Positions 1 to 64,000 of a stretch of 64,000 nt of DNA are shown here, piece by piece. The DNA is from Mobula hypostoma (lineage: Eukaryota), in NCBI RefSeq assembly GCF_963921235.1, contig NC_086097.1, positions 36,644,001 through 36,708,000 of the forward strand, in the 5' to 3' direction. The translations under genes and the position numbers were made by a program. The notes under the pieces are model-generated. The model searched no databases, had not been told where the DNA came from, and saw only the letters and a program-made list of their open reading frames with translations. Each line of letters starts with the position of its first letter. Positions within the stretch are counted from its first letter, which is position 1.

Positions 1-200
1 ATAGGCAGCTGTTGAGGCCAGGTCATTGGGTGTATTTAAGGTGGAGATTGATTGGTTCTTGCTTGGCCACGGCATCAAAGGTTACCAGAGAGGGACGGGG
101 AGAGGGGATGAGGAGAGGAAAAACGGATCAGATGCGATTCAATGTCAGAGCAGACTCCTTCAGCCAAATGGCCTGATTCTTCTTCTATGTCTTATGGTCT
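1..200 (+). mobile_element. CR1-like LINE 3' end
   Basis: Same 3' tail (aaatggcct..ttct..tatgtcttatggtct) as the CR1 copies ending near 41050 and 46570. Confidence 0.7.
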
Positions 201-841
201 AAATGTGCTTCAATGGCAGGACCCTCCTTGCAACTAAGAGCATATAGTTGTGTTCTGTAATAGAAGATTGATCATTATAGATCATTATAGCACAGTACAG
301 GTCCAACAGCCCACAGTGTTGTACCAACCTTTTAACCAACTCCAATACCAATATATCCTTTCCCTAATGTAACTCTTAATGTTTAGTCAAGTATTTTACC
401 ATATAAAACATTTTGTATTGTTCTTTTCTCCAGTTCTTCTTTAAGCAGACATGTTTCACTTGTGGAGTAGGCAGTTAATGCCACCCAGATGCTGAAAATG
501 AATTAAAACAATCTTCTGCATATGCAATTTCTCTCTCTCCTACTTTTAGATATAGTACTCAGGTTGCTTTTTACTGAATTACTGTAGGAAATCTTTCAAA
601 ATTTAAATTCACTCATTTTAGTTAATAAATGAGCCATGATTGAATGGCCTAATTCTGCTCCTATGTCTTATGAAAATATAAAAGCAGATTTCCTAAAAAA
701 TTTGTTTCCTAAATATTCATTTTAATGTGAAAGAAGCTACCAGGAAAGGTCACAGTTCCTGGTTCCTGGTGCCATTCTTAACATCTAACCAAAAGACATG
801 TGACATCTTCAACACAAGCAGCTTAAACAGGAACTTCCTAC

Positions 842-1016
842 CAGATAAATTCCCTGCAGTGAGAGCAGTACGTGGGCTGTCGCAGGTAAGTGGCCATGAA
901 CTTATGGTTGTTGACCTGGTGAATCTTTCGCCGCATTGCACCTTGCCGTTTCCTGGAAACCATGCGTTCCTTGAATGCCCTTTCAGATGCATTGTTTTTC
1001 ACTTGTTCCTCAGGGT
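842..1016 (-). CDS. PRKCE-like: Internal coding exon of a novel PKC (epsilon/eta type): pseudosubstrate and N-terminal part of C1A zinc finger
   Basis: Minus strand ttcttag|AC...ATCTG|gtagg, 175 nt, phase 1 to phase 2. Translates (D)[58 protein letters not shown], matching the PKC epsilon/eta motif RKRQxAxRR...[22 protein letters not shown]. This frame is not in the ORF track. Confidence 0.95.
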
Positions 1017-1374
1017 CTAAGAAACAGACATTACAAAATAATGATCACTAAAGACCCCAAATCAAGAACAGCGTTTTGGTCAGCAGTGTCCCAATTGCTT
1101 GTGTCAAAGAAACAGCCTTTAATCAGATCTGCTGCATTCCCACTGCTGCTGAGTTCAAAGGTCATCCCGCACACCTTGGAAATATTTGCCTCAAAATTGC
1201 TCAAACCTGCTACCTCTTCCACCAAAAAGGACAGCTTTTCTTTTGAGTATCTCACCATGCTACCTTGGAATTTGATTGCACCTCCTTCATCTTTGTTGGA
1301 TCTAAATCCAGCAAACCGTTCACTAAAACACAGTGGGAGAAATTCTATCAAAGGTGAAGCAATTCAAGAAAAGA

Positions 1375-1545
1375 ATGTGGTGGATGTGGGTTTGATTTCA
1401 ACATTTAAGAGAAATTTGGATAAGTACATGGATAGGAGGGTTATGGAGGGCTATGGTCCAGGTGCGGCTTGATGGAACTAGGCAGAATGGCATGGACTCG
1501 ATGGGCCGAAGGGCCTGTTTCTGTGTTGTAGTGCTCTATAACTAC
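1375..1545 (+). mobile_element. CR1-like LINE 3' fragment
   Basis: Encodes TFKRNLDKYMD; tail gggccgaagggcctgtttctgtg. Confidence 0.7.
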
Positions 1546-2949
1546 GACTAAGGAGGCAGCTCAACATCACCACTCAAGGACAATTAGGGATGGGCAATAA
1601 TATTGGTCTAAGATGCTACTAATGCCTACATCCCAACCAGCAAAAAAAATAGCATTAGGCATTCATTTTCAGATTTATACAAAATTATTCCTTATTCTGC
1701 TGACAGTAATAATATGGCATGGCTTAGGCATCTTAATTAATATTGAATGAGCAGTATTTTAAGCACAGGAGCACAAGCCTCAAATTTCTTATAAGGGTCT
1801 TCAAATGCCTGAGAGATGCTCAGCTTTCATGGAAAACATCTCACCAAAAAAATTAGTTTGAGAAGACAGAATATCATGTGCACAACTTTCCTAGTCCGAC
1901 CTAACTAGTCAGGAACATGAAAGAAGTTTTTGTTTATAATATTTCCTTGATTATTGCTGGTTTAAAAGGAGATTTTATACAATTGCTACAGTCTCCCAAC
2001 CCTCTTGACTGAGGCAGCAGCCTTGCCTTTGTTTTGAGCATGAAATAGGAGCATTCAAGGAAGGAGGCCATTTGGCCCTTTGAACATGATGGCACATCTC
2101 AGCATTTCTTTAATTTGGATAGCACTTAGCAGGGAATAACTATCATGGAGATGGGGGTATTCCATCATTCAAGCTGGCTGTTAAATTAATCAATTAAAAT
2201 TGAAGGAAAACTTTCAACATTATTGTGTGGTATTGCTGTCATACATGGTAACCACAAAACTCTGAAAAGCTTATTAATGGTATAAAGCTAGCTTATGACA
2301 AAACCTGAAGTCTCCAAAACAAAATTGAGAAATGCCTCTGAATAAAGGCATATGAAAAAGTCACAGCTACTGAATAAATTAAATCCCCTTACTTTTCCAA
2401 GAGAATCAAGGAGTCTGAATTGATATTTGCCCCTCACTTTCCACAATTCCAATAATTTTCTCTGACAACCAAGAATGTCATATATGATCTATTAAAATAA
2501 ATGAACTAGGATAAGAATGAAGTACATACTTTCAAAAAATACTTTATCAAGGTATGATCACAAGTTTCTAAAGGGAATATGTGCACCCTGTATAAAAACA
2601 TCTGCCTGCTCTGAATACAGAACTGTGAACCCCTTAGAAGGTTTGCCTTTTTCATACAGTATTTTATTTTTTACTCCTATTCTCTTCCCTCTCTGTTTTT
2701 GCTGTTCTTCATCAGTGAGCTGGTAACACAACTTTAAAAATAAAGGTGAACTGACACATTATCAACTGAGATCAAAACTCGCAGTAAATGTTGCAAAAGT
2801 TTTAGGTACCACACCAGGTTTCATATCAGTAACCATTTTTATAAAGTTCCACCACTTAATAAAACAGTGATAAATAAGTAAGATTTCTTCCATATCATAA
2901 CATGTAACTGTGTGTGAAGCAAACAAATTCCAACATGAATCATCCAATT

Positions 2950-3160
2950 TCTCAATATTTATTGCTTATTATTATTATTTCTTTTGCATTTGTACAGATG
3001 GTTCCCTTTTGCACATTTGTTGATTGCCTATCCTGTTGAAAATGGTCTTTCACTGATTCTATTCTATTCCTTGGATTTATTGTGCATGTCCACAAGACAA
3101 TGAATCACAGGGTTGTATATCGTGACATTTGATAAGAGATTTACTTTCAACTTTGAACAT
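2950..3160 (+). mobile_element. Rex1/Babar-type LINE 3' UTR
   Basis: Recurrent tail ...aatcacagggttgtatatcgtgacat...tttactttcaactttgaac, seen many times in the window. Confidence 0.6.
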
Positions 3161-3676
3161 TAACCAAATTCAAACCTGGGACATCAGACTATAAATGCCC
3201 ACAAACTAGGATATTCCATTTAAGATTAAAATGTTGCACAGAGAAGCAATATTACCAAGCTAATAAAATACTAAATACCACAAAATTAATTTAAAAATAC
3301 AAATATTGCATGTCAGAATGCATGAGAAAATTATCAGGATAACAAAAGCCTGACTATTTCCTCGGAAAAACAAATGCTGCAACTCAGGATCAGTCAAGCA
3401 AAAATACTCCAGGACGTCCTACTCCATTTCCCTTATATAATACCTATTACTCCAAAAGATTGCGGCCTGCAGGTTCATTTACTTCTTAGATGCCATCCTA
3501 CTGGAACTATCTGGCCATTAACAGATGCCAAGTGCATCCATTAGAAACAAGTGCTGGAGATGCCCAAAGTTTAGGCAGCATTTGTGGAGAAAGGAACAGA
3601 GTTAACATTTCAGTTTTATCCAGCAACTTGTGCTTTTTTAAATTACGTAAGAGTTCCAACAATTGTGCTATTTTGA

Positions 3677-6600
3677 GACCATGAGACATTGGAGTAAAAT
3701 AAGGTTATTCTGTTCATCAAGATGCTCCAGCATTCCATCATCGTTTATTTATTATCCCTCTCAAGCCTACCCTCTTGCATTCTCCCCACAACCTTTGACA
3801 CGCTGACTTATCAAGAATCTTTCAAGCTCCACTTTAAATATACTCAATGACTTGGCCTCCACAGCCGTCTGTGGCATTGAATCCCATAGATTCACTCCCC
3901 TCTGGCTGAAGAAATTCCTCCTCTCCTCTGTTATGTGGACTGCCCTTTCTATTGACGCTATGTCCTCTTGTCCAACACCCACCCCCTATACGAAACATCC
4001 TCCCCTCATCCACTCCATCCAGACATTTCAATATTTGATAGGCTTCAACGAGATTCCCCTTCATTCTTCTAAACTTCAGTGAGTACAGGCCCAGATATGT
4101 TAACCCTTTCATTCTTGGTTTCATTCTTGTGAACCTCCTCTGGACCCTCTCCCATCTCAGCACATCTTTTCTTAGATAAGGAGCCATACACTGCTCAAAA
4201 GCGTGGTCTAACCAATGCCTCATAAAGCCTCAGTATTACATCTTGCTTTTACATTCTAATCCTCTCGAAACTAATGCTAACTTTGCATTTGCCTTCCTTA
4301 CCACCAACCTGCAAGTTAACCTTTAGGGAATCCTGCACATGGACCCCAAAGTCCATTTGCACCTCTGGTGGTTGAATTTTATCCCTGTTTGGAAAATAGT
4401 CTATGCCTTTACTCCTTCTACAAAAATGCACAACCATACACGCAGAATCAAATCTAATATCACTGGCATATGTTGTGAAATTTGTTAACTTTGCAGCAGC
4501 AGTGCAATGCAATACTGAAAAATATAGAAAAAAACTAAATTACAGTAAATATTATATATATAGTAGTTAAGTTAAAATAAGTAGGTACAACAAGACACAT
4601 TTTAAAAAGTATTGAGGTAGTGTTCATGGGTTCAATATCCATTTAGAAATTAGATGGCAGAGTAAAAGAGGTTGTTCCTGAATCACTGAGTGTGTACCTT
4701 CAGGGTCCTGTATCTCCTTCCCGATGTAACAACGTGAAGGGGGCATGTTCTGGGTGTCCTTAATGATGGACGCTGCCTTCCTGAGGCACTGCTCCTTGAA
4801 GATATCTTGGATACTGTGGAGGCTAGTACCCATGATGGAGCTGACTAACTTTATAACTTTCTGCAACTTACTTTGATCCTATGCAGTAGCCACCCCACCA
4901 CCCCCCATACCAGACAGCGATGTAGCCATCAGAATGCTCTTCATGGTACATCTATAGAAGTTTTTGGGTGTTTTAGGTGACAAACCAAATCTCCTCTAAC
5001 TCCTAATGAGATATAGCCACTGTCTTGCCTTCTTTATAGCTGCATTAATATGTCGTGACCAGGTTAGCTCCTCGGGGATGTTGACAGCTAGGAACTTGTA
5101 ATTGCTCACCTTCTCTAATTGTGATCCCTCTATGAGGATTGGTTTGTGTCCCCTCATTTTACCCTTCCTGAAGTCCACAATCAGCTCTTTGGTCTTACTA
5201 TCATTGAATGCAAAGGTGTTGCTCTGATACCACTCCACTAGCTGGTATACTTCGCTCCTGTACGCCCTCTCATCATCATCTGAGACTCTGCCAACAATAG
5301 TTGTATCATCAGCAAACTTATAGATGGCTACGCCTAGCCACACATTCATGGGTGTAGAGAGTAAAGTACTGGGCTAAGCACACATCCCTGTGGTGTGCCA
5401 GAGTTGATTGTCAATGAGGTGGAGATGTTATTTCCAATCCGCACAGGTTGTGGTATTCCGATTAGAAAGTTGAGGATCCAGTTGCAAAGGGAGGCACAGA
5501 GGCCCAAGTTCTATAGCTTTTTGATCACATTTGTAGAGATAATGGTGTTAAATGCTGAGCTATTGTCAATAAACGGCATCCTAACATAGTATTTGTATTG
5601 TCCAGGTGAACCAAGGTCAGGTGGAGAGCCATTGAGATTGCATCTGCCGAAGACTATTGTGACGATGGGCAACTTCCAGTGGGTCCAGATCCTTACTGAG
5701 ACAGGAGTTGATTCTAGCCATGACCAATCTCTCAAAGCATTTCATCACTGTAGATGTGAGTGCTACTGGACGATAGTAATTAAGCCAGCTCACACGGCTC
5801 TGCTTGGGCACTAGTGTAATTGTTGCCCTTGTGAAGCAGGTGGGAACTTATGACCATAGCAATGAGAGATTGAAAAAAATCTTTGAATACACCCACTAGT
5901 TGGTTGGCAGTAGTTTTCAGACCATACTCTCCTTACACTATATTCCATCTACCACTTACTAGCCCATTCTTATTCATCTGTCTAAGCCCTCCTGCAGACT
6001 CCCTGCTTCCTCAACACTACCTGCCCCTCCACCTCTCTTTGTATCATCTGCATACATGGTCACAAAGCCATCAATTCCTTCACCCAAATCATTGACATGA
6101 ATTGTGAAAAGAAATGGTCCCAACACTGACCTCTGCAGAACACCACAAGTCACTGGCAGCCAAACAGAAAAGGTTCCCTTTATTCTCATTCTCTGCCTCC
6201 TGCTATTCAGCCCATCTTCCACCAATGCTAGTAACTTTCCTGTAATACCATGGGCTCTTATTTTGTTAAGCAGCCTCGTGTGCGGTACCTTGTCAACGGC
6301 CTTCTGAAAATCCAAGTAAACAATATCCACTGACTCTCCTTTGTCTATCCTGCTTGTTATTTCCTCAAAGAATTCCAACAGGTTTCCCCTTAAGGGAACC
6401 ATGCTGACTTTGACTCATTTTATCATGTAGCTCCAAGTACCCCGAAACTTCATCCTTAATAATGCACTCCAACAGCTTTCCAGCCACTGAAGTCAAGATA
6501 ACAGGCCTATAAATTCCTTTCCTCCTTAAAGAGTAGAGTGACATTTGCAATTTTCCATTCCCCCGGAACCATTCTAGAATCTAGTGACTCCTGAAAAGTC

Positions 6601-8270
6601 ATCATTAATGCCTGCACAGTCTTTTTTAGCTACTGCTTTCAGATCCTTGGTGTGTAGTCCATCTGGTTCAGATGACTTATCTGCCTTCAGACCATTCAGC
6701 TTCCCAAGCACTTTCTCCACAATAATAGCAACGACATTCACTTCTGGCCCCTGACCCTCTTGAATTTTTGGCATACTGCTAGTGACTTACACAGTGAAGA
6801 CTAGTCCGCCATTTCTTTGTCCCCCATTATTACCCATTCAGTGTCATTCTCCAGTGGTCTAATATCCACTCTTGCCTCTTATACTCGTTATATGTTTGAG
6901 AAAACTTCTTGTATCCTCCTTTACTTTATAGGCTAACACTACCTTCCTATTTCATCTTTTCTCTCTTTATTTTTTTCAGTTGCTCTGTTGCTTTTTTAAA
7001 AGCTTCCCAATCCGCTAACTTTCCACTGCTTTTTGCTATATCAAATGTTTTCTCTTTTCCTTTTATGCTGTCCTTGTCAGCCACAGTTGCCTCATCCTCC
7101 ATTATCTATCCTGCACTTTCCGAATTGCCTGCGGAAGCTCCTGCCATTGTTGTTCTGCTGTCAGCCCTGCTAGTGTCCTCTTCCCATCAACTTTGGCCAG
7201 CTCATCTCCTATGGCTCTGTAATTCCCTTTCCTCTACTCTAATACTGATACATCTGATTTTATGTTCTCCCTCCCAATCTGCAGGAGACAGCGATCCCAT
7301 TACCTTAAGCTCCCTAATCAAATCCGGTTCATTACACAACACCCAATCCAGAATTGCCTTTCCCCTAGTGGGCTCAAACACAAGCTGCTCTAAAAAGCCA
7401 CCTCTTGGGCATTCTACAAATTCTGTCTCTTGGGACCCAGCACCAACCTGATTTTCCCAATTTACCTGCACATTGAAATCCTACATGAATCCATAACACT
7501 GCCCTTATTATGTGCCTTTTTGTCTCCCATTGTAATTTGTATTCAACATCCAGGCTACTATTTAGAGGCCTGTATAAGACCTCCATCAGGGTCTTTTCAC
7601 CCTTGCAGTTTCATAACTCTACCCACAGGCACTCTGCATCTTCTGATCCAAAATCACCTCTTTCTAAGGATTTGATGTCAGGTTTTTTTAAATCAACAGA
7701 GCCACGTCACCCCCTCTACCTATCTGCCTGTCCTTTCAAAACAACGTGTATCCTTGGATGTTAAGCTCCCAACTATGATCTTCTTTCAGCTACGACTTAA
7801 GATCATCTACTTTATTCTGTGTCACCCTTTTCGATTTTGTTCCCATGTTATACTTCAGCTCATTGCACTGACTGAAATTTTGCTCTGTCATCTGCCTGTC
7901 CTTCCTGACAGTCTCATTATACACTGCCTCCACATGTATACCCACAGCTTCATTCTCAGCCCTACCCATCACCAACTGCCAGATTGGTTTAATCCCTCCC
8001 CAACAGCTCTAGCGAACCTGCCCGCGAGAATATTGGCCCCCCCTTGGGTTCAGATTTAACCCATCCTTTTTGTACAGTCATACCTTCCCAAATGACTCAG
8101 AAATATGAAACCCTGCCCCCTGCACCAATTCCTCACCAATGCATTCATCTGCCAGGTCATCCTATTCTTACCCTTACAGACAACAATCCAGAAATTCCTA
8201 CCCTGAAGTTCCTGCTTTTCAGGTTTCTACCTACCTCCCTGTATTCTCTCTTCAGAACCTCCTCCCTACC
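3677..8270 (-). mobile_element. Degraded near-full-length CR1 LINE, split by a Rex1 insertion
   Basis: RT fragments NLLEFFEEIT...VDIVYLDFQKAVDKVPH and YADDTK; endonuclease fragment FLEQLVFEPTRGKAILDWVLCNE; C-terminal ERVQRRFTRM. Many frameshifts. Confidence 0.85.
4444..5920 (-). mobile_element. 5'-truncated Rex1/Babar LINE nested in CR1
   Basis: YRPVALTSTVMKCFERLV and IYKFADDTTIVG...SKTKELIVDFRK; GATTCT-type tail; ACCATAC duplicated at 4433 and 5921. Confidence 0.85.
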
Positions 8271-9594
8271 TATTTTGCTTTTGAACTGTGTGGTGCCTAG
8301 TTAGTATTCTAACAAAGTCAGCTGTGGTAGCTTTTCACAGATAGTTCTTCGACATTGACAGTACAAGATACTTCCTGCTGCACTTGAATCTGATAGCAGC
8401 CAGGTGATTCTGATAACAGTGACCTTGAGGAGTTAAGGATCAAACAATTTGCCCAAAATGCACTGTACTTTCCCTCTTCTGATCACTTTTTCAAACTTAG
8501 TGCCTGCATAATGTTACGGGACAGTTTAAACTGGCAAAGAGTTTTTGAGCTCGGGAGGAAGTTGTTAGAATGAAGATGGTAAACACATAGCATTCATGTT
8601 TTGAATAAATACTCGGTGACAACGACACCCTAAAATGTGTCATCTCCACACAAAGGCCATTCGAGTCATAGCAGTCCATCTATGGACCAGCAATTTATTT
8701 TTAATCTTTAAAAGCAGAATATGAAATCTGTGAAATACAAAGTAGTTCAGTCAGCATCTGCTGAAAGAGAAGTTAGCATTTTTGGTCAGATAAATTCTAA
8801 AAAAAATCCTCCAAAAATCATTTCTTTTTCCTTTAAAGATGCTGACAGACTTTCTGGGTAACACAAAAATCTCTCTGAATTCATTTTTGATGCTCACCAA
8901 ATGCAAAACAACGTAAGACTGAAGGAAACCCATTTCCCCAGATAATTTTACCTTAGTTAGGGATATAAGTGATGCAGTGATACGCTAACATGCATCACAA
9001 ATTTTGAAATTAACTCTTAGCTTCCAAGGAAGAAAAATATTTCTGCAAATGCATTTGGGACCCACTGTGGGGCACCAGTGTACTTTTCCTAAACAGTAAG
9101 AGCTGCAACAGAGAAGGCCAACTGGAAGTACAAAGGAATTCCCCAGTACAGAGAAACTTTAACACATCTTTCAGTGGAGCATTGAGCATGTCCATGAGTT
9201 CTAACACTAAGTCACTGCACATCGATATTTATTGTATCTTTCTCTTTTGCTGTCACTCTTTTGTATTTGCTTTCCTTGATGCTTTTACAAACAGCATGAT
9301 TGCTAACCAAGTTTTCTGAGCAAACACTGAACTCTTTACCCTTCAGTTTGACCAACTTGCATGACTTGTGGTGAAAAACATGCACAGCGTGAGGGCTGAA
9401 ACGATGAGCACTCACTCAAGGCGCAGTCTGGCAACTGCTAAATCATTTAAACGTCAATGAGTTAGATACAAAACATAGCAATTAAAGAGATAGGCAGCAG
9501 TTTATGGAGAGAACAGCAGTGGTTTCAATATGGAAAAAAAGACTGTCACACCTAGTTTCATATTACCTTCTGATTTTGGGAAGCATTTTTGAAG

Positions 9595-9596
<2 letters not shown>

Positions 9597-9639
<43 letters not shown>

Positions 9640-9713
9640 TGTGTCTGCTGTGTGATTGTGTGTGTGTGGTGTGTGTTGTGTGTGTTTGTTTGTGTGTGTA
9701 TGTTTGTGTGTCT

Positions 9714-9762
<49 letters not shown>
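9597..9762. repeat. (TG)n microsatellite, interrupted
   Basis: Visible TG run. Confidence 0.98.
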
Positions 9763-9765
<3 letters not shown>

Positions 9766-12339
9766 ATCACAAGTGCTGATCACAATTTTGTAATGAGATT
9801 TCAAACCATTTTCAGCTTTGAATCAGTGCTCCATATCTATTTGTTCCCTAATTTTCAATCTACTGCACCTTCAGGATTTCGCCCAATATCCCCCTCTGGC
9901 AACTTGAATCCAGTTTTTCTTGTCTTTCCTCATAGTTCAATCCTTGGACACTGCAAGTAAATATTGTTGCTCTCACTAATTTAAAGACACCATTCTCATC
10001 TCTGAATCAGGTTATTGGAGGTTTAAGTTTCAGCACACGGCATCAGCATGTAATCCAAGGAAATTCTTCAGGGCAGTTATGAAATTCATCAAGTTAATTT
10101 TCTTGGGGCTGAATTTAATTATTCACTCCCTCATTCCCAGAATATGTGGATATTGCTGTTCATGTCAACATTTAATGAAAGTAAACAAAAGGCAGATGCT
10201 GGAAATCTGAGGTCAAAGCAAAGAATGCTATAATCAAGGTTCAAGTTTCAAGTTTATTAGTCATGTGCATATTGAAACATACAGTGGAATGCACTGTTTG
10301 TGTTAACAACCAACACACCTGAGGGTGTGCTGATGGCAGCCTGCAAGTTTTGCCACAGACTCCAGCGCCAACACAGCATGCCCACAATGCTCGGCAGAAC
10401 AATACAGAACAGAACAGGTTGATAGATTCATTATTGGTCAGGGCGGGGAGGGGGAGGCGAGTAGGAGATTGGGGAAAAATGGATCATGGCAGAGCAGACT
10501 CGATGGACCAATGGCCTAATTTTGCTCCTATATCTTCTGGTCTAACAGGCAACAAAAACAACAACAGTAAAAACAGGCCCCATTTCCTCCTTCACACCCA
10601 TGCACATAGGCAGGCCTTTAATCCCAGGACAGACTGCTGTGCCCAGTGAGTGCAAGAAACCTTCATTGGGCAAGGATCCTTAGTGGATCAAAAAAAATGC
10701 TGAATGTTTCAAGCCTAGGTGTAGTAATCTATAAACTGAGAGGCCAGAGTGGGAATAGCATAATGAATTAAAATGGCAGGTAATAGAAAGCTCATGTCAC
10801 ACCACAGGCACAGGATAAATGCGATGAGTATCTTCTAAAGAAATCCACCACAGGAATTCACCAGTATTTCCATGTTTGTGGTATGATTTGGATGGAAAAA
10901 ATATAAATGGACTAATTAGTAAATTTTCAGATGACACAAAAATTGACTTTTGTGTTAATTCCAGGGGACTGACAACAGCTGCAAAATGAAGATCATGGGA
11001 ATTGATTGCTTTGTTCAAGATGGATACTGTTTGGCATTTAGATGGAGCAGGAGATGCCGCTATCTGTCAGCTCAAACTGTCATGTTATACCGATCTTACT
11101 GTGAGCTGGCACAAATGGAGTTGTGAATGATGCTGATCACTGTCAGCAAACTTGTGAAAGGAGCTCAATAGAGATGCAATTGGAAATGCCTGGGCTGAAG
11201 GCATGACGATAAGTGACTTGGAAATGGGATGACTGGTCTCCCAACAGCCACCCTGTATTTGACTTCTATTGACCTTAAGTTCTTCAGGGGTCCCTTGCAC
11301 CACATTCGGTCAAAAGTTCCTATGATGTCAAGCACAGCTTCCCTTCTCTCTGCTCTTGCAGTCTGGGGCTGCAAGGTTCTGCTGACAACCAAATAATCAT
11401 TTGGTGAAGTGGTATCATTTAATGGCTCCATTGATCACGCAGTTAAAATTAAAGAACACTAACTGGCCAAGTTGCAGTTACCTGCTTATCTGAGCTAGCT
11501 GTTACCTTGCTGAATAAATGCCAGTGTCAATGTTTTACTTGGCTTGGTGAAACAGTAAGTTCTAGTGTACAGGATTTCAGTATATAGAATAAAATTGTTG
11601 TGAATTGTTGTGCATTTCATATGGAGTGGGATAGCAGCATACTAGCTTCTCTACAAGTGGGGGCCTTAGCAGAAGAGCAAGCAAAAGGTATTTCAATTGA
11701 AGACATTTAGAATCAATTGAGCCTTGTTTCTTACATTTAAAAACAGGATCAACAATGTTTGAGGGTGAACATTTTCACTGAGCCACCTTTTCTTGGTCAT
11801 TTCAGCTCACACTGTTACTCTATCCCATTTGTAAGTAAACTGAATATACAAAAACTGAGGCATCCTGTGCACCCAGTGCTGCATAATTACTGATACTAAT
11901 ATAGCCACACCACATTTACACTGCAACAGATACATGCTTTTACAAGCAAAACCACAAAAATCTTACAGAGTAAACTGAATTTGTATAGATATTTAAATAT
12001 TACAGACTCACTGCAATAACTACTTTACTTTCCTGATTATCAAGGAAATTATTTGCCGCTATCTTAGGTTTCAAGATGAGTTTTCTCTCAACAATTTAAC
12101 TTCGATTCATTCAGTGAATCACGTTCCCACTAGGAGTAGTTTATTTTTGAAATAATCTGCCCAGACTGGAGTTGCATTCCACATGGAAATGACAGTATTT
12201 GAGGAAGTGCTGCCAAGTACATGTTAATTCAAAGGGTTTTAAGTGTAAATTTTGATCAGATCATTGCTTTGAAGACCTACGGAATGGACAATGGAACAGG
12301 TGACAAAAGGCAGAGGCTACAAGGAAAATGGCAGGTCAG

Positions 12340-13590
12340 ACTGGTAAGTGGTAAAGAAAAAAACTGAAGCATTCGCAACCATGTTCAGCCAGGAGTGCCA
12401 AATGCGTGGCTCATCTCACACCTTTATCCTTAGAACTGCAACTGATATGAGCTACTCTCCGGTTAATTCAATTAATTCCACTTGATGTCAAGAAAGGAAC
12501 AAGAGCACTAGACAGAGAAAAGGTTACAGGAGAAAGTATCATCCCAGCTGTCGCACTGAAGATCTGCATTCCAGAGCTAGCTGTACATCTAGCCAAACTT
12601 TTCCACTATAGTTGCAAACTGGCCAGGGTATGTCCTAATCACACAAAACCTGGACAACTCAAATCTATTTATTTACTCACTTATAGGTTTGTATGGGTAG
12701 AACATACAAGTTCCTTACAGACAGTGGCAGGAATTGAACCTGGTTTGTTGGCATTGTAAAGCGTTATGGTAACAGCTATGCTGCCCAAACTGTTGACTTC
12801 CAACAAGAGCAAATTGCTAGAAGCTGTTGTCAACAATACTGTCAAGCAATGCAAACACAAGAAAGTCTGCAGATGCTGGAATTCCCAAGCAATGCACACA
12901 AAATGCTGCAGGAACTCAGCAGGCCAGGCAGCATTTATCGAAAAGAGTACAGTGGACATTTTGGGCATGAAGAAGAGTCTCAGCCTGAAACGTCAACTGT
13001 TTACTCTTTTCCATAGATGCTATCTGACTTGCTGAGTTCCTCTTGAGTTACTATCAAGCAGTACTTAGTCACCAGTCACCTCCTCACCAATACTCAGTTT
13101 GGCTTCCGCCAAGGCCACTTAGCCTAGGCCAAACATGGAACAAAGAGCTGCATTCTGAAGGTGAGATGAGAGTGACTGTCTTTGACATCAAAGCAGTATT
13201 TGATTACGTGCCACATCTTTGTGCACAGTTAAAAGTGAATACAATGGGTATTAAAAAGAAATCTGCTCAACCAAAGAAAGATGGCTGTGGTTCACAGAAG
13301 TCAATGATTCCACCAGAGGGATGACATTGCAAGAATTCATCAAGGCCGTGTCAAGATCCAACACCATCAATTGCTTTATTAGTGACCTTCCTCCCATTGT
13401 AAGATAAAAGGCAGGGTTGATTGTCGGTGATTGAACAATGTTAATTCCATTTGCAACCTCTCAGCAAATATAGCAGCCCATGCCTGCATGCATTGAGACC
13501 TAGACAACACTGATGCATGGACTACTAAGTGGTGAGTAACATTTGTATCACAAAAGTGCTAGGCAATTTCCATCTCCAACATGATGATCT
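12340..13590 (+). mobile_element. Old CR1/L2-type LINE RT fragment, interrupted by a SINE piece and a Penelope-type repeat
   Basis: TWNKELHSEGEMRVTVFDIKAVFDYV (RT domain-like); heavily degraded. Confidence 0.6.
12853..13043. mobile_element. Penelope-like element terminal repeat arranged as an inverted repeat
   Basis: Arms gaactcagcaggccaggcagcatttatcgaaaagagtacagt and actgtttactcttttccatagatgctatctgacttgctgagttc. Related single arms at 13813..13915 and 27075..27175. Confidence 0.65.
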
Positions 13591-15107
13591 GAGCTCAACA
13601 CTATCCCAGACAAAGAAGCCCACTTGACTGACATACCACCGACCATGAAGTACATTCATTCCCCAGCACAGAAACATTTAGCAAAAGGTTAAAAGCCAAG
13701 TTCATCTTACTATGAGCACAAAAACAAGTTCAAATCACAATTTGTCTTAAAAGAAACATAACATGTCTTAGAATGATACGTCATACATCCGTACATTTAT
13801 TATCATTTATCATCTCAGCCCAAAATGTCGACTGTACTCTTTTCCATAAATGCTGCCTGGCCTGCTGAGCTCCTCCAGCATTTTGTGTGTGTTGCTTGGA
13901 CTTTCTCTTGTTTGTGGATACACTTATTATCTTCATGTTAGAGAAGAAGGTTTTAATGGATTGATGTTACTCTTAAAGATTTCTATCTGACTACCCACAG
14001 TACTTGCCATATTTTTCAAATTTTCCAAGAATCTTCGGAATCTTTCAATCAGTGAATTTATTTTCTTTTTCTTTTCATCACCTAAATAATCATCCTGATT
14101 TCAAGCACCCACTTCCATGTGCAATTGGCAGTACCAGATCAGCAGAAGAAGAAAGTACGAAAACTCTATCGGCCAATTGTGTTGGTCTCCTCTCTATCTA
14201 TTTACCTTCACTGGGCTTGGGTCTGTTCCTGTGCAATGTACAATTCACAAAGCCCAAAGAAATCCTAGTGTGTAGTGAATTAGGAGAATGAAATCTCTGA
14301 TTTAGTGAGCTTTTACATTCATTTACTAAACATTTTTAAGTACAATCTCTGCATTTTGTTGACAGCATTCTCAATAACAGGAAAGAATTTAAAACAGTAA
14401 AACTGGAAGGAATTTTAAGAATCTGCAATTAGGAAGGTAAAATCATTTATAAACAATTTTTTCCCTCATTCTTGTTTGATCTGTAAAAGTACCAGCAAAG
14501 CTTTGACTACTAGTTCAAGGTTGGTTCTCCCAAGTGCCCTAGGGAATGGACTGAATTCTTTCAGATCCTCTGTTTTGAATCGCATGGTGACATTTCTCTT
14601 ATTTTAACTGCCACACCCACATCCCTACACAGAGGAGCAGAACGGTGGCCAGAGGCAGTAAATGCTATGCACAATGCTATGCACCTACAGGACACATTCA
14701 TTCTCCAAGACCTAATACATAAGGATAGATGACATATTAAAAGTTCATTAAGTATTCATTTATCTAACACCTAAAACATCCAACCGTGACTGACAAACTG
14801 TGATTACAGAGAAGATCATTTTCACATAGTCAGCAGTGTCAATCAGGGATGACTTTGCTTTGAACTTGAGCAGCTTGAATATTTTGCAGAGTTTCAATCA
14901 CTGTGATCAGAGAAGATATTTGCAGCCAGATTGGTCTTCCCATGTGTCCTAGTCAATGGACATTTAGGATTTCAGATCTGTTCACACCAAAAGCACGTGA
15001 CCAATTTCCCAACCTCAGTAAGTCTCCAATTATGGGAAACTGTAGAGGAATTAACTTTACAGTTGACCAACAGGGATCCTCAATGTTAAATACGTATACA
15101 GTACAGA

Positions 15108-15420
15108 GAACATAGAACAGCACAGCACAGTATAGCCACTTCAACCCACAATGTTGAGCTGATATTTTAACCTGCTCTAAGATCAATATAACCCCTCCCT
15201 CCTACATAGCCCTCCATTTTTCAATCATCCACCTGCCTGTCTGAGAGTTTCTTAAATGTCCCTAATGTACTTGCATCTACCACCAGCCCTGGCAGGTCAG
15301 TCCACACACCCACCACTCTCTGTGTAAAGAACCTACTTCAGATATCCCCCTCTATACTTTCCTCTAATCATACTCCCTTGTAATTTGCCATTTCCACCTC
15401 AGGGAAAACGTCTCTGACTA
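15108..15420 (-). mobile_element. CR1-like 3' end
   Basis: Reverse complement resembles the CR1 tails at 1375 and 46620. Confidence 0.65.
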
Positions 15421-15625
15421 TGACAGCAAGCTGTGCAGAACAGATAAATCTAGAAACGTAAAGTACTTTAAATTGTGATCATTGAGTTACTCAAAGGCAA
15501 ATTTAACAGAGACAATGATTAATGAAAGCTCTTGTAGGAAAAATATGAAGATGATAATCCAGTAATTATTTATAATCAGCTGAATTCTGTGTTGGGATGG
15601 TAGGTTTATACTGGGCAGATGGGAT

Positions 15626-15872
15626 CGGATTTGAGTGCTCGGAGGAGAGCACCGATGCTTTTTTGCTGGTGGAGGAGTGGGAGAGGTCGTCGTCTTGTTG
15701 CTGCTTGTGTGTGGGAGGGGGGAGCCAGGGGGCATTGGGGTTCTAATGTTTAACTGTCATTCATTCTTTGGGGCACTCCTCTGTTTTCGTGGCTGTTTGT
15801 GAAGACAAAGAACTTCAGGATGTATATTGTATACATTTCCCTGACATTAAATGTACCTATTGAACCTATTGA
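15626..15872 (+). mobile_element. Short 5'-truncated non-LTR retroposon with tandem tail
   Basis: 9-bp TSD AGATGGGAT (15617..15625 and 15873..15881); tail (acctattga)x2. Confidence 0.75.
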
Positions 15873-16071
15873 AGATGGGATAAAAGTCCCAATTCATTTT
15901 CATTTACCGTTGAACATCCAGTAATTCAGTCCTCATATCGATCAACTCCATTAAGTCAAAATACAAAGAAATTCTTTTCTGAGTAGGATTTAAAAAGCCG
16001 GCATGTGGCTGGTTTTTCCAACCAACTCAAAGATGAAAATTAAGTAAATTATTTCAGGCCACTAGTTTCGC

Positions 16072-16360
16072 AGAATGAGAGTCAGGTTTATAGTCACTGA
16101 CATATGACGTGAAATTTGTCGTTTTCTGTCAGCAGTGCAGTGCAAGACATAAAATAACATGGCAAGTTCCAATAAAAAATATATAAATAGTACGGAAGAG
16201 GAATAGTAAGGTAGTGTTCATGGGTTCATTGACCTGTTCTGAAAATGTTGAGTGTGCGTCTTCAGGCTCCTGTGGCTCCTGTACCTCCTTCCTGATGGAA
16301 GTATTGAGAAGAGGGCTTGTGTAGGGTGGTGAGGGTCCTGCATGGTGATGGATGCAGTTT
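16072..16360 (-). mobile_element. Rex1/Babar 3' end
   Basis: Same tail family as 4444, 35714, 59448 and 62057. Confidence 0.65.
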
Positions 16361-17274
16361 CAATGAATGGGGAAGGCCATTTCAGGAAGTGAAGTAGTTA
16401 AAAACGTACTTCTCTCACAGTTTTCCCATCCCATACTTCCCCACCTATGGCATCGCTGATTTACACAGAATCAGAAAGTAGTGAAATTGGTGTAAAAAAC
16501 TGGTGTGACAGCAATCATGTTAGAGAAAAGTCTGTGATCCAATCATCTACATCTGGGCAGAGTGGAAGGGTACAGCACTGTTTACAATGATAATCCTTCT
16601 CTTGCTCTTGCATTTAATGGAGGCCAAACCCATAAAGGGTTGTGGAATTTTCTGAAAGCTTCTTAAACCAACTACATTATGGTGTGATTGGCCAGGCAAG
16701 CCTTTAGGATACACAGACACCAACAGCAACAGGAACTCTGCCAGCTGTAAAGCAGGAGCTCCTTACTAACGTTGGAACCGCTAGAAATGAGTCAAAATAA
16801 AAAGCCTACGCAGCACCAGTGTGAATCTTCGCATTCTGTAATTCCTGTATTTAGAAGTTTCATCCAGATAATGCCATCGTTCACAGTTCAGGCCCTGTTT
16901 TAAGCACAATGAGAACAAGCACTCATTCAGCAGGGGGTTGCTGAACACAATTGGTGTCCTTGTACCCTTAACCTACCAACTCCCTGCAAGCTCTTAGTAA
17001 CCACTTGGACTGATTCTGAATCTTCTATTCTAGTTAACATACAAAATGAATTTCATGTATCACATGATATCTACACACTTTGTCTTGACTTTGTAACTCA
17101 TCATCTTCATTATTTGTCATGTTGTATGGCGTAGGCAATCATGATCTCATCACCATAATTGTTCTTGGCAAATTTTTCTACAGAAGTGGTTTGCCATTGC
17201 CTGCTTCTGGGACTTTATAAATAAGCACTCATTGAGGCAGTTAACATTTTGTACCGCTGATCGGGTCAGGAGGA

Positions 17275-17945
17275 CCAAAATTCGAAGTAAATATCTGTCA
17301 CCATATACAACCCGGAGATTCGTTTTCTTGTCCAAGGACCATAATAGAAACAATGAAAGACAGTACCCAACAGGACGGACAACAACCAATGTTCAAAAGA
17401 CAACAAACTGTGCAAATACAAATGGCAATAAATATCAAGAACACGAGGTGAAGAGTTGTAGAAAGTGATTCCATAGGTTGCGGGATCATTTCAGTGATGG
17501 GGCAAGTGAAGTTGAGTGAGGTTATCCCCACTGGTTAAAGAACCTGATGGTTGAGGGGTAATAACTGTTCCTCAACCTGGTGATGTGGGTTCTGAGGCTC
17601 TTCTACCATCTTCATGATGGCAGCAGTGAGAAGAGAGCATGACCTGGGTGCTGGGGTCCTTGATGATGGATGCTGCTTCCTGCAACAGTGCTCCATGTAG
17701 AAGTGCTCAATGGCGGGGAGGCCTTTTTCCGCGATGGACTGGGCTGTATCCACTACTTTTTGTAGGATTTTTTATTCAAGGGTATTGGTGTTCTCTGTAC
17801 CAGGCCACGATGCAGCCAGTCAGTATACTCTCCACCACACATCTGTAGAGGTTTGTCAAATTTGTAGATGTCATGCCGAATCTTCACAAACTTCTATGGA
17901 AGTAGAGGCGCTGTGTAATTGCACTTACGTGCTGAGCCCAGGACC
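17275..17945 (-). mobile_element. Rex1/Babar 3' fragment
   Basis: MDTAQSIAEKGLPAIEHFYMEHC plus the family 3' UTR. Confidence 0.75.
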
Positions 17946-19099
17946 ACACGGGGAAAGTTAGTTCACACAAGGCCATAAATGAAAACTGCTGGAGTATTGT
18001 TCTTAGTGATATTTTATGCCTGGAGAAGGCCTATAGGGATCCTTCAAACTCTCCAATTACAGGTTTCTAACATTAATGGATTCCTTTATTTGCTCAGGTC
18101 TGTGCAAGGAGATGCAAAGACTCTCATTACTTTTAGTGGCTAAAGAGTAGCAAAGTAAATGGAAAATTCCAACATTTAAATTACAAAAGGATATAAAAAT
18201 GGCATGCTCACATTACAACACTAGGATGAATGTCAAAAGGATTAGATTTAAGACCCATTAACTAGATTGGACTCAAGCAATAATTGAAGAAACGCTGTCT
18301 TATTAAACGCTGGCTATTGGATTCAACCCCATTGCTGCATTGTAGAAATGAGTGCATGTGTTGTATTACCTTTGTTTGGATATAAAGATATTAATCCAGT
18401 TGGAAAGGAGAAGGATTATGCGAAGGCAAAAGCACTTTTAGTAACCAGTAGAATAATATCTCCACAGCTGAATGAAAAGCTAATATGTGTTTTCTTGTTT
18501 AACATATTGACTCCAAGTTGATAATCAGTGTCCGCAGAAATGAAAACTAGCTCCACTCCTCAAATTATACCCTTTACTAGCTTATTCTGTGAGCCACTGG
18601 TAAATATTCGAATTAGTGGCACAGAATCCCAGAGAAAGGTTCCCTTCCCGTCTTCTGGCAGCCAGCTGGTGACAGTTTATAATAAGCTGGAGGCACAATC
18701 TTGTTGGAACCAGCATCAGTCGAAAGAACAACAATTAATTTTCCTGGGGCTCACTCGCCTGCTAAATTAGCTTTGGAGATATTCAGCCGCTCAAGTGACA
18801 TCTGCCAACTTATTCCTTTTTCTTTGACCGAAGCAGAAAATTGTTACTGTACACATCAGGAGGGCAAGAAGCATCCCTTATGTTGCTTTCAATCAACATG
18901 GGTTTGACACTTACGGTCACCGTCAGACTCTCAGGAACTTGAAAAGGGAGCAACCCCTAAAGACAGCAAGCTGATTAATCTGTAACCTGGAACTGCTGGG
19001 CCTACAGTTCTTGCAGTTAAGTCTACATGACTTTCCATGTCATGGAGTACGGCCGCCACATAGCTGGAATCAGTGGATAGTAGAACCTCGAGTCTGGTG

Positions 19100-19300
19100 C
19101 TTTCATTTACTTATTTATTGAGATACAGTGCAGAATTCGATCCACGTCGCCCAGCAATCCCCCGATTTAACTGCAGCCTAATCACAGAACAATTTACAAT
19201 GACCAATTAACCTACCAACCGGTACATCCTTGATCTGTGGGTGAAAACCCACGTGGTCACGAGGAGAACGTACAGATTCCTTACAGACAGTGGTGGGAGT
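19100..19300 (-). mobile_element. V-SINE-like fragment
   Basis: Reverse complement of the SINE at 43636..43894 (ctgtaaggaa...ggtaggttaattggtcattgtaaattg...gtatctcaataaataa). Confidence 0.7.
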
Positions 19301-19994
19301 CTGCTGCTGCTTAATTTTCTGCACCATCAGTGGTATAGAGACTGGAACTAATTTACAGAGGAACATATATATTTAAGTAAACTCAATTAATCTCTCTGGA
19401 ATATAAAATATATCCTGATTTGAATCTTTTCATTGTCCAATCTATGCATCTTAATTAATGAAGTCAATTAGATAATTAGTGTAGAAAGGTGTATATAAAG
19501 GTTGGAATGCACCGGTAGTAACATCAACCTGCAAACAGGTACATTGCATCATTCTCAGGACAGTTAAATAAGTACATCAGAAACCTGAACAACTAAGGTT
19601 TAGACCTGATATTAGTTGAGCTTTATTCTTGATACTAGCTGAGCATTGAATCAAGAGCAAACTGAATCTGTGAGGTAATGTATAGAATAGGACAATAATT
19701 CAGTATAGTAACCCATGTCACCTCACCATGGCGATGCAAGTTAACTTCCATTGTAACGAAAACTGAGATTTACCACCAATCTTCCTCCATCATTTAAATC
19801 CAAAACAGGCTCCGGACAGTTAAAAGAATAATGGCCTTAGCACCTCTACATCATGTTAATTTTTATTATCATGTGCAACACCAAAGGACATTTGCCAGTT
19901 GCCCTTGCACAGTAATATGAGAACTATTCATCCAGAAAAGAGCCTGAAAGAAATAGGTTTAATAAGATTGTTTGGTCAAATGCAGTTCTCTTTA

Positions 19995-20460
19995 GAGTCA
20001 CGGACCACTGCGGCACAGAAACAAGCCCTTCAGCCCATAGCCAAACTATTATTGCTTAGTCGCAGCGACCCACACCTGGACCATAGCCCACCATACCTCT
20101 CCCATCCACGTACCTATCCAAGCTTCTCTTAAATGTTGCAATTTTATCTGCATCCACCACTTCCACTAGCAGCTTGTTCCACACTCTAAGCACCCTCTGA
20201 GTTTCTCATGTTCCCCTTAAACATTTCACTTTTCACCCTTAACCTATGATCTCTAGTTCTGGTCTCACCCAACTTCAGTGGAAAACACCTTCTTCCAGTT
20301 ATTCTATCTATACCCCTCACCTCTATCAAATCTCCCTTTATTCTCTTACACTCCAGGGGAAAAAAAGTCCTAACCTATTCTACTTTTCTATAACTCAGGT
20401 TCTTAAGTCCTAGTAACGTCCTTGTAAATGTTCTCTGTACTTTTTCATTTTTATTGATAT
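19995..20460 (-). mobile_element. CR1-like 3' fragment
   Basis: Reverse complement similar to 50100..50540. Confidence 0.65.
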
Positions 20461-20764
20461 CTTGTGGGAACTTGAATGAATCTGACAATAATCTTTCCCT
20501 CAATGTCAGCAAAACAAAAGATTATTATGGTTATTGACTTCAGGAAGGGGGGAGGTGCACGTGCTCCTGTTTACATCAATGGTGTTCAGGTCAAGGGGGC
20601 CAGAGCTTCAAATTCCTAGGAGTGAGTATCAGCAACAGCCACGTAGATGCTACGGGCAAGAAAGCTCACTGATGACTCTACTTCCTCAAGAGGCTAAAAA
20701 AATTCAGCATGTCCTTATTAACGTTAACAATTTTTATTCATGCACCATGGAGAGCATCCTATCT

Positions 20765-23700
20765 GTAATAAACCAGACTTGATAAAGGAGCATAAAGTAA
20801 AGAAGCTCTTAGGAGGTAATGATCATAATACAACAGAATTCACCCTGCAGTTTGAAAGGAAGAAGCTAAAGTCAGATGTATCAGTATTACTGTGGAGTAA
20901 AAGGAATCACAGAGGCATGACAGAGGAGGAGGCCAAAGTTGAGTGGAAGGGAACACTAGCAAGGATGATGGCAGAGCAGCAATGGCTGGAGTTTCTGGGA
21001 ACAATTTGGAAGATATTGGATAGATACATCCCAAAGGAGTACTCTGACTGAACACGAGGCAACCGTAGCTGACAAGGAAAGTCAAAGACAGCATAAAAGA
21101 AAAAGAGAGGGCATATAATATAACAAAAATTAGAGGGAAGTAAAAGGAGTGTGATGCTTTTAAAAACACAGAAGGCAACTAAATAGCAATAAGAAGAAAA
21201 AGATGAAATATGAAGATAAGCCAGACAGTAATATAAAGGAGGATACCAAAAGTTTGTCTTCTCAGATACAGTATATAGAGTAAAAGAGAGGCTTATCATC
21301 AGACGGCTGGAAATGATATTAGTAATAGGGGACAAAGAAATGGTGGATGAATATCACTGTTGAAGAGACCAGCAGTATGTCAGAAATTCAAGAGTGTCAG
21401 GAGGCAGAAGTGACTAAGGAAATGGTGCAAGGGAAGCTGAAAGGTCTGAAGGTAGCTAAGTCACCTGGTTCAGATGGACTACACCCCAGGGTTCTGAAGG
21501 AGGTAGCTAAAGAGATTGTGGAGGCATAAGTAACGATCTTTCAAGAATCACTAGATTCTGGAATGGTTCTAGAGGACTGGAAAATTGCAAATGTCACTCT
21601 ACTGTTTAAGAAGGGAGGGAGGCAAAGGAAAGGAACTTATAGGCTAGTTAATAATGGACTCGAACCATAATCAGATTAGTTAGCCTGACCTCAGTAGTTG
21701 GAAAGATGTTGGAGTCTATTAATGCTAACATTTCCGCGTACTTCAAGGCACATGTTAGAATAGGCCAAAGTCAACATGATTTTCTTAAGGTGAGGTCTTG
21801 CTTGACAAATCTGTTGGAATTATTTGAAGAAATAACAGAGAGGATAGACAAAGGAGAGTCAGTGGATGTTAGTTACTTGAATTTTCAGAAGGCATTTCAC
21901 AAGATGCCACAAATAAGACTGCTGAACAAGATCAGAGCCCCTGGTATTACAGTAAAGAAACTAGCAGTAAAGATTGGCTGATCGGCTGCAGGCAAAGAGT
22001 GAGCCTTTCCTGGTTGGCTGCTGGTGACTAACGATGTTCCACAAGAGTGAGTGCTAAGACCGCTTCTTTTGACATTATGTGTCAATGATTTGGATGAAGG
22101 AAGTGTTGAGGAAACAGGGAGCCTGCAGAAGGATTTATACCGCTTAGGAGAAAGAGCAAGGAAGTGGCAGAAGGAATACAGTGCAGGGAAGAGTATGGTC
22201 ATGCACTTTGATAGAAAAACAGAGGTGTAGAGTTAGAAATACAGGTGTATTTTCTAAATGGGAAGAAAGTTCAGAAAACTGAGGTGCAAAGGGACTTAGG
22301 AGTCCTCATGCAGACTCCCTAAAGATTAACTTACAGATGAGTCAGTAGTAAGGATGGCAAATGTAATGTTAGTATTCAGTATGAGAGAACTAGAATATTA
22401 AAGCAAGGATATAGTGCTGAGCCTTCATTGGGTGTTGTTCAGACTGCACTTAGAATATTGTGGTTAGCTTTGAGCCCCTTATCTAAAAAAAAGATGTGCT
22501 GGTATTGGAGAGAGTCCAAAAGAGATTCATGAGAATGATTCCAGGAACGAATGGGTTAATGTATTAGGAAAATTTGATGACTTTGGGCCTATACTCACCG
22601 GAATTTAGAAGAATAGGTTGGGGGGGGGGGCCTCACTGAAACCTATTGGATATTGAAAGGCCTAGATAGAATGGATACATAAACAGAGGAGTTTATGACC
22701 AGAGGACACAGTCTCAGACTACAGGAACGTTCACTTACAACAGAGATGAAGAAGAATTCTTTTAGCCAGAGGGTAGTGAATCTGTAAAATTAATTGCTCA
22801 GACAGTTGTGGATGCCAAGTCATTGTGTATATTTAAAGCAGGGGTTGATAGGTTCAAATTTCAAAGTAAATTTATTATCAAAGTACATATGTGTCACCTT
22901 ATACAACCATGAGATTTATTATCTTGCGTGCAATCATAGTTAATTCAAGAAACACAATAGAATCAATGAAAGACTATACTCAACAGGACAGACAACAAAT
23001 AATGTGCAAAACAGATCAAATACAAAAAGAAAAAATAATAATAATTTAATTAAATGCAATAAATATCAAAAACATGAGATGAAGAGGTCTTGAAAGTGAG
23101 TCCATAGGTTGTGAAAATAGTTCAGTGATGGGGCAAGTGAAGTTGAGTGAAGCTATCCACTGGTTCAAGAGCCTGATGGTTGTGGGGTAATAACTATTCT
23201 TGTATCTGGAGGAGTGAGTCCTGAGGCTCCTGTACTTTTTTCCTGATGGCAGCAGCGAGAAGAGAGCGGGGACTGGATGTTGGGGTCCTTAATGATGGAT
23301 GCTGCTTTCCTGCAAATGCACTCTGTGTAGATATGCACAATGGTGGGGAGGGCCAGGACCAGGCCATATCCATTACTGGTATGCTTTTCCTTACAATGGC
23401 ATTGGTGTTTCCATACCAGGCTGTGATGCTACCAATCAATACACCCTCCACCACATGTCTAGAGAAGTTTGTCAAAGTTTCAAAAGCCATGTCAAATATT
23501 TGCAAACTTTTAAGAAAGTAGAGGTGCTGCCATGCTTTCTTCATAATGGCACTTATGTTCTAGACCCAGGACAGATCCTCTGAAATGATAACACCAAGGA
23601 ACTTAAAGTTGCAGAGCATCTCCACCTCTGGTCAATGGTCAACAATCATCTCCTTGTTCTTATTGACATTCAGTATGAGATTGTTGTTGTGGCACCTCTG

Positions 23701-24220
23701 CCAGATTTTCAATCTCCCACCTATACACTGATTCATCATCATCACCAGTGGTGTCATCAGCAAACTTAAATATGGCATCAGAGCTGTGCTTAGCCGTGCT
23801 TAGTCTCACAGTCATACGTATAAAGTAATTAGAGTGGAGGACTAAGCACATACCTGACCCCCACAGGTACACCTGTGCTGAGGGAGATTGTGGAGGAGAT
23901 ATCGTTGGCAATCCTAACCGACTAGAGTCTGCAAGTGATGAAATTGGGAATCTATTTGCACAAAGAGATATTGAGACCTGGGACTTGAAGGTTATTGATT
24001 CGTTTTGAGAGGATGATGGTGTTGAATGCTGAACTGTAGTCAATGAAGAGCATCTTGATGTATGCATAGTTGCTGTCCAGATGTTCCAGGATTGAGTGAG
24101 AGCTTCAAACATTTCAGGAAGAGGGTAGGAGAATAAGGATTGAGAGAGATAATAAATCAGGCATGATGGAATGGTGGAGAAGACTCGATGGGCCAAATGG
24201 CCTAATTTTGTTCCTATATT
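20765..24220 (+). mobile_element. Degraded CR1 LINE ORF2, interrupted near its 3' end by Rex1
   Basis: KSPGSDGLHPRVLKEVAKEI and SCLTNLLELFEEIT...NFQKAFHKMP; the tail resumes at about 24105. Confidence 0.85.
22853..24100 (-). mobile_element. Rex1/Babar LINE fragment
   Basis: AIFKFADDTT and KKAWQHLYFLKSL...ITAWYGN; TTTGAA-type tail. Confidence 0.8.
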
Positions 24221-24223
24221 ATG

Positions 24224-24856
24224 ATTATGATTATGAAGACACGCAGTCCCCTTTTATTGTCATTTAGTAATGCATGCATTAAGAAATGATAATATGTTTT
24301 CTCCAGAATGATATCATGAAAACACATGACAAACCACCTTAAAAACTAACAAAAACCACATAATTATAATGTATAGTTACAACAGTGCAAAGCAATACCG
24401 TAACTTGATAAGAACAGACCATTGCACAGTAGAAGTCTCAAAATCTCTCGAAAGTCCCATCATCTCACGCAGACGGTAAACCTTCAGCGCCGCTAATTTG
24501 CCGATGCAGCATCCCGGAAGCATCCGACCACAGTCCGACTCTGAATCCGTCTGAAAATTCTGAGCCTCCGACCACCTCTTTAGCACCGAGCACCATCTCT
24601 GCCGAGCGTTTCGGCCCCGGCAACAGGCGACAGGCAAAGCCAAGGATTTAGGGCCTTCTTTTCTGGAGATTCTTGATCGCACAGTAGCAGCGGCAGCAGA
24701 GCAGGCATTTCAGAAGTTACTCCAGATGTTCCTCTGCACCTCTCACGGCTGTCTCCATCAAATCCGGATTGTGCACGGCACCCTAGTTACACATCTCGAT
24801 ATCATTCCGAACGGCTGCGCGCACTGCGTCGCGCCACCATCTTCTCCTCCCTCCTT
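24224..24856 (-). mobile_element. Young CpG-rich non-coding retroposon (SINE-like) inserted in a CR1 tail
   Basis: TTATG duplicated at 24219 and 24857; 5' end GGAGGAGAAGATGGTGGCG; AATAAA followed by a (CATAAT)n tail; CpG retained. Confidence 0.7.
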
Positions 24857-24869
24857 TTATGGTCTTATA

Positions 24870-25990
24870 ACAGCTTAGTATGGAATCTGCTCTGCATGTG
24901 ACCACAAGAAACCGTGGAGCTGTAGACACTTCTCAGCACACCATGGGAACCAGCCTCTGTCTATAGTTCTTGCTGTATTGGTAAGGCAGCCAGCTTAATC
25001 AAATTCCCCACCCACCCCCGACATACTCACTTGAATCAGGCAGAAGATACAAGAGCCTGAAAGCATGCACCACCAGGTGCAAGGACTGCTTGTATTCTTT
25101 ATAAGACTTTTAACTGGACACTGGACATTGACCTTGCCATCTACCTCGTTAAGACCTTGCATCTTATTGCTTATCTGCACTGCACTGTCCCTGGAGATGT
25201 TACACTTTATCTGTGTTGTTATTCTTTTACCTTATTCAACCGCAGTGAACTGTGTAATGATCAGATCTGTATGCAGAGTATGCAAGACAAGCTTTTCAAT
25301 AATAAACCAATTCCAAGCATCAAAATGTCTCACAATTTCAAATATTTATCTTTAATTTCCTATTAGCTTTTTCTGCCTCTGGTAAGGTTAGATCCAAGTC
25401 TTCCCTCAAGTGCATAACAGGATGATGTGCAGAAGGATGGCGAGGTAGCACTGGAGTATGGTGGATTGTTTACAACTGGAAAGAGTAAAGAGCAGAAAAG
25501 TTCAGATAGGTGGAAAGGCCAGGGTGAAGCACAGGCTGACTACCTTAGAAATTCTTCTGTGGCTTTGAATACATTTACGTTGAGCACTGCCACAAGAAAA
25601 CAATATTCATCATCAAAGACTCCTAGCATCCAGCACATGCTCTTTTCTCACTACTACCATCTGGCAGGAGATAAGAGAAACCTCAGGTCCCACGCGACCA
25701 GGTTCAAAACCAGTTATTACCCTGAAACCATCAAGCTCCTGAACTCGTGTGGATAATTTTATTTACCACCACAATGAACTGATTCCATCACTTACAACTC
25801 ACATTCTCCATATTACTTTTATTTGGACAGTTTGTCTTCTTTTGCATACTGGTTGTTCATTAGCCTTTGACTGTATATGTACGGTGTTTCAGAAATTCTC
25901 TCGTGTTTCTTTTTTTGCTTAATGCCTGCAAGAAGATGAATCTTGAGGTATCATATGGTAACATACAAGTACGTTAATGTTTAAAGTTCA
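24870..25990 (+). mobile_element. Two Rex1/Babar 3' fragments (about 24870..25310 and 25580..25990)
   Basis: LRSHATRFKTSYYPETIKLLN C-terminal motif and family 3' UTRs. Confidence 0.6.
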
Positions 25991-28494
25991 AAGTTACTTC
26001 ATTTTCAACCACACAATGCACAGAGGGGCTGATGTTGGTCTTGTGCATAGAATAAATATTTCAAGGGTCAAATATATACAAGGTCAGTGCAATAGGACAG
26101 TTGTTAAACATCCAAATGTCTGGAGCCTGGCGAGTTTGGGTCAAATCAGCAAATTGATAATACAATGGGAGGACAGAGGAGAAGGCTAGTGGGTACAGGA
26201 TATGAATGATGGAAATAGTCAGCTTTGGATTTGGGGTTCTGTTGCCATGCATCGTGGCTGTTTTGGGAATTGGATAGGCTCAGGGTGGGGGTGGTGTGAG
26301 GAAGTTATTTACTTTAAATGTTGACTTGCTAATGTATGCAAGTTGACCTTTAAAGCATGCAACAAGGACAGAGCTATCAGCAGAAGTTCTTTCTCTGAAG
26401 TTAGACATTTACCTAACAACAGTGGCTGGTACAGTAAAGCATCAAAATCTGACAACAGGATACACACAGTTTTTAAAGTTACAATTAGTTATGTTGCTTC
26501 CCTTTCATAAGAAATGCAAATCCTGCAATTCTCAATACACATTAAATTGTACCAGTAATTAGCTACTTCTTTCTGTATATTTATGTTTTCCATTTGGAAA
26601 CTTAAAGTTAGCAGCTTATACATATTCAGCCTGGGCCACAAATTAACAATTGTCCAGCAACTTGGAAGTAGCTTGCACACTCTCAATGATAAAAATCAAA
26701 CACACAAAAAAACAAAGAACTTAAAACTGAAACGTTGAAAACACTTTAATAGTTCAGGCAGCACCTCTGGAACAAAAAACTGAGCTAACCTTTCAAGGCA
26801 AAAACTGTTCAGCAGAACTGGAAAAACAGGTCAGATTTTCAAAGCTGGAAGACTGAAACTGCAGGACAGGATTCCAACCTTGCCGTCCAGCCAATGAGTT
26901 GGTTAATTTAGACACTAATGGTTGAGACACCTGTTCCTCAATCACATCCAGAAACAATATGGGCCTAGGGACATCTGGCATTGTGAGCATTGGCTTACAG
27001 AACTTCCAGTATAGAATTTATAAGACATTCATGAGAAGTATATTCAATTGCAGGCTACATTTTTACTCTGGAGTCTTCCTTTCCAGTCCAGAAGAAGAGT
27101 CTCAGGCCAAAAGGTCGACTGTTCATTTCCATGGATGCTGCCTGACTCACTGAGTTCCTCCAGCATTTTGTGAAATTACTGGCTACATTAGTATACATGC
27201 TAATGTCACCTGGCCATGGTACTGAAGTTGACCAACAGTTCAGTTTGTGCATTATAATTTAGGCTGTGCAAAAAAAATAAGCAGAGGACCTTTACACAAT
27301 GTATGTATTAAATTGGTGGGGCAGATCGCATGGCTGATACACAAACCGCCAAACTATTACCACCAATGGTGAGAAACTATACGAGTTTGTCTCTGTAATG
27401 TAAGCAAAACAATAATTGTTTGCAGTGCTAGAGTTGCAGCAAAGTCAAGTCCAAATGACCTCAAGAGTCAGGAAGTTTGCGGGGGGAAGGGGGTTGTTGT
27501 AGACTAGAGGGGGGTTCTAAAAAGGAAACTGTGCAACATCATTGCACGTTGTGGAGGAACGAGCAAGATTACTCTGTTAAGAAGCAATGCTGTTACTGCA
27601 CTAAACTGTGCTCTTATCTACAGATGGAGTGATGGAATTTGAAAATACTCATCTGCAATTAACTTTTAAGAATGTCAAAGCCAAACAGTAAAAAGGCTTG
27701 GTCATCTTGGCAACATTTTATTGAAAGACAAAAATCCTACAGTTTTGTTTTCAAGATTCAAGATTATTTGTTATTCTGCAGTTCACAAGTGTAAAGCAGA
27801 ACAAAATGATTGTTACTCCAGATCCATAAAATACATAAGAATAAAGAATGCAATAAATGCAAAACAAATATAAATACATATGCATTTTGTGTGCGTCCTA
27901 TAGCTACATAAGATTAGCTAATCTACATTTTCATGCTTCTCCAGCAAGAGATTTACAGTCTGGTTTAGGTATAGTATTAACCAGCTTTTTGCACAACTAT
28001 ATTGACTTTTCCCATGTCTTTAAGAAAGCTAATTCTAAAGAACCAATGGCATGCCAGTGATTGGTTTATTGGATATTAACAAATTAGATCTGTAGAACTA
28101 ACCTGATTCATATTGTGAGCAATCAATTCCTTGGAAGCTTTGTTTTGGCAATCCCCTTGAAGAATTTTTCCTGGGCCATGTATATGGTGAGCTTCCTCAC
28201 AGTGGGTTAGGGTACACATAAAAGCCACTGTAGCTCACTCATATATGGATACTAAGGCATTGTGGGACTCTTGTCTTCACATTGAGTATCTTTCGACGAC
28301 AAAGCAGGTCAATGAGCACTGAGATGAACAATGAACTCAACATGTTTGATTCATTGGACTTCAATGTCCAGCCACGGAGCTAAAAGTCATGAGTGGTGTA
28401 CATCAGAATACCATCCACAATGCTAATTTTTTTATACGCATTATGTGGAATCTCACAGTTTTGGGCGAGTCATACATTATAAAAGATCAAGAAA

Positions 28495-29205
28495 AGTTCA
28501 AGTAAGTTTATCATCAAAGTACATATATGTCACCTGAGATTCATTTTCTTGTGGGCATTCTCAATAAATCTATTAACCATAATAGAATCAATGAAAGACA
28601 GCACCAAAAGGGTGGACAATCAGTGTGCAAAGGACAGCAAACTGTGCGAATACAAAAAGAAAGAAATAATAATAATAAACAATTTAAGCAATAAATATCA
28701 AGAACATAAGATGAAGAGTCCTTGAAAATGACTCCATAGGTTGTGGGAACAGTTCAGTGATGAGGCAAATAAAGTTTTCCCCACTGATTCAAGACCCTGA
28801 TGATTGAGGGGTAATAACTGTTCCTCATCCTGGTGGTGAGAGTCACAAGGTTCTTGTACCTTCTTCCTGATGGCAGCAGTGAGAAGAGAGCATGGCCTAG
28901 ATGACGGGGGTCCTGGGTGATGGATGCTGCATGCTGCTTTCCAGCGACAACACTCTGTGTAGATGTGCTCAATGGTGGGGAAGGCTTTACCTATGGTGGA
29001 CTGGGTCAGATCCAGTGTCTTTTTGTAGGCTTATCCATTCAAGGGCATTGCTGTTTCCAGACGAGGTTGAGATGCAACCAGTCAACATACTCTCCACCAC
29101 ATATCTACAGTAGTTTGTCAAAGTTTTTGATGTCATGCTGTATCTTTGCAAATTTCTTTGTAATTATACTTACGTGCTGGGCCCAAGACAGATCTTGCTG
29201 AAATA
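28495..29205 (-). mobile_element. Rex1/Babar 3' fragment
   Basis: GHALFSLLPSGRRYKNL..TTRMRNSYYPSIIRVLN. Confidence 0.8.
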
Positions 29206-30079
29206 ATATTTAGGTCAATGCATATAGCCTGGCCTTGTGATTTATTTGCCTCAGGTATGTCAGAAGTGACAGTATGTCAGGGTGTGGATGCCTGGCTAAC
29301 ATTTTGTGGACACAGTGCCAACAATAATCCACACCAAACTCTGTTTGCGACTGCATAATATATTCAATGGGGAATTCAGATTAAGTTCTTTATTCAGAAA
29401 ATAGTTAAACTCTGGAAATGACTGCCACAGTGATATGTTGAGGGCACAGCACAGATGTGCTTAAGAGGAAATACTGGAGGAAGAAAAGTACAAAGAATTT
29501 GCTGATTGTGTTGGACTGCAGGAAGCAGCTCAGGTGGAGCGTAATGAGATTATCATTGATTAGATGGGGTATGTGGTCTGTTTCTGTGCAGTCATTTAGT
29601 CTCTGCTGAAAGATGCTTAGGACAAACTCCTGCTCTTGTAAGAATATATATTTATTACAATGAGCTTTACTATATAATAAATTCCATACTTGAAAGGTTA
29701 TATAATGCTCATGGTCTGCAGTAACTCAGACAAGACAAGACGTTGAATAAAAGGAAAAAAATTAAAGTTCCAATAATTGTTCTTTAATCAGTTTTTTGGA
29801 ACGGATTATTAACCCACATGATAACTTTGCTTTATGTTAAGGCAGGGAAACTTTTAAATTATTTCTTTATCTCATCACCCAAATTTGATCTTATTCTTGA
29901 CTGTTTAAGAAGGCTATTACAGACCTTGTCTCTCTCATCTCAGACATGTATCAGCCTGAGTTCCCAGACCCGACTGACAGTCTGTGATCTCGCTTCACAC
30001 AGTCATACAGCAACTCTGGATATAGGGCAGGACCTGGCTTTGAAACAAACCTTCCCACCATCCTTGGCTGAGACACTTG

Positions 30080-30790
30080 GATCTAGATAAGACTGAGGAA
30101 GGGCATATAGAATAAATGGTAGGGAACTAAGGAATGTTGATTAACAGAGGAACTAGTTCATAATTCCCCGAAAATGCTAACGGAGGTCAGTAGTGTGGTG
30201 GCGATTGCTTGCCTTCATAGGCTGGGGCATAAAATATAGAGGCTGGAATGAGATGTAGCAACTTTACAAAATACTGGTTAGACCCAAGTTGGAATATTGT
30301 ATGCAGTTCAGGTCAGTACATTACACAAGGGCTGTGGTTGTCCTGGAGAGAGTGCAGGAGAAATTCACCAATATGCTGTCTGGATCTGAGGACGGGAAAG
30401 ACTAATCAGACTGCACGTTTTTGCTGGAACAAAGGAACCTAACAGAGTGACCTCAAGAGGTATACAGATTATAAAAGGCAGAGTTAGGGAAGATATTCAT
30501 ATCCTTTTTCTCAGTGAGTCAAAAACAAGAGGACATAGGTTTAAGGTGAGAGAAAGCAGTTTTAAAGGGGATTTGAGAAGCAAGATTTTTCTTGCATAGA
30601 GACTGGTTGATGTCTGGAACATACCAGTCATCAACTAGTCTCTGTAGTAGTTAGAGGAGACCGATACAATCATGGTGTTTAAGAGACTTTAAGTTGGCAA
30701 GTCATAAAAGGATGCAGACCTAATGTGGCCAGATGAGATTGGTGTTGATCAGAAAGAGGTCTGCATGAATATGGTGGGCTGCGTGGCTCT
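30080..30790 (+). mobile_element. Old CR1 3' fragment
   Basis: Degenerate ctggttagaccc...ggaatattgt...cagttc region and CR1 tail. Confidence 0.6.
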
Positions 30791-31489
30791 TTAACGTAAA
30801 AACTAAACAGAATGGGTGGAATCACAACCCATGTCATTTCCTGTTTAATGCAGACTGAAAATGGTGAACAGCAATTCAATTTAAAGCTCTCCCAGTACTT
30901 GGACAGAACTCTGCAGGTAGAGAATACAGCAAGGACTAGAATCATGGTCAAATGATGGTTCTGGCATTAGCAGAGGCCCACTACAAGTATGAATGAGAAT
31001 GAGAGAAGTGTTGTTAAGTTCCATAACATGTAAATAAAATATCAGATTTACTTGCGAACAGGAAATTGAACCACACATGGAAATTTAACTTTGAATAATT
31101 AAATAAATCAGGACCAGGAAGTCTGCAGTACTTTTATAACTAACACATTGATATATAAATTCAACTAGCTGATTGCTATCCTTCAGGGATGCAAATCCAC
31201 TGTCCTTATTGGACTGTATGTGACTCCATTTGCACAACTATGTGATTTATTCTTAACTGCTCTCTGAAATGGCCCTGCAAGCCATTCGAATCAGGAAAAT
31301 TTGGCATAGATGGCAAGTGTCTTCCTATCCATCAATATTCAAATCATGTGCACAATTTAAAAAAAAATTAAGGCAGGTTATAGTCAAATAAATGATGGAA
31401 AAAATAAATTAAATACATTATGCCATGAAGTAAATTAATGGTGTAGAGTATAAAGGTTTTTTTTCTGTTAACATAACCAAAGAAAAGTA

Positions 31490-32140
31490 AATTGTTTTAC
31501 ATAGCTCCTTCCATATTAGAATGTCCCACATTTCTTTGTAGCCAAGTACTTAAGTTATGTGCACTTAGTATTGTATTGTTGGAAATAGCAGCCAAATAGT
31601 GTGCAGAAATATATTTTTATGGTATGTTTTAAATATATGTTTTATAAATATATAAAACATAAATATATATTTTCTGCTTCTCATACATTATTTGCTTCCA
31701 CTGCATTTTGCATTCTGAGATGGAGACAATGCCAAGTAGGATCCATAGGCTGTGCCACAATGGGGTGGGACCTGCTTGAGCCGAGCTAGTGGGTTGCTTG
31801 TAAATTGGGATACTTCTCCTGAAGTTAACACAGGGCTTACGTGTTCACCTGCTGCATGGATTTGAAGTTATCTACATCAGAAGTCATTGGAAATGTTCCA
31901 AGTTTTCAAGGAAGCTTCAAAAATCCATCTATTCATATTTATTTTAGGTTTTGATTAAGATGTGTGTCTGACATGAGGAAAAACCCTAAACTTTCAAAAT
32001 GTGCCAAGAAAATCTTATATCCTCTCGAGAGGCTGGACTTAGCCTCAGTATAATGTCTCAATGAGCCATTTCTGATGGTGCAGTGCCCCAGAATGCGGGC
32101 TTTCTTCTCTGGAAGACTGCAATCACTCTTGACTCACAAG
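31490..32140 (-). mobile_element. Ancient Deu-domain SINE (AmnSINE/SacSINE-like), degraded
   Basis: cctcagtataatgtctca...tgatggtgcagtgc and gtattgtattgttggaaatagcagccaa resemble my recollection of the Deu-SINE consensus in reverse orientation. Confidence 0.4.
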
Positions 32141-33289
32141 CAACAGGATACCCACCGACACAAACCACATCTTATCTGAGGTGGTAGCCTTTTCTTTCTT
32201 TGTGCTTCAAATTTCACTCTAAACAACATGCAGAAGAATTTGCCCAAACCAGCAATTTTGTTAAGATGACAGACGCAAATGTCTTTCTGTAGAACACTCT
32301 CTGAGAACTTAAAACATCCAAATGGTATTCCTTCAATGGAATTTTTTATAAGTAATGGTGGCCTGCTTAAAAGAAATCATGTGTGAAATATTGATACTGT
32401 ATATGTTTTAAATATAGACCGGAATTTCTACATGATAAACCTTCGTGATTTTTCACAACAAATATGTTTTCATTAGGCCTTTAATTTGGAATTGTCTGTG
32501 TCAAAAAGCATTTTGGAAGGACATTGGTCAGATGCATGAGTATGGTAGGCTTTGCCTTAAGGTATTGGGGTCAGAAAGCGGTTTATGCCATTATGTATAG
32601 ATGTTTACAGTCACATGGTTTCCAGCTGTCCTTACTGAGGCTTGTGGCCAGTGGATGCAATAAAAATGCTATTTATTCTTGAAGTGGTTTTGTGACAGGA
32701 AATTGACACTTAAACATTTCGATAAGCTCTGCAATCAAAACGTTAAAGCTGGTGCAAGTAATACATTTTAAATCATTGCAGAGTCCACACTATGTACTAC
32801 TGCCAATGCAGAAACTTTTCTCACTCAGAAATGGGTCATTGGTGTTTGTGCAAACTTTAGCTGGTCACACCTTAAACAACCTCTGGTATTTCCAATTTCA
32901 ATAAATAGAAAAGATCAGTTTTCTCACTTTGTCCTTTACTTCATGGCTTCTGTACCAGTCTGACTCTTCGATGTGGTAACAGATAGAGACGAAGAGGGTA
33001 TTGCAGTTTATATGGTGCTTATGCCTTCTGAAATGGTGCCATATAGCAGTCTGACAAGCGAAGCTCAAGCTTGTGGTTTAAGAGGGATGTAATCAGCATG
33101 GGTAACTACAGTCCACAGAAGGTCATGGAGAATGGTTGTTTGCCCAGACTAGAAAAGGATGAAATTGGTGTTCCCCAGAGATCAGTGTTGGGGCCATTGC
33201 TTTTGTGCACACAAGAAAATGAGTCTTAGGGTAGTGTATTTATTATGTGCTTTGATAATAAATTTACTTTCAACGTTGAATTTTTTTTG

Positions 33290-34275
33290 ATCATCATCAT
33301 AGCTTGTCACACCAGACAGCCAGCCGCTCTAGTGTTGTTTGGTTGATGTTGAGCAGGTCAGTGTCAGCTAAATCGGGTGAGAGTGGGTAGTTGCGCAGAA
33401 CGTGTTCGATGTTCTGCACCCTTTCGCCACACTCACAGGATTCGCTGGTCTTTAAACCCCACTTCACCATATTGTCTCCCGTCCTACAAACTCCCGCTCT
33501 CGCTCCGTTGAGAGTGCACCACTTCCATCTGTCAAGCAGTGCCCCGTCTGGTAACATTTCTGTGGGGTCTTGCACTGTATTGTTTGGCAGGGTTCTGGCT
33601 TCTGTTTGTTGCCAGAGGTCAATCCTGTATGTTTGGGGGGATATACTGTGCAGTAGTTCCTCCACTGTAGCAAAGCTTTTCCTTGATTTTAGGTGGTTGG
33701 AAACTGGCACGTGATGATGTAGTGGGTGCCGTGGATCTGAGTTCTGTTTACCTTTTTCAATTTTTGTCATAGTGTGTCTTCAGATCTCTGGGGGAGCAAT
33801 GCCTGCAAGTCTGCGAATGATGTTAGTGGGTGTGGGGTGCAGTGTGCCCGTGATTATTCTGCAGGCTTCGTTAAGCAACGGGTCTATTTTCTTCACATGG
33901 GCTAATCTGCTCCACAGAGGTGCACAGTATTCTGCAGGTGCATAGCAGAGTGCTAGGGCAGTTGATCTAAGTGTGTGAGCATTAGCTCCCCATTTCGTGC
34001 CTGCTAATTTTTTCAAGAGAGAATTGCAAGAGCCAACTTTCCCTCGGAATTTTTGGATGTGGGTGGCAAATGAGAGCGTCCTATCCAGTGTCGTGCCCAG
34101 GTAAATTGGAGTTGGATGGTGTTCGAGCTCCTTCCCACACCAGAAGATCTTGAGTTTTCGAGCTGCTTCTCGATTCCTCAGGTGGAATCACATACTTGAG
34201 TTTTTGTTGGATTTGGGTTCAGAGACCATTTTTCATAATACTGCTTCATTGCTTTGAGGACCAGGATGGTGGTGG
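33290..34275 (-). mobile_element. 3' part of an Ingi/Vingi-type non-LTR retrotransposon
   Basis: KLAGTKWGANAHTLRSTALALCYAPAEYCAPLWSR...ACRIITGTL; C-terminal CECGE..QNIEHVL; (GAT)n tail directly after the stop; frameshifted. Confidence 0.7.
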
Positions 34276-34489
34276 TACAAGTCATATTTCCAAATCTGTG
34301 GAAAGCATAAAGCTCAGCAGTTTTGTGAACTGCAAAGACAGTGACATATTCCTGTAGAAGGTAAACAAGTTGACGAAATGAGCAGATGCATTGAAGATCA
34401 AGTTCAATGCAATACAGAGAAATGTTTGATGATTCACTTTGATAAGTAGCATGTGGAGAAACATTATACAATAAGGGCACTGCTCTAAA

Positions 34490-35260
34490 ATGGTTGCAGG
34501 AAGAGATTTATAAGAATCATCCAGGGATGAGGGACTACAGTTATATTGATTGGAGAGATTGGGACTGTTCCTTTAAAGGAAGGCTTGACAGAAGTAAATA
34601 AAATCATGAGGGTTCTGGTTACATAAAATAACCATTAGGGGCCTGTTCGCATTGGTAAAGGGATTGAGGACCAGAGGTCACAGGTGTAAAATGAAAGAGA
34701 AAATAATTAAGAATGACTTGAGGAAAACTTCCTTACACATGATGTGGTTGGAATCCGGAATACTCTGCCTGCAGATGTGGTGGAGTCAGGCTAAGTGTGG
34801 CCTTCAGGAGAAAACTATGGTGAAGAAAAATATATCACGTTGTGGAGAGTAGGCCAGTGTTTGGAACTAGAAAACTGCTCTGGTAGAGAACCAGCACAGA
34901 CACAATGGCCTCCTTCTGTGCTGCAATGCTATGATTTTAGGAAGTACAGGAGTGTTGGGTGCCACACTACCAGGTTTAGGAGCAGTTATCACCCTTCAAC
35001 CATCAGGCTCCTGAACCAGTGTGGATAACTTCACTCACCACATCGCCGAATTGATTCCACAACCTATGGACTATTCTTCTGGATTTGCACAGTTTGTTTT
35101 CTTTTGCACATTAGTTGTCTTGCCACCTTTATGTGTAATTTTCACTGATACTATTGTGTTTCTCTATACCTAATGTGAATGCCCACAAGAAAATTAATCT
35201 CTGGGTAGAATATGGTGACATATATGTATTTTGGTAAATAATTTACTTTGAACTTTTGAA
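34490..35260 (+). mobile_element. CR1 3' fragment followed by a Rex1 3' end
   Basis: RTRGHRCK motif, then TTRFRSSYHPSTIRLLN and the Rex tail. Confidence 0.6.
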
Positions 35261-35713
35261 TTCTATGATTCAATGATTTCACTAGCAGTAGATCACTTTC
35301 TGTCAAAACTCTAAAATTTAGACCAGGGGTTTTTAAATCTGTGGTTGGCAAAGACCAATATCATCAACAATACCCTTCTTTTGGAAGTATTTGCCGGACC
35401 CTCTGATTGCTCGGATGTGAGGGGCACGAAACATATGCAGGTGCCACGTCGATCCCTGACTCTGTGAAGCCGACTGCGAAGCTCCAAGCTGAGTAATACA
35501 CAATGAATATTAGGTTAAAGAGAGTAATTATACTAGTAACCACCCCAACTTCCTTTCCTAACACTATCTAATGGCATTTCAAGAGATGAATGCAATTGAT
35601 AAAAGTGGATACTGGCCCCCCGCCACCCCCCATCACAGGAGACATTAGCAGTTATGTCTGCACTGGGAAAAGGACCGGAAAAAGCCTACTGTTTGTCGGG
35701 TTGGACCTGACGA

Positions 35714-35834
35714 GAATCAGAATTTGAATCCAAACCAGGTTTAATATCATCGGCATATGTCATGAAATTTGTTCTACGGCAGAAGTACAGCACAATACGT
35801 AATAATTTTTTTTAAAACTATACATTACAATAAG

Positions 35835-35881
<47 letters not shown>

Positions 35882-36190
35882 TGTGTGTGTGTGTGTGTGT
35901 GTGTGCTTGTGTGTGTGTATATAAGTGGTGCCAAAAGAGAGAAAAAAAAGTGAATGGACAGTCATGGTGCTCAAGAGATATTTAGCCAAACAATTTCATT
36001 GTCCATTTAGAAATCTAATGACAGCGTGGAAGAGACTGTTCCTAACTGTTGAGTGTGTGTCTTCAGGCTCCTGTACCTCCTCCCTGATGGTTGCAATGAG
36101 AAGAGGGCATGTCCTGGGTGATTTTGGTTCTGAATGATGAATGCCGCTTTTTTGAGATCTCGCTTTTTGAAGGTGTCCTCCATGCTCGAT
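35714..36190 (-). mobile_element. Rex1/Babar 3' end containing a (TG)n microsatellite (35838..35917)
   Basis: HPGHALFSLQPSGRRYRSLKTHT and family tail. Confidence 0.75.
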
Positions 36191-36694
36191 GCAAAAGCCA
36201 TTAACAAGAGAAGAAGTCAAGGGAAGACGACCGGGGTAGTGAATGTTGTCCAGTTTGTTCCTTGGCTGACTGGGAAGGCACCTGTAACTGGCCGTGATAT
36301 TTCCATATACAAACCCATTGCAAGATCTCGAGCACACCATGTATACAGCGGTAGCTTGTGTGGTTAGTCAAAGATTGCCAGTTGAATCCAAAGATTATAC
36401 GCACATTAAATGAATAACGGGCAACACTGCTTATGTTGCAGCAGCATTCCTTCATTAAACAAGAATAAAACAACATGCTTTTATTGCATCAATACTTCAT
36501 AAAAATACTGAGCAAAAAAAATGGCAGATCTGTTTCTTTGACTCAGTTAAACATTACCTCGTATTAATTAATTGAAAATGACTTCCATTTGCTATTGACT
36601 TGATCTAGTCCTCTAATCTGTTTACAAGTGCTTCCACAGCCTCAACTCAGTCAACCTCTGTACCCTCCTCCAGCCCTATAACAGGGCTTTGTAC

Positions 36695-37336
36695 TGTTAG
36701 GGTGTATCCTGGACAAGACCTCAAATGTTGTGACTGTGAACAAAGTCACTGGGAGACACAGAAGCTGGTGAAATAGAAGTCTTTATTCAGCATATAAGCA
36801 AGCATCATAATTGAGATACTCTTGGAAGAAGAGGTTCCATGACCCAATATTACATCACATTTTATATGTTAAAGAACAAAGGTAACAACAGAACAATTTC
36901 TGTAGTTACGATGCCTTCACAATGCTTCTTTTGAGTTACATGTAATTTTTCAATTACCTGGATCTGCCCACCAACACATCCAAAATGAGTTTTAATTACT
37001 GTGGTCTCTGAGCTGTATTCATGCCTAGACAGATTCTCAGGTCAGTAAGGTGTTGATTGCATTCATGCACCTGCAACTTTCTCTAAAATGCAGCTTCAGG
37101 AGGTCCATTGTCCTGAGCTGCATTTTAAATTCAATCTGCAATCAGTATTCAGATCTAAAGACTGGTTGCTGTTGAAATTAATATTTGCTACATTGCATAT
37201 AGATATAGACATACTTTATTGATCCCGAGGGAAATTGGGTTTTGTTACAGCTGCACCAACCAAAAACAGAGCATAAATATAGCAATACAAAACCACAAAC
37301 AATCAAACTACAATATCTCCAGAATAAGCCCTAACA
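36695..37336 (-). mobile_element. LTR + PBS element with TIR-like ends (short LINE tail inserted at 37201..37312)
   Basis: GTAC TSD on both sides; ends TGTTAGGGTGTATCCTGGA and TCCAGAATAAGCCCTAACA; 36726..37336 is the reverse-complement homolog of the solo LTR at 45766..46245. Confidence 0.75.
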
Positions 37337-38084
37337 GTACCCCTCCACTTCTGGATTCCTGGATGCATTCCTTTTACGTGATCCTTGTCGCTGCATCACA
37401 AAATGCCCGGTCTTCTAGTGGTTGATTTTAAACACTGGAATTTGCTTTTGAGCTCATTGCTGCCAATTCTACCCTCCTCCTTTAAGACACTCTATAAAGT
37501 CCACATTTCTGAGCAAATCTTTGATCGTTTTTTTGCTGGTCATTGTTACTATAAACTACCCTCTGAGTACATGACTAGTAGGAAAATTAGGGGGCTGGGA
37601 GAGAATATGGTAGAGGGAAATGTGGGGGAATGAGATTGATAGAATTGCTCCAAGCGCTTACATTAGCACAATGAGCCAAACGGCGTTGTACATTGTAAGA
37701 AAACAGTAACAAATTGTGCATGTTGGTGTCAAATTTTAGTACCGTGGGACATTTCTTTTACAAGAAAGGCATTGTGTAAAACCAAATCATTGTTGAAGTA
37801 CTGAGTAACTGGATAAGGCATTAAATAAATGTGAGCCTATCATATATGTTTAATTAATGCCATTTGTAATTCCACTCTGCATTGCAGAAAGCAATATGTG
37901 TACTCTGAAGCATTGGCCCAAGTTTCCAAATCAAGCAATTTTAATTTAATGCCTTACACACCACCATAAATATAGCAGATTTTACTTACAACATCTGCAT
38001 AAACTGATAAAGTGAAAATAATCTTTCCTCTGAGCAAAGAGAATTAAAGAAATTTTTTTGACTGTAATTCATGAGCTCATAACT

Positions 38085-41050
38085 AGGAGTAGGTTTGTGG
38101 GCAGGTTTGCTAGAGCTGTTTGGGAGGGTTTAAACCAATTTGGCGGGGGGGGATAATAGAAACCAGAGTCAAAGTCAAAGTCAAAGTGAATTTTATTATC
38201 AGCGTACATACATGGGACCATATATTACCCTGAGATTCGTTTTCTGTGGGCTGAGATAGTACCTGCAGAAAAAGAGGAGTGATAAGACTGAGGATAGGGA
38301 TGTTGGTTTACAAGCAGAGGCAGTGTGTAGTGAGACTGTGAGGAAGGACAGGCTGATGACGGGGAAAAATTGCAGTCAGTGGGATGAGAAAGTCTAACCG
38401 AGGGCCAAAACTGAAAAGGATGATGAACACAGGACTGAAGGTGTTATATACGAATGCATGCAGTATATGGAATAAAGTAGAAGATCTTGTAGTGCAGTTA
38501 GATATTGGCAGGTATGATGTTGTGGGCACGTGGCCAAGTGGTTAAGGCATTGGACTAGCAAACTGAAGGTCGTGAGTTCAAGCCCCAGCCGAGGCAACGT
38601 GTTGAGTTCTTGAGCAAGGCACTTAATCACACATTGCTCTGCGATGACACTGGTGCCAAGCTGTATGGGTCCTAATGCCCTTCCCTTGGACAACACTGGT
38701 GTCGTGGAGAGGGGAGACTTGCAGCATGGGCAACTGCTGGTCTTCCATACAACCTTGCCCAGGCCTGCGCCCTGGAGAGTGAAGACTTTCCAGGCGCAGA
38801 TCCATGGTCTCGCAAGACTATCGGATGCCTTAGCTGAAAGAAGATCATAGCTGAAAGAACAGGCAGGTAGGCAGAGGGGTTGAGTGCTCTGCTGGTAAAA
38901 TATGAAATCAAATCTTTAGAAAGAGGTGGCATTGAATCAAAAGTTGTAGATTCCTTGTTGGTAGAGTTATGAAACTGCAAGAGTTAAAAAGACCCTGATG
39001 GGAGTCACATGCAGCCCTTCGAACAGTACCTTGGATATGGGCTACAAATTACAATGGGAGATAGAAAAGACATATCAAAAGGGCAATGTTGTGATAGTTA
39101 TGGGGGATTTCAATATGCAGGGAAATTGGAAAAATCATGTTGGTACTGAATCCCAAGGGAGGGAATTTGTAGAATTACTGCCAGATGGCTTTTTAGAGCA
39201 ACAGAAGGCAACTAAATAACTCATAGAGATTAAAGATAAAATATGAAGATAAGCTAGCCAATAATATAAAAGAGGACTCATTTTTTTCAGATATATAAAA
39301 AGGAAAGATGACAGTGGATATCGGACTAGTGGAAAATAATGCTGGAGAGGTAGTAATGGGGGGACAAGGAAATGACCAACAAACTTAGTAAGTATTTTGG
39401 GTCAGTCTTCACTGTGGAAGACACTAGCAAAATGGCAGAAATGCGAGAGTGCCAGGGGGCAAAAGTGAGTGTAGTTGCTATTATTAGTGAGGAGGTGCTT
39501 AGAAAGCTGAAAGGTCTGAAGGTAGATAAGTCACCTGGACCAGATGGATTACACCCTTGCGTTCTGAAAGAGTAGCTAAAGAGATCGTGGAGGCATTAAT
39601 AATGATCTTTCAAGAATCACTAGATTTTGGAATGGTTCCCGAGGACTGGAAAATTGCAAATGTCGCTCCATTCTTTAAGAAAGGAGAGAGGCAGAAGAAA
39701 GGAAATTATAGGCCCGTTAGCCTGACTTCAGTGGTTGGAAAGATGTTGGAGTCGATTATTAAGGATGAGGTTTCAGGGTACTTGGAAGCACATGACAAAA
39801 TAGGCCAAAGACAGCATGGCTTCCTTAAGGGGAAATCTTGCCTGAAAAATCTCTTGGAGTTCTTTGAGGAAATAACAGGGCAGGATAGACAAAGGAGAAT
39901 CAGTGGATGTCATTTGTTTGGATTTTCAAAAGGCTTTTGACAAGGTACCACACATGAGGCTGCTTAACAACTTAAGAACCCGTGGTATTACAAGAAAGAT
40001 ACCAGCATGATTAGAAGATTGATCGACTGGTAGAAGGCAAGGAGTCAGAATAAAGGCGGCCTTTTCTGATTGACTGCAGGTGACTAGTGATATATAGTGC
40101 GGTCTGTGTTGGGACATGTCTTTTCACGTTTTATGTCAGAGATTTGGATGAAGGAATTGATTGCTTTGTGGCCAAGTTTGAGAATGATTCAAAGATAGGT
40201 GGAGTGCCAGGTACTGTTGAGGAAGCAGAGAGTCTGCAGAATGACATAGACAGACTGGGAGAATGGTCAAAGAAGTATCAGATGGAATAAATTGCAGGGA
40301 AGTGCATGGAAGAAGGAATAAAGACACAGACTGTTTTCTAAGTGGGGAGAAAGTTCAGATATCATAGGTGCAAAGGGACCCATGCAGGATTCCCTGCAGG
40401 TTGAGTCAGTGATAACGCAGGCAAATGCAATGTTAGCATTCATTTCGAAAGCATACAAAAGCAAGGATGTAATGCTGAATCTTTATAAGTACATTAGTCA
40501 GATTGTACTTGGAATATTGTGAGCAGCTTTGAGTAAGATTTGCTGGAATTGAAGAGGGTCCACAGGAGATTCATGAGAATAATCCCAGGAATGAAAGAGT
40601 TAACATATGAGAAGCGTTTGATGGATCTAGGCCTGTACTCACTGTTTAGAAGAATGATGGGAGATCTCATTGAAACCTATTGAATATTGAAAGGCCTAGA
40701 TAGAATGGACGTGGAGAGGATGTTTCCTAGAGCAGAGGAATCTAGGACTTGAGGGTACAGCCATACAGCCAATAGAGAGATATCCATTCAGAATAGAGAT
40801 AATGCAATATTTATTTAGCCAAATGCTGGTGAATCTGTGAAATTCTTTGCTACAGACAGCCGTGCAGTCCAGGTTTTGGGTATATTTAAGGCAGAGGACA
40901 ATAGGTTCTTGATTAATCAGGGCATCAAACGTTACGGGGAGAAGACAGGAGAATGGGTTGGAGAGGGACAACAATTCAGCTACAATAGAATGGTGGAGCA
41001 GACTAAGTGGGCCAAATGGCTTAATTAAGCTCCTATGTCTTATGGCCTTA
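38085..41050 (+). mobile_element. Degraded near-full-length CR1 LINE
   Basis: Endonuclease start LKVLYTNA and VIVMGDFN; RT VPEDWKIANVAPFFKKG..GNYRPVSLTSVVGKMLE..QHGFLKGKSC; CR1 tail. Confidence 0.9.
38525..38830 (+). mobile_element. tRNA-derived SINE inserted in CR1
   Basis: A box TGGCCAAGTGG, B box GAGTTCAAGCCC, then a GAGCAAGGCACTTAA core. Confidence 0.8.
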
Positions 41051-41756
41051 TAGGAAGTAAACTGGTGTTTGCCTACCTGCAGGTAAAGCTTAACAGAACT
41101 GAGCATCCATGGGAGTGTTTTGGATGCATCTTTGAGCATTCAGAATAGCAGGTTCCAGATGGCCACTAATATTGTTTTTTCTGGCTTTACAAGTACCATT
41201 TAAGTCAGTCAAAACTGGTCAAGCATACTCCAAGGCATAAGCACATAACTTAAAGCAGCACAGTGTGGTGGGTAGCATTGCCTAGGTAAGTATTTTCAAG
41301 TGAAATCAATAAATTCAGCAAAGAACAAACAGCAAAGCCATAAGGCGATGCAGTGGTTACACAGGACAAACATCAGTGACAATCATGGTCGTGGTGTTTT
41401 CCTTAGACCAGCTGTTGACATGATCTGTTCCAGCTCCTGCTTATTGTGCTGTTCTCTGTCCCTTGTATTGTGGCAAGAGGCTTCACACTGTGCTCTGTCC
41501 AGTGCTGTTGGATCTTTACCTTGCACAGCAGCGAAGGAAGAAGCCACCCCACAGCAGTAAATAACAGCAAATGTTGCAGTGCAGCAGTTATAATTCTCAA
41601 ATGTAATGTAATACACATTGAATCTACTGGAGCAAAGGCAGCTCTGAAATGTTATCTCTCTTCCCTTTTCAGATACTGGCATATATTTCCTGTATAAAAT
41701 ACGCATCTTTTCTCTCGTCATTATGCTGAAGAAAGAGTGCTGGTGTCTGCTGCGGA

Positions 41757-42400
41757 ACACTGTGAAGGTTTTGGTGGCAGTCTGTTAAGGGGGTACAGAC
41801 GAGCCCTGCAAATACGATTGTCTGAGGTGACAGGATTTCCAGAACCAAGTTACCAGTTATGTAAGCATGTGTTGGCGTAATCACTAATGGGTGCTGGCTG
41901 TCCCTCGTTTCCGATGATAACATAATCTGTGCAGGAGTAGTTTTATAGTGAAAAAGCCATCGCACTGGGCAGTTCCACTCTCTCAGCCTCAAAAATCTAG
42001 GTGCAAAGGTATGAAAAATCGTCACAACTGGAGACTTCGTTGGCTGCAGTGGACAGCCATGATGCCTTCCGGGTTTTGTCATGCCCTTCGCTCTCCGCGA
42101 AGCATTGCAGCACCGCCTTCTTGCCCATCATATCTAGTAGTTGATCCGCCAGAACTGGCTTCGCATGCTGGGGAGGCATATCCCTACCTCACCGCGGTTG
42201 GAGGTTCCCAGCTACCCTCACCTCGCTTAGCTTGCCTGTCGATGCGGTGTACCGGGGTGCGGCCACTGTCGCTTGCAAACCGTTACTGAGAGTCACCAGT
42301 GAGAGCTGGGTGGGGTGGGGACCAAAGGTGGATGAGCTGCCCCTGGGCAGAGCTCGACAAGCCCACCACCAGAGGTGCTGCCCCTCCCTGGACACCCCAC
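41757..42400 (-). mobile_element. Probable 5' region of a non-LTR element (RTE/Ingi-like), non-coding
   Basis: GC- and CpG-rich block starting GGGGTGTCCAGGGAGGGGCAGCACCTCTGG on the minus strand. Family assignment is from recollection only. Confidence 0.35.
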
Positions 42401-42494
42401 TAATCACTAATGACAGCTGCTGTATCATACCAGAACATAGTTTTGGTTGAGGATCTATTAACTGCTGAGCCAACAATTAAGTACTTCGAATAGT

Positions 42495-42780
42495 TTAGCA
42501 TAGCAGTTAGCGCAAGGCTTTACAGTGCCCCAGCTGTAAGATCAAGGTTCGATCCCCACCACTGTCGGGAAGGAACTTGCATGTTCTCCCGTGACTGCAG
42601 GTGCTTCCTCTGGCCCTTCCCACATTGCCAAGATGCACGGTCAGGAATAATCTGTTATGGGCATGTTCCATTGGTACTGGAAACGTAGCAACACTTGTGG
42701 GCTGCCCATTCAACCGTCACTGATTTGATTTGACGCAAATGGTGCATTTCACAGTATGTTTCAATGTACATGTGATAAAA
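42495..42780 (+). mobile_element. V-SINE-like element with Rex-type tail
   Basis: Head tagcatagcagttagcgc...ggttcgatcccc; tail tcaatgtacatgtgataaa continues after the nested SINE. Confidence 0.65.
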
Positions 42781-42786
42781 AAAAAG

Positions 42787-43082
42787 TTAAAGTCTGTTCC
42801 GAGCCTTGAGGCCTATCAGACCGGTGCTTATGCCGGTTTCTGTGGCGTGAAGCGACTGAGAGTACGAGACTCCCCCCCCCACCCCCCACCCCCAGATAGG
42901 ACGCCAGTCTATCGCGAGATTAACCCCCAGCATTTTCCAGTACCCATTTTCAGCTGGGTGGACTGGAGCAGTGTGCGGTTAAGTGCCTTGCTCAAAGACA
43001 CAAGACGCTGCCTTGGCCGAGACTCGAACTCATGACCTTCAGATCGTGAGCCCAACATCCTAACCATTTGGCCACGTGCCAC
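42787..43082 (-). mobile_element. tRNA-derived SINE nested in the preceding SINE tail
   Basis: Minus head GGCACGTGGCCAAATGGTTAGG...GAGTTCGAGTCTC; GTGATAAAAA duplicated at 42772 and 43087. Confidence 0.8.
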
Positions 43083-43219
43083 AAACGTGATAAAAAGCTA
43101 ATCTTTAAAAAAACTGACATAAACTAAGATAACTACAAAAATCTTATGGTTCTTAGCGAAATCCATTTAACTTACAGGGATCAAAGCAATTACATTTTTT
43201 TGAAAACCTTTCCAACATA

Positions 43220-44012
43220 CATTGTGTAGACACTTTATTAGGTACCTCCTGTACCTAGTAACTGAGTATATGTTCATGATCTTCTGCTACTATAGCCCAT
43301 CCACCTCAAGGTTCAGAGATGCTCTGCTGTACATCACTGCTGTAACATGTGGTTACTTGTCTTACTGTGACCTTCCTGTCAGCTTAAACTAGCCATTCCC
43401 CTTTGACCTCTCTCATTAACAAGGCATTTTTGCTCACAGAACTACCGCTTACTGGACAACTTTTGCTTTTTGCACCATTCTCTGTAACCTCTAGAGACTG
43501 TTGTGCAAGAAAATCTCAGGAGATCAGCAGTTTCTGAGATACTCAGGCCACCACATCTGGCACCAACAATCATTCCACGTTCAAAGTTACTTCGACTACA
43601 CTTCTCCCCTATTCTGATGTTTGGTCTGGACAACTAGGGGTGCTACAGTAGCACAGTGGTTAGCGCAACGCCATTACATCTTGGACCGTGGGGGTTCAGT
43701 GTTCAATCTGACACTGTCTGTAAGGAGTTTGTATATCCTCCCCGTGAACGCATGGGTTTCCTCCCACAATCCAAAGACGGACAGGTTAGTAGGTTAATTG
43801 GTCATTATAAATTGTCTTGTGATTAGGCTAGGGTTGAATAGGTAGGTTGCTGGGCGGTGTGGCTCACTGTATCTCTAAATAAAGATTAAAATAAACAACT
43901 GAGCCTCTTGACCATGTCCGCATGCTTTTATGCACTGAGTTGCTGCCACATGATGAGATATTTGCATTAATGAGCAAGTGTACAGGTGTACCTAATAAAG
44001 TGGCCACTGAAA
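43220..44012 (-). mobile_element. Tc1/mariner-type non-autonomous DNA transposon
   Basis: TIR core cactttattaggtac / gtacctaataaagtggccactga; transposase N-terminal HTH remnant FERGMIVGARCGGLSISETADLLRFSCTTVSR. Confidence 0.85.
43636..43894 (+). mobile_element. V-SINE-like tRNA SINE nested in the Tc1 element
   Basis: TSD ACAACT (43630..43635 and 43895..43900); head gtagcacagtggttagc; core tgggtttcctccc..tccaaagac. Confidence 0.8.
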
Positions 44013-44225
44013 TCTATGTGATACAGAGCCTGATCCACAAAGGAATTAGAGTACAACCCCAACACTTTTCGCAGCATTGCAGCAACCTAACAATATAAAT
44101 AGTAGAGATGCTTCATTCCCTAATGAAACCAACACCTTTTATGCATGCTTACAAGGGAGAATAAAACTACACCTGTTGGAACTTCCACAACATTTGGAGA
44201 GCCTATATCTCAGAGGCCAATATGC

Positions 44226-45572
44226 AAAGTTCAAATTTCAAAGTTTACAGTAAATCTATTATCAATGCTCATATATGTTACCATATACTAACTCTAGATT
44301 TATTTTCTTGCAGATATTCACAGGAAAAAAAGAAATACAATAGAATTTACAAAAAAAAAACTAATTATAAACAGCAATTTATAAATGACAAATGTGCATA
44401 AGAAGACAAACTGTGCAAATAAAAAGTAATAGAGATAACATGAGTTGTAAGAGTCCTTGAAAGTTGGTCATCAGTAGGTTGTAGAATCTGTTCAGAGTAG
44501 TGGAGATATCAGTTATCTATACCAGTTTAGGACCCTGATGATTGAAGGGTAACATATGTTCCTGAAGCTGGTGCTGTGGGACCTACGACTTCTGTATGTC
44601 CTGCCAAATGGTGGTAGTGAGAAAGGGGCATGGCCTTGATGGTGGTGGTCTTTGATGGCTGCTGCTTTCTTGTGGCAGTGCTCCATGTAAATGTAGTCAA
44701 TGGTGGGGAGGGCTTTGACTGGGATGGACTGTGTTGTGTCCACCACTTCTACGGTCTTTTATGTTCCTGGACATTGATATTTCCATACCTGACTATAATG
44801 CAACCAGTTCAGAGACTCTTCACTGAGCACCTAGAAAAGTGTGTTAAAGTTTTTTATTGGGACATACCAAATCTATGCAAATGTCAAAGAAAGTAAAGGA
44901 CCTGTTGTGCCTTCCTCGTAATAAGGCTTATGGATTGGCCCTATCACAGAGCCTCTGGAATGGTAACAATAAAATTTAAAAGTACTAACCCTCTCTACCT
45001 CCATTCCCAGAGTGAGGACTGGCTCATGGGTCTCCAGCTTCTTCCTCCTGTAGTTAATAAATCAGCTCTTTGGTTTTGCTGACTTTGTGTGAAAAGTTGT
45101 TGTTGTGGCATGAATCAATCATATTTTCAGTCTCCCTCCTATATGTTGATTTTGTTTCGGCCAACAACAGTGCTGTTGTCAGCAAACTTACATATGGCAT
45201 TGGAGATATACTTATGTACACAATCATAAATATAAAATGAATAGAGCAGTGGGCTAAGCATAAAGCCCTGTGGTGCCTCTGTGCCGACAGTGAACGTGGA
45301 GGAGATGTCAGTGAGGAAATCAAAGAGCAAGGCCCAGGTCTCAGAGCTTGGTAGTAAATTTTGTGAGGATGACGCTGTTGAATGCCGAGGTGTAGTCAAC
45401 AAAGAGCGTCCTGACGAATGCTTTTTCTTTGTCTAGATGTTCCATAGCTGAGTGAAGACCAAATAAAATGGTGTCTGCTGTTGACCTGCTGTTATGGGAG
45501 GCAAATCCAGGTCACTCCTCATGCAGGTGTTGATATGCTTCACGACCAACTTCTTGAAGCACTTCATCACTG
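44226..45572 (-). mobile_element. Rex1/Babar LINE fragment
   Basis: APQGFMLSPLLYSFYIYDC...CKFADNSTVVG and VDTTQSI..LPTI. Confidence 0.8.
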
Positions 45573-45765
45573 TGTCTGAACATCCTCAAGAGGATGAACC
45601 TTAGCAAAGCATAGGCACTGATAGCGTACCTGGCCAGGGACTGAACACCTGTGCCAACCAAATGACTGGAGTCTTCAAGGACATCCTCAACCTCCCATTG
45701 GTGGAGTACATGGTTCCCGCCTGCATCAGTAGGGCAGCAATCATTCCAGTGCCCAAGAAGAGCAC

Positions 45766-46245
45766 TGTTAGGGTGTATTCTGGAGCTATGGAATATAGCA
45801 AGTATTAACTTCAACTGCAACCAGTCTTCAGATCTGACTGTGGATTGTAGATTGAATTTAAAGCGCAGCTCAGAACAATGAAGTTCTTAGAGCTACAGAC
45901 TGGGGTTAATTACAAACCAAGAAACACAGCATAGACTGGAGATGTCTGCAAATGCATGAATGCAGCTCAGAGACAGTGCCGATTAACATTCAATTTAGGG
46001 TGTATTGAGTATAAGTGTGCAGATCTGGGTGTTTGAATCAATGGAAGCAGTATGAATTCATTGTAACTATAGAATTATCCTGTTGTTTTCTTTCATTATT
46101 AGCATTTAAAAATGTGACGTAATATTTTGTCAGGGAGCTTCTCTGCAGAGTGACTCCAAATGCTGTCAGCTTGTGTGTGCTGAATAAAGACTTTAATACT
46201 GCTAGCTGTGTGCCACTCTGGTAGCTTTTGATGACAGTCACAACA
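45766..46245 (+). mobile_element. Solo LTR (480 bp)
   Basis: TGTTAGGG...CACAACA; AATAAA near 46183; flanks AGCAC and AGCAG; interrupts a Rex1 element; homologous to 36726..37336. Confidence 0.7.
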
Positions 46246-46354
46246 AGCAGCATGAGCTGCCTCTATGCCAAAAACCCAACAGCAATCCCATCTACCATCA
46301 TGAGGTGCTTCAGGAGATTGGATTTGGCAAGAATTAACTACTACCCGAACAAGG

Positions 46355-46800
46355 ACATGGTGAATCTGTGGAATTTGTTGTCACAGGCAGAGGTGGAGCC
46401 CAAGTCATTGGATACATTTAAGGTAGAAGTTGATAGATTCTTGATTATGAAACGATATGGGGAGAAGGCAGAAGACTGGGGCTGAAAGAGGAAATGGGTC
46501 CGCCTTAATGAAATGGTGGACCAGACTCAATGGGACAAGTGTCCTAATTCTGCTCCTATACCTTATGGACTTATGGATCTGCTTCAATGCAGCACAACAG
46601 GTCTACAGAGAAATCTCATTGTGCGTGGAATGGGCTGCCGGCGGCAGTGGTGGAGGCGGAATCGATAGGGTCTTTTAAGAGACTCCTGGATAGGTACATG
46701 GAGCTTAGAAAAATAGAGGGCTATGGGTAAGCCTAGGTAGTTCTAAGGTAAGGACATGTTCAGCACAGCTTCGTGCTGTAGGTATGTTTTTTATGTTGTC
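46355..46800 (+). mobile_element. Two CR1-like 3' ends
   Basis: VNLWNLL..FKVEVDRFL and a CpG-rich second tail from about 46620. Confidence 0.65.
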
Positions 46801-47418
46801 TAGATGCTTTAGAGCACCTAGACAAGCACAAGGCCGACAACCAATCACTGTGTATGAATTACAGCTTGGTATTCAACAGCATCATTCCCTCAGTACTATC
46901 AAAGCTTCAAAACCTGGACCTCTGTGCTCCTACCTCTGCAACTAGATCCTTGCCTTACATATGGCAGTCCACAATCGGTGTAGATTACTAATCGCATCTT
47001 CCTTGCTGACACAAGCGCACCTCAAAGATGCCTGCTTAGCCCTCTGCTCTACTCTGCCTACATTCATGGCTGTGTGGCTAAGCATAGCTCAAATATCATC
47101 TATAACTTTGCCAATGACATCATTATTGCTGGTAGAATCTCAGGCGGTGAAGGGGAGACGTGCAAGAGTGAGGTAGATTGGCTGGTTTAGTGGTTTTGCA
47201 ACAACAAGCTCGTACTCAATGTAAGCAAGACCAAGGAATTGATTATGGACATCACTGGAAGGGGAAGTCAGGAGAAGACACCCCAGTCTTCATTGAGAAT
47301 TCAGTGGTGGAAAGGAGGAGCAGCTTCAAGTTCCTGTGCCTCAGCATCTCACAGGATCTATCCTGGATCCAACACATTAATGCAATGACATAGAAGGCAC
47401 GCCAACTGCTCTACTTCA

Positions 47419-48452
47419 AAGGTTCAAAGGTTCACTTATTATCAAAGTATACAACTCGGGAATTCTTCTTCTCCGGGTAGTCATGAAATCAAGAAAGAAA
47501 AGAAAGGCAGCTTGATCACCAACCACCAAATCCCACCTCCCCACACAAAAAACAGAACTAAAATGGAACAGGCACATCAATGCCTAAGTCCCTCCTCCCA
47601 CACAAAACAACAAACAAAATAAATCAGGCACATTGACTCCAAATACCCCTCCCCACACAAAAAAATGAACAAAATGGAACAGGCACATTGACCCCCAAAT
47701 CCACCTCATTGCAAAAAAAAACAAGGATCGGGTGAAAAACACAAAATATAAACACTGTGAGACTGAAAAGCGGTCTACAGTCCAAGTCCACATCCAAAGC
47801 GCAGAAAACCTGAACAATACTTTCTGGGCACAGCAGCAGGCTCTCTCCTCTCCAGTAGAGAGTGATAAAAAAAAACAGGCAGCTGGTGCTCACCCTCTGT
47901 ACTCGCCGCGATGCTTCATTCTCCCTCATTACTTTAAATGGCACAGATGGAAGCCTTAATTGGTGAAATGGAGTCGAACGTCAGCTTGCATCCCATCCCG
48001 CAGCTTTCCCGCTACAAGGTTCGCACACACTGCCTCTGTCCTTCAGAATCCCCTCGGAGACTGCAGAGTGCTGATGAACCCAAACAATCTCCAAACTTCA
48101 GCAATTGCCTCGATGTTTCAATCTCCCTTGTTGCTTTAACTGGCGAACAATGGAAGCTTTAATCAGCAAAATGGAGTTCAACATCGGCTCACGTGATGGC
48201 TCGCAGCCTGGCCACCATGAGGTTCGCTCATACTACCTCTGCCTCCCAGAATCCTCTCGGAGACTGCAGAACACTGGAACACCCAAACAATCTCCGAGCA
48301 GTAAATCACAGGCTCCGACAGTTCCAGGATTACATCCAACATGAAAAGCAAGCGTAAAAGTCATAAAACAAGTGAAATATATGGTTTTATAATCTAACTA
48401 GAAGACGTCAATCGAAGGAGCATTGTACACAGGTGCATCTTGACTGGAAGGA
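47419..48452 (-). mobile_element. Non-coding retroposon (1,034 bp) with internal tandem repeats
   Basis: 9-bp TSD TCTACTTCA (47410..47418 and 48453..48461); 5' end CTTCCAGTCAAGATG; (GAACCTTT)n tail. Confidence 0.8.
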
Positions 48453-50099
48453 TCTACTTCATTACAATCTGAGGAAATTTGGTATTTCAACAAAGAATCT
48501 CAAGTTTCTTTAGATGTATGATGGAGAGCAATATAACTGCTTTCACCACAGCCTGTTTAGAGCCTCCAATGCATAGGATTGCAAGAGGCTGCAGAGGATT
48601 GTAAACTCAGCGAGCTTGATCATAGGCATAACTCTACCCATCATAGAGAGCGTCTTCAAGGGATGGTGCCTCATCATCTAGGACTTGCCTTCTTCTCAGT
48701 GCTACTTTCATGGAGGAGGTAGCAAAGCCTGAAGACCCACACTCAATGATTTAGAAACAGCTTGGTCCCTTCCATCATCAGATTTCTGAATGATCCATAA
48801 ACCTATGAATATTACCTCATTATTCCTTTGTGTTTTCGCTACTGTATTTTATTATTAAATTGATTTTTATGTCTTTGCACAGTACTGCTGTCAAAATACA
48901 ACTAAAGTTCACATTATATATCAGAGATAATAAATTTGACTCTAATCGATTCTATTCGCGGTATTTGCAGTTACCTTAAATTATAAAGGACAAGGTGCAA
49001 TTTCCTTCATCACAGCTTTTACTGGTCGCAGGACCATGCATCAAGAAGAACAAAGCACAATAAACTTTATTATTGGCTCAGCTGCTTAAGGGCATGCCTA
49101 CTAAAACAATTTTGGCTTAAAAGGCAGTAGTGGGGCATTACTCTACATGCAACTCCTCAATGCATTTGGGAGGTTCTATCTGGTGAAATAGGAAGCAGAG
49201 AACTCAAAATGCCATCAGGAGCTTGTACACCATTTGGGACTCATGAAGAATTTATTAACCGGGTGCTGGGTTATCATCATTATGTTAAAATTCTGTTGGT
49301 CAATGGATAAGGCAGATCAAATCAGACAACAAATATAATCATTGGCGTGCATCTCTACTGTACCCATGCAGTCAGCACAGCTGATGAAGAACTCAGATTA
49401 CACAGAAGACAGTGAGATCATTTTTACTTTCTGCAAATTGATATGAGAATGCAATTTCGGTGCTCTATTATCTCTAAACCAATTTCTTCAAACCACTGTT
49501 TTAGATCAGTAAGATTTTAGAGCAGGGGGAAGAGGCTATTTCTATTGATAGTGCCTTCATATGCTCTTTACTAAGATAATCATTATTTTGGTCCCCATTC
49601 CTATCCCTCTGTGTCCTACTTTGCTTCAGTACTTTCCCTTTTAGCAATTAAGCAATGCAAGGATCTCTCAATGTTGGGAATGGCACTGCTAGTGATGGAA
49701 TAGGCTGTGTCCACCACTTTGTAGACATTTTCGTTATGAGATACGTCTCATGACTAAAGTTTGTCCTCCTTCACTGAGTTCTTGCCAGCTTACCCTGTGT
49801 ATTGTCATCTAAATACATTTTCATTACTTAAATTGACCCTTAAATTGAACTTGGTAGCCAATCTAAACATCAGCCTGCATTTTACATTCATCTTTTTGTT
49901 CTTGTATTCCAGCTCATTCCCTTTCCATTAAAGTATACATATGCACACAACACAAATTTATATTCTTCTCTCAATTTTTTTCAATACTGACCAAGTTCTT
50001 CCCAAAATATATGTCCATTTTAGGGCATTTCTTCAACCAAAAGATCTTGGCGAGAATAACACAAGGTTCGTAAGCCTTCTTTGATTTAGAAAAGATATA

Positions 50100-50540
50100 T
50101 TTAAGATTGAAAGAGTGCAGAGAAAACTTGTAATGATATTGCCAGGACTTGAGGACCAGCAATGCAGGGAAAGGTTGAACAAGTTAGGACGTTATTCTCT
50201 ATAGTAAGGGAATTATGAGGAGTATAGGTAGGGTAAATGCGTGCAGGCTTTTTCTTTTCCCACTGAGGTTGGGTGAGACTAGAACTAAAGGATTAAGGGT
50301 GAAAGACAAAATGTTTAAGGGGAACATGGGGGGGAGGCTTCTTCACTCAGACCGTGGTGAGAGCAGATGTTGCGGATGTGAGTTTGATTTCAACATTTAA
50401 GAGACATTTGGATAGGTACATGGATGAAAGGGCCATGGTCCAATGGCAAGTGAATGGGACTATGTAGAATAATAGCTCAGTGAGGACCAGATGAGCTGAA
50501 GGGCTTGTTTCCGTGCTGAAATGTCCTAAGACTCTAATTC
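50100..50540 (+). mobile_element. CR1-like 3' fragment
   Basis: CR1 C-terminal remnant and tail gaagggcttgtttccgtgctg. Confidence 0.65.
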
Positions 50541-50661
50541 TGTCTTAAAATTGAACTGGAGAAGTCCCATATTTTTAAATAGGCATGAGATTGTCTAAGG
50601 ATAGTGGATCTATGAACCCGCTATGGTGTCATTTCTGGCAATCACTGACATTTTCAAATTA

Positions 50662-51513
50662 CAGTCAGCCCTCCTTATCCGCGAGTTCTGCATGCGCAAA
50701 TTCAACCAACTGTGAATCGAGAAAACCCGGAAGCCCTCTTCCAGCACTTGTTGTTCAAACATGTACAGACTTTTTTTTCTTGTCATTATTCCCTAAACAA
50801 TACAGTATAACAAATATTTTACATAGCATTTACATTGTATTAGGTATTATAAGTAATCTAGAGATGATTTAAAGTATACGGGAGGATGTGCGTAGGTTAT
50901 CGTGGATTGGGATCGGAAAAAAAACGGTTCTCTTACTAAGTAAGTCGGAACAGGTACACCCGGTATTATTTAGCATCAGTTAGTCAAAAGTTTGTCTTAG
51001 TATATAGTATATATTTTACCTTTCTATGCATATAAAACACTTAAGAAACGTATGTTTCAGCGCCGGGCTCGGGAACGGAAATTCCCGAGTTCGATCCAGT
51101 GACAAAACGCTCCCGAGCACGCTCTCCATCCATGCCAGGTTGATGTGAAGGATCAAAAACCCAATAATTAAACCACTGCGTTGCTTAGTAATAATTGTAG
51201 CTTTCATCGGGACAGGGCTTTTCTCACTTTATCCTTTAAAATTGTTCGGATCGTTGACCAACTGTAGCCTAGCGCTTTTCCAATGACCGATGGCGTTTCA
51301 CCTCTTTCCGATCGCTTTATTATTTCCACTTTATTTTCAATCGTGATCGTGATTATTTTCACGAACCGAAACACTGCGGATTCAGAGCTCCACCGCCGGG
51401 TCCTAATGTCCACTGCATTTAGACAGGTTGAATAAGGGACTTAAGCAACCACGTTTTTTGGTATCCGCGAGGGGTCCCAGAACCAGTCCCTCGTGGATAA
51501 GGAGGGCCAACTG
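50662..51513 (-). mobile_element. Tigger/pogo-type non-autonomous DNA transposon
   Basis: TIRs CAGTCAGCCCTCCTTATCCGCGAG and CTCGTGGATAAGGAGGGCCAACTG; TA on both sides; CENP-B-like HTH remnant ITIENKVEIIKRSERGETPSVIGKALGYSWSTIRTILKDK. Confidence 0.9.
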
Positions 51514-51652
51514 TATCAGCTAAAAACATTATCGTTAATTGACAGTAAACTGAACAACTTTGTTGTTGCTGATCAGTAAAATACAACCTCCATGTCAATG
51601 TATGATCTTACCCACATTGCACAATATACCAAAATGGTTTGTTAATTAACAA

Positions 51653-52532
51653 TGTTATGAGAATACACATAAAATTAAGATGTTTGCTGGCCTGGGCTAG
51701 CATCAGTGGCATCAGCAGTTGGTCTGCCACCTGCCCTCAGGGGAAGGAGAGATAAGGAACAATGGAGCAGCGTCTGGAGATGTGTAATGAAGGGATGTGG
51801 GAGGAAGAGCTGTCTGGAGCGGCTCCCCCCTTTGAGCCCTGAACTGTTTGAAGTGATGGACAGGCGATACCCCAGCAGGGGGATAAAAAGGGACAGGTTC
51901 GCTAAGACAGACACACACGCCACCCGAGGTAACGAGACCCTGGAAGCGGTGCGCCTCTCACGAGTGGTGAGAAGAACCGGACAACGCACAGGGTGGAAAG
52001 GTACGATCAGCGGGAACCCGGTGTGTGTCCGCCCTTGCCTGGGTGCCGGGTTCACTGCAGAGGATCGACCGCATCTGGAGGAGGGGTCACAGTCGGTGAC
52101 CTCAGGTGACATCACCAAGGACCCGCCCAAAAAGCTGTTTGTGAGCCATCTCGCTGGTCTGTGAGCCATCCTGCTGGTCTGTGAGTGAAGCCGTTCTGAA
52201 TGATGAGTTGTTCCTATTCTATCTCTCTCTTCCCCCACGTTGTCCACCGCCATGGCAACGATTACTGCGAACTGAACTACTAAACTGGACTGAACTTTGA
52301 GTCATTTTGAAATTGGTCATTTACCCCTAGACAACGATAGAGCTTGATTGATGCTGTTATCTTAATTCTGTGCACATGTGCGTTTATCATCGCTGAACTG
52401 TTGCATTTATTATCCTTTCGATTAATGTGTTGCTTGTTTCTTTAATAAAACTTTCTTAGTTCTAGTACTCCAGACTCCAACTGAGTGATCCATTTCTGCT
52501 GGTTTGGCAACCCAGTTACGGGGTACGTAACA
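51653..52532 (+). repeat. 5' LTR
   Basis: TGTTATG...CGTAACA; TATA-like GATAAAAAG near 51882; AATAAA at 52444; 20-bp tandem duplication at 52141..52185. Confidence 0.95.
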
Positions 52533-52536
52533 TAAG

Positions 52537-52555
52537 TGGGGTTCTCGTCCGCGAT
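52537..52555 (+). promoter_or_regulatory. Primer-binding site, tRNA-Pro-like
   Basis: TGGGGTTCTCGTCCGCGAT, 4 nt after the 5' LTR, versus the tRNA-Pro complement TGGGGGCTCGTCCGGGAT. Confidence 0.75.
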
Positions 52556-52631
52556 TTTGAACGCTAAATTTGGGACGGAGTAAATTGATTGGGTTAAAAT
52601 TCCCGAAAGAAAGAAAAGACAAACAGCAGAA

Positions 52632-55478
52632 ATGGAGGTTGAGGAATTTATAAAGGTGCCGACCTTGGAGGCATTAGAGGATGCCAGGAAATCGGAATTG
52701 ATAGCTGTGGCCAAACGGGTGAATCTTGCCAAGGTGAAGTCGACAATGAGGAGAGAGGAGATACACAGAGCTATTGTAGAGCACTATGTATCTAAAGGTG
52801 TGTTTCCCCAAGGTGAGCTGGGGGAGGTGTCTATTGAAAAACCTGCTGGAGATGCGGTACAGGTACAGCTTGAAAAACTGAGACTCGAGCACGAGTTCCG
52901 GGTACGGCAGTTAGAACACGAAGAGAAGCAGTTAGAAAGGCAGGAGAGAGAGTTAGAAAGGCAAGAGAGAGAAAGACAGTTAGAGAGAGAAGAGAGAGAG
53001 AGGGACAGACAGTTGGAGAGAGAGGAGAAACAGAGGGAAAGGGAATTTGAGCTGGAGAAGTTAAAGATAAGGGCCGAGCAGGGGCTCGTGCCGAACCAAG
53101 GTGGAGGGTTCCGGGTGACCCAGGAGGTTAGGCTGGTTCCCCCATTTGACGATACCGATGTGGATCGGTACTTTCTCCACTTCGAAAAAGTAGCTATAAG
53201 TCAGGACTGGCCGAGGGATAAGTGGGTTGTTTTACTTCAGAGTGTACTGAAAGGGAAAGCCCAACAAGCTTACTCAGCTTTATCCGCGGAAGATGCCCAG
53301 AAGTATGAGGTGGTGAAGGAGGCCATCCTCAGGATTTATGAGTTGGTCCCGGAGGCATACCGGCAGAGGTTCCGGAATGCGAGGAAGCGGTGGGACCGCA
53401 CGTATTTGGAGTTTGCTCGCGAGATGCAAACATATTGTGAGCGTTGGTGCGCCTCGAAAGGGGTAGAGGGGGATTATGACAGACTGCTGCAGCTGATTCT
53501 GATTGAGCAGTTTAAAGGTTGTGTCCCTGAGGGTATGAGACCCTACCTCGATGAGAAAGAGGCAGCCACGTTAGCCGCAACTGCTAAGTTAGCGGATGAG
53601 TATGCGTTGACGCATAAAATGAAGGTTGCCCCGAGTAAAGGCTACCAGAAGGGTAGTCAGGACGGCGGGGAGAGTCCACCGGAAAAGTCAGAAAGTAAGC
53701 CGGGGACTAGTGAAAAGGATAAGGTAGACCGGGAGCAGTCTGGTGGGAAGTCTCCTGGGGTCGTCTGTTATAATTGTGGGAAAGTCGGACACTTTGCGTC
53801 CAGGTGCTTTGCCCCAAGGAAGGAGACGGGGAAAGGAAAAGCAGAAATTTTGAATGGCTGTATTGAGCTGTTAAGCGAACCGCTAGGGAAGGACAGGTCT
53901 GAAAAAGTCCAGGAAGGGCGCGAGAGGTTTATCTCGGCCGGACTGGTGTCAGTGAAAAAGAGGTTAAAACCAGTTCCAGTGCGGATCTGGAGAGACACGG
54001 GAGCGTGTCAGTCACTAATACTGAAGAGTGTATTAGAGTTTAGCTCAGAGACCCAGACTGGGGAGGTAGAGGTCAAAGGTGTTGGGGAAGGGACAGAGTC
54101 AGTCCCTTTGCACCAGATACATTTACAGAGCAACCTGGTCTCTGGACTAGTCACGATCGGGGTGAGGTCCGAATTACCGATGAAAGACGTGGAAGTCTTG
54201 CTCGGTAATGACATCGCCGGAGGAATCGTGTTCCCAGTCGTGAGATTGACGGGTCAGCCTGCCAGCATGGAGGCCCCGCCCGCGATGGTGAATTTGGCTG
54301 AAACATTTCTGCCAACCTTGTATGAGACAGGGTGTAGTGAGATAAGAGGTAGTGAGGGAGCTGGGACGGACGTAGCAGTAGCCAGGAAAGAATTTGTGCA
54401 GACGCAGGAGCGAGACGAGGGGCTGATGGTTTTGGCCGAGACAGCTCTCTCTGACACAGCCTTGACAAGGGAACTAGTAGGCTATTGTGCGGATGAGGAA
54501 GTGCTAAGGAAGAAAGGGAAATCAAGTACAGCATCCGCAGATGAGGAGTGGGGGGTGGTGCAAAAGAGTTATGGGGATGAGGTTTTTAACATGGCCCACG
54601 AGGTACCCCCCGGTGGACATTTTGCGGTGCTGGAGGAAACAGTTGGTGGAATCATGAAAGAGAGTTACCGGCTGCCCAGGGGGAAAAATGTTATTGATCA
54701 TGACCGACGCGAACTGAGACGGTCACCGGCTTTTGATATGCGAACAAACCTAGTCGGTGTTAGCGTGGAAATCAATGAAGCTAGGGGCCCCTTGATAAGA
54801 GGAAAAAACCATTTTGAAAAGATTAGGATGGGATCGGTCAGATGGGAGAAGGCTATTGTTTTGGCCAGGTCTACTGATAAGGTCTCTCCCTTAATCCCCG
54901 AAGGAGTAATTAAACGACTCGCACCCATGTGTTTGATTGTCCCGAGGAAATGCAAAGAACTGGGACGTTGGGTTATGTCTGTTACAATAGGGCGGCCCAG
55001 TAAACAACACCCATATTTTTTGAGTAATTCAGTGACTAAAGGGCTGATGAACACAGAGGTGTGTATTGGCAATTTAATACGGCTGCCTGAAGCCAGTCTG
55101 ATAGTGAACCTTGAAAAAAATGAATTCGGCCACACGAGAGTCACCTACCTGGGAATTGTGGTGACACAGGGGCAGCTGGCAGCGATGCAAGCTGCAGTGC
55201 AGGCTATCGCTGACCTCCCCACCCCGACAGACAAGAGGGCCCTCAGAAGGCTTTTGGAGATGGTGGGGTACTGCAGGAAGTTTTGCAATAACTCTGCGGT
55301 CAATACCCGTCCCCCTCCTACTAAGCCCTTGCGAGGGAAAATTGAGTCGGAATGGGACGACCCTTGTTGTTGTGGTCCGGGACAAAACCAAATGAGAGGT
55401 TACATTGGTCGCAATTCATCAGTGTTTTTGGCCACTATGAAGTTTGCTGAGTTGGAGCCTGGTCTAAGGGATTATTAA
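52632..55478 (+). CDS. 948-aa Gag-protease polyprotein with degenerate integrase and RT remnants
   Basis: Coiled coil; capsid with SCAN-like C-terminal part (VPPFDDTDVDRYFLHFEK...YELVPEAYRQRFR...LILIEQF); CCHC knuckle CYNCGKVGHFASRC (53766..53807); protease RDTGA (DTG at 53994) and LLGND; IN zinc-finger remnant AHEVPPGGH (54594..54620); RT pieces KQHPY, CIGN in place of YIDD (55062..55073), VNLEKNEFG..VTYLG, and thumb-like RRLLEMVGYCRKF. Confidence 0.9.
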   Translation: MEVEEFIKVPTLEALEDARKSELIAVAKRVNLAKVKSTMRREEIHRAIVEHYVSKGVFPQGELGEVSIEKPAGDAVQVQLEKLRLEHEFRVRQLEHEEKQLERQERELERQERERQLEREERERDRQLEREEKQREREFELEKLKIRAEQGLVPNQGGGFRVTQEVRLVPPFDDTDVDRYFLHFEKVAISQDWPRDKWVVLLQSVLKGKAQQAYSALSAEDAQKYEVVKEAILRIYELVPEAYRQRFRNARKRWDRTYLEFAREMQTYCERWCASKGVEGDYDRLLQLILIEQFKGCVPEGMRPYLDEKEAATLAATAKLADEYALTHKMKVAPSKGYQKGSQDGGESPPEKSESKPGTSEKDKVDREQSGGKSPGVVCYNCGKVGHFASRCFAPRKETGKGKAEILNGCIELLSEPLGKDRSEKVQEGRERFISAGLVSVKKRLKPVPVRIWRDTGACQSLILKSVLEFSSETQTGEVEVKGVGEGTESVPLHQIHLQSNLVSGLVTIGVRSELPMKDVEVLLGNDIAGGIVFPVVRLTGQPASMEAPPAMVNLAETFLPTLYETGCSEIRGSEGAGTDVAVARKEFVQTQERDEGLMVLAETALSDTALTRELVGYCADEEVLRKKGKSSTASADEEWGVVQKSYGDEVFNMAHEVPPGGHFAVLEETVGGIMKESYRLPRGKNVIDHDRRELRRSPAFDMRTNLVGVSVEINEARGPLIRGKNHFEKIRMGSVRWEKAIVLARSTDKVSPLIPEGVIKRLAPMCLIVPRKCKELGRWVMSVTIGRPSKQHPYFLSNSVTKGLMNTEVCIGNLIRLPEASLIVNLEKNEFGHTRVTYLGIVVTQGQLAAMQAAVQAIADLPTPTDKRALRRLLEMVGYCRKFCNNSAVNTRPPPTKPLRGKIESEWDDPCCCGPGQNQMRGYIGRNSSVFLATMKFAELEPGLRDY

Positions 55479-55638
55479 TAACACGTGTAAAAGGAACAGA
55501 AAATGTGATGACTGTCTGTCAAGGTGTTGACAATTTCAAATTCTCTGTATTAGCTAAATAACTGTTAAAGATGTATATTGTGTATGTATCAGATAATGTA
55601 GTCATGTTTGTAATTTTTACCTCCCGGTAAAAATCCTT

Positions 55639-55650
55639 AAAGGGGGGAAG
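55639..55650 (+). promoter_or_regulatory. Polypurine tract
   Basis: AAAGGGGGGAAG directly abutting the 3' LTR TG. Confidence 0.9.
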
Positions 55651-56530
55651 TGTTACGAGAATACACATAAAATTAAGATGTTTGCTGGCCTGGGCTAGCA
55701 TCAGTGGCATCAGCAGTTGGTCTGCCACCTGCCCTCAGGGGAAGGAGAGATAAGGAACAATGGAGCAGCGTCTGGAGATGTGTAATGAAGGGATGTGGGA
55801 GGAAGAGCTGTCTGGAGCGGCTCCCCCCTTTGAGCCCTGAACTGTTTGAAGTGATGGACAGGCGATACCCCAGCAGGGGGATAAAAAGGGACAGGTTCGC
55901 TAAGACAGACACACACGCCACCCGAGGTAACGAGACCCTGGAAGCGGTGCGCCTCTCACGAGTGGTGAGAAGAACCGGACAACGCACAGGGTGGAAAGGT
56001 ACGATCAGCGGGAACCCGGTGTGTGTCCGCCCTTGCCTGGGTGCCGGGTTCACTGCAGAGGATCGACCGCATCTGGAGGAGGGGTCACAGTCGGTGACCT
56101 CAGGTGACATCACCAAGGACCCGCCCAAAAAGCTGTTTGTGAGCCATCTCGCTGGTCTGTGAGCCATCCTGCTGGTCTGTGAGTGAAGCCGTTCTGAATG
56201 ATGAGTTGTTCCTATTCTATCTCTCTCTTCCCCCACGTTGTCCACCGCCATGGCAACGATTACTGCGAACTGAACTACTAAACTGGACTGAACTTTGAGT
56301 CATTTTGAAATTGGTCATTTACCCCTAGACAACGATAGAGCTTGATTGATGCTGTTATCTTAATTCTGTGCACATGTGCGTTTATCATCGCTGAACTGTT
56401 GCATTTATTATCCTTTCGATTAATGTGTTGCTTGTTTCTTTAATAAAACTTTCTTAGTTCTAGTACTCCAGACTCCAACTGAGTGATCCATTTCTGCTGG
56501 TTTGGCAACCCAGTTACGGGGTACGTAACA
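55651..56530 (+). repeat. 3' LTR
   Basis: TGTTACG...CGTAACA (7-bp terminal inverted repeat). Identical to the 5' LTR in the parts I compared except position 6 (C/T). Confidence 0.95.
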
Positions 56531-56598
56531 ACAAGAAAACAGAAGTAGTGCTGTGTTTCCTCCATGATTGAATGATAGGGAAAGAGACTGGTTCTTAC

Positions 56599-56662
56599 CT
56601 TCGCAAGTCACTTCCTTCATGTCTATCATGATAAAAATCTTGCCCTCCGGCTCCAAATCAAC
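56599..56662 (-). CDS. PRKCE-like: Preceding coding exon of the same PKC gene (end of C2-like domain)
   Basis: ttttggcag|GTTGAT...TGCGAAG|gtaaga, 64 nt. Translates VDLEPEGKIFIMIDMKEVTCE+G (compare PKC epsilon IDLEPEGRVYVIID and PKC eta VDLEPEGKVFVVI). The phase-1 end joins the 842..1016 exon in frame (G+AC = Asp). Confidence 0.92.
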
Positions 56663-56879
56663 CTGCCAAAAGAACATTTGAAATATGAGGATCTGCATGA
56701 AGCAAAATGATACAAGTTATATCAAACACCATGAAACCCACCTCCATAATGGCTAGGCAGATATAATGCACACAGCAAAGTGCTGAGGTTGCTGGGTATC
56801 AACAATAACAATGGAAAATCCTCAAAATATATAGCGTTTTCTGAATTTTTAAATTTCAGATTCCCTGTGTCTGTAGGCA

Positions 56880-57260
56880 TGGTAGCATCAGTGAAGAGGA
56901 AAACAGAGCAAAACTTTCATGTCAATAGCTTTTCATCAGGTTTCTTATTGAAAATTATGGAGCACAATCATGAAGGTTAAGAGGGGAGAGGGAAGAGGGC
57001 AAGGAGAACCTTACCCTTCCTCTGGGCAAAGAAGGGGCAAGAAGGCAATGACACAACCATGTTAAAGGCCCCTCAGCTGTGGTGGCACAGAAACCATGGT
57101 TAAAGAGAAAGGAAGACTTACTTGAAGAACAGTTAGGGAAGGCGGCAGCTTCAGAATGAATGTGATGAAAATGTGAAACTCAGAGAATGGAAGAAAATCC
57201 ATGCAGGAAACAGGATGAAAGGAATTTCAGTCTGGCCTTGCAGTGGGTTCTGATGTATGT
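56880..57260 (-). mobile_element. Very degraded Penelope-like fragment
   Basis: Minus-strand CTGATGAAAAG..GAAAG terminal motif (56912..56940) plus a remnant resembling the IPFSQFLRLRRICS region. Confidence 0.4.
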
Positions 57261-57844
57261 CATTAACTCAACTTGTGTCTGCAGACGTCGCCCAATTTGT
57301 TAAGCATTTCTGCTTTTTATGCATAATGAAGTTCAACTCAGCTGAAGCCCTAATGCAACTACAGAAATTTACTGCAAGAGGTCATTTGGATCAACACAGA
57401 ATTAAAGACATCTTTTACTTATATATAATTATAATACCATCTACACCTTCTAATCTTTTCCCCTCATTCATTAAAATGGATTTGTGTTATCACTAATGTT
57501 CCCGCAACCAAGAGAAATTGAAGAAAGTTTCCACAGTAGCCCTCTAATTGACTGCTGAGGCACTAATCAAAACACATCAAAAAAAGTGCCAATATCATTC
57601 AATGTCATTCTTCTACAATTTCCAGAAAAATTTGGCCAGGGTATACAGGAAAATCTTGCATTCCTGTAATATCCTTATTCTTGTGGTCTCCTGCCTCGTA
57701 CCTCATCAGCTGTCCTTAGCTCTATGGCACTACCATACTCCTGAGGAGTATCCTCCTCAGAGTCTCTGTTCTCATACACCTCAAATGTGTACAAGGAAAT
57801 GCATCTACTCAACCATGACATTAACTTCGGAATTCTTTTATTAT

Positions 57845-58620
57845 GCAGCGCATTGTTATAGCATAACACCATGGAAACTGTAGGTTGCATGTTCGAAACC
57901 GAGAGTATGACACACTGAAATTGACTCAGCAAACTGGCATACCATGACATCATGGAGCAATAAGAAACTGAAAACATCTCAAAGAGAACTTTATCTTCTC
58001 CAGACTATCTGCTGGGTGATATAATAAACAGATTACATGTATGTATAAAAGTGGATGAAGTCAAATCACTACTTGGAATTCATTTGGGTAAACTGGCAAT
58101 GATATGACTTTAAATCACATTAATATGTTCTGGTTCAATTCACAAAGAATACTATCTTTCCACTTAAGCAAGTCATTGTGAAAGATGAGATAAGTTTTCC
58201 GTGAACGGATGCTACAGTTAATGCAGATGCGGGATTTACTGTGTATAGAAATTATTCTATACAACTCTAAGGATGATGGCTCGGTTGGTGATTATTTGGA
58301 AGGAAATTCATCACACATGTGCATGGGTGTGTATGCCTGTGTGTACATCAATGCATGACCTCCATGAGCCTGTGTCTGAGTGAATGAGTGCCATGTGCAC
58401 AATAAGAGGAGGAAGAAACTTGGAAAGACCGTGAACAGGCGGTATTGAGGAACTGAAACTGCAGGATACACATTCGACATTGAGAGTATTACACACTGAA
58501 GTTATTTCAGCATATTGTTATACCATAACATCATGGAAACTGCAGGTTTCACATTCAAAATTGTGAGTATGAGACACTGAAATTGACTCAGCAATTTGAT
58601 ATACCATGACATCTTGGTGA
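57845..58620. repeat. Degenerate 81-bp minisatellite units in two clusters
   Basis: Unit gaaactg(c/t)agg...gagtatgacacactgaaattgactcagc...taccatgacatcatg at about 57874, 58455 and 58536. Confidence 0.75.
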
Positions 58621-59447
58621 AATGCACCTTCATCTGGAGTTTTACAGATTTATATGCATCCTGGACAAAATTTTCACTTGTGACATAGATGTTGCTATAA
58701 CACCCACCCCCCAAAACCCCCGTTAACGAATGGAACACTAACTACACTAACTAGTACAGCCCTGAACACAGGCATGGGAATTACATATATGATTCACCCA
58801 TGTCTGAAGCCAGAGTTAATTTCACAGTCCTTATTACAAACAGTTAGCAACACAACATCAGCTGATGAGATGGGGACTGCTGTGGCTGGAACTGGTGCTG
58901 AAAAGCACTCTGGAAATTATTCCAACTTAGAAGCAGATAACAGGGAAGACACTACGTGATTCCAAAATTGCACTCAAAGTCCTCGTGCCAGAGGTCGATG
59001 GGAAGAGGAATGTTCTCTAACAAGAGGATCAAGAGATTCCGCAGGCTGCAGCCCCTAGTTACTTCAGATCAGACCAAAGGAGTTCTGATCACCTATCAGC
59101 CTGCTTCAGGCAAGCAGGATGACAATTGTTGTAAAATATTCTATTCAGATTAGCTGATCACATCAATCATTGCAGTAACAGATTCCCACATCCAGATCAT
59201 AGAAATGAATTGATCTACTCTGTCCTCAATTTGAGCTCAAACAACCCAATTGGAAATGTAAAAGCCAAAGATACTGAATTACATTTGCTAAATGAATCAT
59301 GCCACGTCACTGATGAATGTACACTGCACCTACTTTCATATTGCAATTTTATGAAACTGAAGGGTAGACAAATGATTTCTTTCACTATCAGTAGGTAGCA
59401 GCAAAGAAAGAATGCATCCAATTACTCTTTATAAACTAGTTAACAGA

Positions 59448-59860
59448 ATCTGAATTAGGTTTATTATCACCTGCATATGTCGTGAAATTTGTTGACTTAG
59501 CAGGAGCAGTTCAATGCAATACATAATATAAAAGGAAAAAAAAATCAATTACTGTATACGTGTATTGAATAGACTTTAAAAAATGTGCAAAAACAGAAAT
59601 AATCTATATTTAAAAAGTGAGGTAGTGTTCAAGGGTTCAATGTCCATTTAGAAATTGGATGGCAGAGGGGAAGAAGCTGTTCCTGAATCACTGAGTGTGT
59701 GCGTTCAGGCTTCTGTACCTCCTACCTGATGGTAACCGTGAGAAAAGGGCATGCCCTGGGTGCTGGAGGTCCTTAATAATGGACGCTGCCTTTCTGAGAC
59801 ACCACTCCCTGAAGACATCCTGGGTACTTTGTAGGCTAGTACCCAAGATGGAGCTGACTA
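59448..59860 (-). mobile_element. Rex1/Babar 3' end
   Basis: Closely similar to 4444..4850. Confidence 0.75.
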
Positions 59861-59999
59861 ATTAGTCTTCATGCCATCTCTCACTGCTGTTGGCTAGTAA
59901 TGATACAAATTGGGAGTTGGCAGCCTGATTAATAGAGAATGAGGTGATTCATTGGCACTTTCCCTTTCTTCGACTTTCTAGAACAACACAGCATGTATA

Positions 60000-60591
60000 C
60001 ACTCGGTGGCCACTTTATTAGGTACACCTGTACACCTGCTCAGTAACACAAATACCTAATCAGCCAATCATATACCAGCAACATAATGCAAAAAAGCACA
60101 TAGACATGATCAGGAGCATGTTGCTTAGACCAAACACCCAAATTGGTAAGAAACGTGATCTAAATGACCTTGACCGTGCAATGATTGCTAGTGATAGGTG
60201 GGGTGGTCTCAGTATCTCAACAACTACTGACCTCTTGGTATTTTCACACACAGCAGTCTCTAGAGTTTACAGAGAATTGTGTGAGAAACAAAAATACATC
60301 CATTCTTTTTGTAGATGGATGTTCTCAGCTGTTTTGTGGGTGGAAAGACTTTTTTAAATGAGAGAGGTTAGAGCTGAATTTCCAGACTGGTTCAAGCTGA
60401 CTGGAAGGCAACAGTAACTCAGATAACCACAGATTAAAACAGTGATGTACAGAAAAGTATCTTTGAATCCACAACACATCAAGCTCGAATGTGAATGCGC
60501 TACAGCAGCAGAAAACCATGAACGTACAGAAATACATTCAGTGTCTGCTTTATTCGGTACAACCGGTACCTAATAAAGTGGCCACTGAATG
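60000..60591 (+). mobile_element. Tc1-type non-autonomous DNA transposon (same family as 43220)
   Basis: TA|CACTCGGTGGCCACTTTATTAGGTAC ... GTACCTAATAAAGTGGCCACTGAATG|TA; HTH remnant DLDRAMIASDRWGGLSISTTTDLLVFSHTAVSRVYRE. Confidence 0.9.
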
Positions 60592-60740
60592 TATAATGTA
60601 AGGAATTTGATATAAATGTCAAGTATAAAATGGTGTGCCCACTTATTTCTTTTTTAGTTTTAATCTAATTAAATTGTCCAGCTCCCCTTGGGAGAAATAA
60701 AGTACAGCTGTCAATTTGGCAAATAACTACTATCAGGGAA

Positions 60741-62022
60741 TGTGATGGTCCAGTCCATGAAATCCGCATTCCGGTTCATCGATCCTTATTCCGGGTTTTC
60801 CTGTTTTCCCTTGTTCCATCGGGTGCCTTAATTGAGGCACCTGATTCTCATTTTGGGCTGGCACATAAATACCTCTGCAAACCAAGGATTCCCTGCTGGA
60901 TTGTTCCCGTCCCCTTCCTTCTGAAGCGTTGCCTGAAGCCTCGCCTGCATCCCTGTCAAGTTCAACCACCAGAGTGAGACCAGAGCCTTGCCACGCCAAG
61001 AAAAGGAACTATCTATCATTGAGTTTGGAACTATCTCTTTGTGTCCCCGTGTTTAGTGTCTGTGTCAAAGAAGAGTCCTGCCCCTAGGTTCTGTTCCCAA
61101 GGAGGGGTCCTGACTCTGTGTAAAGCCCTGGCCCTAAGTCCTGTTCCCAAGGAGGGGTCCCGGATCTGTGTTCTGTGTTCCAAGTTCCAGGCGCCATGTT
61201 CCAGTCCTGGCCAAGTCAAGGCTTTGTGTTCTCGTCCAGACCAGGAGTCCCTCAGCAGTCTACCTCGGCAGTTTACCTTGACAAGTGTCCTCGGCAGTCA
61301 TCCCGGCCATGCGTCCTAGAAAGGGTCCCGGCCCTGTGCTCCAAGGAGGAGTCCCGGCTCCATACCCAAGGGCCTAACCAAGCCGAGTCCAAGAGCCGAG
61401 CCAAACCTAGTCCAAGAGCCTCGTCCTGCCCTGGAGTACCTCGTCCAGGGCTCTAAGCTTCCAGTCCAAGTCCAAGGCTCTGTGTTCCTGTGTTCCAAGA
61501 CCAAGTCCAGGTGCCATGTTCCAGCCCTGTCCAAATCTGAGCTTTGTGTTCTTGCCCAGTCCTGGAGTTCCCTCGTCCAAGCCACATCCAAGTACTTCAT
61601 CTAGTCCAAGCCTAGTCCAAGAACCTCATCCTGTCCAAGTCAAGGCTTTGTGTTCTCGTCCTGTCCATGCGCCTCATCCTGTGCAGGAGTTCCACGTCCA
61701 GTCCTGTAGCCTAGCCACGTCTTGTCTTTGCCTAGATCCGGGGTCCGAGCCTGAGTCAAGACCCAGATTCCGGGTCCCTGTCCAGTCTCTGGCTCAGAGT
61801 CCTAGCCCAGGCTCCTAGTTCCAAGTTCCTTGTCCTGGTCCTGCTTCCCTGGTCTTAGTTCTAGCCCAGGCCCGGTGTCCTTGTCTCATCCAGGGCCTGT
61901 GTCCATGTCCAGCATCGTTTCTTCCTGACTTCCCTTGCTTTCTTGATAAACCTTGTCCTGTTCCTAGTACTTCAGAGTCGGTGTCTTGCATTTGGGTCCG
62001 CTACCAGTGCTCCCTTGTAACA
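60741..62022 (+). mobile_element. Solo LTR (1,282 bp), Gypsy-like
   Basis: TGTGA...GTAACA; 5-bp TSD GGGAA (60736..60740 and 62023..62027); TGCATTTGGGTCC near the 3' end; no internal coding region. Confidence 0.8.
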
Positions 62023-62056
62023 GGGAAGGGACGGAGTGTGCAAATGATTCAAAGGC

Positions 62057-63085
62057 AGAATCAGAATCAAGTTTAATATCACCAGCATATGTCATAAAAT
62101 TTGTTGTTTTTTGCCATAGCAGTAATAAAAAAAATGAATTATAATAAGTATATAAGTTAAATTATAAGTAGAGCAAAAAAGTAGTGAGGTAGTGTTCATG
62201 GGTTCAATGTCCATTCAGAAATTGGATGGCAAGGGGGAAAGAAGCTGTTCCTGAGCCATTAAGTGTGTGCCTTCAGGCTTCAGTAGCAATGGGAAGAGAG
62301 CATGTTCTGGGTAATGGCGGTCCTTAATGAGGAATGCCACCTTTCTGAGGCATGGCTCCTTGAAGATATCCTAGATGTTATGGAGGCTGGTGCCCATGAT
62401 AGAGCTGACTGAGTTCACAACTTTCTGCAACTCCTTTCGATCCTGTGCAGTAGACCCCAATCCCCCACCATATCGGATGGTGATACAGTCAGTTAGAATG
62501 CTCTCCATGGTACATCTGTAGAAATTGCAATTGCCTTTGGTGACAAACCAAATCTCCTCAAAGTCCTAATGAAATATAGCCATTGTCATGCCCTCTTTGT
62601 AGCTGCGATTCGTTGGGTCCAGGAGAGATCCTCAAAGATATTGACACACAAGAACATGAAATGGCTCACTCTTTCCACCTCTGATCTCTCTGTGAGGACT
62701 GGTATGTGATCCCTGATCTTACACTTTCTGAAGTCCACAGTCAATTCTTTGGTCTTACTGACATTGAGTGTCAGGTTGTTGCCGTGACACCACTCCACTT
62801 GCTGGTATACCTCATGCCTTCATGTCACCCTCTGAAAGTCCGCCAGCAATATTTGTATTTAAAGCAAATTTATAGATGGCATTTGAACTGAGCCTAGTCA
62901 TGGGTGTGGAGAGAGTAGAGCAGCGGGTTAAATACACATTCTTGAGGCGTGCCAATGTTGATGGTCAGCGAGGTGGAGCTGTTTCTTACTATCCACACTG
63001 ATTGTGATCTTCTGGTTAGGAAGTCGAGGATCCATTTGCAGGGGGAGGTACAAAGGCCCAGATTTTGGAGTCTTTCAATCAGGTG
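62057..63085 (-). mobile_element. Rex1/Babar LINE fragment
   Basis: EWCHGNNLTLNVSKTKELTVDFRK and a (GATTCT)n tail. Confidence 0.8.
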
Positions 63086-64000
63086 TCATTGGGAAACAAA
63101 TACTATGCATTATCACACTAGGGATCAATAAAATAGTAATTAAAAACCATTGAAAGAAAGCCCATTACAGATGTTATTTAACATGCGTTCTCAATAAAAA
63201 TCGTTAATGTTCTTTAAACACTTTATTAACCTTTTCTTTGTCCATTTTAATTATGACTGTTAGATTGTATTCAGTTTTCATCTCATTCTGAAAATCAGAA
63301 ATAAAATACATTTTCACTGATATCATCTACTTCTTAAACTCTCGGGAGAAATAAACCAGCTTCAGATGAAGCTGGAGCACATTACATGCTTATATTAAGT
63401 ATTAATTTGAAAGCAGTCTTATCTAACTCTCTGTAGAGAGCCTTATCTAACTAACTGTGGTAACTTCTCTTCAGTTCTTCATTCCTGATTTATGGTGTGG
63501 TGGTCTTTTATTGGCTTAAGCACACTTTTAAACTCAGATCTCATGCAATCATGCTGTAATTTTAAAGAATGCTTTAGCTGTAATTTCATTCGTACACAAT
63601 GTTGATACTCAGTATGCTGTTGATATTCAGTACGCGGTACTGAAATATGATAGATACGTATCAGTCCAGTTCACCAAGTTTAGAGGAAATATGAACAAAA
63701 TATAGTATATGGAATCTCAGGGTGGTATATGGTGACATATAAATACTTTGATAATAAATTCTAAAAAAGATCTGAAAATCTATTCTACATGTTCATTAAG
63801 TTGATGGACTGACATGAATTGATGGGCTTCATATTCATATTTCTAACAAGTCTATGCCAGCTTTCAGAGCAAATCCATCAACTCCCCCACTTATTTCTCC
63901 TTAACCCATTCTCTCACACTCATCCATCAACTTCATCCTGATTTACCCGCCAGCCACATACACTCAGGGTAATTTACACTGACAAATTAGTCCACATATA

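Follow-up and report, generated by a model that had tools for sequence, protein, structure and literature searches.

The 64,000-nt stretch of Mobula hypostoma DNA analysed here, hereafter called the window, carries a complete LTR element with two LTRs, a primer-binding site (PBS), a polypurine tract (PPT) and a target-site duplication. The LTRs, described from the outset as essentially identical, match at 879 of 880 positions, with the one mismatch at 51658, and ACAA flanks the element on both sides as a 4-bp target duplication. The internal part, about 3.1 kb long, contains no ORF beyond a single polyprotein frame of 948 codons without a stop (52632-55478). The features listed below are given in window coordinates, and the copy L201 mentioned there belongs to an intact partner family described further on.

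51649..51652, + strand: target-site duplication ACAA, 5′ copy, matching 56531-56534
51653..52532, + strand: 5′ LTR of 880 bp (TG...CA); identity to the L201 partner LTRs about 94-96%
52537..52555, + strand: primer-binding site, imperfect tRNA-Pro type
52632..55478, + strand: single ORF of 948 aa, Gag - protease - pol remnant
52896..53051, + strand: coiled-coil-like repeat in Gag, varying in length among copies, nearly always by triplets
53349..53618, + strand: SCAN-like capsid domain (PF02023, E 1.5e-12)
53766..53807, + strand: CCHC zinc knuckle
53931..54251, + strand: aspartic protease region, DTG at 53994; a family-specific lineage under purifying selection
54282..54710, + strand: linker and remains of the integrase N-terminus, with both His but no Cys pair
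54711..54740, + strand: junction left by loss of the integrase core (older stage: 867 nt deleted)
54735..55025, + strand: integrase C-terminal/IN-RT linker remnant, up to the RT N-terminal deletion (384 nt)
54993..55022, + strand: hypervariable 30-nt interval with codon 788 (recurrent stop allele)
55026..55079, + strand: RT active-site piece, followed by a 54-nt deletion; CIGN at 55062-55073 replaces YIDD
55080..55367, + strand: RT palm-thumb remnant, up to the connection/RNase H deletion (258 nt, older stage)
55377..55442, + strand: in-frame RNase H piece
55439..55532, + strand: out-of-frame RNase H C-terminal remnant, straddling the present stop
55639..55650, + strand: polypurine tract
55651..56530, + strand: 3′ LTR, with its sole AATAAA at 56442

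Upstream of the element, at 50660-51515, lies a DNA transposon fragment, which we take to be Tigger/pogo-like, bounded by 26-nt inverted repeats (50660-50685 and 51490-51515) and containing a CENP-B_N match on the minus strand at 51207-51440 (E 5e-7).

In the 948-aa ORF, Pfam recognizes only the SCAN domain (aa 240-329, E 1.5e-12) and the zf-CCHC (aa 378-392); together with the DTG at 53994 they bear out the claim that Gag and protease are present. A search against solved structures yielded a weak match of aa 815-892 to the Ty3 RT. The anatomy of the remainder was read by alignment to L201, which reveals some 400 codons of enzyme remnant lying in the open frame, in pieces that are colinear with the domain order of the partner and roughly 55% identical to it in total at the protein level, the RT thumb being the best kept (56 of 77 aa). 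Retention of the integrase His pair (positions 656 and 663) and loss of the Cys pair and of the integrase core, noted at first without a reference sequence, are evident from this comparison, and the two His are nearly invariant in the family (79/80 and 80/80 copies). The reading of CIGN as a former catalytic site is likewise upheld: it aligns exactly to the YIDD of the partner inside shared flanks, and older copies read YIDD, YIGD, YIGN or CIGD at this site. With the integrase core and the RT N-terminus deleted and YIDD replaced, no functional RT or integrase is encoded. RNase H had been described as absent, which is incorrect, since codons 916-937 align in frame with aa 1490-1511 of the partner, and the C-terminal end of the domain is still present out of frame, across and past the ORF stop. 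The remnant is open throughout, as had been stated, but it departs from the ancestral pol frame after codon 937, and the 11 codons that follow, read in a different frame, encode a terminal peptide of non-ancestral origin.

The closest proteins to the ORF are labelled Mobula hypostoma, gag-protease relatives are labelled M. birostris, and the nearest intact proteins are unnamed SCAN-IN-RT polyproteins. By domain architecture, that is, the SCAN-type capsid (PF02023, E 1.5e-12) and the PR-IN-RT-RH order seen by Pfam in the partner, the element would be placed with the Gmr1-like Ty3/Gypsy retrotransposons, as originally proposed. The window copy is a young member of a non-autonomous family of this type. 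Within Gag, the coiled-coil-like repeat grows and shrinks by up to about 240 nt between copies, nearly always in frame.

The family was expected to be present in high copy, and an exact 25-mer covering the dead RT site, which served as a marker, occurs 1,577 times in the genome, while the exact LTR-PBS junction occurs 2,054 times. For detailed study we took the first 80 of the 98 other marker hits listed on one contig, regardless of the state of their ORF, a sample which is nevertheless biased toward younger copies; L108, with an internal replacement, was left out of all variant counts. Among the resulting 79 copies, divergence within LTR pairs ranges from 0 to 4.6% (median 0.46%), 61 copies have an exact 4-bp target duplication, and the deletion junctions are common to family copies, as predicted. 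LTRs, PBS, PPT, target duplications and recent multiplication together identify the family as one of non-autonomous LTR retrotransposons. Contigs from sequencing runs of two further organisms (B and D) also cover the remnant, and some of them span the integrase or RNase H junctions, so that the design is likely to predate the splits of those species, as judged from these junctions.

Several other observations were made on the copies. The PBS is dimorphic, with the imperfect form in 62 of 79 copies and a better match to tRNA-Pro in 15 of 79; both forms are scattered over the tree and occur in the partner as well, which fits repeated copying from a tRNA-Pro primer. Tandem elements with a common LTR are found in the deleted and partner classes (L103, L117, L004/L006, L220/L221), the gag of L115 contains an inserted solo LTR, younger and from this same family, and L089 and L108 contain pieces of one and the same unrelated repeat. 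Family proteins P0001, P0140 and P0145 bear the RefSeq names MACC1, UBE2G2 and PPM1L-like phosphatase, which suggests that copies residing within those genes were merged into gene models. No run recorded as RNA contains the stretch. In three runs guessed to be RNA the element is present and its unique flank almost absent, while one DNA run covers both, a weak hint of expression that is silent on level, strand and ends. In one of the runs guessed to be RNA (X5), the internal region at 55146-55653 is represented by one dominant 508-nt contig with 8 differences, and few copies may be expressed.

An autonomous-type partner that shares the LTRs and PBS forms of the family, the existence of which had been anticipated, was found through a search with the RT core, in which a few hits lay in frames of 1,100-1,560 codons. 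Matches to the integrase core, also considered, belong to older, broken families that are only about 64-69% alike and do not represent the partner. The partner element is about 6.6 kb long, with a single ORF from Gag to RNase H in which Pfam finds SCAN, CCHC, IN, RT and RH. The ORF is unbroken in 4 of the 28 copies examined, and several of the 28 have LTR pairs less than 0.4% apart. The equivalent YIDD 25-mer of the partner has 37 exact occurrences against 1,577 for the deleted marker; the partner is thus outnumbered about 43 to 1.

The two classes are hardly distinguishable in the 5′ part of the element. The Gag of the window copy and that of L201 are 98% identical over aa 115-396 (277/282), and dS between the deleted family and the partner is 0.05 in gag versus 0.54 in the remnant. 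Gag codons 1-396 contain no class-specific site and 21 age-specific changes common to both classes; from codon 401 onward, differing sites are class-specific. In the gag tree (FastTree, no support values shown) partner copies are nested among deleted copies of like age. Gag and LTR thus appear to be continually traded between the two classes, which had not been foreseen, unlike the pol remnant, which is an old separate lineage. Template switching is described as a known behaviour of LTR families (PMC6894440), and co-packaging of the deleted RNA with partner RNA, followed by such switching, would refresh LTR and gag. From the shared LTR, PBS and gag, RT and integrase are likely to be borrowed in trans from the rare intact partner. 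Because of the exchange, part of the constraint seen in gag may belong to the partner.

An older stage of the deleted lineage was sought among LTR-PBS hits without the marker and among hits of a looser pattern. The 14 copies of this stage have the integrase-core and RT N-terminal deletions (modal 867 and 384 nt), 13 of them also have the 258-nt deletion into RNase H, and one still ends at the native pol terminus; the RT site is YIDD, YIGD or YIGN in the 11 copies in which it was read. In the remnant tree, which was rooted on an old partner copy after two distant outgroups had been dropped as unalignable, 13 oldest-stage copies and all 26 included modern copies form one clade with bootstrap 99, within which the modern copies are nested. 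The 54-nt RT deletion, CIGN and smaller deletions were later steps. One copy, L292, which has no RNase H deletion, was considered as an ancestral stage and rejected, since it clusters with old copies of the partner and may have arisen by recombination.

A comparison of dN/dS between gag-pro and the remnant had been suggested, and it shows purifying selection on the former but not on the latter. With CpG changes excluded, gag-pro variants present in at least three copies comprise 49 nonsynonymous and 63 synonymous changes, versus 225 and 101 among private variants (p 3e-6; 79 copies plus the window copy). The corresponding counts in the remnant are 94 and 42 versus 193 and 93, with no difference. 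When changes were polarised with older partner relatives, the remnant on the deleted branch was found to have accumulated 131 nonsynonymous and 39 synonymous changes (omega about 1), and the same region on the partner branch 26 and 43. The family's own protease, with 9 and 11, is constrained (omega 0.37, p 0.02; versus the remnant, p 0.005). No remnant block is significantly constrained, the nearest to it being the RT thumb (omega 0.74, p 0.27), for which weak protein-level constraint is compatible with these values.

As had been surmised, the frame itself is open beyond chance: 5.4 stops would be expected on the deleted branch from the observed mutation spectrum, and none has been fixed (P 0.005); downstream of codon 700 alone, 3.2 would be expected (P 0.04). 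A stop at codon 563 that copies seemed to share was produced by misalignment around an in-frame deletion. In length, the three large deletions (867, 384 and 258 nt) are all multiples of three, and so are nearly all of the smaller shared indels. Shared or fixed indels are in frame in 17 of 18 cases upstream of the last 90 or so codons versus 2 of 6 within them (Fisher p 0.006), in a tally which was made by hand, may count some overlapping linker events twice, and omits frameshifts in one or two copies and in homopolymers; a dozen distinct upstream events would give the same answer. In the 3′ UTR, none of 6 shared or fixed indels is a multiple of three, and among private gag-pro indels the proportion is 9 of 39. 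Upstream, the one exception is a −1/+1 pair (codons 721-724) that is compensated in the modern family; frameshifts that became fixed or were inherited are concentrated in the last ~90 codons. The observation of a dead-pol family with its frame kept open is therefore confirmed, and, on the pattern of substitutions and indels, it is best read as selection on an open frame without selection on protein sequence, which would be stringent at a distance from the 3′ end and relaxed in its vicinity.

Frame-keeping is not without leaks, a feature that had not been foreseen. Single copies decay normally, with an intact ORF in 28 of 49 young, 1 of 15 middle-aged and 2 of 14 old copies, and their breaks are as common in the remnant as in gag-pro; such breaks arise after insertion and are expected with or without selection on the frame. 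Four single-base frameshift events found in two to three copies fall in the remnant. Net shifts of −1 or −2 at codons 721-724 occur in 10 of 30 old copies, several of which have the same lesion, and 6 of the 14 oldest-stage copies share a +4 or +5 shift some 88 codons from the end. Two annotated Mobula proteins terminate, near codon 845, in one and the same frameshifted peptide. Codon 788 is a stop in 83 of 716 copies scored by pattern (12%), a far higher rate than at other CAG codons (1/1,762 in gag-pro). The stop occurs on four different neighbouring-base backgrounds, and the nearest neighbour of a stop copy is an open-frame copy in 18 of 23 cases and another stop copy in 5 of 23, so that the stop copies do not form one clade, although some of the stops may be inherited. 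Early stops are thus tolerated for some rounds, yet have not taken over, and a cost-free stop at codon 788 should by now have been fixed by recurrence, like the neighbouring bases.

The interval around this codon (54993-55022) is the most allele-rich 30-nt stretch outside the Gag repeat, with 32 minor alleles in the 79 copies against a mean of 12.8 (sd 4.1) per 30 nt. In the homologous stretch of the partner, most of the variation falls on third codon positions. Candidate explanations are hypermutation and escape from a host factor; no unusual RNA structure was found at 54960-55080 (z 0.36), and a mutation signature confined to cytosines was not supported, since C, A and T columns vary alike.

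We favour an explanation, to which we assign a probability of roughly 0.6, in which the dead remnant is kept translated nearly to the 3′ LTR because an early stop would trigger RNA decay. The deleted family would make its own Gag and protease, which may confer an advantage in cis, and the partner would supply Pol in trans. As the 3′ LTR has a sole AATAAA, the present 3′ UTR is estimated at about 1.0 kb; termination directly behind the protease would lengthen it to as much as about 2.2 kb, and an early stop would presumably cost RNA through nonsense-mediated decay (NMD). On this view the remnant would act as a translated spacer and could shrink only through in-frame deletions. RNA surveillance is favoured by what is reported for Rous sarcoma virus, in which premature gag stops subject the unspliced RNA to UPF1-dependent decay, and the natural stop is described as being shielded by an RNA stability element (PMC2925335). 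The present family would instead keep its stop near the 3′ end, and the two are compared only in how they may work. This explanation gives no reason why the remnant is not deleted whole.

Of the reasons first suggested for keeping the frame (NMD avoidance, cis packaging or a decoy Pol tail), the data would favour one acting on the RNA over the decoy. A rival explanation is that the translated tail works as a protein, a Gag-protease-pseudo-Pol fusion helping in cis by tethering its own RNA, delaying protease activation or contacting partner Pol via the RT thumb. The GAG-POL fusion of the mouse element IAP 1Δ1 is described as aiding retrotransposition in cis (PMC7411935), and both the thumb, at 56/77 identity to the partner, and the nearly invariant integrase His pair could be taken as signs of such a function. 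We nevertheless regard it as unlikely, given an omega of about 1 over the remnant with no block significantly constrained, a C-terminal peptide that has changed frame, and a frame held to the far end, beyond the need of a generic tail. It is also conceivable, if rather improbable, that the two families form a two-segment mutualism in which the deleted one provides surplus Gag and protease that its single-ORF partner cannot make, and is as much a helper as a parasite. This would accommodate the one partner ORF from Gag to RNase H, the common gag, the constrained protease of the deleted family and a partnership present through every age class sampled. The 43-to-1 excess over the partner is what plain parasitism predicts, and mutualism alone leaves the open frame after the protease unexplained; it is, however, compatible with the RNA-decay explanation.

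That no selection on the frame exists, and that an ordinary deletion derivative had a master lineage which remained open through chance alone and drew attention for this reason, is very improbable. Copies do decay normally, and at two sites stop or frameshift alleles are carried by about 10% of copies or more, as such a derivative would allow; the lack of any fixed stop against 5.4 expected, and the triplet bias of shared indels in the ORF, which is seen neither in the 3′ UTR nor in private gag-pro indels (9/39), have already largely refuted it.

The separate components of the system are already known: non-autonomous LTR elements encoding Gag or Gag-protease, recombination between partners, and fusion frames acting in cis. 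The family resembles the Gmr1-like elements, described as having a SCAN-type capsid followed by PR, IN and RT-RH (bioRxiv 10.1101/2025.03.03.638093), all of which the partner has; unlike elements so described, it has lost the integrase core and the greater part of both RT and RNase H. The closest precedent is mouse IAP 1Δ1, reported as a non-autonomous deletion derivative with a gag-pol fusion frame which is mobilised by rare full-length copies and for which its own translation matters in cis (PMC7411935). IAP 1Δ1 is described with one deletion and as needing GAG and POL in trans (PMC7411935), whereas the present family has undergone many successive deletions, has a complete Gag and a constrained protease, and bears the marks of frame-only selection over a long period (dS about 0.5). 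Its evolutionary signature would fit a need to translate the fused frame in cis, as in an element of the IAP 1Δ1 type; its Gmr1-like Gypsy architecture and single polyprotein ORF place it outside the IAP lineage.

Swapping of LTRs between autonomous and non-autonomous partners in soybean was reportedly described by Du et al. in 2010. There, recombination is reported to keep the LTRs of the partners matched, as it appears to do here; in the present case the exchange spans the LTR and all of gag, stopping at the nucleocapsid-protease boundary. The TR-GAG and GAG/PROT non-autonomous LTR elements of plants are comparable in being short, with one ORF for Gag or Gag-protease, and some beet families are reported to keep decayed pol pieces (PMC4350172, PMC13570524). 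Those pieces are described as fragmented and patchy (PMC4350172, PMC13570524), whereas the remnant studied here forms a continuous frame. TR-GAGs are described as being without pol sequence (PMC4350172), and their definition, a gag ORF with no similarity to protease, IN, RT or RH, does not extend to an ORF that contains a protease and pol remnants. Literature searches, which covered few subscription papers and no repeat databases, brought up neither a description of this family nor one of selection for the frame alone in a pol remnant.

Going further, and with low confidence, one may picture a vertebrate two-segment retrotransposon, with an abundant segment providing Gag, its own protease and a ribosome-crossed spacer that shields the RNA, a rare segment providing Pol, LTR and gag being traded continually between them, and the hypervariable 30-nt interval recording escape from a sequence-specific host repressor.

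An intact ORF of some 950 codons is, in this family, no sign of a working pol, and annotators should be warned that such copies already appear in RefSeq as host proteins. Its natural stop alleles at codon 788 make it directly testable, from existing RNA and DNA data, whether NMD or translation acting in cis determines which RNAs of a retroelement are copied. The family separates selection for an open frame from selection for a protein, and does so with over 1,500 copies that can be dated, a series of fossil stages and a neutral control of its own.
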